The notes beneath the pieces were generated by a model. It was given only the letters and a program-made list of their open reading frames with translations, was not told the origin of the DNA and did not search any database. Positions 1 through 64,000 of a stretch of 64,000 nucleotides of DNA are shown one piece after another. Source of the stretch: Candidatus Latescibacterota bacterium (GTDB lineage Bacteria > Latescibacterota > UBA2968 > GCA-2709665); assembly GCA_965116875.1 (NCBI GenBank), contig OZ220733.1, forward strand, positions 5,280,001 through 5,344,000. Reading direction: 5' to 3'. The position numbers and the translations under genes were made by a program. Position 1 is the stretch's first letter; each line of letters starts with the position of its first letter.

Positions 1-106
1 CCTCGCAGACCAGTGCAGAGCGCCCGGAACCGATCCATGCGTTTCCCGGCTCATGTTCGTCGTACCCGCCGGCAAGGTTGAAGCTCATCACGCGAAGTCC
101 GGACAT
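1..106 (-). CDS. Endonuclease/exonuclease/phosphatase (EEP) family protein, N-terminus only (runs off the window)
   Basis: Manual translation MSGLRVMSFNLAGG...; LRVMSFN is the typical first strand of the EEP fold; not in the ORF track. Confidence 0.6.
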   Translation of the reverse strand, partial: MSGLRVMSFNLAGGYDEHEPGNAWIGSGRSALVCE

Positions 107-167
107 ATTTGAGTCCTGTCCTGCAAGTTTCGTACCGATATCTGACGTGGTAATTGGAAACCTCAGT

Positions 168-473
168 CTACCCGCCGCGGATGTGCGGACGCACTTCCCG
201 GTCCAGCCGTTCCGCAAGCGTCTCCTCGGCGACTTCCAGTTCAAAGTTCGTCTGAATGTTCATCCAGAATCGGGGGGAGGTGTAGAAATACCGGGCGAGT
301 CTCAACGCCGTATCCGCCGTGATGCCGCGTTTGCCGAGGACGATCTCGTTGATGCGGCGGGGCGGTACCCCGATGGACAGCGCCAACTGGTTCTGGCTGA
401 GATCCATCGGATCGAGAAACTGTTCCTGCAATATTCTCCCGGGATGAACGGGAACCGTTTCTCCAGCAGACAT
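168..473 (-). CDS. higA: HigA-family antitoxin (XRE HTH); no adjacent toxin
   Basis: PVHPGRIL...LSQNQLA...RRINEIVLGKRGITADTALRLARYF...FWMNIQ; start moved to ATG 473. Confidence 0.9.
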   Translation of the reverse strand: MSAGETVPVHPGRILQEQFLDPMDLSQNQLALSIGVPPRRINEIVLGKRGITADTALRLARYFYTSPRFWMNIQTNFELEVAEETLAERLDREVRPHIRGG

Positions 474-565
474 GGATGATTCTCCTGCGTGACGTAGCGT
501 CACAGGCGGCGCCGGAACCCCCGATTTTCGAAGGATCGCACAATACGATATTTTATAACGTTTTC

Positions 566-705
566 CGTTAAATGACAAGTACTAAATTTGATTCGTTAAA
601 TAAAATACGTTAAATGTATTACATTAAACGAATTTCATTTAATGGTTTATCTTAAATGTAACTCGTTTAACTATATACGTTAAGCGGTACACGTTATATC
701 GAATT
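566..705. repeat. Degenerate AT-rich tandem array, 10 x 14 bp, consensus CGTTAAAT-N6
   Basis: Units start at 566,580,594,608,622,636,650,664,678,692. Confidence 0.75.
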
Positions 706-728
706 CAGGCGCAATGCAAGGCGATGAT

Positions 729-883
729 CAGACCTCTCTCCCCGGCCCTCTCTCCTACCAGGAGAGAGGGAGAAGAGGCACGCGTCGCGTGCCGGTCATT
801 GATAGACACTCTGATTGATAGGAAATCGCCACCCGGCACATTTGTATGCCCAGGACATCAACCCATCGCCGTTCCCCCTTCCT
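729..883 (+). repeat. 155-bp direct repeat, copy 1 (contains a REP-like ccctctctcc...ggagagaggg hairpin)
   Basis: Near-identical to 1759-1913. Confidence 0.9.
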
Positions 884-931
884 TCTGCTCGCCTTTTTCC
901 TTCTTCCTTTTTCCTTCTTCCTTCTTCCCTC

Positions 932-1624
932 TCATGGCCCTTTGGTCAGCCGCAGCATGTTTGTATCGCCCCGACGGAACTCGAACGCTACTGGCACCAC
1001 CTCGACGTCCGCGCGATCCCGCATCTTCTGAATCGTGCGATCCAGATGCCTCGATGTTTTGCCCGCCATGTCCAACAACGGAAATACCCGGACCTCGCGA
1101 CCCACCCGGAGCATTTCCCGCAGGTGCGATATGTGAGTCTCGCTGTCGAACTCCGCGGAGTACAGAAACAGCAGGTGGGAACAGAGGACAAGATCGAAGG
1201 TTTTTGACCGAAAGGGCAGATCGGGCAGTCTTCCCGATACGTAGCGGCCGCTCGCGGCAGCCGAGCGGAAGTCGCGCAGGAAGGTTGTGAGGACGTCGCG
1301 GCGCAGCCTGACGACCGATTCGGGACTTCCATAGTGGTCCCAGCGAAACCGTGCGTACGCCTCTCGCGCACCCCTGAGCATTCGCGCGGACGTGGATTGG
1401 AAATCCACCTCGATTTTGTGGCCGGAAAACCTGTATACGGGATCGACGGCGATGACGAATCGCCCCTTCCCGCCCCATTCGGCCGCGAACGACGACGGCC
1501 CACCTCCGCAGTCCAGGACCCGCGCGGACGACGGGACGTCCGACAATGCGAAGAACGCCTCGTATTCGGCCGCGCTCCGCCCCCAGGCGGGAACGGCTCC
1601 CCCGAAATCAAATTCGCTGGACAT
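932..1624 (-). CDS. SAM-dependent methyltransferase
   Basis: VLDCGGGPSSF motif I; LPF...FDLVLCSHLLFLY. Confidence 0.85.
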   Translation of the reverse strand: MSSEFDFGGAVPAWGRSAAEYEAFFALSDVPSSARVLDCGGGPSSFAAEWGGKGRFVIAVDPVYRFSGHKIEVDFQSTSARMLRGAREAYARFRWDHYGSPESVVRLRRDVLTTFLRDFRSAAASGRYVSGRLPDLPFRSKTFDLVLCSHLLFLYSAEFDSETHISHLREMLRVGREVRVFPLLDMAGKTSRHLDRTIQKMRDRADVEVVPVAFEFRRGDTNMLRLTKGP

Positions 1625-1758
1625 AGACGTGCAGATCCGGACCGGAAATCATTGGGACGACAGTCAACTCATACGAAGACTCGAAAAAAACGATCAGCTA
1701 TCAGCCGTCAGCCATCAGCTAAAGGCAAGATCAAAGGCTACCCCTCCACCCAGCCCCG

Positions 1759-1913
1759 CAGACCTCTCTCCCCGGCCCTCTCTCCCACCGGGAGAGAGGG
1801 AGGAGAGGCAAACGTCGCGGGCCGGTCATTGATAGACACTCGGATTGATAGGAAATCGCCACCCGGCACATTTGTATGCCCAGGACATCAACCCGTCGCC
1901 GTTCCCCCTTCCT
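1759..1913 (+). repeat. 155-bp direct repeat, copy 2
   Basis: Near-identical to 729-883. Confidence 0.9.
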
Positions 1914-2045
1914 CTCAGGAAGGGGGTTAGGGGGAAGGTCTCAGAATCGGTCAGACGTAAGCCGGTAGACGGGAGAGGTTTCCTGCCGCTGGTGGGTTTA
2001 GGGGCACCTGAAATATCGATTTGGACACTGTCCGCAGTTTACTGT

Positions 2046-3050
2046 CTAGCGTAACCACATCCACCCGGACCTCGTTGCCGGATGGGCGATTTCCTCTCTC
2101 AAATTCAGGTTCTTCACTTCCGGATCCACAACACAGTTGCGTATTTCCCGCGCAAATTGAAACAATCTGTTGTCCGGGTACGACTTACTTCTGTTCGCAG
2201 ATGGGGCGGCGGGAGAAAATCCGAGATTCTCGAGTTCATCCATGTAGACCGTCTCGATACGTTCCACCAACTCTCGCCTGTCACCCAACCTTTCGAATCC
2301 CTCCCTGAGAACGGTGCAAACCTTGTCCGGCGTACCTCCAAGCCTATTGAATTCCGCCCAAAGCCACTTGTGATAGGGCGCATATCGTCGATTTATCAGA
2401 AAGCCAACCTTCATCGCGTACTCCGCGAATCTGGTCCAATAGTTGAACGCGCTTACGGCGTCTCCCCGGGCCTCGGCCCTGAAGAGATGCTTTCGAACCC
2501 ACTCCCAGCACCAGGATAGACAGGCCGCCATTCGATGCCTCCATACATCATCCGGATACCTGGAAAACGCATTAAGGCGTGCGCTGACAATGCCCGGTTC
2601 ATCGTGATAAAGCCGGTTTGGAGTCAGTTCGAAGAGGTACGGTTCAGGTATGCGCAACCAGTCCTTCGGTGATCGTGGCGGCTTCCGGAATCCAACGGTC
2701 GCTTCCGTATAGTCGCCAAGTTCGAAGACACGACAGGTCTTTTCAGGTTCATTCTCCCACCGAAATCCATTATACTCCTGAGGTAGTGTATCCAGGATTT
2801 CCTGCAAAGGACCACCGTAACTGCCGAAATCGTCTTTGGCCAACCATACGGTGAATCCCGGACCCCAGCCGTGGTCGCGAGATACTTCGTCGTCGTTCTT
2901 GTGTGCCTGCGAGCCCAAGCTCACGCCGACGGCCAGTCTCCGCACACACTCTGGCAGTCCCCGCTCGATTTCGGGAAGCCCGACCCTGCGAAAGAACCTC
3001 TCCGACAGTTCGAATCCATTCACAGATCCTCCACGATCATTCGGAGTCAT
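2046..3050 (-). CDS. DUF4037-type nucleotidyltransferase-like protein
   Basis: GS...DDEVSRDHGWGPGF and RRYAPYHKWL motifs. Confidence 0.8.
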   Translation of the reverse strand: MTPNDRGGSVNGFELSERFFRRVGLPEIERGLPECVRRLAVGVSLGSQAHKNDDEVSRDHGWGPGFTVWLAKDDFGSYGGPLQEILDTLPQEYNGFRWENEPEKTCRVFELGDYTEATVGFRKPPRSPKDWLRIPEPYLFELTPNRLYHDEPGIVSARLNAFSRYPDDVWRHRMAACLSWCWEWVRKHLFRAEARGDAVSAFNYWTRFAEYAMKVGFLINRRYAPYHKWLWAEFNRLGGTPDKVCTVLREGFERLGDRRELVERIETVYMDELENLGFSPAAPSANRSKSYPDNRLFQFAREIRNCVVDPEVKNLNLREEIAHPATRSGWMWLR

Positions 3051-3061
3051 CAGCTGTTGGC

Positions 3062-3197
3062 CAGAATCGGTCAGACGAAAGCCGGTAGACTGGAGACATT
3101 ACCTGCCTCGTGAGGTTTCTTCTTCTGCCGGCGGCAAAGAGGAATTACATACCACGCAAGGATTTCTTCTCCCGTCTTCCCTCTACCGTCTCCCCGC
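3062..3197 (+). repeat. Heptamer-rich (agacggg/cccgtct) palindromic intergenic element
   Basis: Inverted homologue at 40146-40286; partial copies at 1941-1990 and 28877-29033. Confidence 0.8.
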
Positions 3198-3250
3198 CTT
3201 TCTTCCTTCATCCTTCATCCTTCTTCCTTTTTCCTTCCTCTTTTTCCCTT

Positions 3251-4246
3251 CTACCCTCTCACCGCCTCATTCCGACCTCTCTCCCCGGCCGCTTTGATGA
3301 CAGCCTCGATAAACCTGGCTTTACCGGCCTGGTAAGACTGCCGGTCCATTGGATATCGGCGGGACAGGTCCCGTTTCAATCTCACGTAGTCGTCCGCAAG
3401 GCCCTGGTTCGATCTCAAACAGTCCCTGAACAGGATGATTTCTTTCCAATCCGCGCTCGTTTTTTCGAACATGTGAATATGGTGGGAGCGCGGGACTCCC
3501 TTCCGGAAAAAGTGTCTTCGCGGGATGCTGTTCTCTCCCCTGTACTCGTACCCGATTCCGTCCAGGGGTTCTATGCAGATCCTGGCTTCGTCAAAGTCCC
3601 GGACGGCGACCGCAATGTCCAGTACGGGCTTCGCGGCCACGCCGGGGATTGACGTGCTGCCGACGTGCTGGATATCCTCGACGTAGTCCCCGATCGTTTC
3701 TTCGATATTCTCCTTCTCCAATTTGAACAGGGTGTTCCATTCTTCCCGATAAGGCGCCACGGAAACCTCTCCTCGATTCAGACCGAGCAGGGGGCCACGG
3801 CTGAACAGTTCCGGGATACGGTCACGCGTCAAAAACGTCCGCAGTTCCGGATCCACCCTCATTATGGAATCGTGGGAAATCCATGAATAAGCGAATACGA
3901 CGCCCTCTTCCGGACCCACCGTTCCGATATGCTCCCACTCGTCCGGCAAGTCAGAACCGGCGCTGAACAGGTAGTCCGTCCGTTCCACGTCCGACTGGAT
4001 GTAGGGTTTGAAGTATCGGGTCGTCCCGATTTTCCGGATGAAACGCAGATTTTCGATTCCCGACTCTTCAAAGGTTTCCCGATGCGCGGCCTGAAGCGGC
4101 GTTTCATTGCCTTCGAGGTTCCCGCCCGGAAGTCGATAGTATTCGTAACCGACGGATTTGAGTTCAAGAACCAGCAATTTGCATCGCTCATCCGCCCCAT
4201 ATCTTATGATGAACGCAAATGCTTTATGGACGAGAGGCTTCGTCAT
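3251..4246 (-). CDS. NUDIX hydrolase fused to a GrpB/UPF0157 domain
   Basis: PGGNLEGNETPLQAAHRETFEESG Nudix box; HVGSTSIPGVAAKPVLDI GrpB motif. Confidence 0.85.
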   Translation of the reverse strand: MTKPLVHKAFAFIIRYGADERCKLLVLELKSVGYEYYRLPGGNLEGNETPLQAAHRETFEESGIENLRFIRKIGTTRYFKPYIQSDVERTDYLFSAGSDLPDEWEHIGTVGPEEGVVFAYSWISHDSIMRVDPELRTFLTRDRIPELFSRGPLLGLNRGEVSVAPYREEWNTLFKLEKENIEETIGDYVEDIQHVGSTSIPGVAAKPVLDIAVAVRDFDEARICIEPLDGIGYEYRGENSIPRRHFFRKGVPRSHHIHMFEKTSADWKEIILFRDCLRSNQGLADDYVRLKRDLSRRYPMDRQSYQAGKARFIEAVIKAAGERGRNEAVRG

Positions 4247-4310
4247 CGGATCAGAGTTCCGGGTTTGTTTACGGAAGGCGCGATGCTCTCCAGCTCCACT
4301 GCCGATACGA

Positions 4311-4799
4311 CTAAACTCCCAGAGTGGCGCGGACGGCAGCCAACGTCTCGGCGGGTGTCTGACTGCTGTTGTCGATTACCGTTCCGATACCGGGATCGAT
4401 ATGGGGCATTCGATATTGATCCCTGATGCGGGCCCGTTCGCGATCAGTCAGTTGTCGCTGACCCCGGTCGGATATGGCCACGTCAAGGGCCGGCCGCAGC
4501 GTAAACGCGTGTATGGAAACGCCGGCGTCCGCCGCTTCCCGTTCGAAGACCGCGTAGTCGCAATGTGAAATCGGCCACGTAACCACCACGTTGAACCCGC
4601 GCGACAGCCAGCGCCTCGCCAGCGTCGCCGCATCCTCCACGCAATAAGGGCACGCTTCCGCCAGACTCAGACAATCGGCGAAGTGCCGCAGTTCGTCGAC
4701 TTCGACGTGAACGGTTTCGCCCAAATCTTCCGTCAGAAGACTGCCTATGGTCGATTTGCCGGAATTGATCGAACCGTTGATATAGATCAGGATTGGCAT
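4311..4799 (-). CDS. P-loop kinase-like (AAA_33/shikimate-kinase-like) protein
   Basis: INGSINSGKST Walker A. Confidence 0.75.
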   Translation of the reverse strand: MPILIYINGSINSGKSTIGSLLTEDLGETVHVEVDELRHFADCLSLAEACPYCVEDAATLARRWLSRGFNVVVTWPISHCDYAVFEREAADAGVSIHAFTLRPALDVAISDRGQRQLTDRERARIRDQYRMPHIDPGIGTVIDNSSQTPAETLAAVRATLGV

Positions 4800-4811
4800 C
4801 GGGCGCGACCC

Positions 4812-5579
4812 TCAGTCAATAAGGCCCCAGAGGCGCTGCCGCGCCCCGGACCAGTCCTGCCAGTCCGGGTGGACGTGTTTGATGGCCGCCAGATCGCGCT
4901 TGCGGCCGCCGGCGGGGAAGTAGTTCCAGCCCATCGCGCGGCGCGGCCCCGCGGCCGTCTTGAGGCCCGTGGCGTGCCAGCAGGAAGGGGTCCAGACCAG
5001 CGTCCATCGAGGGTCGAGGACGACCTCGACTTCGTGGGGGTGGCGGGCATAGAACATCGAGGGCATGTCGTCGTGGGTACCGGTGGCCAGTTCGAGTTGC
5101 AGAAGTTCGGCGCTGACGTCCTCCGGAGGCCGGTGCTGGCTGCCGGGCAGCACCCGGAGCGGCCCGTTGCTGGCGTCGTGACGGTCGAGGGCGGTGCGGA
5201 ACGACACCTGCCTCACCTCCGGGCTGCCGTCCGCGTGCCAGGGGACCTGGCGCCTGCCGGCCCTTTCCGCTTTCGAGGCGTCGCCGATACCGCATGCGCC
5301 CACATGTACCTGTTCGACGCCCAGAATCCGCCGCGCCGCATCCACCAACTCCCGCCGTTCCACCATTTGCAGTACGGGTTCACCGAGCATCAGAAACTGG
5401 CATGCGAGGCGGTTGCATCCCGATGGGAACTCCGTGCGCTCCCATTCCGGTTCCACTTCCTGCTGACGATTGTCGACTTTGCGGACGCCTTCCGCCCCCA
5501 GCGGATTCGGGATGAGGAAAAATCCGTTTCGCTCGAAGTGCGCCAACTGGTCGTCGGTGATCTCAAGGTGACTCTCCAT
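4812..5579 (-). CDS. Phytanoyl-CoA dioxygenase (PhyH) family protein
   Basis: FERNGF, WHAD, NGPLRVLPGSQH, distal WHA. Confidence 0.85.
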   Translation of the reverse strand: MESHLEITDDQLAHFERNGFFLIPNPLGAEGVRKVDNRQQEVEPEWERTEFPSGCNRLACQFLMLGEPVLQMVERRELVDAARRILGVEQVHVGACGIGDASKAERAGRRQVPWHADGSPEVRQVSFRTALDRHDASNGPLRVLPGSQHRPPEDVSAELLQLELATGTHDDMPSMFYARHPHEVEVVLDPRWTLVWTPSCWHATGLKTAAGPRRAMGWNYFPAGGRKRDLAAIKHVHPDWQDWSGARQRLWGLID

Positions 5580-5582
5580 CGT

Positions 5583-6659
5583 TCAAGCCCTCGCTACGGT
5601 TAGTGCTGCCAGTTTGTCTTCATCCAGTTCCACGCCCAGACCGGGGCCCTCGAGCGGTGTCAGATAGCTTCGTTCGGCCCTCACGCGTTCGCTGGCCGGC
5701 GAAGCCGTGTAGAGCAGCGGCCCCATCGGATCGCACGGCAACCGGACCTGGGGAGAGGTGATGCCCACGGCAATCTGGGCGCTCATGCCCAGCGTGGACT
5801 CCTGGTCGGTGCCGATCAGGCACGGCAGGCCCGCCGCCTCCCCCACCGCCAGGATGCGCTTAACGTGTGTGGGCCCACCGGACACGCAGGCCACGTTGAA
5901 CGCCGTACATGCGCCCCGTTCGGCCGCCTCATATGCCTGCTGCAGGGAACCGATATGCCAGGTAACCGGCAGGTCGACGCGTTGCGTGAACTGTGCGCTG
6001 GAACGCATGTCGTACGTCGGCTGTTCGAAATGGTATGGATTGTGACGCCGAAGCCTGTCGACGTAGCGCAGCGCCTCCTGCCAGTCGCGAAACCGGCCCG
6101 AGAAGTCGATGGACTTGAGCCGGATCCGGTCGCCGTGTCTGGATTTCATCTCGGAGAGGTAGCGGTCGTCCAGATCCACGTCGCCGGAGACGTAATAACG
6201 GAACAAATGGTGGCCCAGATCCACCAGACGCTGCAGGTACGACCCGGCGCGTTCGAAGTCCTCCAGCACTTGAAATCCGAAGATCGGATAGCAGCAATGG
6301 AGGGCTTCGCGCACCTTGCCGCCGAGCATCTGGTACACGGGTACCCCCTGTACCTTACCGTTGAGGTCGTAGAGCGCCAGGTCCACGGCGCTGGCCACGT
6401 GCGGATTGGAGACGGTGGTGTTCCAGTTCCGGGCGCGGGCGAAGTCGTTGATCTCGACGATACAGCGGGCATCGCGGCCTTTCAACTGCTCGTTGAGTTG
6501 CCGCGCCAGGGCCGGCACGTCCGCGCACTTGCTGTCCGACGCTTCGCCGAGGCCGATCGGGCCGTCGTCCACGTGGACCCGGATCAGCACGTGTCCGGAA
6601 ATTTGACCGTAGAAGCGCGGCGTTTCGATCTGGATGACTTCGATTCGGTCGATGATCAT
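5583..6659 (-). CDS. Mandelate racemase/muconate lactonizing enzyme family protein
   Basis: SAVDLALYDLNGKVQGVPVYQMLGG, FEQP, GPGLGVELD; start ATG 6659. Confidence 0.85.
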   Translation of the reverse strand: MIIDRIEVIQIETPRFYGQISGHVLIRVHVDDGPIGLGEASDSKCADVPALARQLNEQLKGRDARCIVEINDFARARNWNTTVSNPHVASAVDLALYDLNGKVQGVPVYQMLGGKVREALHCCYPIFGFQVLEDFERAGSYLQRLVDLGHHLFRYYVSGDVDLDDRYLSEMKSRHGDRIRLKSIDFSGRFRDWQEALRYVDRLRRHNPYHFEQPTYDMRSSAQFTQRVDLPVTWHIGSLQQAYEAAERGACTAFNVACVSGGPTHVKRILAVGEAAGLPCLIGTDQESTLGMSAQIAVGITSPQVRLPCDPMGPLLYTASPASERVRAERSYLTPLEGPGLGVELDEDKLAALTVARA

Positions 6660-6826
6660 GACTTCCTCCCCGCGCCCGGCATAGTCATATAATTCACAAA
6701 GCTTGAACATACATGGATGGACAGGATGGGCAGGAAAAAACATCAAAGGCTGGAACCGTCGAAATCCTGCAATTTAAGATCGGCAAATCCTGTCGTAGGT
6801 TTAGGAAACGATCCCGCGGGGGCAAG

Positions 6827-7408
6827 TTAGGACTTTTGCGCTGAATCACCAAGGGGGAACGTCAACCTCCTCTGGAACCGGAAGCTTCCGTCGGGGACCA
6901 TATATGCCAACCGGTCGCACATGAAGGAGCCGGTGGGGGCCGTATCCTGGAGACTCGCGCAGAGTTCAAGGCTCTCATCAATTGAAATGAACTCGGCGAT
7001 GGTCATGTGCGGGGCTATGTCGCGTCTGCGATGGGCTTCGTCAGCAAAGCCCGACGTGGCGTGGAGGACATCCTTCAGTCGCTCGACCGGCTCCCGCGGC
7101 GTCATGCGATACGAGACACCGGCGTGCCGCGGGGAGGCATACAGTCTGTCATAGTGAAGTTTAAACGGCCGGACATCCGATAGGACGCCGCGGATTTCGT
7201 CGGCAAGCGCGGGACTCATTTCTCGGCTTAGTGGATCGGACAACGAAATATGCGCCGGACACCATGCCGCCGAACGTGGATCGTACCGTTCTCGCAGAAG
7301 GTCTATCTCCCGCGAGACGTCGCGAGGCGGCAGGATCAGGATCACGCCCAGCCGGTAGCCGCGCTGCCAGTCTTCCCACTTCGTTGTATCCGTTACATAC
7401 GTGATCAC
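6827..7408 (-). CDS. 2H phosphoesterase (2'-5' RNA ligase superfamily)
   Basis: Two HxS/T motifs (HISL, HMTI); GTG 7408 preceded by AGGAG. Confidence 0.8.
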   Translation of the reverse strand: MITYVTDTTKWEDWQRGYRLGVILILPPRDVSREIDLLRERYDPRSAAWCPAHISLSDPLSREMSPALADEIRGVLSDVRPFKLHYDRLYASPRHAGVSYRMTPREPVERLKDVLHATSGFADEAHRRRDIAPHMTIAEFISIDESLELCASLQDTAPTGSFMCDRLAYMVPDGSFRFQRRLTFPLGDSAQKS

Positions 7409-7670
7409 AGCTGACTCCTGACGATGCGGGACGCGGGCGCGTTTCGACGGCACGCAGTTTGCACGATAGAACTGTCAGGATGACAATACCGGCCGGTGCA
7501 AATGTACTGAAAGAACGACGCCTGTTGTCAATATGAGATTGATAATAAATATCTTATAAGAAACAACTCTTGATCCCAAACTGAAATCCCGCTAAATTCA
7601 CTCTCAATCCCCGGGCGAACGAATATCAACATCTTGTATCTCGATTTGAGCAAAGGTTTTCTACACTATT

Positions 7671-8040
7671 CACTGCTGTCCAAGAACCGTGGTATTCCTG
7701 AGAGATGAGGATCGAAAAGTGGATTCGATTGGCGATTATGCACGGGGTTGACCCGGATAACGAAAACCAGGTTGCCATGGGTTCACGTTTGTTGCAAAAC
7801 ATGTCATTCTGAGCGGAGTCGAAGAATCTCCCATATTCTCGATTCGACGTGTAGCACATGCCCGTTGAAGACGAACCTGTGCGCGGACGTCTGGCCAGCC
7901 TTTCGGCCTCCTCTGCATAACTTTCGGGCTAAAGCGTGAAGGATACATTTCGCTGATGGCTGTGGACGATTCTCCATCCGTACATTTCGCGCATTTTCGC
8001 GACTTTCGTAGTGAATCAAGTCCGTTTGTGGCCAGAGAAA
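7671..8040 (+). mobile_element. MITE-A copy 1 (internally deleted, no IS inserted)
   Basis: Starts cactgctgtccaagaacc; colinear with 34748-34900 plus 36804-37008 and with 58352-58992. Confidence 0.8.
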
Positions 8041-8131
8041 ATTTAAGAAATTCCAGAACCCCTGTCCAGAATCGTCTTTTCCAAATGATCTTGAACAGCG
8101 GTGATATTTTGGTTAAATTTGAGAGGAGGTT

Positions 8132-8479
8132 ATGTCCCGGAACGAGATTTGGACAATTGGAAACAGAAAGTGGTTTGAGCGACTGATGGTTTTGCTGTTT
8201 GTCGGTGCATTGGGAAGTTGGTTCTATTCGGGGAACGCTGAATTCATAAAAGCGCTGGAATCTATGGTTGTGTTTTCGGTAACCGGTGCATTTGTTATCC
8301 TTGCAGGAGGTGAAGCCATGTTAGGCGTCCTGGCGGAAATACGACGTCGGCAGCGAGAAGAAGGGCGAGAAGAGGGGCGAGAGGAGGGAAGAAAAGAAGT
8401 GCTCCAATGGATTAGAGAACAGGAGGAAGCGGGGGTGCAGTTTAAGGAACCTCCTCCCTATTCATCTGAAAAGAATTGA
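8132..8479 (+). CDS. Hypothetical membrane protein with REEG-repeat tail
   Basis: GGAGG RBS; two hydrophobic segments; (REEG)x3. Confidence 0.7.
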   Translation: MSRNEIWTIGNRKWFERLMVLLFVGALGSWFYSGNAEFIKALESMVVFSVTGAFVILAGGEAMLGVLAEIRRRQREEGREEGREEGRKEVLQWIREQEEAGVQFKEPPPYSSEKN

Positions 8480-8506
8480 TCAAAATTCGTTCAATGCGGT
8501 CCCTGC

Positions 8507-8536
8507 AAAAGCCTCCACGTGATGACGGGGGCTTTT
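8507..8536 (+). terminator. Probable intrinsic terminator
   Basis: aaaagcctcc...gggggctttt stem followed by a T run. Confidence 0.55.
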
Positions 8537-8553
8537 CCTTTGGGGATTGCAAT

Positions 8554-8860
8554 CACTTTTGTCCGAGAACCGTGGGATTCTCAGGGATGAGGTTCGAAAG
8601 GTGTCTTTAACCTTGATTCGTCATTTTTCTGGGAGGATAATTCGTATATGTGTGAGTGAATAAAGGCGATTCAACTGCTGATTACCAGGATACACCAGGA
8701 CAATGTACGTGAACGGAAAAAATGTCCTTCATGATGACCATTTCGGCCCGTTTCGAAAGGTTTCGTCGCGGTGCCGCGTTGCGGCTTGTGCGGAATTGAG
8801 ATTAATTGGCGGTTTGTACGAGCTTGACCGGGATAACGAACACCAGTTTTGCCATCGGTG
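8554..8860 (+). mobile_element. Degenerate MITE-A remnant
   Basis: cacttttgtccgagaaccgtgggattc and ttgaccggataacgaacaccag match the MITE-A left part. Confidence 0.55.
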
Positions 8861-8982
8861 ATCGGCATCCTCATGTTGGATGAACGTTAGCCGACGTTGG
8901 ACTATTGAAGGTAGAGATAATGCGTATTGCTACTGCTTTTTTTCATTCAACTGAAACACACGACGCCACGATCAAGGACCTG

Positions 8983-9591
8983 CTAATAGACATAATAACA
9001 ATGCCGACGCACCCTATTTTCGAAACCGTTGCCCTCTTGTTCTCGCAACTTATTCCATACAGCAATAGTACCAATATTATCTTCCATGGCCCGATGTGTC
9101 TGTGATTTACGATAACCGCACCAATCCATCGCATTCTGCAATCGATATGTATTCTTTACGTATTTTTGAAGGCCACGAATCTCACGATACAGTTCCATTA
9201 CGCACACAAACAGATCTGCAGCCACCACTACGTGCGAAGGTAGAAATTGCAGCTCGAATTCCGCATTATATACCGCCACGACTCTATCACGAATCGCGGC
9301 CTTTATTGCAGGAACCTGATCCTCGAATGTAGAAGAATTCGCAACCGTCTGTGGACTGATTCCATGTATCCCTTGAGCCTCCGGCCAGGATTCAGCATAG
9401 ACCGGTTTTATATATTCATTCATAATTTCACGGCCATCGTAGTCAGCTATCGCAATCTCCACAATTTCATCGTCTTCATAAAGACCTGTGGTTTCAATAT
9501 CAAGAAATACGGGTCTGCTGATGTCCACGACCTTTCCATCGTGTCGCTCCAGCATATTCCCCTCCAGTTGAGCAGTGTACTCTTGACGCAT
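8983..9591 (-). CDS. DEDDh 3'-5' exonuclease (DnaQ-like)
   Basis: FLDIETTG, YNAEFE, HRAMED; lower GC than the neighbours. Confidence 0.85.
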   Translation of the reverse strand: MRQEYTAQLEGNMLERHDGKVVDISRPVFLDIETTGLYEDDEIVEIAIADYDGREIMNEYIKPVYAESWPEAQGIHGISPQTVANSSTFEDQVPAIKAAIRDRVVAVYNAEFELQFLPSHVVVAADLFVCVMELYREIRGLQKYVKNTYRLQNAMDWCGYRKSQTHRAMEDNIGTIAVWNKLREQEGNGFENRVRRHCYYVY

Positions 9592-9629
9592 GTAAATTCA
9601 AACGATCAGCGTAGACGACGAAAATCAAC

Positions 9630-9668
9630 AAGAACCCCCGACCTTTTCACAATGTCGGGGATCTTTTT
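9630..9668. terminator. Probable terminator downstream of trxA
   Basis: aagaacccccgac...gtcggggatcttt hairpin. Confidence 0.5.
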
Positions 9669-9814
9669 CGCCGCGATTTCCAAAACTGACACCTGGTCAC
9701 GCCAAGAAACATCGAACTCCAATGTAGCCCTGGATACAGTGTCCCTGGAAGAGAGTCCTGTATCCGCGGCCGTTGGAAGCCCGAAACGAAAATACGATCA
9801 ACGGACCCACGCGA

Positions 9815-10150
9815 CTATCGGCGCGCGTCGGTTAGTATCTCCTCAATGGAATCGACGAGCCGCTGTTTGGGTACGGCGCCGACCAGGCGGTCCACGACGT
9901 TTCCACTCTTGAAGAGCAGGAGCGTTGGCAGGCTCTGTATACCGTACCGGACCGCTGACGAATGGGATGTGTCGAAATCCAGCTTTCCGACTTTCAGCCG
10001 CCCGGCGTATTCAACTGCCAGTTTCTTTACGATCGGTTCGATAAGGCGGCACGGGCCGCACCAGTTGGCCCCGACGTCGACGAGCACGGGCCGGTCTGAG
10101 GAAATGACCTCCGTCTCAAAGGTCGCGTCCGTGAACATAGCGGGCGTCAC
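9815..10150 (-). CDS. trxA: Thioredoxin
   Basis: WCGPC active site; YGIQSLPTLLLFKSG. Confidence 0.92.
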   Translation of the reverse strand: MTPAMFTDATFETEVISSDRPVLVDVGANWCGPCRLIEPIVKKLAVEYAGRLKVGKLDFDTSHSSAVRYGIQSLPTLLLFKSGNVVDRLVGAVPKQRLVDSIEEILTDARR

Positions 10151-10407
10151 TGATCTAACCTCCTTGTTTTACGTGAGTTATTACTCGGATTGAGCCGGGA
10201 ATATGCCGGAAAGAAGAAATCCGGCCCGATGGACCGCACCCTGCCGAGATCGCACATCAGGCCGATATGCTGCGCATTGGGCGAAATCCTGCCGGTCTCC
10301 CAACGGGCGACGGTGGACTGGGGAACAGCGAGAATTTCTCCCAACTGCTGTTGAGTCATCCCAACGGCTTGTCTAAACTCCCGGATCCGCAGCCAGTCGA
10401 ACGGCAC
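10147..10407 (-). CDS. XRE-family HTH regulator overlapping trxA
   Basis: GMTQQQLG...VPQSTVARWETG; GTG 10407 after AGGAGG. Confidence 0.8.
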   Translation of the reverse strand: MPFDWLRIREFRQAVGMTQQQLGEILAVPQSTVARWETGRISPNAQHIGLMCDLGRVRSIGPDFFFPAYSRLNPSNNSRKTRRLDQ

Positions 10408-10441
10408 GAAACCCTCCTGCAATTATATCATTTTTGCTATA

Positions 10442-10470
10442 AAAGTAACCAAGCACATTGCTTCTGTCAA
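10442..10470 (-). promoter_or_regulatory. Sigma-70-type promoter
   Basis: TTGACA-17-TACTTT on the minus strand. Confidence 0.55.
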
Positions 10471-10809
10471 GGACGAATTCGTCCCTGGCATATTCATTGG
10501 TCTGGTTATGGAGATGGGTATCGCCGGCGCCGCTGGCCGGTCTCGGTTCAGAGGTACGGCGGATCCACGAGAGGACTACGGGTGCGGACGATTCGTTCGC
10601 GCGTGACTATGCGGCTATTTCGAGCCCCGTCTTCAGGATCGAATAACAAGTGTTCTATCGTTCCAATTCTTCTCGGACTTCTGCTTCGTCTCCCACGTTC
10701 GTCCAGCAGGTGACCCCGTGGATGAACATGAGCATGCGTTCGACCGCCAGAGCCGCCGATGCGGTCCAAAAACCAGGCCGATTCTGGACAGGCGCGTGCG
10801 CCCGTAAAA

Positions 10810-12060
10810 TCAGGCGTTCCGGAGCTGCTCGCGAATCCGTCGTTCGCCGAACTCGACAAAGGTTTCAGCCTGATTTTTCAGCAACTCGGCTTCATCACGC
10901 GTCTTCGTACCCTGGTATGACGCGACTGCAGCGTCGATCAGCGGTTTCCATTCGGGGAACCGGTCACTCGCCCATTTGCCGCATGAGAACTTCGATAAAA
11001 CGACGTTACGCTCCCGGACGCTGAACATAATCCGGCACATGTTGAGGACGCAGTAGTCGGGGTATTTAAGGTTCTGCTGGATGAACGTCAACTCGTGCTC
11101 GAGAGCAGTCGTGATTTCGACCCACGACGGCGCCGGAAAGATATTCTTAGGAGGCGGACCATAGAGCGTAATGAAACGCTTTGCCCTGATATGCGCGCAA
11201 TGCAGCGACCATGATTCGTCCCGTATTTCGGGCTGCAACTGGTGGGTCGGCGGACGCGTTTTGACGGCATCCTCGTACAGGATGAAATAGGCGTCCAATT
11301 CTTCACCCAGTGGCGGAAAGCGCTCCGAAAGATCCCTCTGCAGTTGAAGAATTTCGTCCGTAACCCCATCCCTCAGCGAGTCTTCCAGGATCACATGGCA
11401 GTCCACGTCCTGTATCGGTCCCGAGTCCGGAAATACGGATGCTCCGTGCATATAGATGCCGTGCAGGTTCGCACTGAGAATATCTTCAAGACCGCCAACG
11501 AAGGCATGGCAGACCTCTCTGACGGTTGAGGGGAGTTGTTCGAACTTCATAGGGCAGGATGTTTCACCTAGCGTGTGACAGCGTCTTTCGAGCGACGTGG
11601 AGATGCTTTTCTTCAAGGTATACCGCACTTCTTCATAGCCGTCTTTCCGTTCGACCTCTCCGCGTTTCCATCCGAGATGTTCGTAGAACCCCTCGGCGCG
11701 GGTGTTTGTTTCCGTTTCCAGCCAAAGCGCCTCCGCTCCGCTTCTCCACAGCCAGTCAACCGCTGCTTCCAGCAGCCTTCGTCCGATGCCGAGGCCTTCG
11801 TATGCCGGCAGGACGAATAGCGCCCAAATGGACGCCGATTTCACGTTCGCGATACAGAATCCGACAATACGGTCGCCGGCTTCGGCCACCCAACACCTGC
11901 CATCGGTCCGCAGCAGTTCCGCGGCACGCTCAGGCGTTATTCCGGACGCCGCCAGTTCGGCCTCCGTCATCGCGTTTTCCGTGGCCGCTGTGCGGATTTC
12001 GAATAGTGCGGGTATGTCGGCGGTGATGGCTTCACGGATATGAATCTGATCTGTGCTCAT
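10810..12060 (-). CDS. GNAT acetyltransferase fused to an aminoglycoside-adenylyltransferase-like (DUF4111) domain
   Basis: LFVLPAYEGLGIGRRLL; GIYMHGAS..QDVD; YCVLNMCRI...VLSK...WA. Confidence 0.75.
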   Translation of the reverse strand: MSTDQIHIREAITADIPALFEIRTAATENAMTEAELAASGITPERAAELLRTDGRCWVAEAGDRIVGFCIANVKSASIWALFVLPAYEGLGIGRRLLEAAVDWLWRSGAEALWLETETNTRAEGFYEHLGWKRGEVERKDGYEEVRYTLKKSISTSLERRCHTLGETSCPMKFEQLPSTVREVCHAFVGGLEDILSANLHGIYMHGASVFPDSGPIQDVDCHVILEDSLRDGVTDEILQLQRDLSERFPPLGEELDAYFILYEDAVKTRPPTHQLQPEIRDESWSLHCAHIRAKRFITLYGPPPKNIFPAPSWVEITTALEHELTFIQQNLKYPDYCVLNMCRIMFSVRERNVVLSKFSCGKWASDRFPEWKPLIDAAVASYQGTKTRDEAELLKNQAETFVEFGERRIREQLRNA

Positions 12061-12188
12061 TTCATTCGTTCCGATGAAATTTGGAGTCCAGCCGAGGGGA
12101 CACGGGGTGCCGGATTCGGGCGCTACACGCGCAGATCAACTGAATACGCGACTCGTCTACTTCAAGGCCGAGATGACTGAATCCAGCC

Positions 12189-12554
12189 TCACGAGCCGCG
12201 ACCTTCTCGCGTCACCGATGCCTTGAAGAATCGCTCCTGGAATTTGGTCAACTCCTGGATCTGTTCATCGGAAAAGTCCTTGCCGGGAGGCGCGACAACG
12301 AGTTTGTCATCGTCGTCGTCCGATCGTCGAATGACCGCGATGCATGTGCCCGTAAAGGTCGTGATCGGTTTCGCGACACCCAGAATATAGGCGTCCAGGC
12401 CTTCGCCGTCAGGCGCCGGCACGCCCGGGAGAAATCCGTAGTTGACAGGATAGACGAACCCGCCATCAGGATGCCGGGATCCGAGCGGCCGATCGACCGA
12501 GACCCGGACCGTCTTGCCGATGAACGTCCTCGCATCCGCGAATTCGCGCGTCAT
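12189..12554 (-). CDS. Short inorganic pyrophosphatase-like protein
   Basis: YPVNYGF..DGEGLDAY..DDDDKLVV. Confidence 0.8.
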   Translation of the reverse strand: MTREFADARTFIGKTVRVSVDRPLGSRHPDGGFVYPVNYGFLPGVPAPDGEGLDAYILGVAKPITTFTGTCIAVIRRSDDDDDKLVVAPPGKDFSDEQIQELTKFQERFFKASVTREGRGS

Positions 12555-12593
12555 ATTCCATGGATTTCCAGCGATATGCGGTCTCTTGCGACT

Positions 12594-12938
12594 TCACGTG
12601 GAGTCATAAATGCAGGCATCCAGAATACTCAACACTTCATTGAGTACGGACTGAGGTGCTTGTGATACCCGTTTCACGTTCCGGCTCTTGTAGTCAACTG
12701 ATTTGATCTGCTCAACCATAACGTATCCGCTGACGGCCTGCCCTTCCGGAATGGAAACATGAAAGGGGATATTCCTGAAGGTGCTCGTGATCGGGCAGAC
12801 CATCGCAAGACCCGTATGTCTGTTGAACAACGTCCGACTGATTACCAGCGCGGGACGACGGCCCATCTGCTCATGTCCTCGCTGCGGATCAAAACTCACA
12901 ACGACGAAATCGCCTTTATCGGGAACATATTCCGGCAT
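12594..12938 (-). CDS. mazF: MazF/PemK toxin
   Basis: FDPQRGHEQMGRRPALVIS...CPITST. Confidence 0.93.
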   Translation of the reverse strand: MPEYVPDKGDFVVVSFDPQRGHEQMGRRPALVISRTLFNRHTGLAMVCPITSTFRNIPFHVSIPEGQAVSGYVMVEQIKSVDYKSRNVKRVSQAPQSVLNEVLSILDACIYDST

Positions 12939-13187
12939 CTACCAGGCCTCTTTCCCTGTGGGCGCTCCCCAATCCGTTTCTTCGACCCGATAGTTCGAAG
13001 GCATCCTGGCAACGAGTTCGAGCAAATCGTATCTCCCCCTCACTTTAGTCAACGGTTCGACGATGATCTGTCCATCTTTGACGGAGACGTTGACCTGATC
13101 TCCAACGTTGATTCCGGCTTCCGTCATAATCTCTTTGGAGAAACGGAGTCCCTGGCTGTTACCCCATTTTTGTACTCTGGTCACCAT
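12939..13187 (-). CDS. mazE: MazE/AbrB antitoxin
   Basis: VQKWGNSQGLRF...DWGAPTGKEAW; ATG 13187. Confidence 0.92.
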   Translation of the reverse strand: MVTRVQKWGNSQGLRFSKEIMTEAGINVGDQVNVSVKDGQIIVEPLTKVRGRYDLLELVARMPSNYRVEETDWGAPTGKEAW

Positions 13188-13216
13188 CGGCTGCCTCCTT
13201 GAATTCCGAAGATCCA

Positions 13217-13243
13217 CAATGTATATACTGAGTATATACATTG
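13217..13243. promoter_or_regulatory. Probable mazEF operator palindrome
   Basis: Perfect 13-1-13 inverted repeat caatgtatatact-g-agtatatacattg, 30 bp upstream of mazE. Confidence 0.8.
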
Positions 13244-13406
13244 ATTCGTCAGATTGCAAGAGTTTCTGTATAAATCGGGTTGTGGGTCTGGCGAGTCCGA
13301 TCGGTTTCACCCTGTCAGATTCACCATTTGAACGTGAGTATCATCTTCGTCGACGATCTTGAATCCGAGCCCCCCGGTAGAATGCGACGGCGAGGATGCT
13401 GTGCGG

Positions 13407-13997
13407 TCATCCCCCGCCACTGGATTCCTCATCCCAAATGCCGGTGCAAATCTCAACCAGACGAAAATCGGGTCGTGAAAGCACGACCCAGGACGGCAGT
13501 CCCAGCTTCTTCCACAAAGCAAACGGTTCCAATTCTGAATTGCGGCTCACGAACAGGCTCAGCACGGTCCCATGGGTGACGATCGCGATGTTTTCCTCCC
13601 GATAGCGGTCTGTAAGTTTGCGTACGCCTTTCGAAAACCTGACATGCGCGCTATCAGCGGTTTCCTCACCGAAAACCAGATCGGAGGGCTGCTTGTAGAA
13701 TCGTCTGATCGATTGCTCGAATCGCTCCTCTTCCAGGAAGCCGACGTTACCGCGCTCATGTTCATGCAGTCCTTCCACAACTTCCATCGGAATCTTTATC
13801 ATGCCGGATGCAACTTCAGCCGTTTCCATCGCCTTGGGTTCATTGCTGCTGACTACGAGATCCAGATTGTACCGGTCCAATCGCTCACCAAGTATCCGCG
13901 CGCGCTGCCGCCCTTCGCAGGAAAGTCGCCATTCCTTCGCGGGTACGGACGAATCGATCTCCGGCAAAGAGTGCTTTACGAGAATGAGTGTTTGCAT
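13407..13997 (-). CDS. Histidine phosphatase family protein
   Basis: LILVKHS, SSNEPKAMETA, LHEH, IVTHG. Confidence 0.8.
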   Translation of the reverse strand: MQTLILVKHSLPEIDSSVPAKEWRLSCEGRQRARILGERLDRYNLDLVVSSNEPKAMETAEVASGMIKIPMEVVEGLHEHERGNVGFLEEERFEQSIRRFYKQPSDLVFGEETADSAHVRFSKGVRKLTDRYREENIAIVTHGTVLSLFVSRNSELEPFALWKKLGLPSWVVLSRPDFRLVEICTGIWDEESSGGG

Positions 13998-14040
13998 GAA
14001 GGCGCGATGGGATTGCCGAACACCTGTTGCGAGACCTGAG

Positions 14041-14316
14041 CTATTTCAGGTTCAGAGTCAGTTCTTTACCCAATGCCCTGGCGGCTTTTCTCAGCGTAGA
14101 CAACCGAATGTCCCCCGCACGGTTCTCCAGGCGGGAAATCGCTGTTTTCTTCGTATGCATCAACCTGGCGAGTTGCTCCTGCGTCAAACCGGCTTCCTGT
14201 CGTGCCTGCCGAAGCAAAACGCCGAATTCGAACTCCTTGTACCCTTCCTCGAATCCCTCTGCAAATTCGGGATCGGTCTGTTTTCGGCGCGCAATATACC
14301 GCTCTATATCACTCAT
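14041..14316 (-). CDS. XRE HTH antitoxin-like protein; no toxin upstream
   Basis: DPEFAEGFEEGY..LRQARQEAGLTQEQLA..TAISRLEN. Confidence 0.85.
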   Translation of the reverse strand: MSDIERYIARRKQTDPEFAEGFEEGYKEFEFGVLLRQARQEAGLTQEQLARLMHTKKTAISRLENRAGDIRLSTLRKAARALGKELTLNLK

Positions 14317-14500
14317 GAATCCGGCTCCTTGCACGGTGTTTCAAGAGAATACGGACAGTCCGTTTTTTGTGTCTGAACGCTGAAATTAAGCGCTTAGGAA
14401 GATAACATATTTGTTAACCTCTGGCAACAAAAAATCCGCCGAAGACAAGCCTGATGTGCGTGGCGGAGTTACGGATCGGAATTCGGCGTCCGACTCCCTC

Positions 14501-14974
14501 TCACTGGTCCACGTCAACCGGTCTCCAAGGCGGTCCGTTCCGGGTTAAACTCTCAAGGAGGGAATGAAGGTCGCGTGGCGAAAACGTCTCTTCAGATCTG
14601 CCGATGTCTTCGACAGACCACCATCGGAACTCGCGGAAGGCTGAGGCCTCGCCCTGAGCCGGATTCCCGTCCATGACGGGTACGAATGGGTCCGTCTGAA
14701 CCCGATAGAAGTACTCGTTCTGGCTGTAGTCGCGGTTGTCCCACGTGAATTCAACTCTCCTGGTCCAGACCAGTCGATCCACAGAGAATCTCGTCGCGCC
14801 AGTCTCCTCGGCGACCTCCCGGCGAAGCGCATCCTCATCAGACTCACCCGGTTCAAGTCCTCCACCGGGAGTCACCCAGAACTCGATTCCGGATACGGGC
14901 TCCTGCACCCTCATCAGCAGGACATGACGGTCCGGCGTCAACATCACCGCCCTTACGACTCTTCTCCTGATCAT
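14501..14974 (-). CDS. NUDIX hydrolase
   Basis: PGGGLEPGESDEDALRREVAEETG. Confidence 0.9.
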   Translation of the reverse strand: MIRRRVVRAVMLTPDRHVLLMRVQEPVSGIEFWVTPGGGLEPGESDEDALRREVAEETGATRFSVDRLVWTRRVEFTWDNRDYSQNEYFYRVQTDPFVPVMDGNPAQGEASAFREFRWWSVEDIGRSEETFSPRDLHSLLESLTRNGPPWRPVDVDQ

Positions 14975-15020
14975 CGTTCTTCCGTTTCGGCGCGTTCGTT
15001 CCAGCGATTTGGTTCGACCA

Positions 15021-15977
15021 TCAGGTTACCAGCTTTCGATCCGGACTTCCGTTTGCAAGGACCTGCGACGCCAGGTCATCGAGTAGCGCCCGGACACTGC
15101 GCTGGTCCCCATCGATGAAGAGCGGGGCCAGGGGACCGCGTCCGTGCAGGGTTTGCAGCAATGCGTCGATCATCAACATGCGCTGTTCCGGAGTACCGCA
15201 TGCCGCCCAGGACCGCATGAAGTCTCGCGCCGGCTGCGGGTTGCCCGTGGTCAATGCCTTCGCGCTCTTGCGCCAGGCCTGCCAGGTGAAGACGTGACCG
15301 CAGCCACCGCATTGGAGTCTTTCGTCGCGTCTCTTGAGCCCTTTCCGATAATCCCTCCACCTGCGCCTGTACCCACAACCGTCACATTGAATTTCCCCGC
15401 CAGTGTGCCGAGCTTTACCCTGGCACTTGGGACACCGCAACCGTTCATCCGTGGATTGACGGTCTCGCCATTTACGGCCGGAACCCTCCGGTTTGCGAAT
15501 CAGTCCGTGGCATGAAGGACAGGGAAGCCGGACGCGGGATCCAACGGAACGGTGGTACGCCCTGGGATCCCATTCCTTCCCACATTCGCACCGTAACGGA
15601 TCTTCCCCTCTCAACAATCTCCGGCAGTCAAAACAGCGGGGCTGTTCGCGAAGCGCCTTTCGACACTCCGTCCATAGGAGGCGGCTTGAGCAATGCGGAC
15701 AGTGAAACCAGCGTCCACGTTCGCCGTGCCAGCCCAGGCCGTAGAGGGGATCTATTCGGCGCTGCACTCGTGTCCGGCATTGGGGACACGCCACCCGACC
15801 ATTCTGGAATGCGTCGGCGACAGTCGCAATGTCCGCACTACGCGCATAAAGTGACGTCCCGACGTCATCGAGCGCATCTTCATCGTATATACCCATGCCG
15901 GCGTAGCGATAGAGACGCCGGATTCGAGCCTGTCTCACGCGAGGCGCCCATTTCGAGGAAATCTCATTCGGTTGCAT
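15021..15977 (-). CDS. Hypothetical multi-CxxC (zinc-ribbon repeat) protein
   Basis: Eight Cys pairs (CPQC, CPHC, CFDC, CEC, CPSC, CPKC, CDGC, CGGC). Confidence 0.7.
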   Translation of the reverse strand: MQPNEISSKWAPRVRQARIRRLYRYAGMGIYDEDALDDVGTSLYARSADIATVADAFQNGRVACPQCRTRVQRRIDPLYGLGWHGERGRWFHCPHCSSRLLWTECRKALREQPRCFDCRRLLRGEDPLRCECGKEWDPRAYHRSVGSRVRLPCPSCHGLIRKPEGSGRKWRDRQSTDERLRCPKCQGKARHTGGEIQCDGCGYRRRWRDYRKGLKRRDERLQCGGCGHVFTWQAWRKSAKALTTGNPQPARDFMRSWAACGTPEQRMLMIDALLQTLHGRGPLAPLFIDGDQRSVRALLDDLASQVLANGSPDRKLVT

Positions 15978-16461
15978 AGCGGTGTGTCCTGTCTTGTCGG
16001 TCGATTCGCCGGGTTAACACCATCGTCTCTTGAGAACGTCGAAAACTACTGAGGGAATATGGTCTCAAAACGCCCCAAAATCAAGTCCCCCCTCCCCCGT
16101 TTCTGCATCCGGAATCCGGGAAGAGGCATGTAAACCTTATTGATATTTAACGTTTTATGAGCATTATAGAAAAACGCAGAATTCCGGCGAATACTCACAC
16201 TCTAAGGCTCGCGAGCCGTACGGCCGGACGGGAGGGAAAGTTCGGGAGGTGGAGGGACGTTTGTAGTAGAATCTGGAAAATACGGTGGGAACTTTCGTGG
16301 GATTCGCGGGGATCAACGCAGGTCTAATGTGCGCTCGTGTGGCGTAGATCGAAGCGCCGTTTATCTGCAGAATCCTGCAAATCGGACTGATACACAGTTC
16401 AAATTGGGATCAGTACAACGGCAGATACAAGTACGTACCGATTCGCGCCGCTCTCCCGAAA

Positions 16462-18984
16462 TCACTCATGCCGCAGAACATCCGCCGGATTGGCGCGGGC
16501 GGCTTTGCCGGCGTGCCAAACCACCGTCAGCAGAGCCAAGCCTAGCGCCAATGCGCCCGCTAGCGCAAAGGACCACCAGCCAACGTCGACCCGATAAGCG
16601 AAGTTCTCTAGCCACCTCTCTGCGCCAAAATACGTGACAGGCCAAGCTATAGCGACGGCGATGATCACCAATACGACGAAATCTCCGGATACAACAGCAA
16701 TAACGCTGGTAGTGGATGCTCCCGAAACTTTCCGAATACCAATTTCCCGGCTGCGCCTCTCAACGGTAAATGAAGCAAGGCCAAATAGTCCAAGAAGGGC
16801 GATTAAGATAGCCAGTCCCGAAAATGCGCCGAAGACGCGCATCACTCGCGTCTCGTCTTGATATAGCTGATCGAAATCAAAATACGTGTCCAGCAACGTA
16901 TAGTGAAAATGTATCGAGAGCGCCAATTCAGCACATTTGTCGCGCAGGAACGAGAGAGAGCCGACAATAGTACCGGGGCGGAATCTTACTACGAGATCCA
17001 GAGCCTGCGAGACACCCCTTGGATCCATATTGAGGCGCAACGCCACCGGTACGATCTTGTGGTGCAGCGACCGGATATGGAAATCCTGCACAATACCCAC
17101 GATAGTGCCAGTCGTTTCGATTTCGTCGCTCCAATTCATATGTACCGTCTGACCGGTCTCTGTACCAATACCCATCAACCGGGCGGCCGACTCGTTAAAT
17201 ATGACTCCGTCATAGGACGGGGTCGCAAAAATGGACCCGAAACTCTGCCCGGCGATCAGTTCGATTCCTAATGTCTCCAGGTAATCCTGATCGATATACA
17301 TTGTGTAGATTTCCGCCGGTCTGCCTTCAGGCGCGTCCATCAACGTATACACATTTCTGCTCCTTGAGTCCTTACCGGGAACATCTGTCGTAAGTGACAC
17401 ACTGAGGATATTTGGGTTTCGCTTCAGTTCGCTCTTTATGGTGCGGACACGGCGCTCTAATGAACGCGCATAATTCTCGATTTCAGCTACAATTGACACG
17501 CTGCGGATATTCAGGTTTCGATTCGGTTCGTTCTCTATGTCCCTGATGCGGCGCTGTAAGGAAAGCTGCAAATCGTTATCGATTTCCGGCGTAGCGAGTA
17601 CAACGACATTTCGTCTATCAAAGCCAAGGTTCTTGTATTTAGTGAAATGCAACTGCCTCATCACCACGACTGTTACCCCAATCAGACCTATGGAGATTGC
17701 GAATTGGAAGACGATTAGGCCCTTTCGAAATTCTGCGCTCCTGGGTGTAGCTCTTGACAGGTCCTTCATCATCACAATGGGGCTGACATACGAAAGGAAA
17801 AACGCCGGATAGCTCCCCGCCAGCATGCCGACAACCAATGCCCCCACGCTCAACGTACAAAGAAAGCGTACGCTGTAGGTTATCGCCAGAGACCTGCCGA
17901 CGACGCCGTTCAGGATCGGTAGAAGCATCTCCGTAAGCATGACGGCAGCGGCAAATGCGATTACCGCAACAATAACTGCTTCGCCCAGATACTGGCGTAT
18001 CAGTTGCCTGCGGTGCGCTCCCATGACCTTGCGCAGACCCGCTTCCCGCGCCCGGTTGGCTGAACGCGCCGTCGCCAGATTCATATAGTTCGCGCAGGCG
18101 ATCAACAGGACGAGAACACCGATTGAAACAAACAGGTACAGTTCCTTGATATCACGATTGGCCCCGAGTTCATCATCCAGATTGGAATGCAAGTGGATAT
18201 CTGTAAGAGGCATAAGGCGGCACGGCATACTGGACATCCGTACGTGCGAAGCGGAATTGTCGCCTGCATCGTCTGGTGTGAACTGATGCGGAAGCCAGAC
18301 ACTGATTTTTTCTGCCAGTTTACCATGTAATGCGTTCTCACCGAGGACAAGATATGTGTATGCGATACCGTGCTGCCAATCACCGTAAGGATAGGCTGCG
18401 TAAGGTACCAGTCCCTGGAAGGAAAAGTGGGTGTGCCGCGGAAGTTCGCCAAGTACGCCGGTGACCTTCACCGTTCTCTCAGATGAGTAGCCTGCGTGTA
18501 TTCTCAATGCCTTTCCCATGGGATCCACGTCGCCGAAGTAGCGTTTTGCCATGTCCCGGGAGATTACGATCGCATCAGGCGACGTCAGAGCGGTACCCGG
18601 GTCTCCCTGAACAATTGAAAACGAGAATACGTCGAAGAAGTTCGAGCTCGCATACAACAACCCTTCTTCGGAAAATTCCCGGTCCTGAAATGCCATCCGG
18701 GTACCCGTCATTCGCTTAACTCGGACGGCCTGTTCAATATCGGGAAAATCCGAAACGAGCTTAGGGCCGAGATGCGCAAAAGTCGATGGGCGATTCCATG
18801 TCGAGAATCTAAAAATTCGGTCGGCGTTCCGGTGAAAACGGTCGTATCGAAATTCATCCTCTATCAGCAACCCGATCATCAGGCAGCACGCGATCCCGAC
18901 CGAAAGCCCGGCAATATTGATCGCCGAGTAGAGCTTGTAGCGACGCATGTTGCGAACAGTGATGAGAAGCACGTTTCGGAACAT
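16462..18984 (-). CDS. ABC transporter permease, FtsX/MacB type (paralogue A)
   Basis: YSAINIAGL, IACANYMNLATARS..RAREAGLRKVMGA, ERRSREIGIRKV, ANPADVLRHE. Confidence 0.92.
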   Translation of the reverse strand: MFRNVLLITVRNMRRYKLYSAINIAGLSVGIACCLMIGLLIEDEFRYDRFHRNADRIFRFSTWNRPSTFAHLGPKLVSDFPDIEQAVRVKRMTGTRMAFQDREFSEEGLLYASSNFFDVFSFSIVQGDPGTALTSPDAIVISRDMAKRYFGDVDPMGKALRIHAGYSSERTVKVTGVLGELPRHTHFSFQGLVPYAAYPYGDWQHGIAYTYLVLGENALHGKLAEKISVWLPHQFTPDDAGDNSASHVRMSSMPCRLMPLTDIHLHSNLDDELGANRDIKELYLFVSIGVLVLLIACANYMNLATARSANRAREAGLRKVMGAHRRQLIRQYLGEAVIVAVIAFAAAVMLTEMLLPILNGVVGRSLAITYSVRFLCTLSVGALVVGMLAGSYPAFFLSYVSPIVMMKDLSRATPRSAEFRKGLIVFQFAISIGLIGVTVVVMRQLHFTKYKNLGFDRRNVVVLATPEIDNDLQLSLQRRIRDIENEPNRNLNIRSVSIVAEIENYARSLERRVRTIKSELKRNPNILSVSLTTDVPGKDSRSRNVYTLMDAPEGRPAEIYTMYIDQDYLETLGIELIAGQSFGSIFATPSYDGVIFNESAARLMGIGTETGQTVHMNWSDEIETTGTIVGIVQDFHIRSLHHKIVPVALRLNMDPRGVSQALDLVVRFRPGTIVGSLSFLRDKCAELALSIHFHYTLLDTYFDFDQLYQDETRVMRVFGAFSGLAILIALLGLFGLASFTVERRSREIGIRKVSGASTTSVIAVVSGDFVVLVIIAVAIAWPVTYFGAERWLENFAYRVDVGWWSFALAGALALGLALLTVVWHAGKAARANPADVLRHE

Positions 18985-19062
18985 AACCGGCGACACCCAT
19001 TGATCTGCGTAGCGGTCTCTAGAATTGACACATACGGCAAATGACAGATTAATCCAGTAAAA

Positions 19063-19180
19063 TCAAAAACCGTGCCAAATCACTATGTGCAATTTTTACA
19101 GGGAGTTATATAATGGACAAGACGAGGGGACCACCAGTTAGTGTCTGATAATGATACAGTGATATCCGAAAATGGACACT
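19063..19180 (-). promoter_or_regulatory. Sigma-54-type promoter with upstream enhancer, copy 1
   Basis: TGGCACGGTTTTTGA at 19063-19077; tandem dyads at 19141-19180. Confidence 0.65.
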
Positions 19181-19557
19181 CATGAGGTGTCGTAGAAGAC
19201 TCGCGTGAGTCGAGTTTTCTCGCGCAGGTCTTTCGGGAATGGGCTCTTGCGACCTTACTGTGTCGTGCCGACTGTCACTGGCGATTTGGCAATTCGTGAT
19301 GTCAATTGCACGAAGTCTGACCTTGCAAGGTAAACCTCCAGATGCACCTTGCGTGCCGAGTCGTTTACGCCGCAAGTGGGCCCTGTTGCGACTGTTGAAG
19401 GCCTTATCGACGGCACGGCAAACGATACAGAGATCGCCGCAGAAGAAACCAAGTCGGTCATGTCGGTGACTGCAATGAGACCATCTCTACGCCTCTCGAC
19501 AACGAAAAGGTACGTAGCAGGTTCGAGTACACAACGGTTTGTCTGGATTTGCAATTG

Positions 19558-21984
19558 TCATTCATGACGCAGAACATCGGCCGGATTGGCGCGGCCGGCT
19601 TTCCCGGCCTGCCATCCAACGGTCAACAGCGCCAAACCTAGCACCACCGCTCCTGACAACGGGAACGTCCACCATCCGACTTCGACCCGATAGGCGAAGT
19701 TCCGCAGCCACCTTTCCGCGCCGAAATACGCGACCGGCCATGCAATGACGATGGCGATAATCACCAAGAACATGAAATCTCTGGATATTAGGGCAACAAC
19801 GGTGGAAACGGACGCACCGAGGACTTTTCGGATACCGATTTCTTTAGTGCGACGCTCCGCCGTGAAAGATGCGAGCCCGAGTAACCCGAGAAAGGCGACA
19901 AAGATCCCCAGTACCGAGAACGAACCGAATACCTTCATCAGTCGCGTCTCATTCTGGTATAACTGATCGAAATCAAAATAGGTGTCCAGAAAGGTATAAC
20001 GAAAATGCACCGAGAGCGCCAATTCAGCGGATTTCTCCCGCAGGAATGAGAGAGCGGCAGGAAGTGTACCGGGGCGCGATTTTATTACGAGATCTGGAGC
20101 ATGCCATACATATCCTGGATCCATATTAAGGCGTAACGCCAGTGGTACGATCTTGTGGTGCATCGACCGGATATGGAAATCTCGCACTATGCCCACGATG
20201 GTGCCGTTTGATTCCACGAGGTCTCCCCAATTCATGTGCACCTTTTGTCCGGTCGTGGTTCCAATACCCATGAGTCGCGCGGCAGATTCGTTCAATATGA
20301 CTCCGTCATAGGACCGGCTGGCGAAAATAGACCTGAAATTCTGCCCGGCGATCAGTTCGATTCCCAATGTCTCCAGGTAATCCTGATCGATATACATTGT
20401 CGAGATACTCGTCGGGTTGCTTACAGCTGCGTCCGTCAGTGTATACGTGCCTTCACTCCAAATGTCGTTCCCGGGCACATGAGTTGCAAGAGAAACGCTG
20501 AGGATATTCGGGTTGCGCTTCAGTTCGTTCTTTATTGTCCGAACGCGGCTCTCTACGGAACGCACGTCATCGTCGATACCCGGCGTATTGAGTACAACGA
20601 CGTCCCGCTTATCGAAGCCCAGACTCTTGTATCTGGTGAAATTCAACTGCCTTGTCACCACGACTGTTGCGCCGATCAGACCAATGGAGATTACAAATTG
20701 GAAGACGATAAGGCCCTTGCGAAATCCAGCGCTCCGGGGTGTAGCTCTTGAAAGATCCTTCATCATCACGATGGGACTGACATGCGAAAGGAAGAATGCC
20801 GGATAGCTCCCTGCCAGCATACCGACAGCCAGTGCGCCCACGCTTAGAATAAAAAGAAAACCTCCGCTGTAGCCGATCGCAAGGGACCTGTTCACAGCCG
20901 CATTCAGAACTGGCAGGAACATTTCCGCAAGCATTACGGCAGCAGCAAATGCAATTGCCGCAAATATAGCCGCTTCGCCCAGGAACTGCTGTATCAGTTG
21001 ACGGCGGTGCGCCCCCATGACTTTGCGCAGACCCGCTTCCCGTGCCCTGTTGGCTGAACGTGCGGTTGCCAGATTCATATAGTTCGCGCAGGCCATCAGC
21101 AGGATGAGAATTCCCATTGAACCAAACAGGTACAGTTCCTTGATATCGCGATTGGCGCCGAGTTCCCACTCCAGTTGAGAATGCAAGTGGATATCTGTGA
21201 GAGGCATAAGGCGGCATGGCATACTGGACATCCGGACGCGCGAGGCGGAATCGTCGCCTGCATCGTCTGGTGTGAACTGATGCGGCAGCCAGACGCTGAT
21301 TTTTTGTGCTAATTCACCAGGTAATGCCTTTTCTTCGAGGACCAGATAGGTGTACGCAATACCATGCTCCCAATCACCGGAAGAATAGGCTGCGTATGGC
21401 ACCAGTCCCTGGAAGGAAAAGTGGGAATGCCGCGGAAGTTCGCCAAGTACGCCCGTGACCTTCACCGTTCTCTCAGACGAGTAGCCTGCGTTTATCCTTA
21501 GTGCCTTACCCATGGCGTCCGCGTCTCCGAAATAGCGTTTTGCCATTTCCCTGGAAATCACGATCGCGTCCGGCGACGTCAGCGCGGTACCCGGGTCTCC
21601 CTGAACAAGTGAAAAGGAGAATACGTCGAAGAAATTCGAAGTCGCATAAAACAGTTCCTCTTCGAAAAACTCCAAGTCCCGATATGCCATCGGGGTACCT
21701 GCACTTGATACGCGTTTAATGCGGACAGCCTGTTCAATATCGGGAAAATCCGCAACGATCTTTGGACCGAGATGCGCAAAAGTCGATGCATTGTTCCACG
21801 TCGAAAACCTGTAAATTCGCTGGGCGTGTTCGTGAAACCGGTCGTATCGCAGTTCATCCTCTATCAGTAACCCGATCATCAGGCAACACGCGATCCCAAC
21901 CGCCAGCCCGGCAAGATTGATTGTCGAGTAGAGCTTGTTGCGACGCATATTGCGGATGGTGACGAGAAGCACGTTTCGGAACAT
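19558..21984 (-). CDS. ABC transporter permease, FtsX/MacB type (paralogue B)
   Basis: Highly similar to paralogue A along its length. Confidence 0.92.
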   Translation of the reverse strand: MFRNVLLVTIRNMRRNKLYSTINLAGLAVGIACCLMIGLLIEDELRYDRFHEHAQRIYRFSTWNNASTFAHLGPKIVADFPDIEQAVRIKRVSSAGTPMAYRDLEFFEEELFYATSNFFDVFSFSLVQGDPGTALTSPDAIVISREMAKRYFGDADAMGKALRINAGYSSERTVKVTGVLGELPRHSHFSFQGLVPYAAYSSGDWEHGIAYTYLVLEEKALPGELAQKISVWLPHQFTPDDAGDDSASRVRMSSMPCRLMPLTDIHLHSQLEWELGANRDIKELYLFGSMGILILLMACANYMNLATARSANRAREAGLRKVMGAHRRQLIQQFLGEAAIFAAIAFAAAVMLAEMFLPVLNAAVNRSLAIGYSGGFLFILSVGALAVGMLAGSYPAFFLSHVSPIVMMKDLSRATPRSAGFRKGLIVFQFVISIGLIGATVVVTRQLNFTRYKSLGFDKRDVVVLNTPGIDDDVRSVESRVRTIKNELKRNPNILSVSLATHVPGNDIWSEGTYTLTDAAVSNPTSISTMYIDQDYLETLGIELIAGQNFRSIFASRSYDGVILNESAARLMGIGTTTGQKVHMNWGDLVESNGTIVGIVRDFHIRSMHHKIVPLALRLNMDPGYVWHAPDLVIKSRPGTLPAALSFLREKSAELALSVHFRYTFLDTYFDFDQLYQNETRLMKVFGSFSVLGIFVAFLGLLGLASFTAERRTKEIGIRKVLGASVSTVVALISRDFMFLVIIAIVIAWPVAYFGAERWLRNFAYRVEVGWWTFPLSGAVVLGLALLTVGWQAGKAGRANPADVLRHE

Positions 21985-22062
21985 GAAATGCGTCCCTGAT
22001 GCATCTGCATACCAGACAGAGGAATGACAGATTCGGTTGACGACAGATTATACCAGCATAGA

Positions 22063-22182
22063 TCAATAATCGTGCCAAAATTGCATATGCATATTTTTCA
22101 AGGAGTTATATAAAACCGGTAAGAAGTGGAAACCGCCGGATAGTGTCCGTTTTTGATACAGTAATGTTCGAAATCGGACACT
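22063..22182 (-). promoter_or_regulatory. Sigma-54-type promoter with upstream enhancer, copy 2
   Basis: TGGCACGATTATTGA at 22063-22077; agtgtccgtttttgatacag..tgttcgaaatcggacact. Confidence 0.7.
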
Positions 22183-22641
22183 GATATGGCTCGGTTGGTT
22201 CTGTAGAGTCGGATATTCTCCCGCGGGAATCCCGTCAATGGGCACTGGTGGATCTATGGCACTTGTAAGGCTTGTTCAGGCGATCTGTTTAGAAAGTGAA
22301 CCCGATTCGGGCATTTTCGACTTGCCGTAAAGTCGAGCCAATGAGGACCACGAGCAAGTGAAACCGGGATGTGTTTTCGCTACGCTTTGGGGTGTTTGTT
22401 CGCGCAACCAGACTGATGGATTGCCGCCGTCAACGGGGATACTGGGAGCGCCGCCAATACCGATCATCGGGGCTGGACGGGCGCAGCGTTCATGACTGAG
22501 AACCTGGGAAGTTCAAGATCGATTCGCAGGCTTCCAATGGAATCAGCGTCTCCAGATAACAAGGTCACAGAGACCCTTGCTCAGGCGGCTGTGGACGATC
22601 AAATTCTCAGACTCGGGAATCCGGATGCTGCGAGGCAGATG

Positions 22642-24762
22642 CTATTGCCCCTCTTTCAGGTATTGATTGAACCAGTCGAGCACGCTCTTGTAATAGTCCC
22701 TGGTATCCTCAGCCGACCAATCAGTCATAAGATGGCTTTCGCGCTTATATTCACGCATCTCCACTCGTTTGCCGAGTCGCCTGAGACCGAGGTATGTCTC
22801 ACGTGCACCCGCCCATCCTGGCACATCATGGGTCCCGCATATAACCAACACCGGCGCTTCAACATGTTCGAAAGCGAAAAGCGGCGAGTTTTCGATATAG
22901 GCATCTCGTTTCTCCCAGAGATTTCCACCATTTCGAGCCTGCCGGCCCTCGCACCACCGCATTCCATAATCATCGACAACATAGCTGCTGGTCATGTTGA
23001 TTCCAAACGGCGCATTGGCAACCGCAGCGCGGAAGGCCTTCGTGTGAGTAACCAACGCCATGACGCCATAACCACCATAGCTGTGTCCCCAGACACCGAT
23101 TCGATCGTTGTCGGCAATACCCATTTCTATGGCGCGATTAACCGCGGGTAGTGTTACCCGCACGATTTGATCAATCGGGTTTTTGTCCTCCATAATCGAG
23201 TCCGGATACAGTGCAGCATAGCCGGTGCTGGTAAGTAACTGCGCTTCCGAGAGAAGCCTATTACTGTTTGAAAGATCACTCCCGGGATAGATAGTAACAA
23301 CCATGGGCAGACGGTCTCCCTCCAGAGTGTCATCGGGCAGGAAAAGAGCCGCTTTCTGGATACGACCATTCGCGTCCTTGAACTCTATGGTCTTGCGAAC
23401 CGGTTGAGCCACATCGCGACGCCAGGGATTGGTCTCGTGTAGTGTCGTTGCCTCTCCACTGTCGAGAGCGTACGCATGTACCATATCGTCAAGTTCGACT
23501 TTCCCACGCGCAAAAACGAACCGTTCGGATGCAACCAGAGTGAACTCATCAGGGCTTGAAAGTTGCGCGGGACAAACCCTTGTCGTCTCGCCTGAAATAG
23601 AGTGGATGCGGACGATGTATTTCGAGTTTTCGCGTGTGTCAGTCGCATGGGCAAGAATATCGCCGGGATCATCCGTATGTAGGACTGATTCTCCGTACCG
23701 TTGTGCAATCGCATTTATTCTCAGATGATTGCCAGTCGAATCCTGGGAGAGTTGACAGTTCCGACCGTCCTCAATGGACAGGTGATACAAACTTCCTTCT
23801 TGAAGCCACATAATGCGCCTGCCATCATCGGTCCACCACGGCATTTGACGGTTACCCAGGTACGAGGTGAATTCTGTCACCTTTTCAGGCTCAGTTGATC
23901 CGTCCGCAGGTGCAAGATAGAGGTATAGAGGTTCTCCCTCGTTTCCACCGGTGACATAGGAAATCGTCTGGCAATCGGGCGACCACGAGAAACGGCAGGC
24001 ATAAGTGTTGACCCGTACGTTCCTCGCGACCGTAAAAGGTTCGCTACCATCAAACGGGACGACATTCACATCGGCAATAACGTGGGTACGGTCCACGGGA
24101 GATGTAATTCGATTGAGAAACGCGACGGCTTGCCCATCAGGAGCCATACGCAGGGTACCCGGGCTGAGACCGGCCGCAAACGCCTTGACAACGCCTGTTT
24201 CTACCTCCAAGACGCCGACGCACTCATCACTATCGGGCCGCTCAAGGAATGGGCTATATTGATCTGAGACTGCCCTCCCCGGAGTGTAAGACCGCACAAT
24301 GATGTCGGGGGATGCAGGAGCGTCACGAGCATTCGGGACCAGCGGCACAATGATCCGGCGACCGTCGGGAGTCCATTGAGGAACGTCAAAGTTGAAAATC
24401 CGGGGAATCATAGCGTTGGCTACAATAGACACTTCGCGTGTCTGTCTTTTCCATAATCCTACACAGGTGTGAGCATCCTGTGCAACGACGTATGCGGCAA
24501 GCGCTTGTCCATCTGGAGACCATCGCCCTGCATAGCTCATTCGCAGATCGGAAAACGGCTCCATGGACTCACCTGTCTCAACGTCGATCAGGACAACGTG
24601 TGCGCCGTTTGCCTGACTATTGCTGGTAATGTGTGGTACACGACGCTTCCCTTGACCGAGTGTTACCGCAAGCAACCCGCCATCAGGCGAGATATCCCAT
24701 GGGCAACGATGGGTAAACTGGGAGACATTAAGCAGGTCATCGACGGTAAATGGCCGCGGCAT
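22642..24762 (-). CDS. S9 prolyl oligopeptidase-family peptidase
   Basis: WSPDG/WTPDG propeller repeats; GVWGHSYGG nucleophile elbow. Confidence 0.9.
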   Translation of the reverse strand: MPRPFTVDDLLNVSQFTHRCPWDISPDGGLLAVTLGQGKRRVPHITSNSQANGAHVVLIDVETGESMEPFSDLRMSYAGRWSPDGQALAAYVVAQDAHTCVGLWKRQTREVSIVANAMIPRIFNFDVPQWTPDGRRIIVPLVPNARDAPASPDIIVRSYTPGRAVSDQYSPFLERPDSDECVGVLEVETGVVKAFAAGLSPGTLRMAPDGQAVAFLNRITSPVDRTHVIADVNVVPFDGSEPFTVARNVRVNTYACRFSWSPDCQTISYVTGGNEGEPLYLYLAPADGSTEPEKVTEFTSYLGNRQMPWWTDDGRRIMWLQEGSLYHLSIEDGRNCQLSQDSTGNHLRINAIAQRYGESVLHTDDPGDILAHATDTRENSKYIVRIHSISGETTRVCPAQLSSPDEFTLVASERFVFARGKVELDDMVHAYALDSGEATTLHETNPWRRDVAQPVRKTIEFKDANGRIQKAALFLPDDTLEGDRLPMVVTIYPGSDLSNSNRLLSEAQLLTSTGYAALYPDSIMEDKNPIDQIVRVTLPAVNRAIEMGIADNDRIGVWGHSYGGYGVMALVTHTKAFRAAVANAPFGINMTSSYVVDDYGMRWCEGRQARNGGNLWEKRDAYIENSPLFAFEHVEAPVLVICGTHDVPGWAGARETYLGLRRLGKRVEMREYKRESHLMTDWSAEDTRDYYKSVLDWFNQYLKEGQ

Positions 24763-24845
24763 ATTTGACTCTCCATGGGCTTACTGCTGTTGGTACTCGT
24801 TCAGGAAAACCAATCGATTGGATTCTGATATTACCAAATCAGCCA

Positions 24846-25097
24846 CTATGACAGCGCATCTCTGAATGTCTACGCCACGGTGGAGAGGATATCGTGCCAC
24901 AACCTGCGTCCCAATTCAGCATTCGCTTTGGACGCATCGCCCAGGACGCCGTTGTCCGTTTATTTTGTGAAGTCAAATCTCGGATCATACCAATAGATTT
25001 CCCGGGAATTGTTCCGATCGAACGCATTGTCCTCGTAGCCCACCAAAACGGAAACATACCGCAGGTCCGGAATCAACAGGCCGGGAAACTCCGAACA
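24846..25097 (-). pseudogene. Creatininase-family C-terminal fragment with internal stops
   Basis: Manual translation ...FDFTK*TDNGVLGDASKANAELGRRLWHDILSTVA*. Confidence 0.5.
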
Positions 25098-25138
25098 CTT
25101 GACTCATCGGATGACGGATTGCCCCATCAGTGATCCTA

Positions 25139-25257
25139 TCAAAGACCGTGCCAAATGTACATGTCACGGTTTATCAGTCAGTTATTGCAAGAGGGAAATC
25201 GCCGGAGTGTCTGGATAGTGTCCGTTTTTGATACAGAATTGTTCGAAAACGGACACT
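25139..25257 (-). promoter_or_regulatory. Sigma-54-type promoter with upstream enhancer, copy 3
   Basis: TGGCACGGTCTTTGA at 25139-25153; agtgtccgtttttgatacagaattgttcgaaaacggacact. Confidence 0.7.
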
Positions 25258-25428
25258 ATGTAGTAACCAGGAGGGCTTGATGGATGTAGGAATCCGGTTA
25301 CGCATCAGCTTGCTATCGACGAATTCAGATGATGGGGTTCAACGAGGTCGATAAGACGAATCGCGCGTCGTGTCGAGTGTCGCCAGGTTGCGACTTCAGA
25401 TGTCACAGACGGAACGCGGGACCAACTG

Positions 25429-25594
25429 CAATCTGCCCGCTATCACGACATGATCCACCCGTAACCGGAGCGAGGGCATCCTGCCCTCGAACACCGCGGC
25501 ACCTACCGCTATTCGCGTGGAGGGCAGGATGCCCTCGCTCCGGGGAACGCCACCCACACTGGTCCCAAATCGATTCCTGTTTTGCACAGCCGTG
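25429..25594 (+). mobile_element. MITE-B/REPIN-like element, copy 1
   Basis: Inverted pair ggagcgagggcatcctgccctc / gagggcaggatgccctcgctcc; flanks homologous to 57440-57678. Confidence 0.7.
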
Positions 25595-25742
25595 GCCAGA
25601 AGAAGGTGACCTGCATTGACACTACGAAACGACTTTCAGGAAAACCGGGTACTTACGTATCCAGGACCGTCCTTTCCAAACTATCTTGCACAGCAATGAT
25701 CCTGTCTATCCTGATTATCCATGTAAGTTGCTTCTTGAGGAT

Positions 25743-26846
25743 TTATGCCAGACCAAGGTCCTCATAGATGGCGCTGTTCGTCTCTCTGTTGCGAATCTGA
25801 TGGGCTCCTTCTCCGGGTGTGCCGTTGAAAATGCACACGACAACCAGGCCCGCGTCCGGATCCACGAAGGCGATGGACGACTGATAACCTGCATTGCCGA
25901 ACGTGCGCGGAGAGGCGTATCGCCCGAACCCGTAGGGAACCGACTCTTTGCCGTAGTTGTTCGAGTTGAGATAGAATCCCAGCCCCATATCCACAATATG
26001 ACCCAGGATCTCGTCCTTCATGCCGGTCCGATGGCGGGCGGTAATCGCTTCAACGGTCTGGGGAAGAAGTACCCGTTTCCCGTTGAACCGGCCCTTTTCG
26101 AGCAGCATCTCGTAGAAGCGGCCCAGTTCCCTGGCCGGTCCTCTGCCGCTGCCACCCGGCACGCATTGACCGATCGTACGCTCCAGACCCACGCTGTAGT
26201 GCGACGGCTCCGGCGTTCCGGCTGCGGTGTTGTACATCAATCCGATCCGGTCCTTCCTCGCCTGATACGTCGATGAATCCATCGAGAGGCTGCAGCCGGG
26301 CATGTCGAGCGGATCGAAAATCCCCTGATGGACGTAGCTGTCGAAGGCCATGCCGCTCTTGCGCGAAACGACGTCGGCAAGGACGAACCAGGCATTCGCC
26401 ACGTCATATCGCGCACGCCGGCCCGGCGCCCAGTTGTCCCGTAAGGGCGCATCGCAAATTCCGGCGACGATTTCTTCCCACGAAGATTCGGACCACGCGA
26501 CGTCGACCGGACCGATCCCGGCAGTATGCGTCAACAGATGGCGAAACGTCAGACAGGCTTTCCCGCCGGCACCGAATTCCGGCAGGTGGGCACACACGGG
26601 ATCGTCAATTTCGATCAGGCCTTTCTCCCAAATCCGGGCGACGGCAACCGCGGTGACGCCCTTCGTCAATGACATCCAGACCGTCATCGTGTCACTCGTC
26701 ATCGCCATGGTCGTCGTCGCATTCCCGACAGCCACGTCCGCGACGGTCCTTCCCGCGACGGACACGTAGAGCTGAGCCCCCAGATGACGTCCGTCTTCGA
26801 CGCCTGCATGAATCAGATCGACGGTCCGTGTCAGCGTCATATCCAT
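25743..26846 (-). CDS. Serine hydrolase, beta-lactamase-related
   Basis: SLTK (SxxK), RHLLTHTAG, PRTFGNAG. Confidence 0.88.
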   Translation of the reverse strand: MDMTLTRTVDLIHAGVEDGRHLGAQLYVSVAGRTVADVAVGNATTTMAMTSDTMTVWMSLTKGVTAVAVARIWEKGLIEIDDPVCAHLPEFGAGGKACLTFRHLLTHTAGIGPVDVAWSESSWEEIVAGICDAPLRDNWAPGRRARYDVANAWFVLADVVSRKSGMAFDSYVHQGIFDPLDMPGCSLSMDSSTYQARKDRIGLMYNTAAGTPEPSHYSVGLERTIGQCVPGGSGRGPARELGRFYEMLLEKGRFNGKRVLLPQTVEAITARHRTGMKDEILGHIVDMGLGFYLNSNNYGKESVPYGFGRYASPRTFGNAGYQSSIAFVDPDAGLVVVCIFNGTPGEGAHQIRNRETNSAIYEDLGLA

Positions 26847-26877
26847 CGGCCCTCCATGATCCGAGTGCACCGGATCC

Positions 26878-28779
26878 TCACCTGTGCAGGTCCGCGTCCT
26901 CCACGGCCTCGTAGACAACGCCACCCTCGACGTTGCGCGGCATCGGCGCGCCGGTGAGGTAGCAGACCGTGGGCGCCACGTCGATCACGCGCACCTGCCG
27001 CTCGAGGCGTCCCGCCTGGCGCACACCCGCGCCCGCGGCGATGAAGGTCGAGTGCTGGCCGGCCATCCCGAACGCCACCGAGGGCAGCTGCTTGCCGTGG
27101 GCGCCGTCGAACTCCGGGCGCAGGGCATAGACCACGTCGCCCACGCGGTCGGACCACAGGTTCACCATCTCCGCGTCCTCGTGCGTGACGGCCAGCGCGA
27201 AGGTCCGCCGACCCGTGGCCGGATCCTTGTAGTCGTACAGCGCCTGGATGATATCCTGGCAGACGGCGTCGTAGTCCGCTGGATCGACGATGCCTCCGGG
27301 CTCCCGCCCCTTCAGGTTCACGAAGATGTGCACCAGGCCCACGTCCGCCGCGCGAGTGCGCGTCCAGTCGATGCGGCGGTTGGGGCCGCTGCCCGTGTAC
27401 TTCAGAAAACCCGCCTGCTCCAGGACGGCGGCGACGTTGACCACGGTGTGCTGCTGGGAGGTGCCGCCGTGATCGGACACCACGAAGAAGGCGGTATCGT
27501 CACCGGCGAGTTCGCGCAGGCGTCCGATCCAGCGGTCGATGGAGGCGTAGGTGCGCTCCACACCTTCTCGGCAGCGCCGATGCACCTCCGGCGGCGCACC
27601 GGAGTGGGGGTCGGCGGCGCGGAGGAAGAAATGGCTGGTGTAGTCCGAGGCGTGGGTCTCCGTCATCAGCAGGTCCCAGTCCCGGGAGCCGGCGAGGTAT
27701 TCCGCTACGTCAGCCAGCCGCTGGTGATGGAACTCCAGCAGTTCGAAATAGGTGTCGTCGTCGATCAGACCCAGGGCGTCGCGAGCCGGATTCTGGAGGA
27801 AGTTGCCCACGTTCCGGTCGATCTCATCGGCTACGGATGCGGGCTTCGTATAGCCTTCGGGCGGCCAGATCTGGGGGATGAAGAGCTCGAAGGCATCGGC
27901 CTCGGGCGTCAGCGTGATCAGCTTGGCCCGCACGTACCCGCTCACCGTTGTGCCGTCGATCTCGAATCCGTCCAGCCACCAATCGCTCCACGCCCCCACC
28001 CCCAGGTCGGCCAGCGGCTTTGATGCGTTCTTCGACCGGCAGAGGCGCACCCGGTCGTACCCACCGGCGCCGCTCGCGTAGATCAGGGCATGAAGCGGCA
28101 CGGGGACGCCCTCCACGCCCCGTTTCATGCCTTCGCGGCCCCTGGCCAGGGGCTGGATGGTGAGGACGGTCTCCTTCGGCGGCCGGGTTGAATCGGGCGC
28201 TCCGGTCCATCCTCCGGCGTCTGACAGCGTCACGGGGTCGAACTCGCGCACTCCCTGCAAGGCGCTCGGATCCAGGGTCTCTGGGTCGCGCTGGGCTTCC
28301 AGCCGCCGCGGCGCCCATTTGCCGGCCACGAACAGGTGATAGCCGGCCACCTGGTGGTGGTTGGAGACGCCGGGACCCGTGCCTTCCACCTGCACCCCCG
28401 AGCGCACCGTGGGCGGCCAGGACATCTCCCACTTCACGAGGATCGGCGTCCGGCCGCCGCGTTCGAACGCATTCCAGATGTACTCCGAACGCGAAAGGGA
28501 GGTGTCGATTCCCCACAGGGTGCGGTCCAGGGGCTGGCCCACGTGGCGGATATTGAAATCCAGAATCCCGTGGGTGCCCGGCCACGAGCCGGTGGAGAGG
28601 GCCGTCCATCCCGGCGGGGTGAGCGTGGGAAAGACGCCGACCATGGGCCGCCAGACGCCCGCCTCCATCAGGGCGCGCACGTTGGGCATGTGGCCGGCAT
28701 CGGCCATGTTCTTCACCAGTTCCATACTGGCGCCGTCCATACCGGCGACAATGGCGCGCCGGGCGGGGGCTTTACTCAT
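26878..28779 (-). CDS. Alkaline phosphatase superfamily / type I phosphodiesterase
   Basis: GMDGA, PTLTPPGW, VVSDHG, IDVAPT. Confidence 0.88.
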   Translation of the reverse strand: MSKAPARRAIVAGMDGASMELVKNMADAGHMPNVRALMEAGVWRPMVGVFPTLTPPGWTALSTGSWPGTHGILDFNIRHVGQPLDRTLWGIDTSLSRSEYIWNAFERGGRTPILVKWEMSWPPTVRSGVQVEGTGPGVSNHHQVAGYHLFVAGKWAPRRLEAQRDPETLDPSALQGVREFDPVTLSDAGGWTGAPDSTRPPKETVLTIQPLARGREGMKRGVEGVPVPLHALIYASGAGGYDRVRLCRSKNASKPLADLGVGAWSDWWLDGFEIDGTTVSGYVRAKLITLTPEADAFELFIPQIWPPEGYTKPASVADEIDRNVGNFLQNPARDALGLIDDDTYFELLEFHHQRLADVAEYLAGSRDWDLLMTETHASDYTSHFFLRAADPHSGAPPEVHRRCREGVERTYASIDRWIGRLRELAGDDTAFFVVSDHGGTSQQHTVVNVAAVLEQAGFLKYTGSGPNRRIDWTRTRAADVGLVHIFVNLKGREPGGIVDPADYDAVCQDIIQALYDYKDPATGRRTFALAVTHEDAEMVNLWSDRVGDVVYALRPEFDGAHGKQLPSVAFGMAGQHSTFIAAGAGVRQAGRLERQVRVIDVAPTVCYLTGAPMPRNVEGGVVYEAVEDADLHR

Positions 28780-29180
28780 AGCAAATCTCCTGTGGTCACA
28801 ACTGTTCAAAAACGGGTGTGGTTAACCTCAATTCGAAAAAGACAACGGTCGAATTGGCCACAAAAAGCTCGAATGCGGGTAGAGGTTAGACGGGAGACCA
28901 AAAGCGGTGAGACGGGAGCCGGTAGACGGTAGAAGGAATACTTGCCCGCTCTTTAGTTCCATATTGCCTCCGGCACGAAAGGAAATCCCACAAGGCTGGC
29001 AATCTCTACCCTCTCCCGTCTAACGTCTAACCCGGTGGTCGGGCGGGCGGAGGGAAATGTCCCGTTCACGTCCAGTGATTACGAATGTCACGAAATTACG
29101 CGAAATAAACGGCTGGCAAAGAGGGCAGACAGGAATGTCCGCCTCACCCTCAAACCGGTTTCCTCAATGGGTCGGGTGCT

Positions 29181-30251
29181 CTATGGAAGGCGTGGAATGA
29201 CTTCCTTCGCCATCAACTCCATCGAGCGCTTCATGATCGCCTTGTCGTCCCAGTCGTGGCCGATCATCAATACCGTGCCGAAGCCTCCCGTGACGTCGTA
29301 CAGCTCCCGTAGCTTTCCGGTCACCGTGTCGGGACTGCCGACGATGGCGATCTCGTCGATGAAATAGTCGCGGGTGAGGTCCGCGTCGGACATCCCCGGA
29401 TCCATCTTCGGCAGGTCCAGCATATTGGCGCCCTCGAGCATGCCGCGAAGATACATCAGGGAGTCGGCGAAGGCGCCTTTGAGTGCGTGTTCCCGCGCCT
29501 GCGCGTCCGTCTCGCCCACGCAGATGCTGCGTGAAATTCGCCAGTCGCGCCGGTCCGGTCCCGGACGCCCCCCTTCCGCGGCCCCCTCGCGGTACATCTC
29601 CCAATGCCGTTTCACTTTGTGCGCGGGCGCCATGTTGATGCTGATGGGCAGGAACCCGCGCCTGCCACCCGTGGTGGCCGCCATGGATTCCTCCCTTACA
29701 ATGCTCATGGCAATGGGCGGATGCGGCTTCTGATAGGGCTTCAACACCTCCCCCAACCCGAGTTCCGGGACTTTCTCCGCCAGCGTGACGTTCCAGAAAT
29801 CCCCCCTGAACTCGAACGGACCGTCTTCCGTCCACAGCTTCAGGACGATGTCCATCGCCTCCAGGTTCATCAGCCCCTGGGTGCGCGGGTCCGGCAGGTC
29901 GAACAGCGGCCAGTCCGTGGGCACGCCCCCCTGCCCGAAACCGACGTTGATGCGCCCTTTGGACAGGTGATCGAGATAGGCCAGGCGGACCGCCACGTTC
30001 GCCGGGTGATGCTGGGTCATGATGGTGACGCCCGTGCCCAGACGGATCCGCTCCGTCTGAGGCAGGACGTGGGCGATGAACACGTCGTTGGCGGGAATCG
30101 GCTCCCACATTGCGGTGTGGTGCTGGCCGATCCAGGCTTCGGTGAACCCGAGTTCCTCGGCCCACAACACGCACTCGACGTCCTCTTCGAACGTCTGCGT
30201 ACGGTTCTTCTGCGGCGGATGCAGCGGCATCATGAACTTTCCGACTTTCAT
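29181..30251 (-). CDS. LLM-class flavin-dependent oxidoreductase
   Basis: AEELGFTEAWIGQHH, LDHLSKGR, PYQKPHPPI, IVGSPDTV. Confidence 0.92.
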   Translation of the reverse strand: MKVGKFMMPLHPPQKNRTQTFEEDVECVLWAEELGFTEAWIGQHHTAMWEPIPANDVFIAHVLPQTERIRLGTGVTIMTQHHPANVAVRLAYLDHLSKGRINVGFGQGGVPTDWPLFDLPDPRTQGLMNLEAMDIVLKLWTEDGPFEFRGDFWNVTLAEKVPELGLGEVLKPYQKPHPPIAMSIVREESMAATTGGRRGFLPISINMAPAHKVKRHWEMYREGAAEGGRPGPDRRDWRISRSICVGETDAQAREHALKGAFADSLMYLRGMLEGANMLDLPKMDPGMSDADLTRDYFIDEIAIVGSPDTVTGKLRELYDVTGGFGTVLMIGHDWDDKAIMKRSMELMAKEVIPRLP

Positions 30252-30267
30252 TTTTTGCTCTCCCAGA

Positions 30268-31161
30268 TTACTGACTACCGTTTTCGACGCTGTTGTTTCC
30301 CGGCGTTCTCAGACTCTCAAACACGGCGGCGGAGAGGATGATCAGGCCGCCGACGATCTCCCGGCCGGACGGAATGGCGGCCAGGAAAATGATCGCGATG
30401 ATGACGCCATAGACGGTTTCCAGCGCCAGGGTGATCCCGACGACTTTCCCGGAAAGATACCGCTGGCTGTTAACGAATAGAATTCGAGCGAAACCGGTCA
30501 GTACCACGCCCAGCACCACCACGAGTGCGAGATCCCTGGTTCCCGGCAATTCGAAAAGCGTCTGATTGTAGAACATGAATGGAAGAAGCAGCAGGGCCGC
30601 AATGCCCAGTTCATAGGCTGAAATATCCCAGGTGTTGTATTTGTGGACGATCCGTTTCTTGCGCAGCAGGATGAAGAGCGGGAGCATCGCGCCGGAGGCC
30701 ATGCCGTAGAGTACCCCCTGAAAATTCGCGTCGGACAGATCGAAATTCGGCGCGAGGCAGTAGACCCCGGTCAATACCGCGACCGCACTGGCGAAGTCAA
30801 GGGCCCGCAGCCTGACGTTGAAGAACATACTCTCGAGGAAAACCATCAGTACCGGATACGTATACGTCGTCACCAGACCGATGGCGACCGTCGAGACCTT
30901 GATCGACTGAAAGAAGAGCACCCAATGGACCGAGAGCAGGACTGCGATCGCCGCAAAGGTCGCCAGATCGCTCCAGCTCCGGACGGGCGCGTGACTCTTG
31001 AGCCTTATTGCAACGACGGAAATGACGAGGGCAGCAAGAACCGTCCTCCAGAAGACGATCTGATACGGGTCGAGGTCCACCGCTTTTCCGAGGGGACCGA
31101 TGAATCCATACAGGAGGGTCGCAACATGCACCTCCACGAGCGACCGGGACCTATCTGTCAT
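30268..31161 (-). CDS. DMT/EamA family transporter
   Basis: About ten hydrophobic segments; HWVLFFQSIKVSTVAIG. Confidence 0.88.
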   Translation of the reverse strand: MTDRSRSLVEVHVATLLYGFIGPLGKAVDLDPYQIVFWRTVLAALVISVVAIRLKSHAPVRSWSDLATFAAIAVLLSVHWVLFFQSIKVSTVAIGLVTTYTYPVLMVFLESMFFNVRLRALDFASAVAVLTGVYCLAPNFDLSDANFQGVLYGMASGAMLPLFILLRKKRIVHKYNTWDISAYELGIAALLLLPFMFYNQTLFELPGTRDLALVVVLGVVLTGFARILFVNSQRYLSGKVVGITLALETVYGVIIAIIFLAAIPSGREIVGGLIILSAAVFESLRTPGNNSVENGSQ

Positions 31162-31285
31162 CCGCCAGCCTCAGTGCCGAACGATGTCGGTGATGGTTGC
31201 GCGACTTGTACACTCTTGACATGGATGGGGTCTTTGTCGTTCTTTTCACTGTCCCAGATGAAGCAAATAGACGAGGAGAATCGCA

Positions 31286-31519
31286 ATGTCTGAGCCATCG
31301 ATCGTACGAGATCTCGAAGAAAAAATCAGTCGCCTCAGTACGGATGAGCAGATGCAGCTTATTGAGCGCGTAAGTCACCGAATGCGAGCTGTCAACACTT
31401 CGATCAGGGACGTAGATGCTCAATTACGTGAAATGGCCGCTGATCCTGAAATTCAAAAGGAACTTCGGGAAATCGAGAGTGAATTCTCCCCCACAGAGGG
31501 AGACGGGCTGGATGACTGA
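31286..31519 (+). CDS. Small antitoxin-like protein followed by a toxin stub
   Basis: AGGAG RBS; LREMAADPEIQKELREIESEF..DGL; TGATG overlap with a 15-codon ORF MAIELGD... Confidence 0.65.
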   Translation: MSEPSIVRDLEEKISRLSTDEQMQLIERVSHRMRAVNTSIRDVDAQLREMAADPEIQKELREIESEFSPTEGDGLDD

Positions 31520-31585
31520 TGGCAATTGAACTAGGTGACGCAGGCAGGGGTCGATCTTTATCTTGAATCGACGTTTTTCCCAATT

Positions 31586-32245
31586 TCACGTGTATATCCC
31601 TATCGTCATCCGGCGCACCTTTGTTGAAGCTTCGCCTTTCGCGATCAGCGCCGTCCTGATGGCGGGCGCCAGCACCTGTCCGACCGGAAAGCCTTCGGGA
31701 CCGCAGGAGACGTATGAATATCCCAGGTGCGCCTTGGCTGACTTCTTTTCAGTATCGACGATGACCCCAAGGTCAACGTCCTCGATCACCGTTCCGCCAT
31801 CGCCGATCTGACCGTCGCTGCCCTCCGCGAAGAGCGTCTGCATTCCCTCCGAAGACCCGTCCCGCAGCAAAAGCCTCACGCGTCCGGCCGGCGCCACACC
31901 GGCTTCAATTGGCGCCGCCTGCAGTTGAATCCCGGCAGGATTGTCAGTCGGCGAAACAAAACCCAGGCTGAACTCCGCCGGCCCGTTCACCGTCACTCCC
32001 ACCGCCACCAGTTCCACGACCTTCACAACGGACATGCTCAAGGATGACCCGCTCAACGTCACGCCGTCGCCGGTGTTTCCCCGTGCGATCATCGCGTAGT
32101 GGCTGCCGTAGGCATCCGTATAGTCACACGTCTCTGCGCGGGACGATCCGGTTAGCGTTTGCATCATCCACGCCGGCAGGCCGTGTGTGAAGTTGACCTC
32201 CTCGACTTCCGCGTGATAGGTCGTGCGAAGCAATCTTCGGTTCAT
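31586..32245 (-). CDS. Hypothetical protein
   Basis: Long ORF, RBS-like GGGGGA, co-oriented with the upstream gene. Confidence 0.6.
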   Translation of the reverse strand: MNRRLLRTTYHAEVEEVNFTHGLPAWMMQTLTGSSRAETCDYTDAYGSHYAMIARGNTGDGVTLSGSSLSMSVVKVVELVAVGVTVNGPAEFSLGFVSPTDNPAGIQLQAAPIEAGVAPAGRVRLLLRDGSSEGMQTLFAEGSDGQIGDGGTVIEDVDLGVIVDTEKKSAKAHLGYSYVSCGPEGFPVGQVLAPAIRTALIAKGEASTKVRRMTIGIYT

Positions 32246-32300
32246 GGTTCTTCCCCCTGCATCCATATGTTCGATTCAACTCAGTCCTGATTTTCTTCGA

Positions 32301-33212
32301 CTACTTCCACTCGATCACCGCGGCGTTGATTCCACCGCACAGAAGATAGAGCTTGTCCTCGTGAAACACCGGAAACGGCCAGTGGCCGGATTCGAGCACA
32401 CACCCCATATCCTCGTACGGACCGGTCACGTCCGAGCCCTCGGAAAGCGCGCCGGAAAGTCCGCGATCATCATTGAACAGCATCAGCCATCGGTCCCACA
32501 GCCGGACGAGAATGGATGCGAACGGCCCCCGGCTGCCCGGCATATTTCCCAGCAGGGGCTTTTTCGACAGTCGCCAGTGGATCCCGTCCACGCTCATCGC
32601 CAGGCCGGCCACGGTCGTCACGCCGTTCGCCTGCGCGTTCCATCCGAGTCCGTTGCCCTGAAACGTCCCGATGAACATGGGGCCGTCCTTCACCACCCGG
32701 ACGTAACTCACGCTCTGACCGTACCAGTGGTTCTTCAGGTTCGGGTGCGTTGTCATTATGGGGAATACCTTCTGCTTGAAATGCACGCCGTCCCTCGACG
32801 TCGCCAGCGCCGTCGGCTGCCTGCCGGTTGTGTGGACGCCATGGAAGTACATGTAGACCTCTCCGTTGTGCATGACGACCGACGGTGAGGAAATGTGCTT
32901 CGTGAACGACGTCGCCGAAAGTTCCAGAACGGCATTCTGCCAGGTCCATGGACCCAGCGGGTGCGCCGCCGTCGCGAGCCAGATCTCCGAACCGTCGTGA
33001 GTCGCCACGTACGCATAGTACGCATCGATAGGATCCGGAAGCACGCCCGTCGTCGGCAATACCGAGATATACGTCGCGTCCTGACCGGCGAATTCCTGGT
33101 CGTCCGTCGCCGTCAGCACCGGATTTCCCTCGTACTGCACCGCCTTCGGCAGATGGAACGACATCTGGCCCGCGGCGCCGGCCGCCGTGAACTCCAATGG
33201 AAAGGTCTTCAT
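32301..33212 (-). CDS. Five-bladed beta-propeller glycosidase-like protein
   Basis: YEGNPVL, HISSPSVV..YMYFHG, LATSRDGVHF, LAMSVDGIHW. Confidence 0.7.
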   Translation of the reverse strand: MKTFPLEFTAAGAAGQMSFHLPKAVQYEGNPVLTATDDQEFAGQDATYISVLPTTGVLPDPIDAYYAYVATHDGSEIWLATAAHPLGPWTWQNAVLELSATSFTKHISSPSVVMHNGEVYMYFHGVHTTGRQPTALATSRDGVHFKQKVFPIMTTHPNLKNHWYGQSVSYVRVVKDGPMFIGTFQGNGLGWNAQANGVTTVAGLAMSVDGIHWRLSKKPLLGNMPGSRGPFASILVRLWDRWLMLFNDDRGLSGALSEGSDVTGPYEDMGCVLESGHWPFPVFHEDKLYLLCGGINAAVIEWK

Positions 33213-33244
33213 TCTGCCTCCTTCACTGTATACGTTGTATACAC

Positions 33245-33898
33245 TCAATTGCCTTCAATGGCAACAAATAGCAGCCGGTCGACCAAATCCTGGCATGAAT
33301 CATAGATCTCACAGTCCGCGCCGTCAAATCGAAACCTGTCCTGGTGCCCCCGCAATACGACAATGGGACGGCAGCCCACGGCGCGGGCCACCTCCACGTC
33401 GTGGTCCGTGTCGCCTATGAACAACGTTCCGGATGGATCGAGATCGAAATCCGCAATCAGACTGCGGCACCTCCGCTCCTTCGACGCAGCCAATCGATCG
33501 GAGAGCCCGTACACACCCTTGAATCGATCCTGAATACCGTGAATACGCACCCACGAGGCGACCATTTCTTCTTCGGCAGCCGACAGGACGAACTGATCTA
33601 CTCCATGTCTTTCAAAGAACTCGAGCGCCTCCGCGATCCCCGGATTGAGTGAACACGTTCCGATGCCAGCCTGGTATACGCTGTGGAATTCATCGGAAAT
33701 GTCTCGTTGTGCTTCCCTGTTCAGATCGAATCCGAGTTGACGGTAGTAATCGGATACGGGAAACCGGAAGATCTGTCGATGTGTCGCGTTGTCGACCGTC
33801 GGCAGTTCTCTTCTGCGCAACAGTTCGTTCATCGAGCGTGTCGCCAGTTCCACGTCGTTCAGAATGGTGCCGTTGAAGTCCCAAATGACTGATTTCAT
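33245..33898 (-). CDS. HAD-family hydrolase
   Basis: IWDFNGT, LSA, FIGDTDHD. Confidence 0.88.
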   Translation of the reverse strand: MKSVIWDFNGTILNDVELATRSMNELLRRRELPTVDNATHRQIFRFPVSDYYRQLGFDLNREAQRDISDEFHSVYQAGIGTCSLNPGIAEALEFFERHGVDQFVLSAAEEEMVASWVRIHGIQDRFKGVYGLSDRLAASKERRCRSLIADFDLDPSGTLFIGDTDHDVEVARAVGCRPIVVLRGHQDRFRFDGADCEIYDSCQDLVDRLLFVAIEGN

Positions 33899-34048
33899 TG
33901 CACTTTTGCAAATAACGCACGCCCACCAAGAATACATCCGCTCATGGAACATAATCCCCGCCAGCCGACCGCTCCAACGGGGATTCTCGTACGTACCGAT
34001 TTCAACTGAATTTGACGGACTTCATTGTCCGGACCAACGCTTCAGATG

Positions 34049-34288
34049 TCAGTCATCACCAACGTCGTCTGAATGCGCCGGATTGTTTTCTCTGGTCACC
34101 CGTATCAGGAATCGTAATGCCTCGTTAACGGAATCAGCGTCCGGAAACACTTCAGCAACATCAGGTTCCAACTGCACGACGAATCTGCCAAAGCCCTCTC
34201 GCCCCGGACCCACCTTCCTCACCCGCAGGTTCTTCAAGTCATACTCCGCCCGCATTTCATCCTGCATAGGTACCCTATCCATTTTCAA
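34049..34288 (-). CDS. BrnA-like antitoxin; no intact toxin upstream
   Basis: DEMRAEYD...LEPDVAEVFPDADSVNEALRFL. Confidence 0.75.
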   Translation of the reverse strand: MKMDRVPMQDEMRAEYDLKNLRVRKVGPGREGFGRFVVQLEPDVAEVFPDADSVNEALRFLIRVTRENNPAHSDDVGDD

Positions 34289-34367
34289 ATACGTCTCTCT
34301 TTCGCAGGGCTTTCGTCAATCCACCTAACCCACGTTCGACGCTATTCCCCCGCAAAATGAGAAGCCA

Positions 34368-34544
34368 TCATCCGGAAGCTTTGGGCTTCATGCCGTCGGC
34401 TTGCTTCGGAAACGTAAGCCTTCCTTTATGTCTCTTCTCTTTCTCGCGAAGTCGTTCTACAATCTGGCGAATATCGTGGTTGCACTCTTTGGCGATCTGC
34501 CTTCGAACCGCGTGAATTTCTTCAACGATCGGGTCCTTCCACAT
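34368..34544 (-). CDS. 58-aa antitoxin-like protein (MWKDPIVEE type), below the ORF-track cutoff
   Basis: MWKDPIVEEIHAVRRQIAKECNHDIRQIVERLREKE...; AGGAG upstream. Confidence 0.7.
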   Translation of the reverse strand: MWKDPIVEEIHAVRRQIAKECNHDIRQIVERLREKEKRHKGRLTFPKQADGMKPKASG

Positions 34545-35429
34545 GATTACGCTCCTTCAGGGACTTCCGATATTTCCTGGTCGCATTCCGCACTTAATAC
34601 ACAATGCCAATATAGATTATTGGCTCTCCCGGTGCAAGGTATTCGAGAGTTCGAAAGTTGATACCTTCAGGAATGTCGCCCGACCGACGAGTTCCAAATC
34701 AGACGCCGCTGTGGGAACGCCTGTGGTTTTGAAGGGCGTCGACGATGCACTGCTGTCCAAGAACCGCGGGATTCCTGGAGATGACGTTCGAAAAGTGGAT
34801 TCCTTTCGCGATTATGGACGGCTTTGACCTCGACAACGAAAACCGGGTTGCCATGGGTTCGCGTCTGTTGCAGGGCTTCTCATTCTGAACGGAGTCGAAG
34901 CATCGTTCGCCGCTTCCGTACCGCGCTGGAGTCGGACGTGCTGCCTCTAGGGCGTCGCCATGTGCAGATCGCGGGGGATGATCCCATGCCGCAGTAGATC
35001 CTTCGTCGGCCTGGGGCTTTCTCTACATGAGAAACTGGTCTCAGGCGAAACGGATGCGATTCCTGGACGTCGCACCCAGGCCTCCTCTGGATGACAGTGG
35101 GAAGCAACGTGCTCGGCTATCAGCCAGCATGTCATTCAGAGCGGAGCGAAGATCTGGCCGGTTCATTTCGCCAATGGTTATTGCAAGTCATGTCATTCGG
35201 AGCGTAGCGAAGAATCTCCCGTCTACTATGTTAAAAGTCAAGAGAGAACGACAATTTGTCGGCCTCAGATGCTGGGGTTACTCTGCCATTGTTCGTACCG
35301 ATGCGACGCGTTCATTCCGACACGCTCGACGAGCGTGTCGGAATGAACGAAACAGACGTCATTAAGCCTTGAATGGGTTCCCTGCCACACGACAGCAGTA
35401 GGGACCGGGCGTACGGTGTTCTCTTTTGG

Positions 35430-35637
35430 ATGGCCTCAGATGCTCGGTCAACGCTACCAGTCTACTATTCGTAGTCGCCATTTGCAGGCGCTAACATGCC
35501 ATTTATCCGGAGCCGTGCGAGAGCTGGGGGCGAGCAAACTTCATCGACGTAGTACCTGACGGTCTACAAGACGGGAGGCGCCGTCCCCCGTGCTCCACGA
35601 TCAAGAGCGGTGTGGGCGCAGGCATCTGATGTGACCG
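35430..35637 (-). ncRNA. Putative bridge/seek RNA of the IS1111-type element
   Basis: Closing stem tcagatgc/gcatctga; internal loops match the reconstructed target and the circle junction. Confidence 0.7.
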
Positions 35638-35642
35638 GGTGT

Positions 35643-36713
35643 TCAGCCGGCAAAGAGTCCCAACTGATAGGGCTCTCCATTCAGCAAGATCCTGCGCATG
35701 CGGCAAAGCAGGGATCTGGCAACTCCGACGATGGCGTGTTTACCACCGGCACGAACCCTGATGCGTTCATATTTTTCCTGCATCGCGGGATCTTTCTCGA
35801 TCAGGCGCCAGGCCGCCTGGATGAGTAACGCACGCACCATCGGTTTCCCCTGGCGGGTGATACGCCCGTGCCTCACATGCTCTCCCGACGAGTGCTGGCC
35901 GGGCGTCAGCCCCACGTAGGCCGCCAGCGTCCGTGCGTTTTTGAAGCGCGCCACATCCTGCAGCTCCAGGAGGATCTCCATGGCCGACAGGCATCCCACG
36001 CCCGGGATCGACGTCAGGATGGCCACGCGGTCCCGATACGCATCTGTTTCCGCAAGCTGCCACAGCATCCTCGTCTGGCGATGCACCTGCTCACACAGGT
36101 CAGCGTATTGCTCCAGCATGTTCTCGAAGCTCTCCTGCGCATACGGATCTTCCAGATGCACATCGCCAAGTGCGGTCACGAACTTGCCAGACCACCGCCC
36201 TGTCGATTCTTCGGGCATGTCGATCCCCATATACCGCAACTCGGCCTTGATCCGTAGTTGCACACGCACCCGATCCTTGATGAACTGCCGGCGGCGACGA
36301 CTCACCTGGCGGTGGGATCGCTCTTGAGGCGTTGGCACATAGATCGATGACAAGAGGTCCTTCCTCAGATAATCCGCCAGCTTGAAGCTGTCGATGCGAT
36401 CCGTCTTGACCAGGTTCCCACTCTGGCTCGGGATCAGGCTCGGCGGCGTCACACAAGCATCCACACCCATATCGACGAGAAAATCGTACAGCCCGAACCC
36501 GAAATAACCCGCTTCATACACCGCACAGATCTTCTTCGCTTCGCCGTACCGACTCAACAGCTTATCGATCGCCTCTGTTGTGCCTGCGATGCGATTGGAG
36601 AACAGTCGCAAACCATCCTCGTTGAGAATGGTGATGTGCCACTGCTTCCGATGCATGTCGATGCCCACGAAAAGATCCTTGCCCCGCCACGCTTCAACGG
36701 TATACCTTGCCAT
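35643..36713 (-). CDS. IS110-family DEDD recombinase/transposase
   Basis: VGIDMH, YEAG, KTDRID, LTSIPGVG, YVGLTP..SSG..GRITRQG. Confidence 0.95.
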   Translation of the reverse strand: MARYTVEAWRGKDLFVGIDMHRKQWHITILNEDGLRLFSNRIAGTTEAIDKLLSRYGEAKKICAVYEAGYFGFGLYDFLVDMGVDACVTPPSLIPSQSGNLVKTDRIDSFKLADYLRKDLLSSIYVPTPQERSHRQVSRRRRQFIKDRVRVQLRIKAELRYMGIDMPEESTGRWSGKFVTALGDVHLEDPYAQESFENMLEQYADLCEQVHRQTRMLWQLAETDAYRDRVAILTSIPGVGCLSAMEILLELQDVARFKNARTLAAYVGLTPGQHSSGEHVRHGRITRQGKPMVRALLIQAAWRLIEKDPAMQEKYERIRVRAGGKHAIVGVARSLLCRMRRILLNGEPYQLGLFAG

Positions 36714-37047
36714 CACGAGCCTCCTTGTGAAAGTGTTTGTTGTGGACAACGGCAAAGTATACTCTCACAAGCTGAGGCTCAACTTCATTTTAACATAGTG
36801 ACTTCTGGCTCGTACGTGTAGCATATGGCCTTCATAGACAAATTCGTGCGCGGACGCTCTGCCAGACTTTCCGCCACCTCTCTATAACATTCGGCCGAAA
36901 GTGTAAAGGCCACATTTCGCCAATGGTTGTGGGCGAATTTTCCATCCGTATATTTCGCACACTTTCGCATCTTTCGTTGGTAACCACACCCGCTTTTGGA
37001 CAGGTGTGTCGACGATGAAAGATGCATTGTAAACAGTAGGCAATAAC

Positions 37048-38403
37048 TCATCTCACTCGAATCATCAATTCGCCGAGGACCTCCAGGCCTTTCTTAAGAA
37101 TTGGTTCTTCCGTTTCGCTCACCGCTTCCGTCATCGGATCGACGGGTACGGAAGGCGTATACGCGCTTCTTGACGACCCGACGAACTCCTGAGACGCCGG
37201 GTCACCCTTCAGGGTCCCGTTGAAGATCTTCTGTCTGGTGCACTGAAATCCGATTCCTGTATTCGGCATCCGCATCGTGTAGACCGAACCCTCCAGTCCC
37301 GCCATCTTCGTTCCCACGACAGTTGCTCGATCCAGTGCGTCCAGACTGATCGTCAGACCCTCGCCCGCGCTTCCCGTCCAGCGGTTCACCAGAATCACCA
37401 GAGGTCGTTCGTACTGCCATTCTCCTCTCGGTCTCACCCGGCTTAGAAACGGCGCTCCGTTGCGAGGCACGGTTCGCTGATAGACCCGTTCCCGGTCGAT
37501 CAGGCGCCCGATGATTCCCTCGACGACCCCCGTATTGCCCCCGCCGGCTTTGCGCAGATCGAGAATCAATCCGGCAGTGTGGCGCAACGCTTCGAGTGCG
37601 ACATCGAAATCCTCCAGGAGTTGACGGCCCGTCAGGGTTCCATTGATGACGACGTATCCGATTTGGTGATCCAGAATCCGGAAATCGAGATTCGATTGGT
37701 ATTCTGATCTGTACGCGACATCAAATTGATCGGGCGGAATGGTGACCGGTCTGGTCTCGCCTCGGTCGCTGAACTCGATTATCCTGGTCTCGTTCCGATA
37801 TCCCGCCAGCACCTTTCTCAGCGTCCAACCCCTAATCTCGTCGCCGGCCTGGACAAAGGAACGCCCCATCCGCTTATGAACGGCGTCTTCGATCGGCATT
37901 CCATTGAAACGAAGGACCTCCATCCCGGGATGCAGACCGGCGGCATCGGCGGGAAATCCCGGTCGGATTCCCGTTACGATTGCCCTGCCGCCAATCCATT
38001 CCGCCCAGACGTCCGTCCGCGAAGGCGCGATGTTCGGAGAAGATGCCGTATGCGTGTTCAAATGAACGTGGTCGTCGTACAGCTCCTCCAAGACCCTCTC
38101 CAGCTGTGCGATGAATTCCGATTTCGTCGAAATCGTTCGGATCTGAGGCCGGTATATCTCTCTGACTCGATCCCAGTCGGTCCGCTTTTCGTCAAAATAC
38201 GCATAGTCCGCACGGAACGTCTCCCACAGAAAATCGAAGTCCTCTTCGTACTGTTGTGAAGTCAGGTCGTTCTGCGCGAACGCGATCGAACAACTCAGGG
38301 AATTGAACGTCAACAGCACGCAGAAGAGGAATACAAGGAGCATCGATTCCGGTCCGGTGTCATGTTCCAGGTGCGCACCCTCGATACCGCGGATCCCTTG
38401 CAC
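37048..38403 (-). CDS. S41-family peptidase with PDZ domain
   Basis: GLILDLRKAGGG, NRWTGSAGE, VVGTKMAG; true start may be 38343. Confidence 0.85.
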   Translation of the reverse strand: MQGIRGIEGAHLEHDTGPESMLLVFLFCVLLTFNSLSCSIAFAQNDLTSQQYEEDFDFLWETFRADYAYFDEKRTDWDRVREIYRPQIRTISTKSEFIAQLERVLEELYDDHVHLNTHTASSPNIAPSRTDVWAEWIGGRAIVTGIRPGFPADAAGLHPGMEVLRFNGMPIEDAVHKRMGRSFVQAGDEIRGWTLRKVLAGYRNETRIIEFSDRGETRPVTIPPDQFDVAYRSEYQSNLDFRILDHQIGYVVINGTLTGRQLLEDFDVALEALRHTAGLILDLRKAGGGNTGVVEGIIGRLIDRERVYQRTVPRNGAPFLSRVRPRGEWQYERPLVILVNRWTGSAGEGLTISLDALDRATVVGTKMAGLEGSVYTMRMPNTGIGFQCTRQKIFNGTLKGDPASQEFVGSSRSAYTPSVPVDPMTEAVSETEEPILKKGLEVLGELMIRVR

Positions 38404-38423
38404 CGGCTCGTCACTGGCCGCGT

Positions 38424-39032
38424 TCAGAGAATCTCACTGCCGAAGTCCGCGTACGTCCCCGCGGCCGAGAGCCGGATCGGGATTTCGGGGCGGTCGAGCT
38501 CGGTAGCGATGGAATCCAGCGCAGCGAAATCGGGGATGGTCCAGACGGCCAGGCCGCCAGGTTCTGGCGCCAGCTTCCCGATTCTCTGTACGAGAAGATT
38601 GAGCGTAAAATCAGGATGTCGTTCCGCACGGTTTTCGAAGAAGCTTCGGACTGCATCCGTGGTGTCCTGGGCGCTGAAAAATTCGGCGTAGTACGTGCCA
38701 TTGCGGGCCGGGACCGGTTCGAGCAGCGGTTCGTAGCAGCCGGCGACGTCGATCCGGGCGACCTGAAAGAACGGCTGTTCCAGATCGTCCGCCTCGCCGC
38801 TGCGAAAGATCCGGTCCCACCCGTCGATCCTATCGAGGCCGGCGTCCCGCGTGTGCCAGACGGTCATGTAACCAGGTTGGGGACCCAGTCGCCACGTGCG
38901 GCCGAGGGACAGAACCAGTTCGTCCTCATAGCCGCTATCCCATCCCTCCTGCCCCTGTGCGGCCCGCGCGCGGAACGTCTCCGGATCGATGCCTGGCAGA
39001 CGGCTGATGTATTCAATGTAGACGAGTCCCAT
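38424..39032 (-). CDS. Hypothetical protein
   Basis: Long GC3-rich ORF in line with its neighbours. Confidence 0.65.
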   Translation of the reverse strand: MGLVYIEYISRLPGIDPETFRARAAQGQEGWDSGYEDELVLSLGRTWRLGPQPGYMTVWHTRDAGLDRIDGWDRIFRSGEADDLEQPFFQVARIDVAGCYEPLLEPVPARNGTYYAEFFSAQDTTDAVRSFFENRAERHPDFTLNLLVQRIGKLAPEPGGLAVWTIPDFAALDSIATELDRPEIPIRLSAAGTYADFGSEIL

Positions 39033-39053
39033 CTTGTGTTCCTTCCTGCTGTA

Positions 39054-40115
39054 TCAGGCTCCTTCGACAGCGACCTCATGTCCACATGACGCCGAGGCGT
39101 AGAGTGCGTCCATGAGCCGCTGGATTCGAACGATCTCGCTGCCGGAAACGGGAGACGTCTCACCCTGACGGACGGCGCCCAGAAATTCGTTGATCAACTG
39201 CCGCATATCGTAGTCGCAAGGCTTCAGGCTGGGAATCTCCTCCCCCCGCCACGATCGTCCGTCGTCGGTCCGGATTCCAAGCGGCGAGACGGACGCGCTG
39301 CCCCGGTCTCCATGAAAGGCCCAACCCTCGTTTCTGTCAGAGGGTCCCTGAAAAAAATCTCCCTCCACGGTCAGAATGGTGTCTCCGGACAGCCGGATAA
39401 AGCCTGCGCCGAAGTCTTCGAAATCCGGGTCGAGCGGAGTTGGATCGACGTCGTCTGCCGGGGGTCCGGCCAGCGGCGGGCATACGGACGCCCTCTGATG
39501 GCGGAATGCGCTGGCGGTCAGCGGTTCGGGGTTGCCAAGAAGCCAAAGTACAAGGTCCAGGTTGTGGATCGTCCAATGCGCCAGTACGCCACCGCCGCAC
39601 GATCCGCGCGAACCGTACGCGATCGCCGGCCGGCCGTACGCGCACCCTCCCCACGTCCGGACGGCGTGTACGTGACCCAGGACACCCTCTGCGATTCGGT
39701 CTCTCAGGTACCGTGACTCATCCCAGGTCCGGTATTCGAAGCAGATACTCAGGAGCCGGTTGCGTGTCTCGGCGGCGCGGACCATGTCCCGGGCCTCGCC
39801 CGTGTCCATCGCCACGGGCTTCTCGCACAGGACGTGACATCCCGCCTCCAGGCACATCACCGCGAGGTCCCGATGACTTGAAGGCAGCGTTGCGATACTG
39901 ACGACGTCGGGCTCTGTCTTTTCAAGCATCGCGTCGGCGTCCTGAAATCCGGCGACTTCAAACTGCCTGCTGGCCTGCGCCATCCGTTCGGGCACCAGAT
40001 CGCATACGCCCACGAGCGAGCAGACCCCGGCATCCGCTGCCTCCCTGTAGGCCGGAAGATGTTGCGAGGTCGCGATCTGACCGCACCCGATCACGGCGAC
40101 TTTCGTCGGACTCAT
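39054..40115 (-). CDS. Gfo/Idh/MocA oxidoreductase
   Basis: VIGCGQIA, HVLCEKP, GGGVL..IHNLD. Confidence 0.9.
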   Translation of the reverse strand: MSPTKVAVIGCGQIATSQHLPAYREAADAGVCSLVGVCDLVPERMAQASRQFEVAGFQDADAMLEKTEPDVVSIATLPSSHRDLAVMCLEAGCHVLCEKPVAMDTGEARDMVRAAETRNRLLSICFEYRTWDESRYLRDRIAEGVLGHVHAVRTWGGCAYGRPAIAYGSRGSCGGGVLAHWTIHNLDLVLWLLGNPEPLTASAFRHQRASVCPPLAGPPADDVDPTPLDPDFEDFGAGFIRLSGDTILTVEGDFFQGPSDRNEGWAFHGDRGSASVSPLGIRTDDGRSWRGEEIPSLKPCDYDMRQLINEFLGAVRQGETSPVSGSEIVRIQRLMDALYASASCGHEVAVEGA

Positions 40116-40145
40116 AAGGCCCTCGCGGAAGACGGTACATGAAAT

Positions 40146-40286
40146 GCGGGGAGACGGTAGAGGGAAGACGGGAGAAGAAACCCTTGCCGGGTTTGTTTTT
40201 CCTCCTTGCCTTCGGCTCGAGAAGAAACCTCACATGGCAGGCAATCTCTCCCGTCTCCCGTCTTGCGTCTACCCGCCTTTCGCTGA
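40146..40286 (-). repeat. Heptamer-rich palindromic element, inverted homologue of 3062-3197
   Basis: Shared tgaggtttcttct and ttcttctcccgtcttccctctaccgtctccccgc. Confidence 0.8.
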
Positions 40287-40307
40287 AGGCTGATCGCTGT
40301 TTCTGGC

Positions 40308-40853
40308 TCAGTTCAGAAGCACTGTACCCTGGACACGGAGGATTTCGCACGCAGTGAAACTGCCCTCATCATACGTCAACCTGACCCCCTCGCAGTAATT
40401 GCAGGATGGCCCCCACGATTCGTGGTCCGCATCGGGCATGCAACCGACCGCGCTGGCTTCGATAAATCCTCCGTGAGAGATAATCAGCGCCCGGCCTCCG
40501 TCCGGGAGCGACCGGGCTATATTGACGTGAAACGCGGCCAGTTCTCTGGCGAAATTGGCAACGACGCTGGACGGATGTTGGTGAATCGTTGCGGAGAATC
40601 CTCCAAACCCAACATCGAAAGAGATTTCCGCGTTTGAGGGCATGGAAGCGAGAAGTTCAATCTGACGGTCGACCGCATAGCCCATGGCGATGCCGGTTTC
40701 GAACGCGCGGGGAATGGTACTCGTGTACACTCTGTCGAATGCCGACATCCCCTCCCCCACCCGTCTGGCGAGGTCTACGCCGGCTTGCGATAGATGCTGA
40801 CCGGGTTTCGTTCTCATTGAGTGTCGTCGATGTTCAATGAATCTAACGGGCAT
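40308..40853 (-). CDS. Histidine phosphatase family protein
   Basis: RRHS, TSTIPRAFET, IISHG. Confidence 0.8.
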   Translation of the reverse strand: MPVRFIEHRRHSMRTKPGQHLSQAGVDLARRVGEGMSAFDRVYTSTIPRAFETGIAMGYAVDRQIELLASMPSNAEISFDVGFGGFSATIHQHPSSVVANFARELAAFHVNIARSLPDGGRALIISHGGFIEASAVGCMPDADHESWGPSCNYCEGVRLTYDEGSFTACEILRVQGTVLLN

Positions 40854-40944
40854 GTGAGTTACCTCAACGGAGTGACGAATTTATGGGTCTCTATCCTGTC
40901 CATCCTGTGTATCCATGTAAATTCCCGCGTTATGTACAATGGGC

Positions 40945-41814
40945 TTATCCCGCATTGCGGAAGAATGCCATCAAATCTTCTCGGACGCTCCTGCTTCCGT
41001 GGACTACGCTGTGGGGTTCGTCCGGATACACCCGGAATTCGGCGCCGGGGATCTTCGCTGCCAGGTCCCTGCCCCAATCCACGGGCACTTCCCTGTCCCT
41101 CGCGCCGTGAACAACCAGCGTTGGCGCTCCCACGCGGCCACATTCGACGGATAAGTTTCTGTCCAGGTACGCGCCAATAGACTTCAATTGGGTCCCGTAC
41201 CATTCAACGCGATCCTGAAAGCTGGATTGTTCTACGAGCCCTTTGACCCGCTCTTCATACTCCTCCAGCGTTCCCCGCTCCTCCATCTCGTCTCGTTCCC
41301 AGAGAACGTCAAGAGAGAGCTCGACACCTTCCGGCCGATTCTCCCATGCGGATGTAGGACCCTGTTTATCAAGAACTTCCGATAGTTTCTTAACAATGCG
41401 GGTAACCGGATCGTCGTCCGGCCATAGATGCGCCGCGGTCCCGGCCAAAACGAGCGTCTCGACTCGCTCGGGGTAGCGCGTTGCAAACAGAATCGCAATC
41501 GGACCCCCGGCGGAGGAACCGATGACGTGCGCGCTTTCGATCTCGAGGTGGTCCAGCAATTCCGCCAGGTCGCGCGCCTGGTTTTCCAGGTCATAGCCCG
41601 ACTCCGGACGGGAAGACAGCCAGCAGCCCCGGCGGTCGTACATCACATACCGGAATTCCGAGGCAAAATCCAACTCCCATCCCCACCCGCCACCCGGTTC
41701 GGCGCGGAGATGCATATCAAGCGAAGGAAATCCACCGTGTACGAACACGATGACTTCGCCTTCCCCGCGCACGTCGTAGAACATCCGAAACCCGTTTATT
41801 GCGGTATACGGCAT
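40945..41814 (-). CDS. Alpha/beta hydrolase
   Basis: FVHGG, YDRRGC, GSSAGG, PTLVVHGARD. Confidence 0.9.
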   Translation of the reverse strand: MPYTAINGFRMFYDVRGEGEVIVFVHGGFPSLDMHLRAEPGGGWGWELDFASEFRYVMYDRRGCWLSSRPESGYDLENQARDLAELLDHLEIESAHVIGSSAGGPIAILFATRYPERVETLVLAGTAAHLWPDDDPVTRIVKKLSEVLDKQGPTSAWENRPEGVELSLDVLWERDEMEERGTLEEYEERVKGLVEQSSFQDRVEWYGTQLKSIGAYLDRNLSVECGRVGAPTLVVHGARDREVPVDWGRDLAAKIPGAEFRVYPDEPHSVVHGSRSVREDLMAFFRNAG

Positions 41815-42063
41815 GTTGAATGCGGCCTTACAAACCGCTGTCTCTCAGTTTCTCGATTATCTTCCGATCCGTCTCGACCGCCCTGTCTCCGGCCGGTTAT
41901 TTGAGAGGATAAAGCCCGGCTTCGGCCGCGTCGTCACCAGTCGCATCGTCGCCATATAATCAGCGCGAGTGAGCACATCATATACGCAGGTACGAGTCGC
42001 CTGTCAAGGTCAATTCCCCGAATGCGCCGCAATTTCTGCTGCTGCTTTCCGGCTTCCGTTCAC

Positions 42064-42092
42064 TTGACGAAGCCAGCCGTTTACCCTATATT
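42064..42092 (+). promoter_or_regulatory. Sigma-70-type promoter of the RAPP-leader/TonB-receptor unit
   Basis: TTGACG-17-TATATT. Confidence 0.55.
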
Positions 42093-42139
42093 CCCAAACG
42101 GATCCCGGTAAGTTCTGTACTCTTCCGGAGACGGTAGGG

Positions 42140-42442
42140 ATGTTATTTTCCTGCAGGCGAATTCATCCGGTTGTCGTTTTCGCCCTGGCAGTTTTCACGG
42201 GATACCTTGCGGCTTTTCTGCTTGCCGCTTTCCCCGAACACGATCACGATCACCATCAACAATGTGGCGATCATGATCAACTATGTACTGTCTGCGGCTG
42301 GTTCAACAATCTGAGTATCAGTCTGCCGGCAGTGCTGGTGTTGCAACTCTGCTTTCTGTACTTCAGGCAGGGGTTTTCCTCGTTCCGTTCCCCGCGACTT
42401 TCCCTCCTTCTGCCAGACGGACGCGCACCTCCCGCGTCCTGA
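42140..42442 (+). CDS. DUF2946-like leader peptide, copy 1 (signal/TM, His-rich, CxxC, RAPP)
   Basis: HDHDHHQQCGDHDQLCTVC ... GRAPPAS. Confidence 0.8.
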   Translation: MLFSCRRIHPVVVFALAVFTGYLAAFLLAAFPEHDHDHHQQCGDHDQLCTVCGWFNNLSISLPAVLVLQLCFLYFRQGFSSFRSPRLSLLLPDGRAPPAS

Positions 42443-42839
42443 TCCATCCTCACGTGTCTTCATGACACGTCCGCAATATAACTCCAACGTTTCTTTCAGT
42501 CGGGTCAACCCGGGTCTGCCCTGAATTGAATCTGTGCATGCGGAATTGCGCCCCTTTTCTGCGTGAGGGTTGACGCTCGGGACCGCGTATCGCGCATTCC
42601 CGCAGTCTCCGGGTCTGGCTACGCCCGCAATGGCGGATAACCGGTCTCGCGGATTCGGGCCTCGGCAACTTACCGGCACATCCGAAGTTGGTCCGCCACA
42701 CAGGCCGAGGGGGAATTCGCGCCCATTTCGGTGGCGGTCACCGCACCGTAGCAGAAAGCGCGGCAGGTTCGGAAGTTACGTTTCCGGTATAACCATTGCT
42801 GTATCCCGGTTTGTCTTGCGCTCAACTGGAGACCGCAGG

Positions 42840-43136
42840 ATGTTTTATTCCTCCAGACGGACTCATCCATCCGCTCTCTTCGCGCTGGCGATATTCGCGA
42901 CCTACCTGGCTGCGTTTCTGGTTGCCGCCTTCCCCGTACACGATCACGATCACCAGTGTCACGATCACGATCAACAATGTACTGTCTGCGCCTGGTTCAA
43001 CAACCTGAGCGTGAGTCTGCCGGCAGTGCTGGTGTTGCAACTCTGCTTTTTGTATTTCAGGCAGGGTTTTCCCTCGTTCCACTCCCTTCGCTCTTCCCTC
43101 CTTCTGCCACAAGGTCGCGCACCTCCGGCGTCCTGA
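42840..43136 (+). CDS. DUF2946-like leader peptide, copy 2
   Basis: HDHDHQCHDHDQQCTVC ... GRAPPAS; start ATG 42840 by homology to copy 1. Confidence 0.8.
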   Translation: MFYSSRRTHPSALFALAIFATYLAAFLVAAFPVHDHDHQCHDHDQQCTVCAWFNNLSVSLPAVLVLQLCFLYFRQGFPSFHSLRSSLLLPQGRAPPAS

Positions 43137-43452
43137 TCCACCCTCACGTGTCTCTATGACACGTCCTCGGTACTTCCAGGCTTTATTCAAACAGGTCGTT
43201 CCAGATCGACCCTGAATCGAAACCGTGCATGCGGAAATGCGCCTCGGATCTGCACGCGTGTAGACTCCCGGGACCGCGTATCGCCCATTCCCGCATTCTC
43301 CGGGTCTGACTACGCCCGCGCGGGCGTGTATCCGTCAGGGTGATCCGGCATTTGCCCAGCATTCCGGCAATTCCGCAGTTCGTCCACCGCGTCGGCGGAT
43401 GTTCACGCGAGATTCGGGGCGAATTGAGATTCCGGTACACAGGAGAACACAA

Positions 43453-45795
43453 ATGTTCAACAGGTTAAAAAGAAAGACAACCAGTCAACGGATCGGAGCA
43501 GCGGAGGATTTCGACGTGTTCCTGTCCGTTCGTGGAAAGGAAGACCCCAACCCGGGCGACGGATCCAGCCGGCGTTCCGTCATCCGGTTGCCCATTGTCC
43601 TTGCGGCCCTCGCATTGCTGTCTCTGGGCCTTCTGGCGGAAATCGGCTCGGCAACTCAGGCGGTGTTGATCGAAGGGTATGTCTTCGACGGCGAGACCGG
43701 ACTGCCGGTCTGGAACGTGAACGTCCAATCTGCAGATCACTCCGCGGGCTCGTCTACGGACGAAAAAGGCCGGTTCGTACTCCATCTGTCGCCGGGTGTT
43801 TACCGGCTGACCTTCACGCACGTCGGCTATCAGGAAACGAACCACGAACTGAACGTCTCGGGTGCGAAGCATCCCGTTGTCTATCTGGAACTGGCGCGGC
43901 TGGATCACCGGCTGGACCCCATCGACGTTGTGGCCGAACGCGATGAAACCCGATTTGAAGAACTGCACGAGGCCACCCGTGTGCTTTCGGGCGACGAACT
44001 CAGAAAGAAATACAGCATCACGTTGGCCGAGACCATGAAGAATGAACTCGGCGTCGCCATCCGGAGCATGGGGCCGGCGCCGGCCCGCCCCGTCATCCGC
44101 GGGCTCAGCGGCGACCGGGTACAGATCAACGTCGACGGCATTCAGTCTCAGGACCTTTCCGCAACGTCGGCTGACCATGCGGTAACCGTCGAGACGTTCA
44201 ACGCGGAACGCCTGGAAATCATCCGGGGACCCCGCACGCTGCTGCACACCTCCACGGCCGGCGGCGGCGTGATCAACGTCGTCAAGCACAGGATCCCCGA
44301 AACCCGGCCGGAGCGCTTCTTCGGGAGCGTGGGCGCCTACGGGGAAACAGCGAACCGGGGTTATTTCTCGTCCGCCGCCCTCACCGCGCCCGTGGGTCCG
44401 CTCGCGATGCGCGCCGAGTCCACCTACCGGGATACCCGGGACATCCAGACCCCGGTCGGACGGCTTGCCAACACGCCGATCAACACCCGCACATATGCCC
44501 TCGGCGTGTCCTACGCGGGCGACCGTGGGTACGTCGGCGGATCATTCGATCAATTCGAGACTCAGTACGGCATTCCGGGCGGATTCGTTGGCGCCCATCC
44601 CAATGGCGCGGACCTCGATATTATCCGTCGGGTCTTCGACGGGAAGGCTGTCTTTCGGCTCGACGGCGCGACGGCAGACAGAATCGAGGCCGGCTTTACG
44701 AAGGCCTATTACCGCCACACTGAGTACGAATCCAGCGGCAGCATCGGGTCTGAGTTTCTTTTTCATAACTACAGCGGCGATCTCAAACTCCACCTGAACT
44801 CGGAAAACAGGGAGCAAAACACCGTTCTCGCCGCCGGCTTCGAACACCGCAATCTCAAGCTGGGGGGTTTTGTCTTTACCCCGCCCACCCGAAAGCAGGA
44901 CGTCAACTTCGGACTGTATCACGAAACAACCTGGCGCAATATCGAGCTACAGGCCGCGGCCCGGTACGCCTATGCCACGTTTGACCCGCGCAGCCAGTTG
45001 GAAACCAACAAGAGGCTGGACGTAGACCGTGTCTTTCACACATGGTCCGCGGCGTTCAGCCCGCTGGTGCCGATAACCGGCCAGCTGACAGCTGGCTTCA
45101 GTCTCAGCCGCTCCCAGCGCGCGCCCACCATCGAGGAACTCTACAACGAAGGACCGCACCTGGCCGCTTACACCTTCGAGAAGGGCAACGTGGAACTCAA
45201 TGCCGAACGCAGTTTTGGCGCGGAGGCGTTCTTCCACTACCTGCAGCCGGGATTCGACCTGGTCTTCACCGGATTCTGGAACGAATTCGGCAATTACATC
45301 GCGCCGCGAAATACGGGAGAAATCAACTGGTCCAAACTGCTTCCCATCTACGCCGCTGAAGGGATAGACGCGAGAATGACCGGGGTGGAGACCCACCTGA
45401 AATGGCGTCCAAACGCACGCCTGGAACTGGAGATGAACCTGAGCCACGTGCGCGGAGAAAACCGGGATGACCGTATGCCCCTGCCGGAAATGCCGCCTCT
45501 CAAGTTCGTCGGCAGTGCAACCTACAGGCACCCCTGGCTTACCGGGGGTGGAACCATGGAGTGGACCACGGGACAGGAACGCGTGGATACGTACGAAGAC
45601 CCCACCGACGGTTATTCGGTCTTCGGCATCTTCATTCAGCGCGATTTCCTCGCGAATCAGGCGCGTCACAGCTTTATCCTGTCCCTCGAGAATCTCTTCG
45701 ACGCGGAGTACCGCAACCACCTGTCGCGCGTCCGGTCCGTGATGCCCGAAACCGGCCGGAGCCTTAAACTGAACTACAAGACGGTTTTCTTTTAG
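43453..45795 (+). CDS. TonB-dependent receptor, ZnuD-like
   Basis: RPVIRGLSGDRV, SADHAV, RAPTIEELY..GPH, NLFD..YRNH, terminal Phe; AGGAG before ATG 43453. Confidence 0.9.
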   Translation: MFNRLKRKTTSQRIGAAEDFDVFLSVRGKEDPNPGDGSSRRSVIRLPIVLAALALLSLGLLAEIGSATQAVLIEGYVFDGETGLPVWNVNVQSADHSAGSSTDEKGRFVLHLSPGVYRLTFTHVGYQETNHELNVSGAKHPVVYLELARLDHRLDPIDVVAERDETRFEELHEATRVLSGDELRKKYSITLAETMKNELGVAIRSMGPAPARPVIRGLSGDRVQINVDGIQSQDLSATSADHAVTVETFNAERLEIIRGPRTLLHTSTAGGGVINVVKHRIPETRPERFFGSVGAYGETANRGYFSSAALTAPVGPLAMRAESTYRDTRDIQTPVGRLANTPINTRTYALGVSYAGDRGYVGGSFDQFETQYGIPGGFVGAHPNGADLDIIRRVFDGKAVFRLDGATADRIEAGFTKAYYRHTEYESSGSIGSEFLFHNYSGDLKLHLNSENREQNTVLAAGFEHRNLKLGGFVFTPPTRKQDVNFGLYHETTWRNIELQAAARYAYATFDPRSQLETNKRLDVDRVFHTWSAAFSPLVPITGQLTAGFSLSRSQRAPTIEELYNEGPHLAAYTFEKGNVELNAERSFGAEAFFHYLQPGFDLVFTGFWNEFGNYIAPRNTGEINWSKLLPIYAAEGIDARMTGVETHLKWRPNARLELEMNLSHVRGENRDDRMPLPEMPPLKFVGSATYRHPWLTGGGTMEWTTGQERVDTYEDPTDGYSVFGIFIQRDFLANQARHSFILSLENLFDAEYRNHLSRVRSVMPETGRSLKLNYKTVFF

Positions 45796-45891
45796 CCTCC
45801 ACTCTACGCCAGCAGAAAGACAAATCAACAGCTCCGTGTCACTCGTTGTACACGGGGCTGACCTCCTTTTGGGCTGATCGTCGAACCTTAG

Positions 45892-46051
45892 CAGCCCGTT
45901 GAAAAAGCCCATCCGGTCTACGGCCGGCCCTTGCGGTCGAAATACTGCGTTGCGCTCCCTCGCCGAATCGTTGGATGGGACTCGGTCGCGCGCCTTGTCT
46001 TCGACCACAATGACTCGGCCTCGCCTGCAGAGCGACTTTATCAACGGACTG
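45892..46051. mobile_element. MITE-C copy 1 (160 bp, TTAG duplication)
   Basis: Termini cagcccgttgaaaaag / ctttatcaacggactg; TTAG on both sides. Confidence 0.88.
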
Positions 46052-46224
46052 TTAGCATACCAACGGCGAGAAGACCTGCTCGCCTTCCTGCCGATCGGCG
46101 TCCCCGTCGTGCACCCTTTCTGGCATCGCCCGTCGTATCACACGCTCCACAACGCGTGGAATCCAGGTACCCCGAACATCCGCCGTTCGGTTTCCGAAAT
46201 CCGGGACAAGGAGACGCGGACGGG

Positions 46225-47011
46225 TCAGACGAGATCCGAGCAGACACTCGTCTCGAGGGTACCGAACTTGAAGGGATCGTGAAACCGATCCAGCAGTCCC
46301 TTTTCCAATTGCCTCTGTAAGGTACGGACGATTGACTTCGCGTGGATGTGATCGTGCCAGATATACCGACGTTAGAGCCTTTGCTTCCGTCCACTGCTCA
46401 CCCTCCTCGCGGGGCACGTTGCGTCCTGAATCGCGCTCATTCAACTCGGTAATCCGCGACAGGCATTCGCGTCTCCGCTCCACGAAAGAACAAGACTCCA
46501 GGATCGGTGTAAGTCCAAGGCACTGCAGATAGTAGCCCTGTACGCGATCCACGTGCTGATACACCTCCCGGATTGAACATGGGGCAATTCCGTAGAATGT
46601 CTCCCGATCTCGATCCGGATCTCTCCAGTCAGGAAGCGTTGCGGCATCGTACAGCTCCTGGAAGCAGGCGCCGGAGAACGAGGCGATCTGACACCACTGG
46701 TCGAACGTAGACCGATCCAGCCGTTCTCTGTCGTAATCCAGGAGGATCTCGTTGTCGGCATCTTCGACACACAACCCGCTTTGATGAATCCTCGTTCGCA
46801 CCAACTCGCAAGAGGCACCGGACTTGAGCCCGAGCCAATGGGCATAGCGCCGAATCTCCCTGTCGACTTTGGACAAGCATATCCCTTCGGCGGGCCCGCG
46901 GACAAAGGCGCCGGGGAGCTCAGCAACGAATCCGATCCATCCTATCCCGTTCGTCTCGAATTCGACGTGTACGAGGTCTGGTACAATGAATTTGATAGCG
47001 CGAGTCGCGAT
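46225..47011 (-). pseudogene. HicB-like/DinB-like protein, frameshifted
   Basis: WIGFVAELPGAFVRG N-terminus; extra base near 46373 before RRYIWHDHIHAKSI; apparent start codon is ATC. Confidence 0.6.
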
Positions 47012-47097
47012 GTGAGGACCTCCGTCACAAATCTGATCTTACAGCCAGGCACCCAAGCTTCCAAATCCAGGTACGCTCACTGCCTATTGGATCTAAG

Positions 47098-47481
47098 TTA
47101 CTCGATGATCTTCCGATCCGCCTCGAACGCCAGGTCTACGGGAGGTTCATCAAGAGTAAACAGTCCGACCTCAGCCGCATCGTCGCCTGCAACGAGGTCG
47201 CCTCCTCTTTCAGTTACGAGAAAGTAAACGCCAACGACGCTTCTCTCCGGCGAGTGATGCGTCGAGAGCACGTCCACCACGTCGCCGACTTCCACGTCCA
47301 GACCGGCCTCTTCCCTGATCTCGCGTTTGACGGCTGTTCGGACGTCCTCTCCAACCTCGACCTTGCCGCAAGGGATACACCATTTGACCCGGTTTGCCCC
47401 ATATTTCCGGCGTACCAGTACGATTCGGTTACCCCATAGGATCACCCCGGCAACACCCGCATTGACGTAATTCGCGGTCAT
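47098..47481 (-). CDS. NUDIX hydrolase
   Basis: PCGKVEVGEDVRTAVKREIREEAG. Confidence 0.85.
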   Translation of the reverse strand: MTANYVNAGVAGVILWGNRIVLVRRKYGANRVKWCIPCGKVEVGEDVRTAVKREIREEAGLDVEVGDVVDVLSTHHSPERSVVGVYFLVTERGGDLVAGDDAAEVGLFTLDEPPVDLAFEADRKIIE

Positions 47482-47591
47482 TGCTGAACGCTTTCTCGTA
47501 ATGTACTAATGTTGTTTGTACGATGGCTGGGAACTGGCTTGCGTGGCGCACGAGTAAACTTGCCGATGTCCTCGTAAACCCTTGCCCCCAA

Positions 47592-49703
47592 TCACTTCAA
47601 TGCTGACAGGCAACAGAACTTCAACTTTTCTCCTGAGCCGCAAGGGCATGGTGCGTAGGGATTCAATCCGCGGGCTGTCTGGAGTTCATTAAGCAGAACT
47701 CGGCTTCTTCTGCGCCATGCGGCTATTCTTGCTTCACCGTTTCGAAGATCGCCCCAGACGGCGGGTTGCAGAATTGGTCCGCGATTTCGCGGTATGAACA
47801 GTCCGGAGAGTTTATCGCGAGCCTTCTGCAACACCGACATCGGGATCGTCTCTTTCAGTCCGGAATTCACGGCAGCGACCACTTGACCCCCTTCGTTTTC
47901 CACTAGCCGCTCCGCGATCTCGCGCCGAAAGCTGTTCCCGACGGCCGATTCCCTGAATCGCAATACGCCATCGAGAAGGCCGGGCTGTTGTTCTATCAAC
48001 GCTCCAAGATCCGAATTGAACCGGCCAGTCAAAGCGTAACTCGCTGCTTCATCCGCCCATGTGCTTCCGCCAGATGCGGAGAAAGCTACACTCGCCAGCA
48101 TCTCACTGCCCAGCAGCATTCGGGTAGCGGTGGCATTAATATGCCGACAAATCACTCCTTTTCGTATCACCGATGCAAGACGCAATACTGGATAGGCCAG
48201 CCAACGCGGTACCGCGCCCGTCGGTGTCCCACCGCTAATTCCCAAGAGCGTACGAATGGATGGATTCACCATTGAACCGCGCGTCATCTGTCCCAACTGC
48301 TCTGAGGTCAGGGCATCCGTCAGATCTATAGACATTGACGCGAGCCCTTCCATTTGTCTTTCGGCGATCTTCTCCTTTCCGGGAAAGGGGGTCAGCTGCT
48401 GACGAATTATCTCTGCGACTGTCCGCTCCTTGAATGACTCCTCCGTACTGGACTTGGAACCCAACTTTATTGTTGCTATTTCTCCGACTAGCGCACCTGG
48501 TTCTGGAAACCCAACAACCGGCTCGTTCGGCTGCACAATCAGGCGTATCGCCTCAACTTCAACGAATTTCCAGAACCAGAACGAGCCAAGCAGGTCGTGG
48601 AGCCTTCCCAAATGACCGACGGACAGGTACGTAACGTCGAAGCAGATCAGTCCAACGACGACATCGTGCAACGCGGAGTAGTTGTCAAGTGCCACTTCGC
48701 CATCCACATACCCTTCTCCGACAATGAACTGCTGAGTACCCGATTTACCGGTTGCCGTAAACGTCTGCGACGTCGTATATTTCCCCCATGGCAGCAAGTC
48801 CCCTAGGAAGTAGACGCTGTCTCGGTCACGTTGCCCAATCGCGGCACTTCCCGAAGCCGTTGCGGTCGGGCGCTCATGGGCCTGCATATCGGCGACGGCT
48901 TCAAGGGTAAGCAGTGCGCTCCGGTGGTCAGCCGGATCGACCCGATAGCTTATGCGTCTGACATTTGCTTGTACCCGCGAAGATCCTTCCGGCAACACAA
49001 TGAAGTGGGGACCGGTCCCGAACAGCGGGTGGGTTTCCGCTCCACGTTTCAGCGCTGCAATCACATGATCGTCTTGAAGACCGAAGCCTAAAAATAGGAC
49101 GCTACAATTGGCGAAAACCGAACGAAGTGCGTTTACGAACGGTGGGTCGGTTGGCACACCGTCGTAGTCACGTGAGGAAAACACCATCGTCTCGACCGCA
49201 CTGATCGACCCGTGCAGTTTGCATATGAATGCCTTGCGTTGGTCCAGCAACAGGGTTAACCGTTCGATATCTGACCGTTGAACGGCCTCCGGTCCAGACA
49301 GGTGGCGCTCTAGGGACTCGTCGACGTTGGTTGTCAAAACGTTCGTCGGCTTGATCCGATCGAGGGCGCGTACCATTCGCTCGTAGACAGGGGTCGCTTG
49401 TTGTGGTGCGAAGGCGTCAGTCAAACAGGAGTAATACAGCGTGGAGTCGCTCGTCCTCATCTCCTCAAAGAGCTCGGGGTATGACCTTTCCGCTAATAGG
49501 GACGAAGCGGTATCCTTGGCGTAGTTGCCCGCCTCCCTTGCGAATCGCAGGTGCATTCGGTCTGCCAGCGCGTCCCATAGAGGGTAACCCGCCCACGCGC
49601 TCGCACCTGCCCCGAGCCAGACTACCAGTGGACGCCGGCGGGAAACAACCAGCGTTTCGAGAGCGTGAAGCGCTTGTTTGGTCTCAAGATCTTCACAAAA
49701 CAC
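47592..49703 (-). CDS. SIR2-like domain protein with C-terminal SEC-C motif
   Basis: WLGAGAS, LTTNVD, KLHGS, LFLGFGLQD; CPCGSGEKLKFCC. Confidence 0.88.
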   Translation of the reverse strand: MFCEDLETKQALHALETLVVSRRRPLVVWLGAGASAWAGYPLWDALADRMHLRFAREAGNYAKDTASSLLAERSYPELFEEMRTSDSTLYYSCLTDAFAPQQATPVYERMVRALDRIKPTNVLTTNVDESLERHLSGPEAVQRSDIERLTLLLDQRKAFICKLHGSISAVETMVFSSRDYDGVPTDPPFVNALRSVFANCSVLFLGFGLQDDHVIAALKRGAETHPLFGTGPHFIVLPEGSSRVQANVRRISYRVDPADHRSALLTLEAVADMQAHERPTATASGSAAIGQRDRDSVYFLGDLLPWGKYTTSQTFTATGKSGTQQFIVGEGYVDGEVALDNYSALHDVVVGLICFDVTYLSVGHLGRLHDLLGSFWFWKFVEVEAIRLIVQPNEPVVGFPEPGALVGEIATIKLGSKSSTEESFKERTVAEIIRQQLTPFPGKEKIAERQMEGLASMSIDLTDALTSEQLGQMTRGSMVNPSIRTLLGISGGTPTGAVPRWLAYPVLRLASVIRKGVICRHINATATRMLLGSEMLASVAFSASGGSTWADEAASYALTGRFNSDLGALIEQQPGLLDGVLRFRESAVGNSFRREIAERLVENEGGQVVAAVNSGLKETIPMSVLQKARDKLSGLFIPRNRGPILQPAVWGDLRNGEARIAAWRRRSRVLLNELQTARGLNPYAPCPCGSGEKLKFCCLSALK

Positions 49704-50083
49704 TATTGACCCCCTTCGCTTCGGCTGTCGGCGTCAGTTCATTGCTGCAGATCGAAGATGGTTTGCACTAATGGGTAAAGAATGATATCGCACCACCGCG
49801 GCATAGTTCGAAGAAAGCGTTCTAACGGAGCGGAGCGCTTCAAGGCCGCTAGATGTTCTAGCTTGCCCTCGCAAGCGCGAGTAGCGACGTATATTCGGGG
49901 CGCTAAGCGGATGGAGTGCCTGCTAGGCGTGGCACCACTTCCGGAAGTTCCCCCGCAGGATATCTGTACTCGTTATTTCGCCAATGCGCTCTTCCCGATA
50001 CGTCGGAAATCACCTCTAGTTCGCGTTCGTTAGCAGCAGCGATCAGTTCCCGCGTGCGCTCAATCCTGCCCCAGAACCCCTTG

Positions 50084-50983
50084 TCAAACGTCCTCTTCCT
50101 CGGAGCCCGAAAATATGCTTTGTGCATCGCGTGGCAACTTGCTGACGTGCATGAGGAAGGCCAATGCGCTTTCGGCTTTTTCTACCTGAAAACGGTATCC
50201 ATACTCGTTTCCGACGGTCTGCGCCGTCCGAACGAACAGCCTGTGGATCGCCTGCAAAGACTCGGTGATATCGTCATAATCCGATCCTGCATAGGTGCGT
50301 TGGAACTCCCGCCAGTCTTCAGATTCAAGGTGCTCTTCCAGGTCTTTCCCTTCGCTTCCCAGCGATCTCTCGAATCCCTTCCTCACGCCGATGTACCAGC
50401 CCAGCATCAGGACGAGGTCCTGTCGCAGGCGGTCAATATGACACTTCAGCAATGGGAGCTTCCGTCGCCACAAAGCCTTTGGAACGTGCGATCCGAGGCT
50501 GAAGCAGAATGTGTTGCAGCAGTCATTATACCACTTCTGCGTGGGCTCCGTGATGAAGAAACCTCCTTCACTGGAATTCGGGAGATCGGGAATCAGACCG
50601 TCCTTGTCCAGCAGGACCCGGGTGAGACTGTCGAATGGGCGCCTCTTTAGCATTTCGACAGGCAAAAACGCCATATCGATGCGATTGCCGTCTGTAAATT
50701 GGACGTTGTAGGTATAGCGACCGTCTCGGATGCCGGGCCTGTAGACCTGGTCCTCTACCCTTTCAACGAGGAGCGGGACCCCAAAGTACGGAACAACACG
50801 TGTTTCTACTCTGAATGGTTCGACGTTCGTGACAAAAAAGACAATATCGTAGTCCTGGAAAATGTCCTTTTCGGCGTTCGGGTTGACACGAGACCCATTC
50901 ATTACGACCGCCCGAATCCGGTCGTCGGCTCGGGCAAAGCCGAGGATCAGCGCCAGCATTTCTTCTTCGGTTCGCGTCCTCAC
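50084..50983 (-). CDS. Aminoglycoside 6-adenylyltransferase family (AadK-like)
   Basis: IRAVVMNGSRVNP..DIFQDYDIV, DGNRID, VLLDKDG, KALWRR. Confidence 0.88.
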   Translation of the reverse strand: MRTRTEEEMLALILGFARADDRIRAVVMNGSRVNPNAEKDIFQDYDIVFFVTNVEPFRVETRVVPYFGVPLLVERVEDQVYRPGIRDGRYTYNVQFTDGNRIDMAFLPVEMLKRRPFDSLTRVLLDKDGLIPDLPNSSEGGFFITEPTQKWYNDCCNTFCFSLGSHVPKALWRRKLPLLKCHIDRLRQDLVLMLGWYIGVRKGFERSLGSEGKDLEEHLESEDWREFQRTYAGSDYDDITESLQAIHRLFVRTAQTVGNEYGYRFQVEKAESALAFLMHVSKLPRDAQSIFSGSEEEDV

Positions 50984-51021
50984 GTGATCCTCACTGCAAA
51001 TGAGACATCATTGAAATGCGT

Positions 51022-51993
51022 TCACACTTCTACGGCATCAGCAATGAACTCCTGATATGCTTCGCGATAGTGAGGCTCCCAATCAGCCCGTTCAGGTTGC
51101 CATTGACGGGCGGCCATCCAGCCCAGCGCGATTCTCGTTGCAACATCCAGATCGGGACCCTCGAGGCTCGCGAGTCCCGCTTCGCGGCGTTTGGCGGCCA
51201 TTCTGGGCACGAGATCCCTGTGGCCGGGTCGATTCCTGTCTCCGGAATTCAGGACCTGGAGATAGGCGGTGTCCAGGATCCACGGTTGATGATTCGGGTG
51301 GACGTCGATCAGGACCGCGCGCTCCCCTTCCGGCGGCGGATCTCTCATCAAGCCGTTGCACAGGTGAAAGTCTTCGAAGCAGGTCTCGGATCCACACTTC
51401 GCGAGGATGAACACCCAATGGTCGTCGAGTCTCGACAGAAGCGCATCGACGGGCCCTGGACAACGCCGCCGGACCGCACCCTCAAACCAGGCGGAAACTC
51501 CAGCTTTTGTCGTAACATCCAATGCAGGGTCATTGATCCGCTTCGCCTGCTGATAGAAACGAACCCCCGCGTCCAGCATCAACTCGAACTCCCTCCCGTT
51601 CCAGGAATTTCCCAGTGGGCCATACGGAATGGCTTCCGATGCCAGCCAATGCACGTCAACCTCTCCCAGACGTGATCCGGAGGCACAGACTCTCGGGACC
51701 AGGTTCGGACAAAGGCGATGAAGTTCAGTACACCAGAAATTCTCCCGTGCGCTGGTTCCGACCTTTATGATGACGACCAGACCTGTCTCTCGATGCAACC
51801 CACGAAGATGGACCGCTCTCAATCCGTATTCCTGGACGAACAGCTCGATGTCGCTGACGATTGAAGTGATTTCCTCAGTCTGATTGACGGCGTCGAGGAT
51901 TGCACGCAAGACCGCGTCCGATCTCGAAACTCGTCCATAGTCTCCGAAGATTGTCACAGTCGAACTCCATTCCGGTCCTGGGTGAATTTCCAC
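51022..51993 (-). CDS. APH/choline-kinase-like phosphotransferase
   Basis: IIKV, DFHLCN catalytic-loop-like segment, VLID. Confidence 0.6.
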   Translation of the reverse strand: MEIHPGPEWSSTVTIFGDYGRVSRSDAVLRAILDAVNQTEEITSIVSDIELFVQEYGLRAVHLRGLHRETGLVVIIKVGTSARENFWCTELHRLCPNLVPRVCASGSRLGEVDVHWLASEAIPYGPLGNSWNGREFELMLDAGVRFYQQAKRINDPALDVTTKAGVSAWFEGAVRRRCPGPVDALLSRLDDHWVFILAKCGSETCFEDFHLCNGLMRDPPPEGERAVLIDVHPNHQPWILDTAYLQVLNSGDRNRPGHRDLVPRMAAKRREAGLASLEGPDLDVATRIALGWMAARQWQPERADWEPHYREAYQEFIADAVEV

Positions 51994-52067
51994 AGACGAT
52001 CCTGGAACTCAGCAATCCGTGAAGCGGATTGAGGATGGTTGAGAATGGATCAGCCCGGCCCGGCGTT

Positions 52068-52415
52068 TCAATCCTCGAAGACCTCAGCCGACAGGTCAAA
52101 AGCGGGGGTATGGATCAGCGAAAGGATCGCCTTCGCTTCAGTGTCGTTCCGGTACCCAAATGGCACACCTTTCGGCACCAGACAGGAGTCCCCTTCTTCG
52201 AGACGGTATTCGTCTGAGCCCAGCACAAAGCTTATCTTCCCCTCAATCACGTAGTAGTACTTGTCCGATCGCGTCGACCGTGCTTTTCGGTGCAGCATTC
52301 CCGGAGGGATCTCGACTATTGCAAGCGAGGAACTATGGTTTTGATCCGGGGTATAGTCTCGAATCTCAAGGCCTTCGAATGCGACACGCTTCGCTGCGCT
52401 GGACTTGACAATCAT
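52068..52415 (-). CDS. Cupin domain protein
   Basis: YYVIEG..LEEGDSCLVPKGVP. Confidence 0.85.
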   Translation of the reverse strand: MIVKSSAAKRVAFEGLEIRDYTPDQNHSSSLAIVEIPPGMLHRKARSTRSDKYYYVIEGKISFVLGSDEYRLEEGDSCLVPKGVPFGYRNDTEAKAILSLIHTPAFDLSAEVFED

Positions 52416-52528
52416 CGGAGTCCCCCACGCGTTGTTTGAATGTGGACTCTATTTTGAAATTGTGAGCAACACTTGTCAGATGACCCGTATTCGTGCCAGC
52501 GTCGAGGAACTGATCGGCCGCAGGAACA

Positions 52529-53620
52529 TCAGAAGTGGTCGGGCGCCCAGAAGATGACCTCGCGGCGGGGGAACCAGGCCTCGAGCCGGCGAACGTCGCC
52601 AGCATCCAGCGAGACACCTCGTGCGCGAAGGATGGGTTCCAGGTCGCGGCCGGAGGACTCGCCAAACAGAAGCCGGCACACCCAATCGACGGGCAGCCTG
52701 CCTGCCAACGCCACCGCTTCGGGTGCGGCCATGGCGATCAGGGAATCGAGATCGAAAGGCAGGACCATCATCGAGTTGTCGCCGCCGAGTTCCAGATCGG
52801 CGTCAGCGGCGGCGACCAGAGCGTCCACGAAGGGGTGGTTGTGGGGGATCTCTCCAACGATCTGCGCCACCCCGTCCCTGGCGCACTCGTGGAGCAGGCG
52901 ATCCACCAGGGCCTCAAGGGCGGGGCCGCCCTCATACGCGACCTCATACACCGCGGCCTCCTCACCGCCGCTCTCCCAGTTGATATAACCGCAGAGTCCC
53001 TCGTCGCCTCGCACGACGTTGGTCGGCAACACACCCCGCACCCTAGACGGGACGTAGTCCCAGTACGGCCGCGGACGCAGCATGGTCCCGCTGCGACCGG
53101 CGTTGTGACGCTGATAGAGTGCGACCGTCTCCTCCAGGTCGCGATCCTCGTCGAATGGCAGGACCTCGAACGCGGACCGTCTCGGGGGCGGCGGACGGCG
53201 CAACTCTGCCTGAAAACCCATGAGCGGAACGCAATACCAGCCGAGGCGCCGGTAGAAGCGCGCCGGGATCTCCGTGAACAGCAGACCCAGGTCAAAGCCA
53301 TCGTCGCGCATGTACTCCGCCGCATGCGCCATCAGCCGCGTGGCGATTCCGCGCTTCCGGTATTCGGGATGGGTGGTGACGCCGCCGATGCCGCCCATGC
53401 GTACGGGCGAGACGCCGAGGTGGACCTGCCGGTCCCAGATGCGCAGCGTGGAAACGATCCGGTTTTCCACGACGACGACGGGCGTATGGGACGGGCGCCA
53501 CGTCGGATCGCCTGAGATGTAGCCCCGGTACCGCTCGCGGCCGTCGGGGTTGTGCACGGCGCAGATAAGATCGAGGAGTTCCTCGAGTTCCCACTCGCGG
53601 ATGGGACGAATTTCTTCCAT
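52529..53620 (-). CDS. GNAT acetyltransferase, Eis-like
   Basis: GGIGGVTTHPEYRKRGIA, FYRRLGW. Confidence 0.85.
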   Translation of the reverse strand: MEEIRPIREWELEELLDLICAVHNPDGRERYRGYISGDPTWRPSHTPVVVVENRIVSTLRIWDRQVHLGVSPVRMGGIGGVTTHPEYRKRGIATRLMAHAAEYMRDDGFDLGLLFTEIPARFYRRLGWYCVPLMGFQAELRRPPPPRRSAFEVLPFDEDRDLEETVALYQRHNAGRSGTMLRPRPYWDYVPSRVRGVLPTNVVRGDEGLCGYINWESGGEEAAVYEVAYEGGPALEALVDRLLHECARDGVAQIVGEIPHNHPFVDALVAAADADLELGGDNSMMVLPFDLDSLIAMAAPEAVALAGRLPVDWVCRLLFGESSGRDLEPILRARGVSLDAGDVRRLEAWFPRREVIFWAPDHF

Positions 53621-53672
53621 GGTATCCTTTTCAGCCTGTCGAGCACAGCCTCCGCGCCACGTTTCCCCGAAC

Positions 53673-54539
53673 TCATTCGTCGATTGTCAACGTCAATCCG
53701 TCGTACGCGATTCGGTATCCGTTTGCCGCGGCATACGCGTCGAGTTCGTCGTGCTCCAGGTATCCTTCGTGTGAAATGTGCGTCGCGTAGACGCTCGCAC
53801 CGTCCTTGAGCAGGCCGCTGCGCCGGAAGCGGTCCACGTGACCGATGACGTCAACGGCGGCAAGATGATCTGGCGGGCTGAGTTCGATGCCGACGCCGTA
53901 CGTCTGGTCCAGGATGAGCAGATCGAACCGCGTGCCGGCACGCAGCAGATGCTCCCACACGTGCTCCGGGAGAACCGACGTATCGGTGCCGTAGAAAATC
54001 GAATTCGGTCCCTGCTCGATCGCGTATAGCAGGGCGCCCTCTACCGTTCCGTGGTTCGCGGGATAACCTTTGACCCGATAATTGCCGACAGCCTGCTTCT
54101 CGAACGGCTCGAGGGGCATCGGGTCGATCCGAAGCGCACCGCGGATTTGTTCGCCGAAGATGCTCCCGTACGAGCATCGTCCGGCAAGATCCTCGTCGAT
54201 AGAACTCAGTGTATCGTTCGAACCCGCCAGAATCATGTGCCTGTCGAGAACGGTCCCGTAATCCTCGTGCCTGGCCATGAGGAATTCGGGATCGAAGTGG
54301 TCCTCGTGGGCATGCGTCAGGAGACAGACTTCGATTCCGGTGAGACTGATGCCGAAATCGAACGACGCGGTCGCGACGTCCGGGCCGAAATCCACCATCA
54401 GGTCATCGTTGACAACGATTGACGATCGCCTGCGAAGGTTCTTTCCGCCCGCCCGCCTGGCGCCCGTGCAGGCCTCGCACGTGCAAAAGGGGTTCGGCAT
54501 CGAAGGCGCGGCCGCTGTTCCCAGAAACGTGACTCGCAT
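53673..54539 (-). CDS. MBL-fold metallohydrolase (PhnP-like)
   Basis: FLGT..PFCTCEAC, THAHEDH, THISH. Confidence 0.88.
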   Translation of the reverse strand: MRVTFLGTAAAPSMPNPFCTCEACTGARRAGGKNLRRRSSIVVNDDLMVDFGPDVATASFDFGISLTGIEVCLLTHAHEDHFDPEFLMARHEDYGTVLDRHMILAGSNDTLSSIDEDLAGRCSYGSIFGEQIRGALRIDPMPLEPFEKQAVGNYRVKGYPANHGTVEGALLYAIEQGPNSIFYGTDTSVLPEHVWEHLLRAGTRFDLLILDQTYGVGIELSPPDHLAAVDVIGHVDRFRRSGLLKDGASVYATHISHEGYLEHDELDAYAAANGYRIAYDGLTLTIDE

Positions 54540-54739
54540 TTCTTATTCAGTCTGATTTGGTACGAACGCAGCAAGCTCAATTCAGCCGGAACCCGGAGCC
54601 GCTCCCTGAGCTTGTCGAAGGGTCGGCGAGGGACAATAAAAGGCGCTAAACGATCCGTCCGTTTTGCCCACCGGGTATGCCGAGTATCAGATCCACACAT
54701 TTGTGGCTAAGTAACGGACACCCGGGAGATTCCCGCAAA

Positions 54740-55642
54740 TCACTTCAGATGCTCCGTTCGCAGTTCCCGCGACCACTCGAAGTAATCGTACAGCCGTACC
54801 AGTTCGAACTCATCGACAATGTCGGCCGCGGTGCGCTCCTCGGTCTCGCTGTAGATCACCGATGTGCCCACCTCCCCGGTGATGACAATACGTACGTCCT
54901 TGCCGTATTTTCGATGGATATCGTCGAACCTGGCCCGATTCTTGTCGAGATGCACCACTTCGAAGTCCAGATTGATGCGAGCGGAAGCCCAGCTTCTGTA
55001 GTTATTGCTCGTGTCCAGGGTGGTCCCCTGCGGGTCGATGATGGTGCAGGGCGTCCCCCTGTACACCGAGCCCACGAAGTAGGCCTGCACGTCCAGCGCC
55101 CAGAAATTCTGCACCAGCCCGCCGTGGTACATGGAACTGAAGAGGAGCAGTTTCGGCCTGAGCTTCTTGTATTGCGCCCGAAGCTCACCGAAGTTCAGGT
55201 CGAAGCAGATCACTCCACCCACCGGCCCGAATTCGGTGCGGATCAGCGTCGCGCCCGGACCCGGACGGGTGCCGTGATCGAACTCCGGGTATACCGGAAT
55301 GTACTTGCGGTAGATACCGGCCAGTTCCCCACGCCGATCAAGCAGCCCGAGGACGTTGAAGACCGCCTCGCTCTTGGGTTCCTTCTGATGCACCGGCACG
55401 GTGATGTAGCAGTTGTATTCCCGGGCCAGTCCGGCCAGCAGTTGCGTCGTCGGCCCCTCCGGCACTTCTTCGTCGCAGGTGCGGCAAATGGTCTCGGGAA
55501 GGACGATTAGGTCGGGCGTGGTCGCGCGGGCGACCTGTCCCACCAGGTTCGTCAGGTCCTTATGGGTCTGCGCCATCACCTTCTCATCGTCCCCACTGAT
55601 CGGGGCGTACGAAATGCTCGATACAACGATGTAATTGCTCAT
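54740..55642 (-). CDS. Carbon-nitrogen hydrolase (nitrilase superfamily)
   Basis: DLIVLPE, YRK, ICFD triad. Confidence 0.88.
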   Translation of the reverse strand: MSNYIVVSSISYAPISGDDEKVMAQTHKDLTNLVGQVARATTPDLIVLPETICRTCDEEVPEGPTTQLLAGLAREYNCYITVPVHQKEPKSEAVFNVLGLLDRRGELAGIYRKYIPVYPEFDHGTRPGPGATLIRTEFGPVGGVICFDLNFGELRAQYKKLRPKLLLFSSMYHGGLVQNFWALDVQAYFVGSVYRGTPCTIIDPQGTTLDTSNNYRSWASARINLDFEVVHLDKNRARFDDIHRKYGKDVRIVITGEVGTSVIYSETEERTAADIVDEFELVRLYDYFEWSRELRTEHLK

Positions 55643-55731
55643 GGGATGGTCCTTTCGTCAGTCGATTCGTGGGACTTGAATACCGTAGTCCATCATCGTG
55701 GATCGTTATCGGACCCGTTCCGGGAGCAGCC

Positions 55732-56100
55732 TCAGGAACGCTTCTCAGGACCGGCACGCGCGCCGACCCAGACCCGATTCCCGTCGGGATCCCGCACTCT
55801 GAATTCCGTCATGCCGTAGAAAGTTTCGCCGATGGTGTCGGGGTCGAATCCGGCGGCAATCAGGCGACCTCGTACCGATTCAATCTCGGACGTATAGTAG
55901 TAAACGACAGTTGCGGCGTTCGATTCCGCGCGTATCGATCGGTCGATCATCACCTGGCAGCCGTGTTCTCCTTCGAGTATGGCGTGGCCCCAATCATCCC
56001 TGCGGCGGACGACCCTCAGACCCAGCCCTCGCGAGTAGAAGGATATCGCCTGATCCAGATCGGTAATCGGAACCATCGCGGTGATGCGATGTATACTCAC
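55732..56100 (-). CDS. VOC/glyoxalase family protein
   Basis: DLDQAISFY..LG, YGMTEFRVRDPDGN. Confidence 0.88.
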   Translation of the reverse strand: MSIHRITAMVPITDLDQAISFYSRGLGLRVVRRRDDWGHAILEGEHGCQVMIDRSIRAESNAATVVYYYTSEIESVRGRLIAAGFDPDTIGETFYGMTEFRVRDPDGNRVWVGARAGPEKRS

Positions 56101-56642
56101 AGTTTTCGCCTCTCTGCTGATTGCTTCAAGGTGGTCAGGCCATGCCTTAAGCGGATCTGCCGCCCGTCATCCCGGACGCCCCCATCGCGGCGCCACCCGA
56201 AGGCCTCGTAGAAAGCAATTCCACGCTCATAGCCCTCTACGGTCCACACGATCGCCTCGTTGTACCCGTCCGCAGCCAGATGACGCAGTGCGACGGACAT
56301 TAATGCCGTGCCTATTCCTGTTCGCCAGTGCAACGGATCGACAGCGATCGTATCGAGTTCGCCCAGGCGCACATCCACCGGATCCCGGCTGGGTCCGATG
56401 CCGGCGACCCCCGCAATTATACCAGAGTCTTCAGCGACCCACCAGCGACGTGGGACGGGTTGAGCGAGATCATGACGCCAGCGTTCAACGAGCGCTGGTG
56501 TCACGGTTCTATCCGCCCGTGATAGCAGCGCGCCAAATCCGGCGTTCCAGGAATCGATGTAAATGCGCGCGACAGTCTCCGCGTCAGCAGAGGTAGCCGA
56601 ACGGATCGTCGGGCGCATTCTTCGTGTCGTGTGAGGATTCAT
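56097..56642 (-). CDS. GNAT acetyltransferase
   Basis: IAVDPLHWRTGIGTAL, FYEAFGW. Confidence 0.88.
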   Translation of the reverse strand: MNPHTTRRMRPTIRSATSADAETVARIYIDSWNAGFGALLSRADRTVTPALVERWRHDLAQPVPRRWWVAEDSGIIAGVAGIGPSRDPVDVRLGELDTIAVDPLHWRTGIGTALMSVALRHLAADGYNEAIVWTVEGYERGIAFYEAFGWRRDGGVRDDGRQIRLRHGLTTLKQSAERRKL

Positions 56643-56715
56643 CTGATGGTTTTTTTTTCGCGTAGCCGGTGTCTTTCGAATTATACGAATTCAGCCGAAA
56701 CGCTGTGATCGCCGA

Positions 56716-57237
56716 TCACGTCTGATAGGAAAAGACGACACCAGCGTCCTTGAGATTCCTCGACAGTTCGGACACGGAGTTGACAGGAATAAGCTGGATG
56801 CTCCATCTACGCAAGATCTCAGGCATCGCATAGGTCTCAGAACCGATGGCTTCAACCGGTTCTCTGGAGATGAACTCGTTGCTGGGCGTCTTCGTGAAAT
56901 GGCGCCCCTCGAAAATATAGACATTGGCCACAAACTCCATTATCCGCGTCACATCCTCACGATTCACGAAGATGTAACACTTCCTGGCCAGATCTGTATC
57001 TATGCCGAGGATCGACAGCTTTCGCCTGAACTCATCGGAGTTCCTGACTCTTATTCGATGTATCTTTGGGAACAGGTGTATTGAAATCTCTTCAAAGTCG
57101 CCGGCATAGAGCAGGCAGTCCGGGATGTAGCCTGGTTTGGGCCGTCTGCCGCTGCTCCGGAAGTCATGAGTACGGTAGAATTTCGTTGGATGGAACACCA
57201 AACTCTCGCGTGGAGCAGACACCTTATATAGATGCAT
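56716..57237 (-). CDS. Hypothetical protein
   Basis: Uninterrupted 173-aa ORF, lower GC. Confidence 0.55.
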   Translation of the reverse strand: MHLYKVSAPRESLVFHPTKFYRTHDFRSSGRRPKPGYIPDCLLYAGDFEEISIHLFPKIHRIRVRNSDEFRRKLSILGIDTDLARKCYIFVNREDVTRIMEFVANVYIFEGRHFTKTPSNEFISREPVEAIGSETYAMPEILRRWSIQLIPVNSVSELSRNLKDAGVVFSYQT

Positions 57238-57439
57238 TGTGTCGACACCTGTCTTGCAGCGAAATCAAGCTTCGGACGGTCTTTTTTTGATCGGAACTCA
57301 CAGGGTTCCAAAATTGCCCTTTTCAAATAAACGAGGACAGCGGTGATCGGACCTGGAATTCTCTCCTTACGGGTGGCCGCAGAACGTGGCAAAACCCCGA
57401 AAAACGCTACACCGGACGCAAGCGCCCTGCGACCGAAGG

Positions 57440-57678
57440 CAATCTGACCGCTATCACGACAAGATCCACCTTAACTGGAGCGAGGGCATCCTGCCCTCGA
57501 ATTTCGAACAACCGACGGACTTCCACACCAGGGGCCAATTACTTCCCTTCCATCCGAAGCCACACCTGGAATGGTAACGCAAGGACCCCTCCTATTCGCC
57601 ATCGAGGGCAGGATGCCCTCGCTCCCGGGGACGCCAACCACATCGAACACAAATCAGTTCTTGTCCTGGACAGCCGTG
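57440..57678 (+). mobile_element. MITE-B/REPIN-like element, copy 2
   Basis: Same inverted REP pair and flanks as 25429-25594, different spacer. Confidence 0.7.
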
Positions 57679-57737
57679 AACGGGAATACACTGATTTATT
57701 CCATTTTTTCATAAATCGGGCGGTTTTGGAATTCAGC

Positions 57738-58192
57738 TCAGGTCCCGGCAGGTCGCATCCGGGTCCGACGCGGTTCTTCGACGGGATCTGAGTTCGGCCA
57801 TCCCGTATATTTGGGGATTCCATCCGACAGATCGAGTACGGCCTCGTCGCAATGAATATGATGCCTTGCTTCGTGGACATAGCCCGACTCGGCCAGCGCC
57901 ATGGCGAAACGACCGTCCTGTCGTTCGCCAGCCGGTTCAACAGTCCGGACCCGCAATGGCTGCACCAATGACGATTGCTTCGTCTATCCTGGTAACTTTC
58001 CAGTAGTTCCTCGCCTTCCGTTATATGTACGGCCTTGTCAGGCCAGGTCGCATAGGCATTGAGGGGCGCCGCGTGCCAGACTCTGCAGGTCTTGCAATGG
58101 CAATATCCCGCAGAAATGGGCGGTCCTGTCACCTGGATTCTAATCTGACCGCAGAGACAGCTGCCTTCGTACGTCACAGCACTCGGTGACAT
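57738..58192 (-). pseudogene. GFA (CENP-V) family protein, frameshifted near 57908
   Basis: GSCLCG, CHCKTC, CSHCGS in one frame; HHIHCDEAVLDLSDGIPKY in another. Confidence 0.75.
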
Positions 58193-58351
58193 GTCGCCTC
58201 CCGTTTCATTGGGCATCCGATCCGCTCAGCGTTTTTCAATTGAGAATAGTGCGCAAAATGGCTCCAGTGCAAGCTTCTTCACGAATTTATCCGGACTACC
58301 AATCAACGTCTTCCAGGCGTCGATGCTGTCAGTCACGAGATCGGTCAATAA

Positions 58352-58992
58352 CACAACTGTCCAATAACCGGTTTGATTCACTACGTAGGCCGGGAAAGTG
58401 CGCAAAATAAACGGATGGAAAAACCGTCCACAGCCAGGGCGAAATGTATCCTTTACAAGTGAGCGCAAATGCTATGCAGGGGAGGCCGATAGGCTGGCCA
58501 GTTGTTCGCGCACAAGTTCTTCTACAAAGGGCGCGTACTAAACGTACATTCGAGAATAAGGGAGATTCTTCGCTGCGCTATGATTGGCATATCTTGCGAT
58601 AACACATTGGCGAAACGTGTCGGCCAGGTGACGGCAAAAACTGTCATCCAGAGGAGGCCTGGGTGCAACATCCACGAAGTGCATCGGTTTCACTTGACGC
58701 CAGACTTTCATCCAGGGCCGGCACTCAGGCCGACGAAGGATCTACTGCAGCATGTGATTATCCTTGTGCGGTTTTCACATTTCGATACCTGAGAGGCAGC
58801 ACGTGCGCCACCAACGCGGGACGGAAGCGGCGAACGATGCTTCGACTCCGCTTAGAATGCCAAGTGTTGAAAAAAACGCGAACCCCTGGCAACCTGATTT
58901 TCGTTAACCAGGTCAAACCCGTCCAAAATCGCCAATAGAATCCACTCTCCGAACCTCATCTCCAGGAATCCCCCGGTTCTTGGACAGCAGTG
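58352..58992 (-). mobile_element. MITE-A copy 3, full length, no IS inserted
   Basis: Termini cacaactgtccaataacc / ggttcttggacagcagtg; flanks ggtcaataa and gggcaattt agree at 6 of 9 positions. Confidence 0.85.
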
Positions 58993-59240
58993 GGGCAATT
59001 TGAAAAACACCTTGGTGATCTATTCCAGAAAGGAATATATATCGGTTGCGTCAGAAGAATCCCAATTCTCTCGGCAATTGAGCGTACGCGCTCCGAACAC
59101 GAAGGCTGCAACCCCTTATGTTGACTGTTTCATTGCGTAAAATTGTCCTCTTGCAACCATATACGCCGACAGCCCCCTTCGCTCCAGGCAATAAGAGGGC
59201 TGTTGTCAAGGTCGCGCAATCGCCTTGTCTTTTCAATTCG

Positions 59241-59426
59241 CTACACCGATGTCTTCCGGCGTTCTCCACTGTAAAATCCAACCCGCTCGTCCTGGGACAT
59301 ATCTTTCGTCTGCCGATAATGCATCTGGCGAATGAAATGCAATTCCTGCATCATTTCATCATTTGGAAATTCCTTCCGAACTTCCTCCCAAATCTTCTCC
59401 TTCTCAGAAGGTGTTATTTCCTCCAT
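59241..59426 (-). CDS. Small antitoxin-like protein downstream of a PIN pseudogene
   Basis: AGGAG RBS; IWEEVRKEFPNDEMMQELHFIR. Confidence 0.65.
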   Translation of the reverse strand: MEEITPSEKEKIWEEVRKEFPNDEMMQELHFIRQMHYRQTKDMSQDERVGFYSGERRKTSV

Positions 59427-59436
59427 CGCCGATCTC

Positions 59437-59694
59437 CTACAATTCAGGCGGGGCGATCCGCTATATCGGCCCATAGCCTGTCATCGCATTGATCAAGTTA
59501 ACTTCTCTGCGAATATTCACCCTTACAAGGAGCTTGAAGTTCCAACTGCAAAAATACCCGATTCCATTGGCAACCGCAACTGCAACATGATTGGCATCAT
59601 CTACATGTCTCTCGGAAAAGACACCTCTAACGACGTATTCTCGTGCCAGCGCGTCGGCTTTGCAAAGAATGGGTATTCCCTCCTGAACTCGCAA
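59437..59694 (-). pseudogene. PIN-domain (VapC-like) toxin remnant
   Basis: DDANHVAVAV..SWNFKLLV..INAMTGYGPI*RIAPPEL; N-terminus missing, in-frame TAG. Confidence 0.75.
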
Positions 59695-59818
59695 TCATCT
59701 GAGAAGCACCATTGATGTTTTACAGCAAAACCTCGACCCAATCTGTGTGCATAATTATTCGCATAACCTGGTTACCGTAAGGCGCTAGGGTCCCCCCACC
59801 GCATCAGCCGTCGCCGGT

Positions 59819-59962
59819 CCCTTCGGCCCTTCGACAATCCTTCGGCAGGCTTGCTTCGACAGGCTCAGCACAAGCAGGACAACGGCTCAGGGACCGCTGG
59901 CTCAGGGCAAGTGTCAGGGGACCGGCTCGGCTTCTGCGACTCCCCCTCAAGGGGGGAGTAAT
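59819..59962. repeat. Cluster of REP-like palindromes
   Basis: cttcgacaggctcag units (inverted relative at 54604-54623); actccccctcaaggggggagt hairpin. Confidence 0.6.
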
Positions 59963-60212
59963 CCGGAGGCGCTGCGAGCCGAGGCGGGCGAATGTCAGGC
60001 CGAGCATTATTCGATTTGCTTGTGAAACGCTGCCGTGGCGCGACGTTCTCGACGACGGCGGGGATGAACACAACATCAACCCGCGATCGAGGCGAGTACG
60101 CAACCATCAGATCAATCCTATTACCGGACGCGATGCGTCTGTAAGGTACTTTATTGGGACACCAGGTTTAACACATCGACGCCGAACGTGTCCGTCGATA
60201 CGCAACCCTTAG

Positions 60213-60372
60213 CAGCCCGTTGAAAAAGACCATCCGGGCTACGGCCGGCCCTTGCGGTCGAAATACTGCGTTGCGCCCCCTCGCCGAATCGCTGGATGGG
60301 ACTCGGTTGCGCGCCTTGTCTTCGACCACAATGGCTCGGCCTCGCCTGCAGAGCGACTTTATCAACGGACTG
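60213..60372. mobile_element. MITE-C copy 2 (160 bp, TTAG duplication)
   Basis: Near-identical to 45892-46051. Confidence 0.88.
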
Positions 60373-60377
60373 TTAGG

Positions 60378-61103
60378 TCAGTCCTTGGGCTTCGATCGAT
60401 GAAAGTACCACACGTTGGGTTCTCGATACGTGCCTCGATTCGTCTCAAGATCTATCGAGACAGGCGCCAGTCCGTCCGGAATGCAGTAGGATCCCGATGT
60501 TGAAAATCGCATTCCCGTCCATTTCTCCCAGTCCTGGATCGTTGCAGTCACCGTAACCGATTCGTGCATGAAACCCAGTCTCTCGCCACCCAGTTCCTCG
60601 TGGACACGCAGCCACGGATCCAGCAAACGACCCTTCCCATCCCGACGGTTGGCGTACGTTTCAATTGACTCTTCCGGAAAGACGTGCTTCCGACTCGGCC
60701 TTACTGGCGCCAGAAAGCCGCGCAATCCCTTTGCTTCCGACAGAGATCGCATTTCGGAAAGGATCTTTCGACTGAGTCCCTTACGGCGATACATCGGCCG
60801 CACGAGAACGCCGACAGCACAGAGTACACCCGCGGTCCTCAAGGGCCAATGGGCCGGATCAACCACCTCGTCAATCGAAGAAGGCAAACGACCGTCGTGT
60901 ATCCACTCGAGCGGAACGGACAGGCCCGCGGCCACCAGGGCATTGTGTTCGAGGACGAGGATCTGGAAGCCCTGAAACTCGGTGTAAATGGAAGACCAGT
61001 TCCTTACGTCCGAGCGCAATAGAAACTCGGGCCAGGTGGCATCGTTGAGTTCCTTCAAGGCGCCGGACATCTCGGGCATACGGTCAAGCGTAACCAGTTC
61101 CAT
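60378..61103 (-). CDS. GNAT-like transferase
   Basis: VRPMYRRKGLS, APVRP, DPWLRVH, YREPNVW. Confidence 0.8.
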   Translation of the reverse strand: MELVTLDRMPEMSGALKELNDATWPEFLLRSDVRNWSSIYTEFQGFQILVLEHNALVAAGLSVPLEWIHDGRLPSSIDEVVDPAHWPLRTAGVLCAVGVLVRPMYRRKGLSRKILSEMRSLSEAKGLRGFLAPVRPSRKHVFPEESIETYANRRDGKGRLLDPWLRVHEELGGERLGFMHESVTVTATIQDWEKWTGMRFSTSGSYCIPDGLAPVSIDLETNRGTYREPNVWYFHRSKPKD

Positions 61104-61172
61104 TAACGAGATCGCATTGCAAGAAATCGAGGACGCCGTTATCTTCAGACGTTGATGTGTGCAGCCAAAAGT

Positions 61173-61652
61173 TCAACCATGCTGATCTGATTCATCCATC
61201 AATGCCATCCGAACGAACTCGAACATGCCTCCGTTCGTCCGGTTCATGAAATGTTCGACTTCCCTGAAACCGATTCGATGATAGACCATGATCGCGCGTT
61301 TGTTGAATGTTGCGACCCGAAGCTGGATGGTCTTCGGGGAGAATCGGGTTCTTGCGAAGTCCAGGCCCGCTCGGGCAAAGTCCGCCCCCAAACCCCTTCC
61401 CGTAAGATCCGGTCGAAGCCCCAGACCGAAATCCACCACGCCGTCCGCGACCTGGAATGCGAAGAAACCGACCAGGTCGCCTGCGCAGTCCCGAACGCCA
61501 AACATCGAGTCGCCTCTTAGCGCTGGATCCAGAAGCTCCTCAAGATCTTCGGGATCCGCTTCCGCGTCATAGAAGGCATACTCGCCCTCGTAATGCCACG
61601 TGGCGATCGTCTCGGCATCCGACTGAGTCAGAGGTTCAATGCGGAATTGCAC
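61173..61652 (-). CDS. GNAT acetyltransferase
   Basis: GLGLRPDLTGRGLG, VATFNKRAIMVY; GTG 61652. Confidence 0.85.
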   Translation of the reverse strand: MQFRIEPLTQSDAETIATWHYEGEYAFYDAEADPEDLEELLDPALRGDSMFGVRDCAGDLVGFFAFQVADGVVDFGLGLRPDLTGRGLGADFARAGLDFARTRFSPKTIQLRVATFNKRAIMVYHRIGFREVEHFMNRTNGGMFEFVRMALMDESDQHG

Positions 61653-61684
61653 CGGATTTGCTCCATTCTTCTTCGATTTGGCGT

Positions 61685-62155
61685 TTAACCCGTTTTCGCC
61701 TCCCGACGGCGCAGGCGCTCCAGGCTCTCCTGAGGCCACACTTCGTTCCTGTCGTATCCCTTTTCAAACTGTGGAACGTCAGCTGGCAACTCGAGCCAGG
61801 CGTGCTTGTCCTCGGTCCAGATGTGTGCGCCAATCTCGAGTACCCTGACGTCATCCAGCGTTCTCGATTTCAGAAGCGCCGTTGCCGGGTGATTCGTGGC
61901 AGTCCTGTAAATGACATCACCGCAGGACTTGCAGATGAATTCCGTTCGTTGCGTCGATATCTTCCTGGAGGAAACGTTGCCCTGATTGATCATGATGTCG
62001 CTTTCCAGGACGATCGTTGTAATTCGGAAGGCGGAACCGGAAGCCTTCTGGCAATCGAGGCAGTGACATGCATGCACGAATAGTGGCGTGTTCAGAAGTC
62101 TGTATCGGACCTCTCCGCAACTGCATCCGCCGGTGAAGCGGGAGCACCTGTTCAC
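61685..62155 (-). CDS. GFA family protein
   Basis: GGCSCG, CHCLDCQK, CKSCG, HIWTEDK. Confidence 0.88.
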   Translation of the reverse strand: MNRCSRFTGGCSCGEVRYRLLNTPLFVHACHCLDCQKASGSAFRITTIVLESDIMINQGNVSSRKISTQRTEFICKSCGDVIYRTATNHPATALLKSRTLDDVRVLEIGAHIWTEDKHAWLELPADVPQFEKGYDRNEVWPQESLERLRRREAKTG

Positions 62156-62177
62156 ATGTTTCTCCAATCGCGTTGCT

Positions 62178-63116
62178 TTATTGGCAACCGGCGAGGCCCG
62201 CATCAAAGTAGCTCCTTAGTCGGGGATAGGCCATCCGTTTGTATTCATCGGGAAAGCTGTGACCGCATTTTTGCACGGTAAGCAGCAGGTGATCGGACAG
62301 ACCCTCCGGTTCGTAGAACTCGCGCCGGGCCTCCTCGAAATATCCTCGAATCTGCGCGATCGTCTCAGGGGTTTTCTCCAGAGATTGCAGCACGGTCATC
62401 AGATAGCGCGGCGCGATCGCAAGAAGGTTCTTCTTTGTCACTCGCCCGGTTACGAGCGCCACTTTGACGCGCGGATCCCGAGCCATCGTACTGGCAGCCT
62501 GCGCCGATCCCATCGAATGACCGATCACGCCGATGCGTTCCGAATCCACAAAATCCAGTGCTGAAAGAACATCGACCGCGCGGATGCCATCGTACGCGTG
62601 CTTGAACCAGAAAGGCCGTCCCAGAGGTTCGCTCAGAATCTGATGGCAGTGCCTGTTCTCATAGGGATGTCTGACAGCGGGAACACTGCGCTCTCCGCAA
62701 TTTATCGCATCGGGCGCCAGAACGACAAATCCTTGAATAACAAGCTCATAACCATAGGCTTGATCGGGGCGTTGGACGGCCTTTCCAACAACGGCATCCT
62801 TTGCAATGATGCAGTCCGTGTTGCACTGATGAAAGGCAACCATTGCCGGGTAGGGTGGTGAGAATCGCTCATCTTTAGGGATCAGGAGATATGCCGGAAC
62901 TCGTCGTCCCGACAACTGAGGCATCGTTTCTTCCGTCTCAACGCGGTAATTGATCTTCCATTCTTCGTAAACGTGTTCACGATCAGACCGATAGTGCTTG
63001 TCCAGAACCTGCACGTCGAGCGGAGGAGGAACAGGATATTCAGCCATTTCCTCCTTAATCTGCCCTATGAAATGTTCACGTTCCTGTCTGATGGACATGA
63101 TCATGATATGGCTCAA
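62178..63116 (-). CDS. Dienelactone-hydrolase-like alpha/beta hydrolase
   Basis: GFVVLAPD, RIGVIGHSMG, GHSF. Confidence 0.85.
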   Translation of the reverse strand: MSHIMIMSIRQEREHFIGQIKEEMAEYPVPPPLDVQVLDKHYRSDREHVYEEWKINYRVETEETMPQLSGRRVPAYLLIPKDERFSPPYPAMVAFHQCNTDCIIAKDAVVGKAVQRPDQAYGYELVIQGFVVLAPDAINCGERSVPAVRHPYENRHCHQILSEPLGRPFWFKHAYDGIRAVDVLSALDFVDSERIGVIGHSMGSAQAASTMARDPRVKVALVTGRVTKKNLLAIAPRYLMTVLQSLEKTPETIAQIRGYFEEARREFYEPEGLSDHLLLTVQKCGHSFPDEYKRMAYPRLRSYFDAGLAGCQ

Positions 63117-63132
63117 TCACCATGGGTCGTGA

Positions 63133-64000
63133 TCAACGTTTGTTCCGGTCACGGGGGTTAATGCCTGACGCCAACTCCCGCAGCACGTCGACCGCTATGA
63201 GTACGTCTTCTCTTCGACAGTCGAACTGTCCGACCTGGAAGCGAATGACGAACTGTCCCTCGTGGATTGTATGCGTCAGGTAAATCCGGCCGTCGTCATT
63301 CACGGCGCGGAGCAGGCGTCTGGTGGCGTCGCTGGCATCCTCTCCGACGGGCGCATACTGGAACGTGAATAGCGACAGGCGGCAATCCGTCGTCAGGCGA
63401 AATCCGTCCAGCGATGCGATCTCCGCGGCCGCCTCCTCGGCCCACGCAATATGGTTCCGGATCCGCCGGCGGAGATCTTCCAGGCCGTGGGCTCGAAGCA
63501 AAAACCAGAGCTTGAGCGCACGGAACCTGCGCCCCAGCGGGATCGTCCACTCGCTGTAGTTGGTGACCTCGGACTGCCCGAGTGTCTCCAGGTATTCCGG
63601 CCGGATCCCCAGGGTGCGGACCTGCGGTTCCGGGTCCGCGAGAAACTGAATCGAGCAGTCGAACTGTGCACCGAGCCACTTATGGGGATTGAATACGATG
63701 CTGTCCGCGCTCTCGACGCCGTCCCACAATCCACGTAGCTCGGGACAGATCATTGCCGAACCGGCCCACGCGGCGTCCACGTGGACGTAGAGGTCGAACT
63801 CCCGTGCGACTTCGACGGCCGGACGTACATTGTCGGACGCGCCGACCGACGTGCCGCCGACACAGAGGACGACGCCGGCCGGAAGGAGCCCCGCGGCCCG
63901 GTCGTCGCGGACCGACTCGCGAAGCGCCTCCGGGTCGAGCGCGCCGGACCGTTCCGTGGGCACTTTGACGAGGTTCCGCTGGCCGATCCCGGCGATTCGC
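63133..64000 (-). CDS. Group II PLP-dependent decarboxylase (aromatic amino acid type), 5'-partial
   Basis: HVDAAWAG, FNPHKW, LGRRFRALKLWF. Confidence 0.92.
   Translation of the reverse strand, partial: RIAGIGQRNLVKVPTERSGALDPEALRESVRDDRAAGLLPAGVVLCVGGTSVGASDNVRPAVEVAREFDLYVHVDAAWAGSAMICPELRGLWDGVESADSIVFNPHKWLGAQFDCSIQFLADPEPQVRTLGIRPEYLETLGQSEVTNYSEWTIPLGRRFRALKLWFLLRAHGLEDLRRRIRNHIAWAEEAAAEIASLDGFRLTTDCRLSLFTFQYAPVGEDASDATRRLLRAVNDDGRIYLTHTIHEGQFVIRFQVGQFDCRREDVLIAVDVLRELASGINPRDRNKR

Follow-up and report, generated by a model that had tools for sequence, protein, structure and literature searches.

The analysed stretch of DNA, hereafter the window (64,000 nt, positions 1-64000, from a Candidatus Latescibacterota bacterium), carries an insertion sequence (IS) that is very probably an RNA-guided element of the IS110/IS1111 type, aimed at the heptamer-junction word GAAG^ACGG(G/T)AG; the same 12-mer is found in a MITE-like repeat. 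The word specified by the guides would correspond to the junction of two GGNAGAN units in the arms of an intergenic, genus-wide repeat, here called the heptamer element. Judged from the sequence, two places in the window, at 3169-3179 and 40164-40174, are empty landing sites which equal the occupied sites in guide match but are not perfect. The features of the window are compiled in Table 1.

Table 1. Features of the insertion sequence, its host repeat, the heptamer elements and the target words in the window.
Feature	Position	Strand	Details
Insertion sequence, copy W	35223..36801	-	1579 bp with one AG core copy; alignment of six copies
Transposase gene	35643..36713	-	356 aa from ATG 36713; frame open from 36755
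Left subterminal inverted repeat ACTATGTTAAAA	36788..36799	-	six-copy alignment
Right subterminal inverted repeat TTTTAACATAGT	35225..35236	-	six-copy alignment
MITE-like repeat hosting W, one side	34748..35222	.	repeat family comparison
MITE-like repeat hosting W, other side	36802..37008	.	repeat family comparison
Predicted seekRNA/bridge RNA region, two internal-loop modules	35446..35596	-	alignment and consensus fold
Predicted right-flank guide CUCCCGUCU	35569..35577	-	reverse complement of AG core + ACGGGAG
Predicted left-flank guide window GAUGAAG	35539..35545	-	flank match limited to GAAG
Predicted donor guide AUAGUAG	35462..35468	-	equals right IS end including core
TTGACT, -35 half of putative junction promoter	35236..35241	-	partner TATGTT 36797-36792; spacer 17 nt on abutting ends
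Full heptamer element	3059..3203	-	nhmmer 4.2e-34; between ORFs 2046..3050 and 3251..4246
Full heptamer element	40136..40282	+	nhmmer 2.5e-39; between ORFs 39054..40115 and 40308..40853
Third full heptamer element	28899..29035	+	nhmmer; four 9-nt right-guide words, no 11-mer
Partial heptamer element, one arm	1941..1989	-	nhmmer; 9-nt right-guide word at 1967-1975
Predicted empty target 1	3169..3179	-	genome 5283169; minus strand GAAG^ACGGGAG, then AAGAAATCC
Predicted empty target 2	40164..40174	+	genome 5320164; plus strand GAAG^ACGGGAG, then AAGAAACCC
Partial target, other arm of element 40136..40282	40255..40265	-	full 9-nt right-guide word AGACGGGAG

The boundaries of the window copy (W) follow from the alignment of six copies together with their flanks. 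All six align from TCACTATGTTAAAA (left, after GAAG) to TTTTAACATAGTAG (right, before ACGG), and the target's own AG is located at 36803-36802. In agreement with these ends, contigs in three runs skip exactly 35223-36801 (1579 bases, with two ambiguous letters). The IS-less joint 35222>36802 of these three runs was considered as a trace of excision and rejected, its sides being short (22, 22 and 54 nt) at a likeness threshold of 90%; most likely the contigs come from unoccupied paralogous copies of the host repeat. A joint 36858>34937, considered as a circle junction, was rejected as well; it mirrors the locus of the genomic copies A and B.

Assignment of the element can be done by its protein and by its organisation. 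The transposase carries the domain pair of the IS110 family (PF01548, 3.1e-20, and PF02371, 4.5e-28; Pfam) and reaches 222.7 bits with the model NF033542, 'IS110 family RNA-guided transposase', where the cut-off is 140; its frame is open in all six copies. Its translation contains GLTPGQHSSG, corresponding to the motif GL-P----S(T)G in the C-terminal domain, which marks the IS1111 group (PMC11187229). The subterminal inverted repeats comprise 12 bp and are perfect in 6/6 copies, as known from IS1111 elements, for which 7-17 bp (PMC11208160) and usually 11-13 bp (PMC11187229) are given. About 88 nt precede the ATG at 36713, compared with about 420 nt downstream of the stop at 35643, where the non-coding region measures 428 nt, and this is the layout described for the IS1111 group, with a long non-coding region and RNA at the right end, downstream of tnp (PMC11208160). 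However, the extensions beyond the inverted repeats deviate from the classical lengths, which are 7 (or 6) bp at the left end and 3 bp at the right end (PMC11187229): if the repeats are taken as 12 bp, the left extension is TC and the right one AG, and with repeats of 11 bp each extension measures 3. The best transposase matches in the plasmid collection are at most 35% identical, one of them annotated just as 'IS110 family transposase'. We conclude that 35223-36801 on the minus strand is an IS110-family element with IS1111-type organisation.

At 1579-1580 bp the IS is longer than its relatives (1348-1454 bp), with about 180-230 additional nucleotides between the seekRNA and the right end. This extra stretch (35250-35440 of the window, minus strand) is bracketed by a direct repeat containing AGCATCTGAGGCC, includes a perfect 19-bp hairpin at 35309-35349 and may be a small insertion in the non-coding region.

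The non-coding region 3' of the transposase gene would encode a seekRNA or bridge RNA. A profile-based scan yielded 58 loci in many phyla, and ends and flanks were mapped for 25 of these by conserved end motifs, which replaced a plain inverted-repeat search that was too noisy for the ends of the relatives. The consensus fold of 20 aligned regions has 26 pairs, 15 of them with compensatory changes, and comprises two internal loops closed by stems, with both target guide segments on opposite sides of the first loop. Folded alone, the seekRNA of W is no better than shuffled sequences (z -0.48), and folding the complete non-coding region of 431 nt gave no informative structure. Rfam gave no match at the gathering threshold in the whole window, and in E-value mode the region 35150-36900 delivered chance-level matches to the 19-bp hairpin inside the IS and nothing else. 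Among the sequencing runs registered as RNA, none was found to contain the stretch. A G-rich run upstream of the guide, GGGGGACGG, was tried as a second guide and rejected, as the alignment shows it to be an outer stem.

The predicted guides fall in alignment columns that, in about 20 relatives, hold the flank sequence of the respective element. For the right guide, an exact anchored match of at least 8 nt was found in 15 of 22 distinct elements or subtypes, compared with 7 of 462 mismatched pairings; the left guide, covering left flank and core, matches over at least 6 nt in 15/21 true pairs and 8/419 mismatched ones. Here and in the relatives, the guide for the right flank, which is complementary to the top strand, comes about 35 nt before that for the left flank. 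SeekRNAs of the IS1111 family have been described with the same order, in which the segment matching the top strand is 5' of the one matching the bottom strand (Siddiquee et al. 2024, PMC11187229). The second loop carries on its 3' side a donor guide, AAUAG(N)AG, that corresponds to the right IS end CATAG(N)AG, and the variable base agrees in 20/20 elements; the left-end donor guide, read from the alignment, matches partially (4-5 of 8 nt in W). Taken together, the layout of the non-coding region of W is predicted to be that of a bridge RNA or seekRNA. In the target loop, the 9-nt guide CUCCCGUCU would pair with the AG core and 7 nt of right flank and the left guide would pair via GAAG, and the second loop would match the element's own ends. 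The preliminary description of this DNA had derived an 11-mer from the guides of the IS, and we arrive at the same word: the 9-nt match of the right guide (35577-35569) and the 4-nt match GAAG of the left guide (35545-35539) overlap at the 2-nt core and together give GAAGACGGGAG.

When the ends abut with one core copy, TTGACT and TATGTT are spaced by 17 nt, a sigma-70-type geometry found in 25/31 loci; the linear element yielded no promoter-like site. Circular intermediates and promoters formed at the junction have been reported for the IS1111 family (PMC11187229). Following the IS110/IS1111 literature, the element would excise as a circle, be transcribed from the junction promoter TTGACT, 17 nt, TATGTT, and recombine under RNA guidance at the AG/CT core, and its insertion in these repeats would be harmless.

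A BLAST search of the whole genome (5.45 Mb, one contig) revealed five further copies, A-E, beside W. They form three subtypes: W is 88.8% identical to the rest and A 95%, and B-E share 99.4-99.9% with each other, which suggests a recent spread of B-E. Around C, D and E the sequence is ..agaggGAAG / IS / ACGGTAGA.., and the hosts are heptamer elements as defined by nhmmer, cut at GAAG^ACGG. C and D are cut just before an AAGAA(A/G)CCCTTGCC box, in the register shared with the empty sites at 3169 and 40164, and E is cut two heptamers before that register. In W, A and B the flanks read ..GAAG / IS / ACGGGAGATTCTTCG (left flank ..cgagc(c/g)aGAAG, right flank ACGGGAGATTCTTCGC..), and the host is the MITE-like repeat with the same 12-mer. 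Thus, all six copies carry the word and three of them lie in heptamer elements; flanks unrelated to the word or an avoidance of the heptamer repeats, either of which the preliminary description would have counted against its view of an element programmed against this repeat family, were not found, and the insertion of C, D and E at the predicted cut speaks for that view.

C, D and E represent separate insertions, because their flanks outside the ~140-nt element do not align. All three are found within 33 kb and are therefore of limited independence as a sample of the genome. Their neighbourhood on the chromosome would also suit a process without guidance, in which the IS picked up heptamer-like sequence incidentally and blocks of repeat plus IS were duplicated or recombined; the outer stem beside the guide is in fact G-rich and loosely heptamer-like. 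Such an origin of the 9-mer is extremely improbable in view of the flanks that do not align, of the offset of E by two heptamers from the register of C and D, and of the relatives with unrelated targets, which hold their own flank in the same alignment columns.

The proposed guidance is reflected within the genome by a single-base guide variant (C or A) that tracks a G/T variant of the target. W and A have the guide base C, at 35575 in W, next to a right flank ACGGGAG, whereas C, D and E have the guide base A next to ACGGTAG, in each case with a 9/9 match. Copy B carries the A-type guide at a G-type MITE-like site (ACGGGAG), with one mismatch in the 9-nt guide. We scored the 14-nt ideal target of each guide variant over the whole genome and found no site with 14/14 for any of the three variants. 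For the B-E type, the five best unoccupied sites reach 13/14, 4/5 of them in heptamer elements, and the three occupied heptamer sites, counted from their flanks, reach 13/14 as well. For the A type, 12 of 13 sites at 13/14 belong to heptamer elements, even though the host of copy A is the MITE-like repeat. The W type shows no preference, with 11/14 at its own site and at both window sites; the sites at 3169 and 40164 score 12/14 for the B-E type. Read from the sequences, the left guide matches 4/7 nt at its own site in W and 3/7 in A, and no site matches all 7 nt. The term 'perfect', which had been applied to the two window sites, has to be dropped: GAUGAAG matches over 4 nt there, giving 11/14.

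The heptamer element itself is an abundant repeat, with 139 elements of about 140 nt in the genome, intergenic, with arms of tandem GGNAGAN and covering 0.33% of the genome (nhmmer). The consensus of 107 full-length copies is AAAnGCGG (GGNAGAN)x4 AAGAAATCCTTGCCCG...CTTGCCTCCGGCACGAGAAGAAACCTCACAAGGCAGGCAATCTCT (NTCTNCC)x4, and the element at 3059..3203 displays this layout of (GGNAGAN)x4, conserved core and inverted heptamers. The three full elements in the window occupy gaps between Pfam-supported minus-strand genes; in general, the elements are found in either orientation relative to the adjoining genes. Long ORFs cover on average 0.33 of an element, compared with 0.90 of random intervals, and in 74 of 121 elements the coverage is below 20%. 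Based on this mostly non-coding location, the heptamer elements may serve the IS as a safe harbour. Being short, intergenic, palindromic and present in many copies, the element resembles repeats of the REP/BIME type. A search for RAYT (Y1 transposase) genes gave one marginal, partial match to PF01797 (23.7 bits, with 23 as cut-off, covering positions 40-82 of the 121 in the profile). On reading of the sequences of the heptamer elements, the core motifs of attC sites were not found, and a limited literature search on repeats and transposases of the lineage retrieved no published description of the element.

Regarding the hairpins in which the target words had been placed, the elements do fold as long hairpins, with z values of -5.7/-5.8 for 40136-40282 but only -1.8 to -2.5 for the other two full elements in the window. 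No co-variation of variable heptamer positions between the arms was detected: 800 paired cells were counted compared with a shuffle mean of 821, and 478 of 500 shuffles reached at least that value. The lack of co-variation argues against selection for a perfect hairpin and fits inverted arrays of a short recognition or binding motif.

As to the other contents of the window, the genes with Pfam support are mostly short, on the minus strand and coding for mixed types of small enzymes, among them GNAT acetyltransferases, NUDIX proteins, nucleotidyltransferases, histidine phosphatases, hydrolases and a protein with a class C-type beta-lactamase fold. This content is cassette-like in flavour; no attC-type sites were seen in the window, and the intergenic repeats are the heptamer elements. 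At 47592-49703, on the minus strand, a protein of 703 aa with a SIR2_2 domain (PF13289, 2.8e-20) is encoded. Domains of the SIR2_2 type occur in anti-phage defence systems.

The 11-mer of the window, CTCCCGTCTTC, is present at 3169-3179 on the plus strand and at 40164-40174 on the minus strand, and a 10-mer, CTCCCGTCTT, at 40255-40264, exactly where they had been placed; the 10-mer is scored here as a match with one mismatch at 40255-40265, its left side being CAAG and not GAAG. With at most one mismatch, CTCCCGTCTTC has 7 matches in the window where 1.88 are expected, and this number was reached in 0/100 shuffles. The two exact matches are not independent, because both lie in copies of one repeat and the sites share 34 identical nucleotides. 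Within its heptamer element, target 1 is placed in the register that C and D occupy. In the whole genome, GAAGACGGGAG is present 53 times, compared with about 3.8 expected from base composition: 27 times in heptamer elements, 6 times in heptamer context outside the hits, 10 times in MITE-like context and 10 times elsewhere. The T-type word GAAGACGGTAG occurs 15 times (about 2.6 expected), 13 times in heptamer elements, never in heptamer context outside the hits or in MITE-like context, and twice elsewhere. The occupancy amounts to 3/16 for T-type heptamer sites and to 3/13 for MITE-like sites.

The MITE-like family is about 620 bp long, ends in imperfect inverted repeats of ~18 bp and comprises about 15-20 copies, complete or partial. 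Since 3/6 copies (W, A and B) are inserted at the same 12-mer there, this repeat has to be regarded as a second recurrent harbour, and 10 more unoccupied copies of its target context are present in the genome. The suggestion that the insertion in the MITE was a chance match is therefore not supported. The opposite view, namely that the MITE-like repeat is the primary target and that the insertions in heptamer elements are secondary matches at a look-alike word, would account for the presence there of the two oldest lineages (W, 88.8%, and A, 95%). Both G-guide copies, W and A, sit in the MITE-like repeat, and 0/33 G-type heptamer-context sites in the genome are occupied by a G-guide copy; this zero weighs little, because only two G-guide insertions exist. 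We nevertheless regard a primary role of the MITE-like repeat as improbable. No MITE copy contains an exact 11-mer for the A-type guide CUACCGUCU, and 13/15 of the unoccupied T-type 11-mers are those in heptamer elements. The B-E subtype, at 13/14 in the heptamer sites, matches less well at its one MITE site, and the best matches of the A subtype fall in heptamer elements in the 12/13 cases given above. In addition, the T-type word stands in heptamer context in 9 of the 14 other genomes of the genus.

Elsewhere in the window, the MITE-like repeat is represented by two more copies or fragments, at 7671-8035 and 58352-58992, the latter lacking the target word and reading ctcccttattctcg. Outside the window, at 1778000-1794500 of the same genome (G000:C1, locus L078), five tandem genes for permeases of the MacB/FtsX type (~800 aa, ~70-74% identical) are separated by MITE-like fragments, about 90% identical and each with the IS target; the IS copies A and B lie at the edge of this array. 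Two more genes for MacB/FtsX-type permeases were detected in the window at 16462-21984.

The heptamer element was detected in 14/14 genomes of the same genus, in none of 4 from the family's other genera and, as a weak match, in 1/12 of a sister family. Counting the own genome, 10 of the 15 genomes compared within the genus carry the 16-nt target context, which is almost always of the T type in the relatives; the own genome has nine G-type and nine T-type contexts. The G variant, with its nine occurrences in the IS-bearing genome, totals two among the 14 other genomes of the genus. No close copy of the IS was found in the 14 same-genus genomes. Searches with the transposase had hits at E<=1e-30 in 4 of 61 genomes of relatives (own included); in a set of 168 genomes from the phylum, 3 had hits at E<=1e-60. 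The nearest relative outside the genome has 58% protein identity and is from the same class, with the same end motifs and the target ..CTCAG^GATGACA... A single-protein scan of genome contigs gave no close relatives, and the one relative in metagenome contigs, 51% identical and on a contig of 1.35 kb, was left out of the analysis.

With W being the single copy of its subtype, one may ask if it is a decayed, immobile relic, for which the sites at 3169 and 40164 would be no more than nominal targets. Its left guide matches just 4/7 nt at any repeat site, and no circular junction was seen in the contigs of the runs examined, although contigs cannot show rare forms. We judge this rather unlikely: the transposase frame of W is open, its inverted repeats, junction-promoter halves, guide loop and donor guide are intact, and the recent B-E subtype matches both window sites at the 12/14 mentioned above.

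The best or equal-best sites of the three seekRNA variants share one register, namely ..GGAAG^ACGGTAG for B-E, ..GGTGAG^ACGGGAG for A and ..GAAG^ACGGGAG for W. Tentatively, the heptamer arms might be seen as an address space that co-resident IS lineages split among each other by point changes in their guides, and the element itself as a protein-bound iteron palindrome of an undescribed kind rather than an RNA or DNA hairpin; we consider this possible, but less likely than not.

Repeat targeting by IS110/IS1111 elements is already established, and the present case adds a new host lineage and a new repeat. ISPa11 of the IS1111 family targets the REP sequences of Pseudomonas aeruginosa (PMC11187229). 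Our element shares with it a DEDD transposase, a seekRNA downstream of tnp, the top-strand match in 5' position and an abundant intergenic repeat as target, and it differs by its phylum, by tandem heptamer arms in place of the REP palindrome and by extensions of 2-3 nt in place of 7 and 3 nt. IS621 inserts in REP sequences (PMC11208160), and ISPpu9 (PMC12288879) and ISPpu10 (preprint 10.64898/2026.03.19.712850), of the IS110 group, have REP or conserved intergenic stem-loop targets; for ISPpu10, a contribution of target structure or context to the specificity has been proposed. Common to these and to the predicted system here are RNA-guided recombination at a 2-nt core, programmable target and donor loops and repeats as landing sites. 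However, the RNA of those elements is encoded at the left end, ahead of the transposase gene, and long subterminal repeats are lacking, whereas here it is assigned to the right end and the repeats measure 12 bp. A natural re-direction of the seekRNA was described for ISEc11 and ISXne4 (PMC11187229), related elements which likewise differ in guide bases and targets; there the whole target-matching region is replaced and the hosts are different, whereas here one guide base differs within one genome and one repeat family. ISKpn4, ISPst6 and the IS1111-attC group target attC sites of integron cassettes (PMC11187229). ISKpn4 and ISPst6 are of the IS1111 type and use a recurring structured intergenic site as well, which is attC in their case and the heptamer element in ours. 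Particular to the present element are the co-resident single-base guide variants, the second, MITE-like harbour and the short terminal extensions.

The gain is incremental, because the mechanism and the strategy of repeat targeting are already in print. Our results provide a natural example, from an uncultured lineage far from the model hosts, of an RNA-guided IS living on a host repeat, in which a one-base change of the guide follows a one-base variant of the target. Copy B, with one guide mismatch and a left guide that matches worse, represents a natural off-target insertion. Since about 20 relatives come with mapped guides and targets, these findings could widen the set of bridge RNAs and seekRNAs of known specificity.

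Follow-up and report, generated by a model that had tools for sequence, protein, structure and literature searches.

The window, by which we mean the whole 64,000-nucleotide stretch of DNA analysed, contains on its minus strand an insertion sequence made up of an intact transposase gene, a non-coding tail that is matched by a bridge/seek RNA covariance model (R1) and two ends that are each bordered by a dinucleotide AG (Table 1). The element shows the IS1111-group trait of a long downstream non-coding region, with 418 nt 3' of the transposase gene and 88 nt 5' of it. Judged from these sequence features, the element (36801-35225) belongs to the IS110 family, is of the IS1111 type and is intact, and the window copy may be active. 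The first-pass annotation had likewise read it as an intact element of a known class, and the open frame, the family models that the protein passes and the ends and empty site described below all agree with that reading. Among the larger neighbouring genes, one codes for an S41 peptidase (37048-38403) and another for a HAD hydrolase (33245-33952). Downstream of the element are two short open reading frames of 58 and 79 aa (34049-34544, minus strand), neither with a Pfam match above the curated cut-off.

Table 1. Features of the element, its RNA and its insertion site
Feature	Position in window	Strand	Basis or remark
Whole insertion sequence	35225..36801	-	1577 bp; limits from six-copy genome comparison and uninterrupted target repeats
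Left target read by guide, GA	36805-36804	-	
Core AG (CT on plus strand), left copy	36802..36803	-	Empty versus occupied sites
Left subterminal inverted repeat, ACTATGTTAAAA	36788..36799	-	Contains -10-like TATGTT (36797-36792)
Transposase / bridge recombinase gene, 356 aa, intact	35643..36713, including stop codon	-	Pfam, NCBIfam, IS621 alignment
Bridge/seek RNA as matched by R1	35417..35614	-	115.2 bits, E = 2.5e-30; extent is that of the model match, not of mapped RNA ends
Target-loop closing helix, 5' strand (GGGGGACGGCG)	35579..35589	-	93.3% paired, both-side change in 8/10 pairs
5' target guide, CTCCCGTCT	35569..35577	-	Pairs with sense strand of AG + ACGGGAG, 9/9
Inner hairpin of target loop	35549..35567	-	Helix 2, 83.7% paired
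3' target guide, GAAG	35539..35542	-	Same letters as GA of the left flank + core AG; pairs with the opposite strand
Target-loop closing helix, 3' strand	35527..35536	-	Pairs with 35589-35579
Donor-loop closing helix, CCGG with CTGG (35460-35457)	35507..35510	-	Helix 3, 91.8% paired
5' donor guide, TGGC, in loop strand 35506-35497	35498..35501	-	Pairs with core G + left-end TCA
Inner hairpin of donor loop	35470..35496	-	Helix 4, 94.2% paired, compensatory change in 6/8 pairs; includes AUGGCGACU
3' donor guide, AATAGTAG	35462..35469	-	Equals last right-end bases + core AG
Right end: -35-like TTGACT (35241-35236) and right inverted repeat TTTTAACATAGT (35236-35225)	35225..35241	-	
Core AG (35224-35223) and right target ACGGGAG (35222-35216)	35216..35224	-	Exact complement of 5' target guide

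Transposase, ends and insertion sites

The transposase carries both domains by which the IS110 family is recognized, an N-terminal DEDD RuvC-like domain and a C-terminal Tnp domain; it matches the Pfam models PF01548 (73.1 bits, E = 2.8e-20) and PF02371 (98 bits, E = 4.1e-28) and scores 222.7 bits against the NCBIfam model NF033542 ('IS110 family RNA-guided transposase'), whose cut-off is 140. The IS621 and ISCro4 recombinases are its only relatives of solved structure. Similarity to the IS621 transposase (8wt6; phmmer E = 6.7e-15) falls in two partial stretches, and D19, E67, D105, D108 and S276-G277 align opposite D11, E60, D102, D105 and S241 of IS621, for which the roles that the DEDD residues and catalytic serine play have been described (PMC11208158). 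No variation is seen among 27 homologues at D19, E67 or D108, and almost none at D105 and S276. The GL-P----S(T)G motif of the IS1111 group is present as GLTPGQHSSG, whereas the protein departs from that group in its slightly greater length (356 aa, against the 330-350 aa given in PMC11187229) and in its distance as gauged on plasmid records: a tblastn search of 72,556 such records gave 4209 matching records, all below 60% identity, with a best identity of 39%.

The inverted repeats are 12 bp long, within the 7-17 bp range of subterminal inverted repeats in the IS1111 group, and lie 2 bp inset at the left end and flush at the right end. Six copies of the element are present in the genome (one contig, 5.45 Mb), all with open frames and all bracketed on both sides, in transposase sense, by AG; occupied sites thus have an AG at each end, whereas empty sites have one (6/6 copies). 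Insertion is site-specific and duplication is limited to the 2-bp core, as in the IS110 family. At other places in this genome (for example, near C1:1790174) the target repeat is uninterrupted and reads through with a single AG, which indicates that the empty site ctcccgtCTt reconstructed in the first-pass annotation is real and that AG/CT is the crossover core. A joint between 35222 and 36802 that skips the element, seen in contigs of two DNA runs, was taken as a repeat copy rather than an excision product, because its shorter side amounts to 22 letters and because the flanking DNA belongs to a dispersed repeat of which uninterrupted copies are known at other positions.

Four of the copies (c2, c4, c5 and c6) are mutually 99.4-99.9% identical, pointing to recent transposition; the window copy is 88.9% identical to this subfamily and is a single copy. 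Copy c3 (C1:1776366-1777995) is a mosaic of two subfamilies, ~95% identical to c2 and 88.7% identical to the window copy, and its 3' target guide is altered, such that its own flank is matched at just one base besides the core. A 171-nt insertion (35431-35261, minus strand) separates the RNA from the right end; it is bounded by 13-nt direct repeats (35444-35432 and 35273-35261) and holds a perfect 41-nt palindrome (35349-35309). All six copies have this segment, whereas relatives lack it and the rest of the genome has no copy of it; by its appearance it is an insertion or duplication of some age that the element tolerates.

Two classes of target site are used in this genome. The window copy, c2 and c3 lie within a target-bearing dispersed repeat of ~150-200 bp, which occupies 35100-35224 and 36802-36880 in the window and recurs, for example, at C1:1776038, 1784261, 1786940, 1790174, 1792913, 3536024 and 4398699, with several copies clustered 2-8 kb apart around 1.77-1.79 Mb. 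The other class, used by c4, c5 and c6, comprises short arrays of purine-rich 7-nt units (such as GGGTAGA, GGGAAGA and CGGGAGA) that are often followed by AGAA-CCCTTGCC and that occur at ~40 places (for example, C1:764627, 1542470, 2656172 and 5275872).

The downstream RNA in homologous loci

A close homologue was found in only 1 of 100 related genomes. A single-protein query for related loci returned none, and a protein-alignment query, with one genome per species, returned 80 loci, from Latescibacterota, Ignavibacteriota, Zixibacteria, Desulfobacterales, Syntrophobacterales and others. Their transposases are 32-62% identical over the best aligned segment, and the RNA matches reported below derive from loci with transposase identity of ~45% and above. 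Comparison of boundaries in the multi-copy families gave the same arrangement in every family: left flank, AG, an element running from T/C-N-N-CTATG to ATAG-N, AG and right flank.

To build R1, we aligned ten non-coding regions with MAFFT and folded the alignment with RNAalifold. On the unfitted alignment, RNAalifold returned three helices (those closing the first and second loops and the inner hairpin of the second loop), with compensatory change in 14 of 22 pairs, and it left all guide segments unpaired. R1 gave 73 matches in 86 sources, all directly 3' of transposase homologues; in the genome studied here it gave six, one per copy of the element (6/6), with one in the window. In an alignment that is itself fitted to R1, 91.9% of cells are paired and both sides change in 18 of 26 pairs, a result equalled by none of 500 shuffles; because related sequences share ancestry, such counts overstate independence.

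The window sequence taken singly folds no more stably than shuffles over 211 nt (z = -0.29, with 81 of 200 shuffles as good) and has z = -1.72 over 421 nt; in its structure of lowest energy, some of the 5' guide is base-paired. An E-value search of Rfam 15 over 34800-37100 found no family in the non-coding tail, its only match being a sub-threshold miRNA hit (36962-37036) that lies outside the element. Two relatives have RNAs of unusual build. In one (L053:2299-2533), ~55 nt of extra sequence form a long hairpin inside the inner hairpin of the target loop, so the tip of this hairpin tolerates insertions. In the other (L034:2271-2614), a second, partial R1 match directly follows the first; it covers the donor-loop half only, and its variable guide base is C, as against T in the first match.

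Guide segments of the two loops

Much of the target loop had been drawn in the first-pass annotation and was recovered by comparison: its GGGGG/CCCCC stem forms part of the closing helix, the inner hairpin occupies the positions given for it, and GAAG stands at 35542-35539 and equals the left flank plus core. The 10-mer at 35577-35568, which that annotation had matched to the empty site, is perfectly complementary to the reconstructed site in its sense strand. When the 418-nt non-coding region was shuffled by mononucleotides 1000 times, a match of at least 10 nt to either strand of the 30-nt site arose only 6 times.

Across relatives, the mean match between 37 distinct 5' target guides and the flanks beside them is 7.78 of 9 positions, compared with 4.13 for 1330 non-cognate pairs, and a score of at least 8 is reached by 25 of the 37 cognate pairs as against 12 of the 1330 non-cognate ones. 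When 32 distinct 3' guides were scored against the left flank and AG, the means were 6.22 of 8 for cognate and 3.65 for non-cognate pairs. In these guide-flank comparisons the right ends were placed by the donor-loop 7-mer and not by the target guide. Five of the 73 R1 matches had no GAATAGNAG motif under the pattern used and were dropped (L039, L040, L041, L052 and L091), as were those with no right-end 7-mer or a short flank (L097, L036, L083, L051 and the second L034 match) and others without an upstream left-end motif. Loci L079 and L080 were considered as shortened elements and rejected as such, their true right ends being found further downstream, where they fit the guide at 8 of 9 (L079) and 6 of 9 (L080) positions. 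Complementarity per position is 94 to 65% over right-flank positions 1-7 and 96 to 57% over positions -1 to -5 of the left flank, where ~22-31% is the background level; as pairing falls to background beyond these limits, the target code comprises 5 + 2 + 7 = 14 bases. On the strength of these sequence comparisons, both target guides covary with the flanking DNA across relatives, a pattern that the first-pass annotation had suggested looking for and that is present over 37 distinct 5' guides and 32 distinct 3' guides.

The 3' target guide of the window copy is among the weakest in the clade, matching at 4 of 8 positions. As it matches only two flank bases beyond the core, the specificity that the first-pass annotation had called predictable can be read at ~11 of the 14 nominal target positions of this copy and not at the remainder.

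A natural retargeting by one base (C/G to A/T) is seen among the six copies in the genome, as is a single mismatch that is tolerated. The window copy and c3 have a guide with C (...CTCCCGTCT) and a flank ACGGGAG, and c4, c5 and c6 have a guide with A (...CTACCGTCT) and a flank ACGGTAG; c2 has the A guide in a GGGAG site, which leaves one mismatch. The guide base therefore changes from C to A together with a flank change from G to T, the match being perfect in five of the six copies and one base short in the sixth. Free 11-nt sites number 53 for GAAGACGGGAG and 15 for GAAGACGGTAG, as compared with ~2.6 expected for each, and these unoccupied sites belong to two repeat families. No perfect 14-nt site for the guides of the window copy was found in the whole genome.

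The donor loop is built like the target loop: inside a closing helix, the 5' strand (35506-35497) leads into a hairpin (35496-35470), which the 3' strand (35469-35461) follows. Sequence comparison lends its closing helix modest support: both sides change in two of the four pairs, the other two are invariant, and one position is unpaired in 11 of 52 cells. The outer GGAGC/GCTCC helix (35596-35592 with 35513-35509), which also figured in the first-pass annotation, can form in the window and overlaps the donor-loop closing helix by 2 nt, but across relatives it stands out little, the longest helix averaging 4.6 in cognate and 3.82 in non-cognate pairs.

Both strands of the donor loop follow the ends of the element. 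The 5' donor guide tracks left-end bases 1-3 in all five left-end types, with TTAC for TAA, TAAC for TTA, TGAC or TGGC for TCA, TTGC for CAA and CCAC for TGG; TGGC of the window copy has one G-T wobble, and its sister copies have TGAC. The base next to this guide, opposite core A, is complementary in a minority of relatives only. On the 3' side, the variable base N of GAATAG[N]AG equals the last right-end base in 23 of 25 guide sets (C in 11, G in 7 and T in 5), with the junction placed by the target guide alone; of 39 guide sets, 25 gave a site, and the 14 without a downstream site at one mismatch or fewer were left out of the count. AUAGUAG (35468-35462), proposed as a donor guide in the first-pass annotation, is in place within the 3' donor guide. 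Because the 5' donor guide is only 4 nt long, the evidence from donor covariation is weaker than that from the target loop. Taken together at the level of sequence, both donor guides covary with the element ends, and the second loop is predicted to read the joined ends.

A different donor loop had been drawn in the first-pass annotation, with AUGGCGACU (35481-35473) and AUAGUAG as its guides and a guuagcgc/gcguugac stem to close it. Over 54 distinct homologues, this stem is paired in 56.0% of cells, as compared with 55.8% in shuffles (241 of 500 as good), with no excess covariation, and one of its pairs is broken in c2, c4, c5 and c6. Its attraction lies in the window sequence, in which the 8-bp stem can be drawn and in which GACTAC (35476-35471) is complementary to six bases across the joined ends. 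The 5' half of the stem, however, pairs instead with GGCGACTAC in a clade-wide hairpin (94.2% paired, 6/8 compensatory), in whose loop and 3' strand AUGGCGACU lies by homology; the hairpin strand reads G[AC]GAC-CAC in relatives with differing left ends, so the likeness of AUGGCGACU to the junction is coincidental. We therefore hold this version of the donor loop to be very improbable.

It is also conceivable that the RNA is a narrow seekRNA in which only the first loop guides, the domain 35510-35457 serving as a protein-binding scaffold and the transposase recognizing the ends through the inverted repeats. This arrangement has a precedent in an 82-nt ISEc11 seekRNA with target matches only, which gave transposition (42% in the assay) and whose authors state that the binding mode of the ends is not known (PMC11187229); in the present clade, moreover, the 3' donor strand hardly varies over most of its length (GAATAG..AG is invariant), which is what a protein-binding site would show, and the 5' donor guide is just 4 nt. 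We nonetheless consider it unlikely, since the variable 3'-strand base tracks the last right-end base (23/25, with three different bases), the 4-nt 5' segment shifts with left-end positions 1-3 in five of five left-end types, both donor segments lie in unpaired strands of an internal loop that resembles the target loop, and donor-complementary loops are reported in predicted IS1111 bridge RNAs (Durrant et al., PMC11208160). The concordance of 37 guides with their flanks, the compensatory change in four helices and the finding of exactly one R1 match per element make it extremely improbable that the region is only a 3' untranslated tail with no functional RNA, its matches being due to chance or relics of targets, as the Rfam result for the non-coding tail and the ordinary stability of the single-sequence fold might suggest. 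The locus is very probably, then, an intact IS1111-type element whose 3' non-coding region encodes a two-loop bridge (seek) RNA. The two-loop, IS621-like logic with a CT core and an RNA placed downstream as in IS1111, as outlined in the first-pass annotation, is borne out by the protein, the ends and the covariation of the guides.

Proposed mechanism and relation to known systems

A sigma-70 scan of the linear element found no promoter-like sites, and the only good promoter spans the joined ends, at which TTGACT, 17 nt and TATGTT come into a promoter arrangement; among 36 distinct junctions of relatives, 29 carry TTGA[CT]N-17-TATGNT. If IS621 and ISEc11 are taken as models, the element would leave as a circle, and the joining of its ends would create the TTGACT-17-TATGTT promoter, from which the transposase gene and then the RNA behind it are predicted to be transcribed. 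A circle-junction promoter that drives the transposase and the RNA behind it has been described for known elements (PMC11187229; PMC11208158). Processing, protein binding and catalysis would likewise follow those systems. The RNA would bind the recombinase, and its first loop would read the target, with the 5' strand pairing with AG and 7 bases on one DNA strand and the 3' strand pairing with up to 5 bases and AG on the opposite strand. The second loop would read the joined ends, its 4-nt 5' guide pairing with core G and the first 3 left-end bases and its 8-nt 3' guide lying opposite the last 6 right-end bases and AG, and recombination would take place at the shared AG/CT core.

For the IS1111-type elements ISEc11, ISPa11, ISKpn4 and ISPst6, seekRNAs have been reported in short (70-100 nt) and long (145-170 nt) forms, derived from a downstream non-coding region and having a top-strand match 5' of the bottom-strand match, together with natural retargeting (Siddiquee et al. 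2024, PMC11187229). As set against that account, the element shares the DEDD transposase with GL-P----SG, the subterminal inverted repeats and the downstream non-coding region; the transposase-sense match likewise lies 5' of the other-strand match, with overlap at the insertion point, and retargeting between close relatives and a promoter formed by end joining recur. From the possible outer helix (35596) to the donor-loop stem (35457) the RNA measures 140 nt, just below the long form reported there. A second loop with donor-matching guides is readable here, one that the seekRNA account (PMC11187229) is not known to describe.

Bridge RNAs have been predicted in 93% of ISfinder IS1111 elements (Durrant et al. 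2024, PMC11208160). As in the predicted bridge RNAs of ISPa11, ISAzs32 and ISCARN28, the RNA lies in the right end and has loops complementary to target and donor (8-14 nt in those examples; PMC11208160), whereas many IS1111 orthologues in that account have donor-binding bases in a multi-loop, in place of which this clade has a simple internal loop. In IS621, each loop's 5' side pairs with the bottom strand leftwards of the CT core and with the core itself (8-9 nt), and its 3' side with the top strand, beginning at the core and continuing rightwards (4-7 nt; Durrant et al., PMC11208160). The target loop matches this description exactly when read on the CT strand, with 9 nt on the 5' side, up to 7 nt on the 3' side and a 14-nt target, and the RNA further agrees with it in having two internal loops, each with an inner hairpin, and the core in every pairing (PMC11208160); the DEDD and Ser residues and the sigma-70-like circle-junction promoter are also found in IS621 (Hiraizumi et al. 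2024, PMC11208158). Compared with IS621 as described in PMC11208160, however, the RNA gene comes after that of the transposase, transcription of the two runs the opposite way relative to the CT strand, and the donor-loop asymmetry is reversed (a 5' side of 4 nt and a 3' side of 8 nt); the element also has long inverted repeats (12 bp), and the protein is only remotely similar.

The element is a further example of the known RNA-guided IS1111-type class, whose mechanism was described in 2024, from little-studied lineages. A literature search found no paper on Latescibacter and IS110, and among the matches listed for bridge RNA, IS1111 and metagenomes, no title or abstract opening dealt with this clade. 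The clade comprises at least 37 distinct guide sets, with a target code of 5+2+7 bases and a donor code of 4+8 bases, and its two loops share one plan, that of a simple internal loop made up of a guide, a hairpin beginning GTGG and ending CCACG, and a guide. The sequence CTCCGG (35513-35507) is able to close either the target domain or the donor loop. We raise as a doubtful but conceivable extension that this compact, uniform clade of IS1111-type bridge RNAs may be undescribed and that the competing CTCCGG helices could switch the RNA between forms; if so, they would alternate a target-only form, for excision from the flanked donor, with a two-loop form, for insertion, which would explain the published short and long seekRNA species.

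The known mechanism is unchanged by this element, which provides a well-resolved natural example of an RNA-guided IS110/IS1111 recombinase in which all four guide segments are readable. For annotation, R1 marks an RNA family without an Rfam 15 match in this region, and for bridge-recombinase engineering, the clade offers a small, regular scaffold (356 aa and ~140 nt) with a short donor code.
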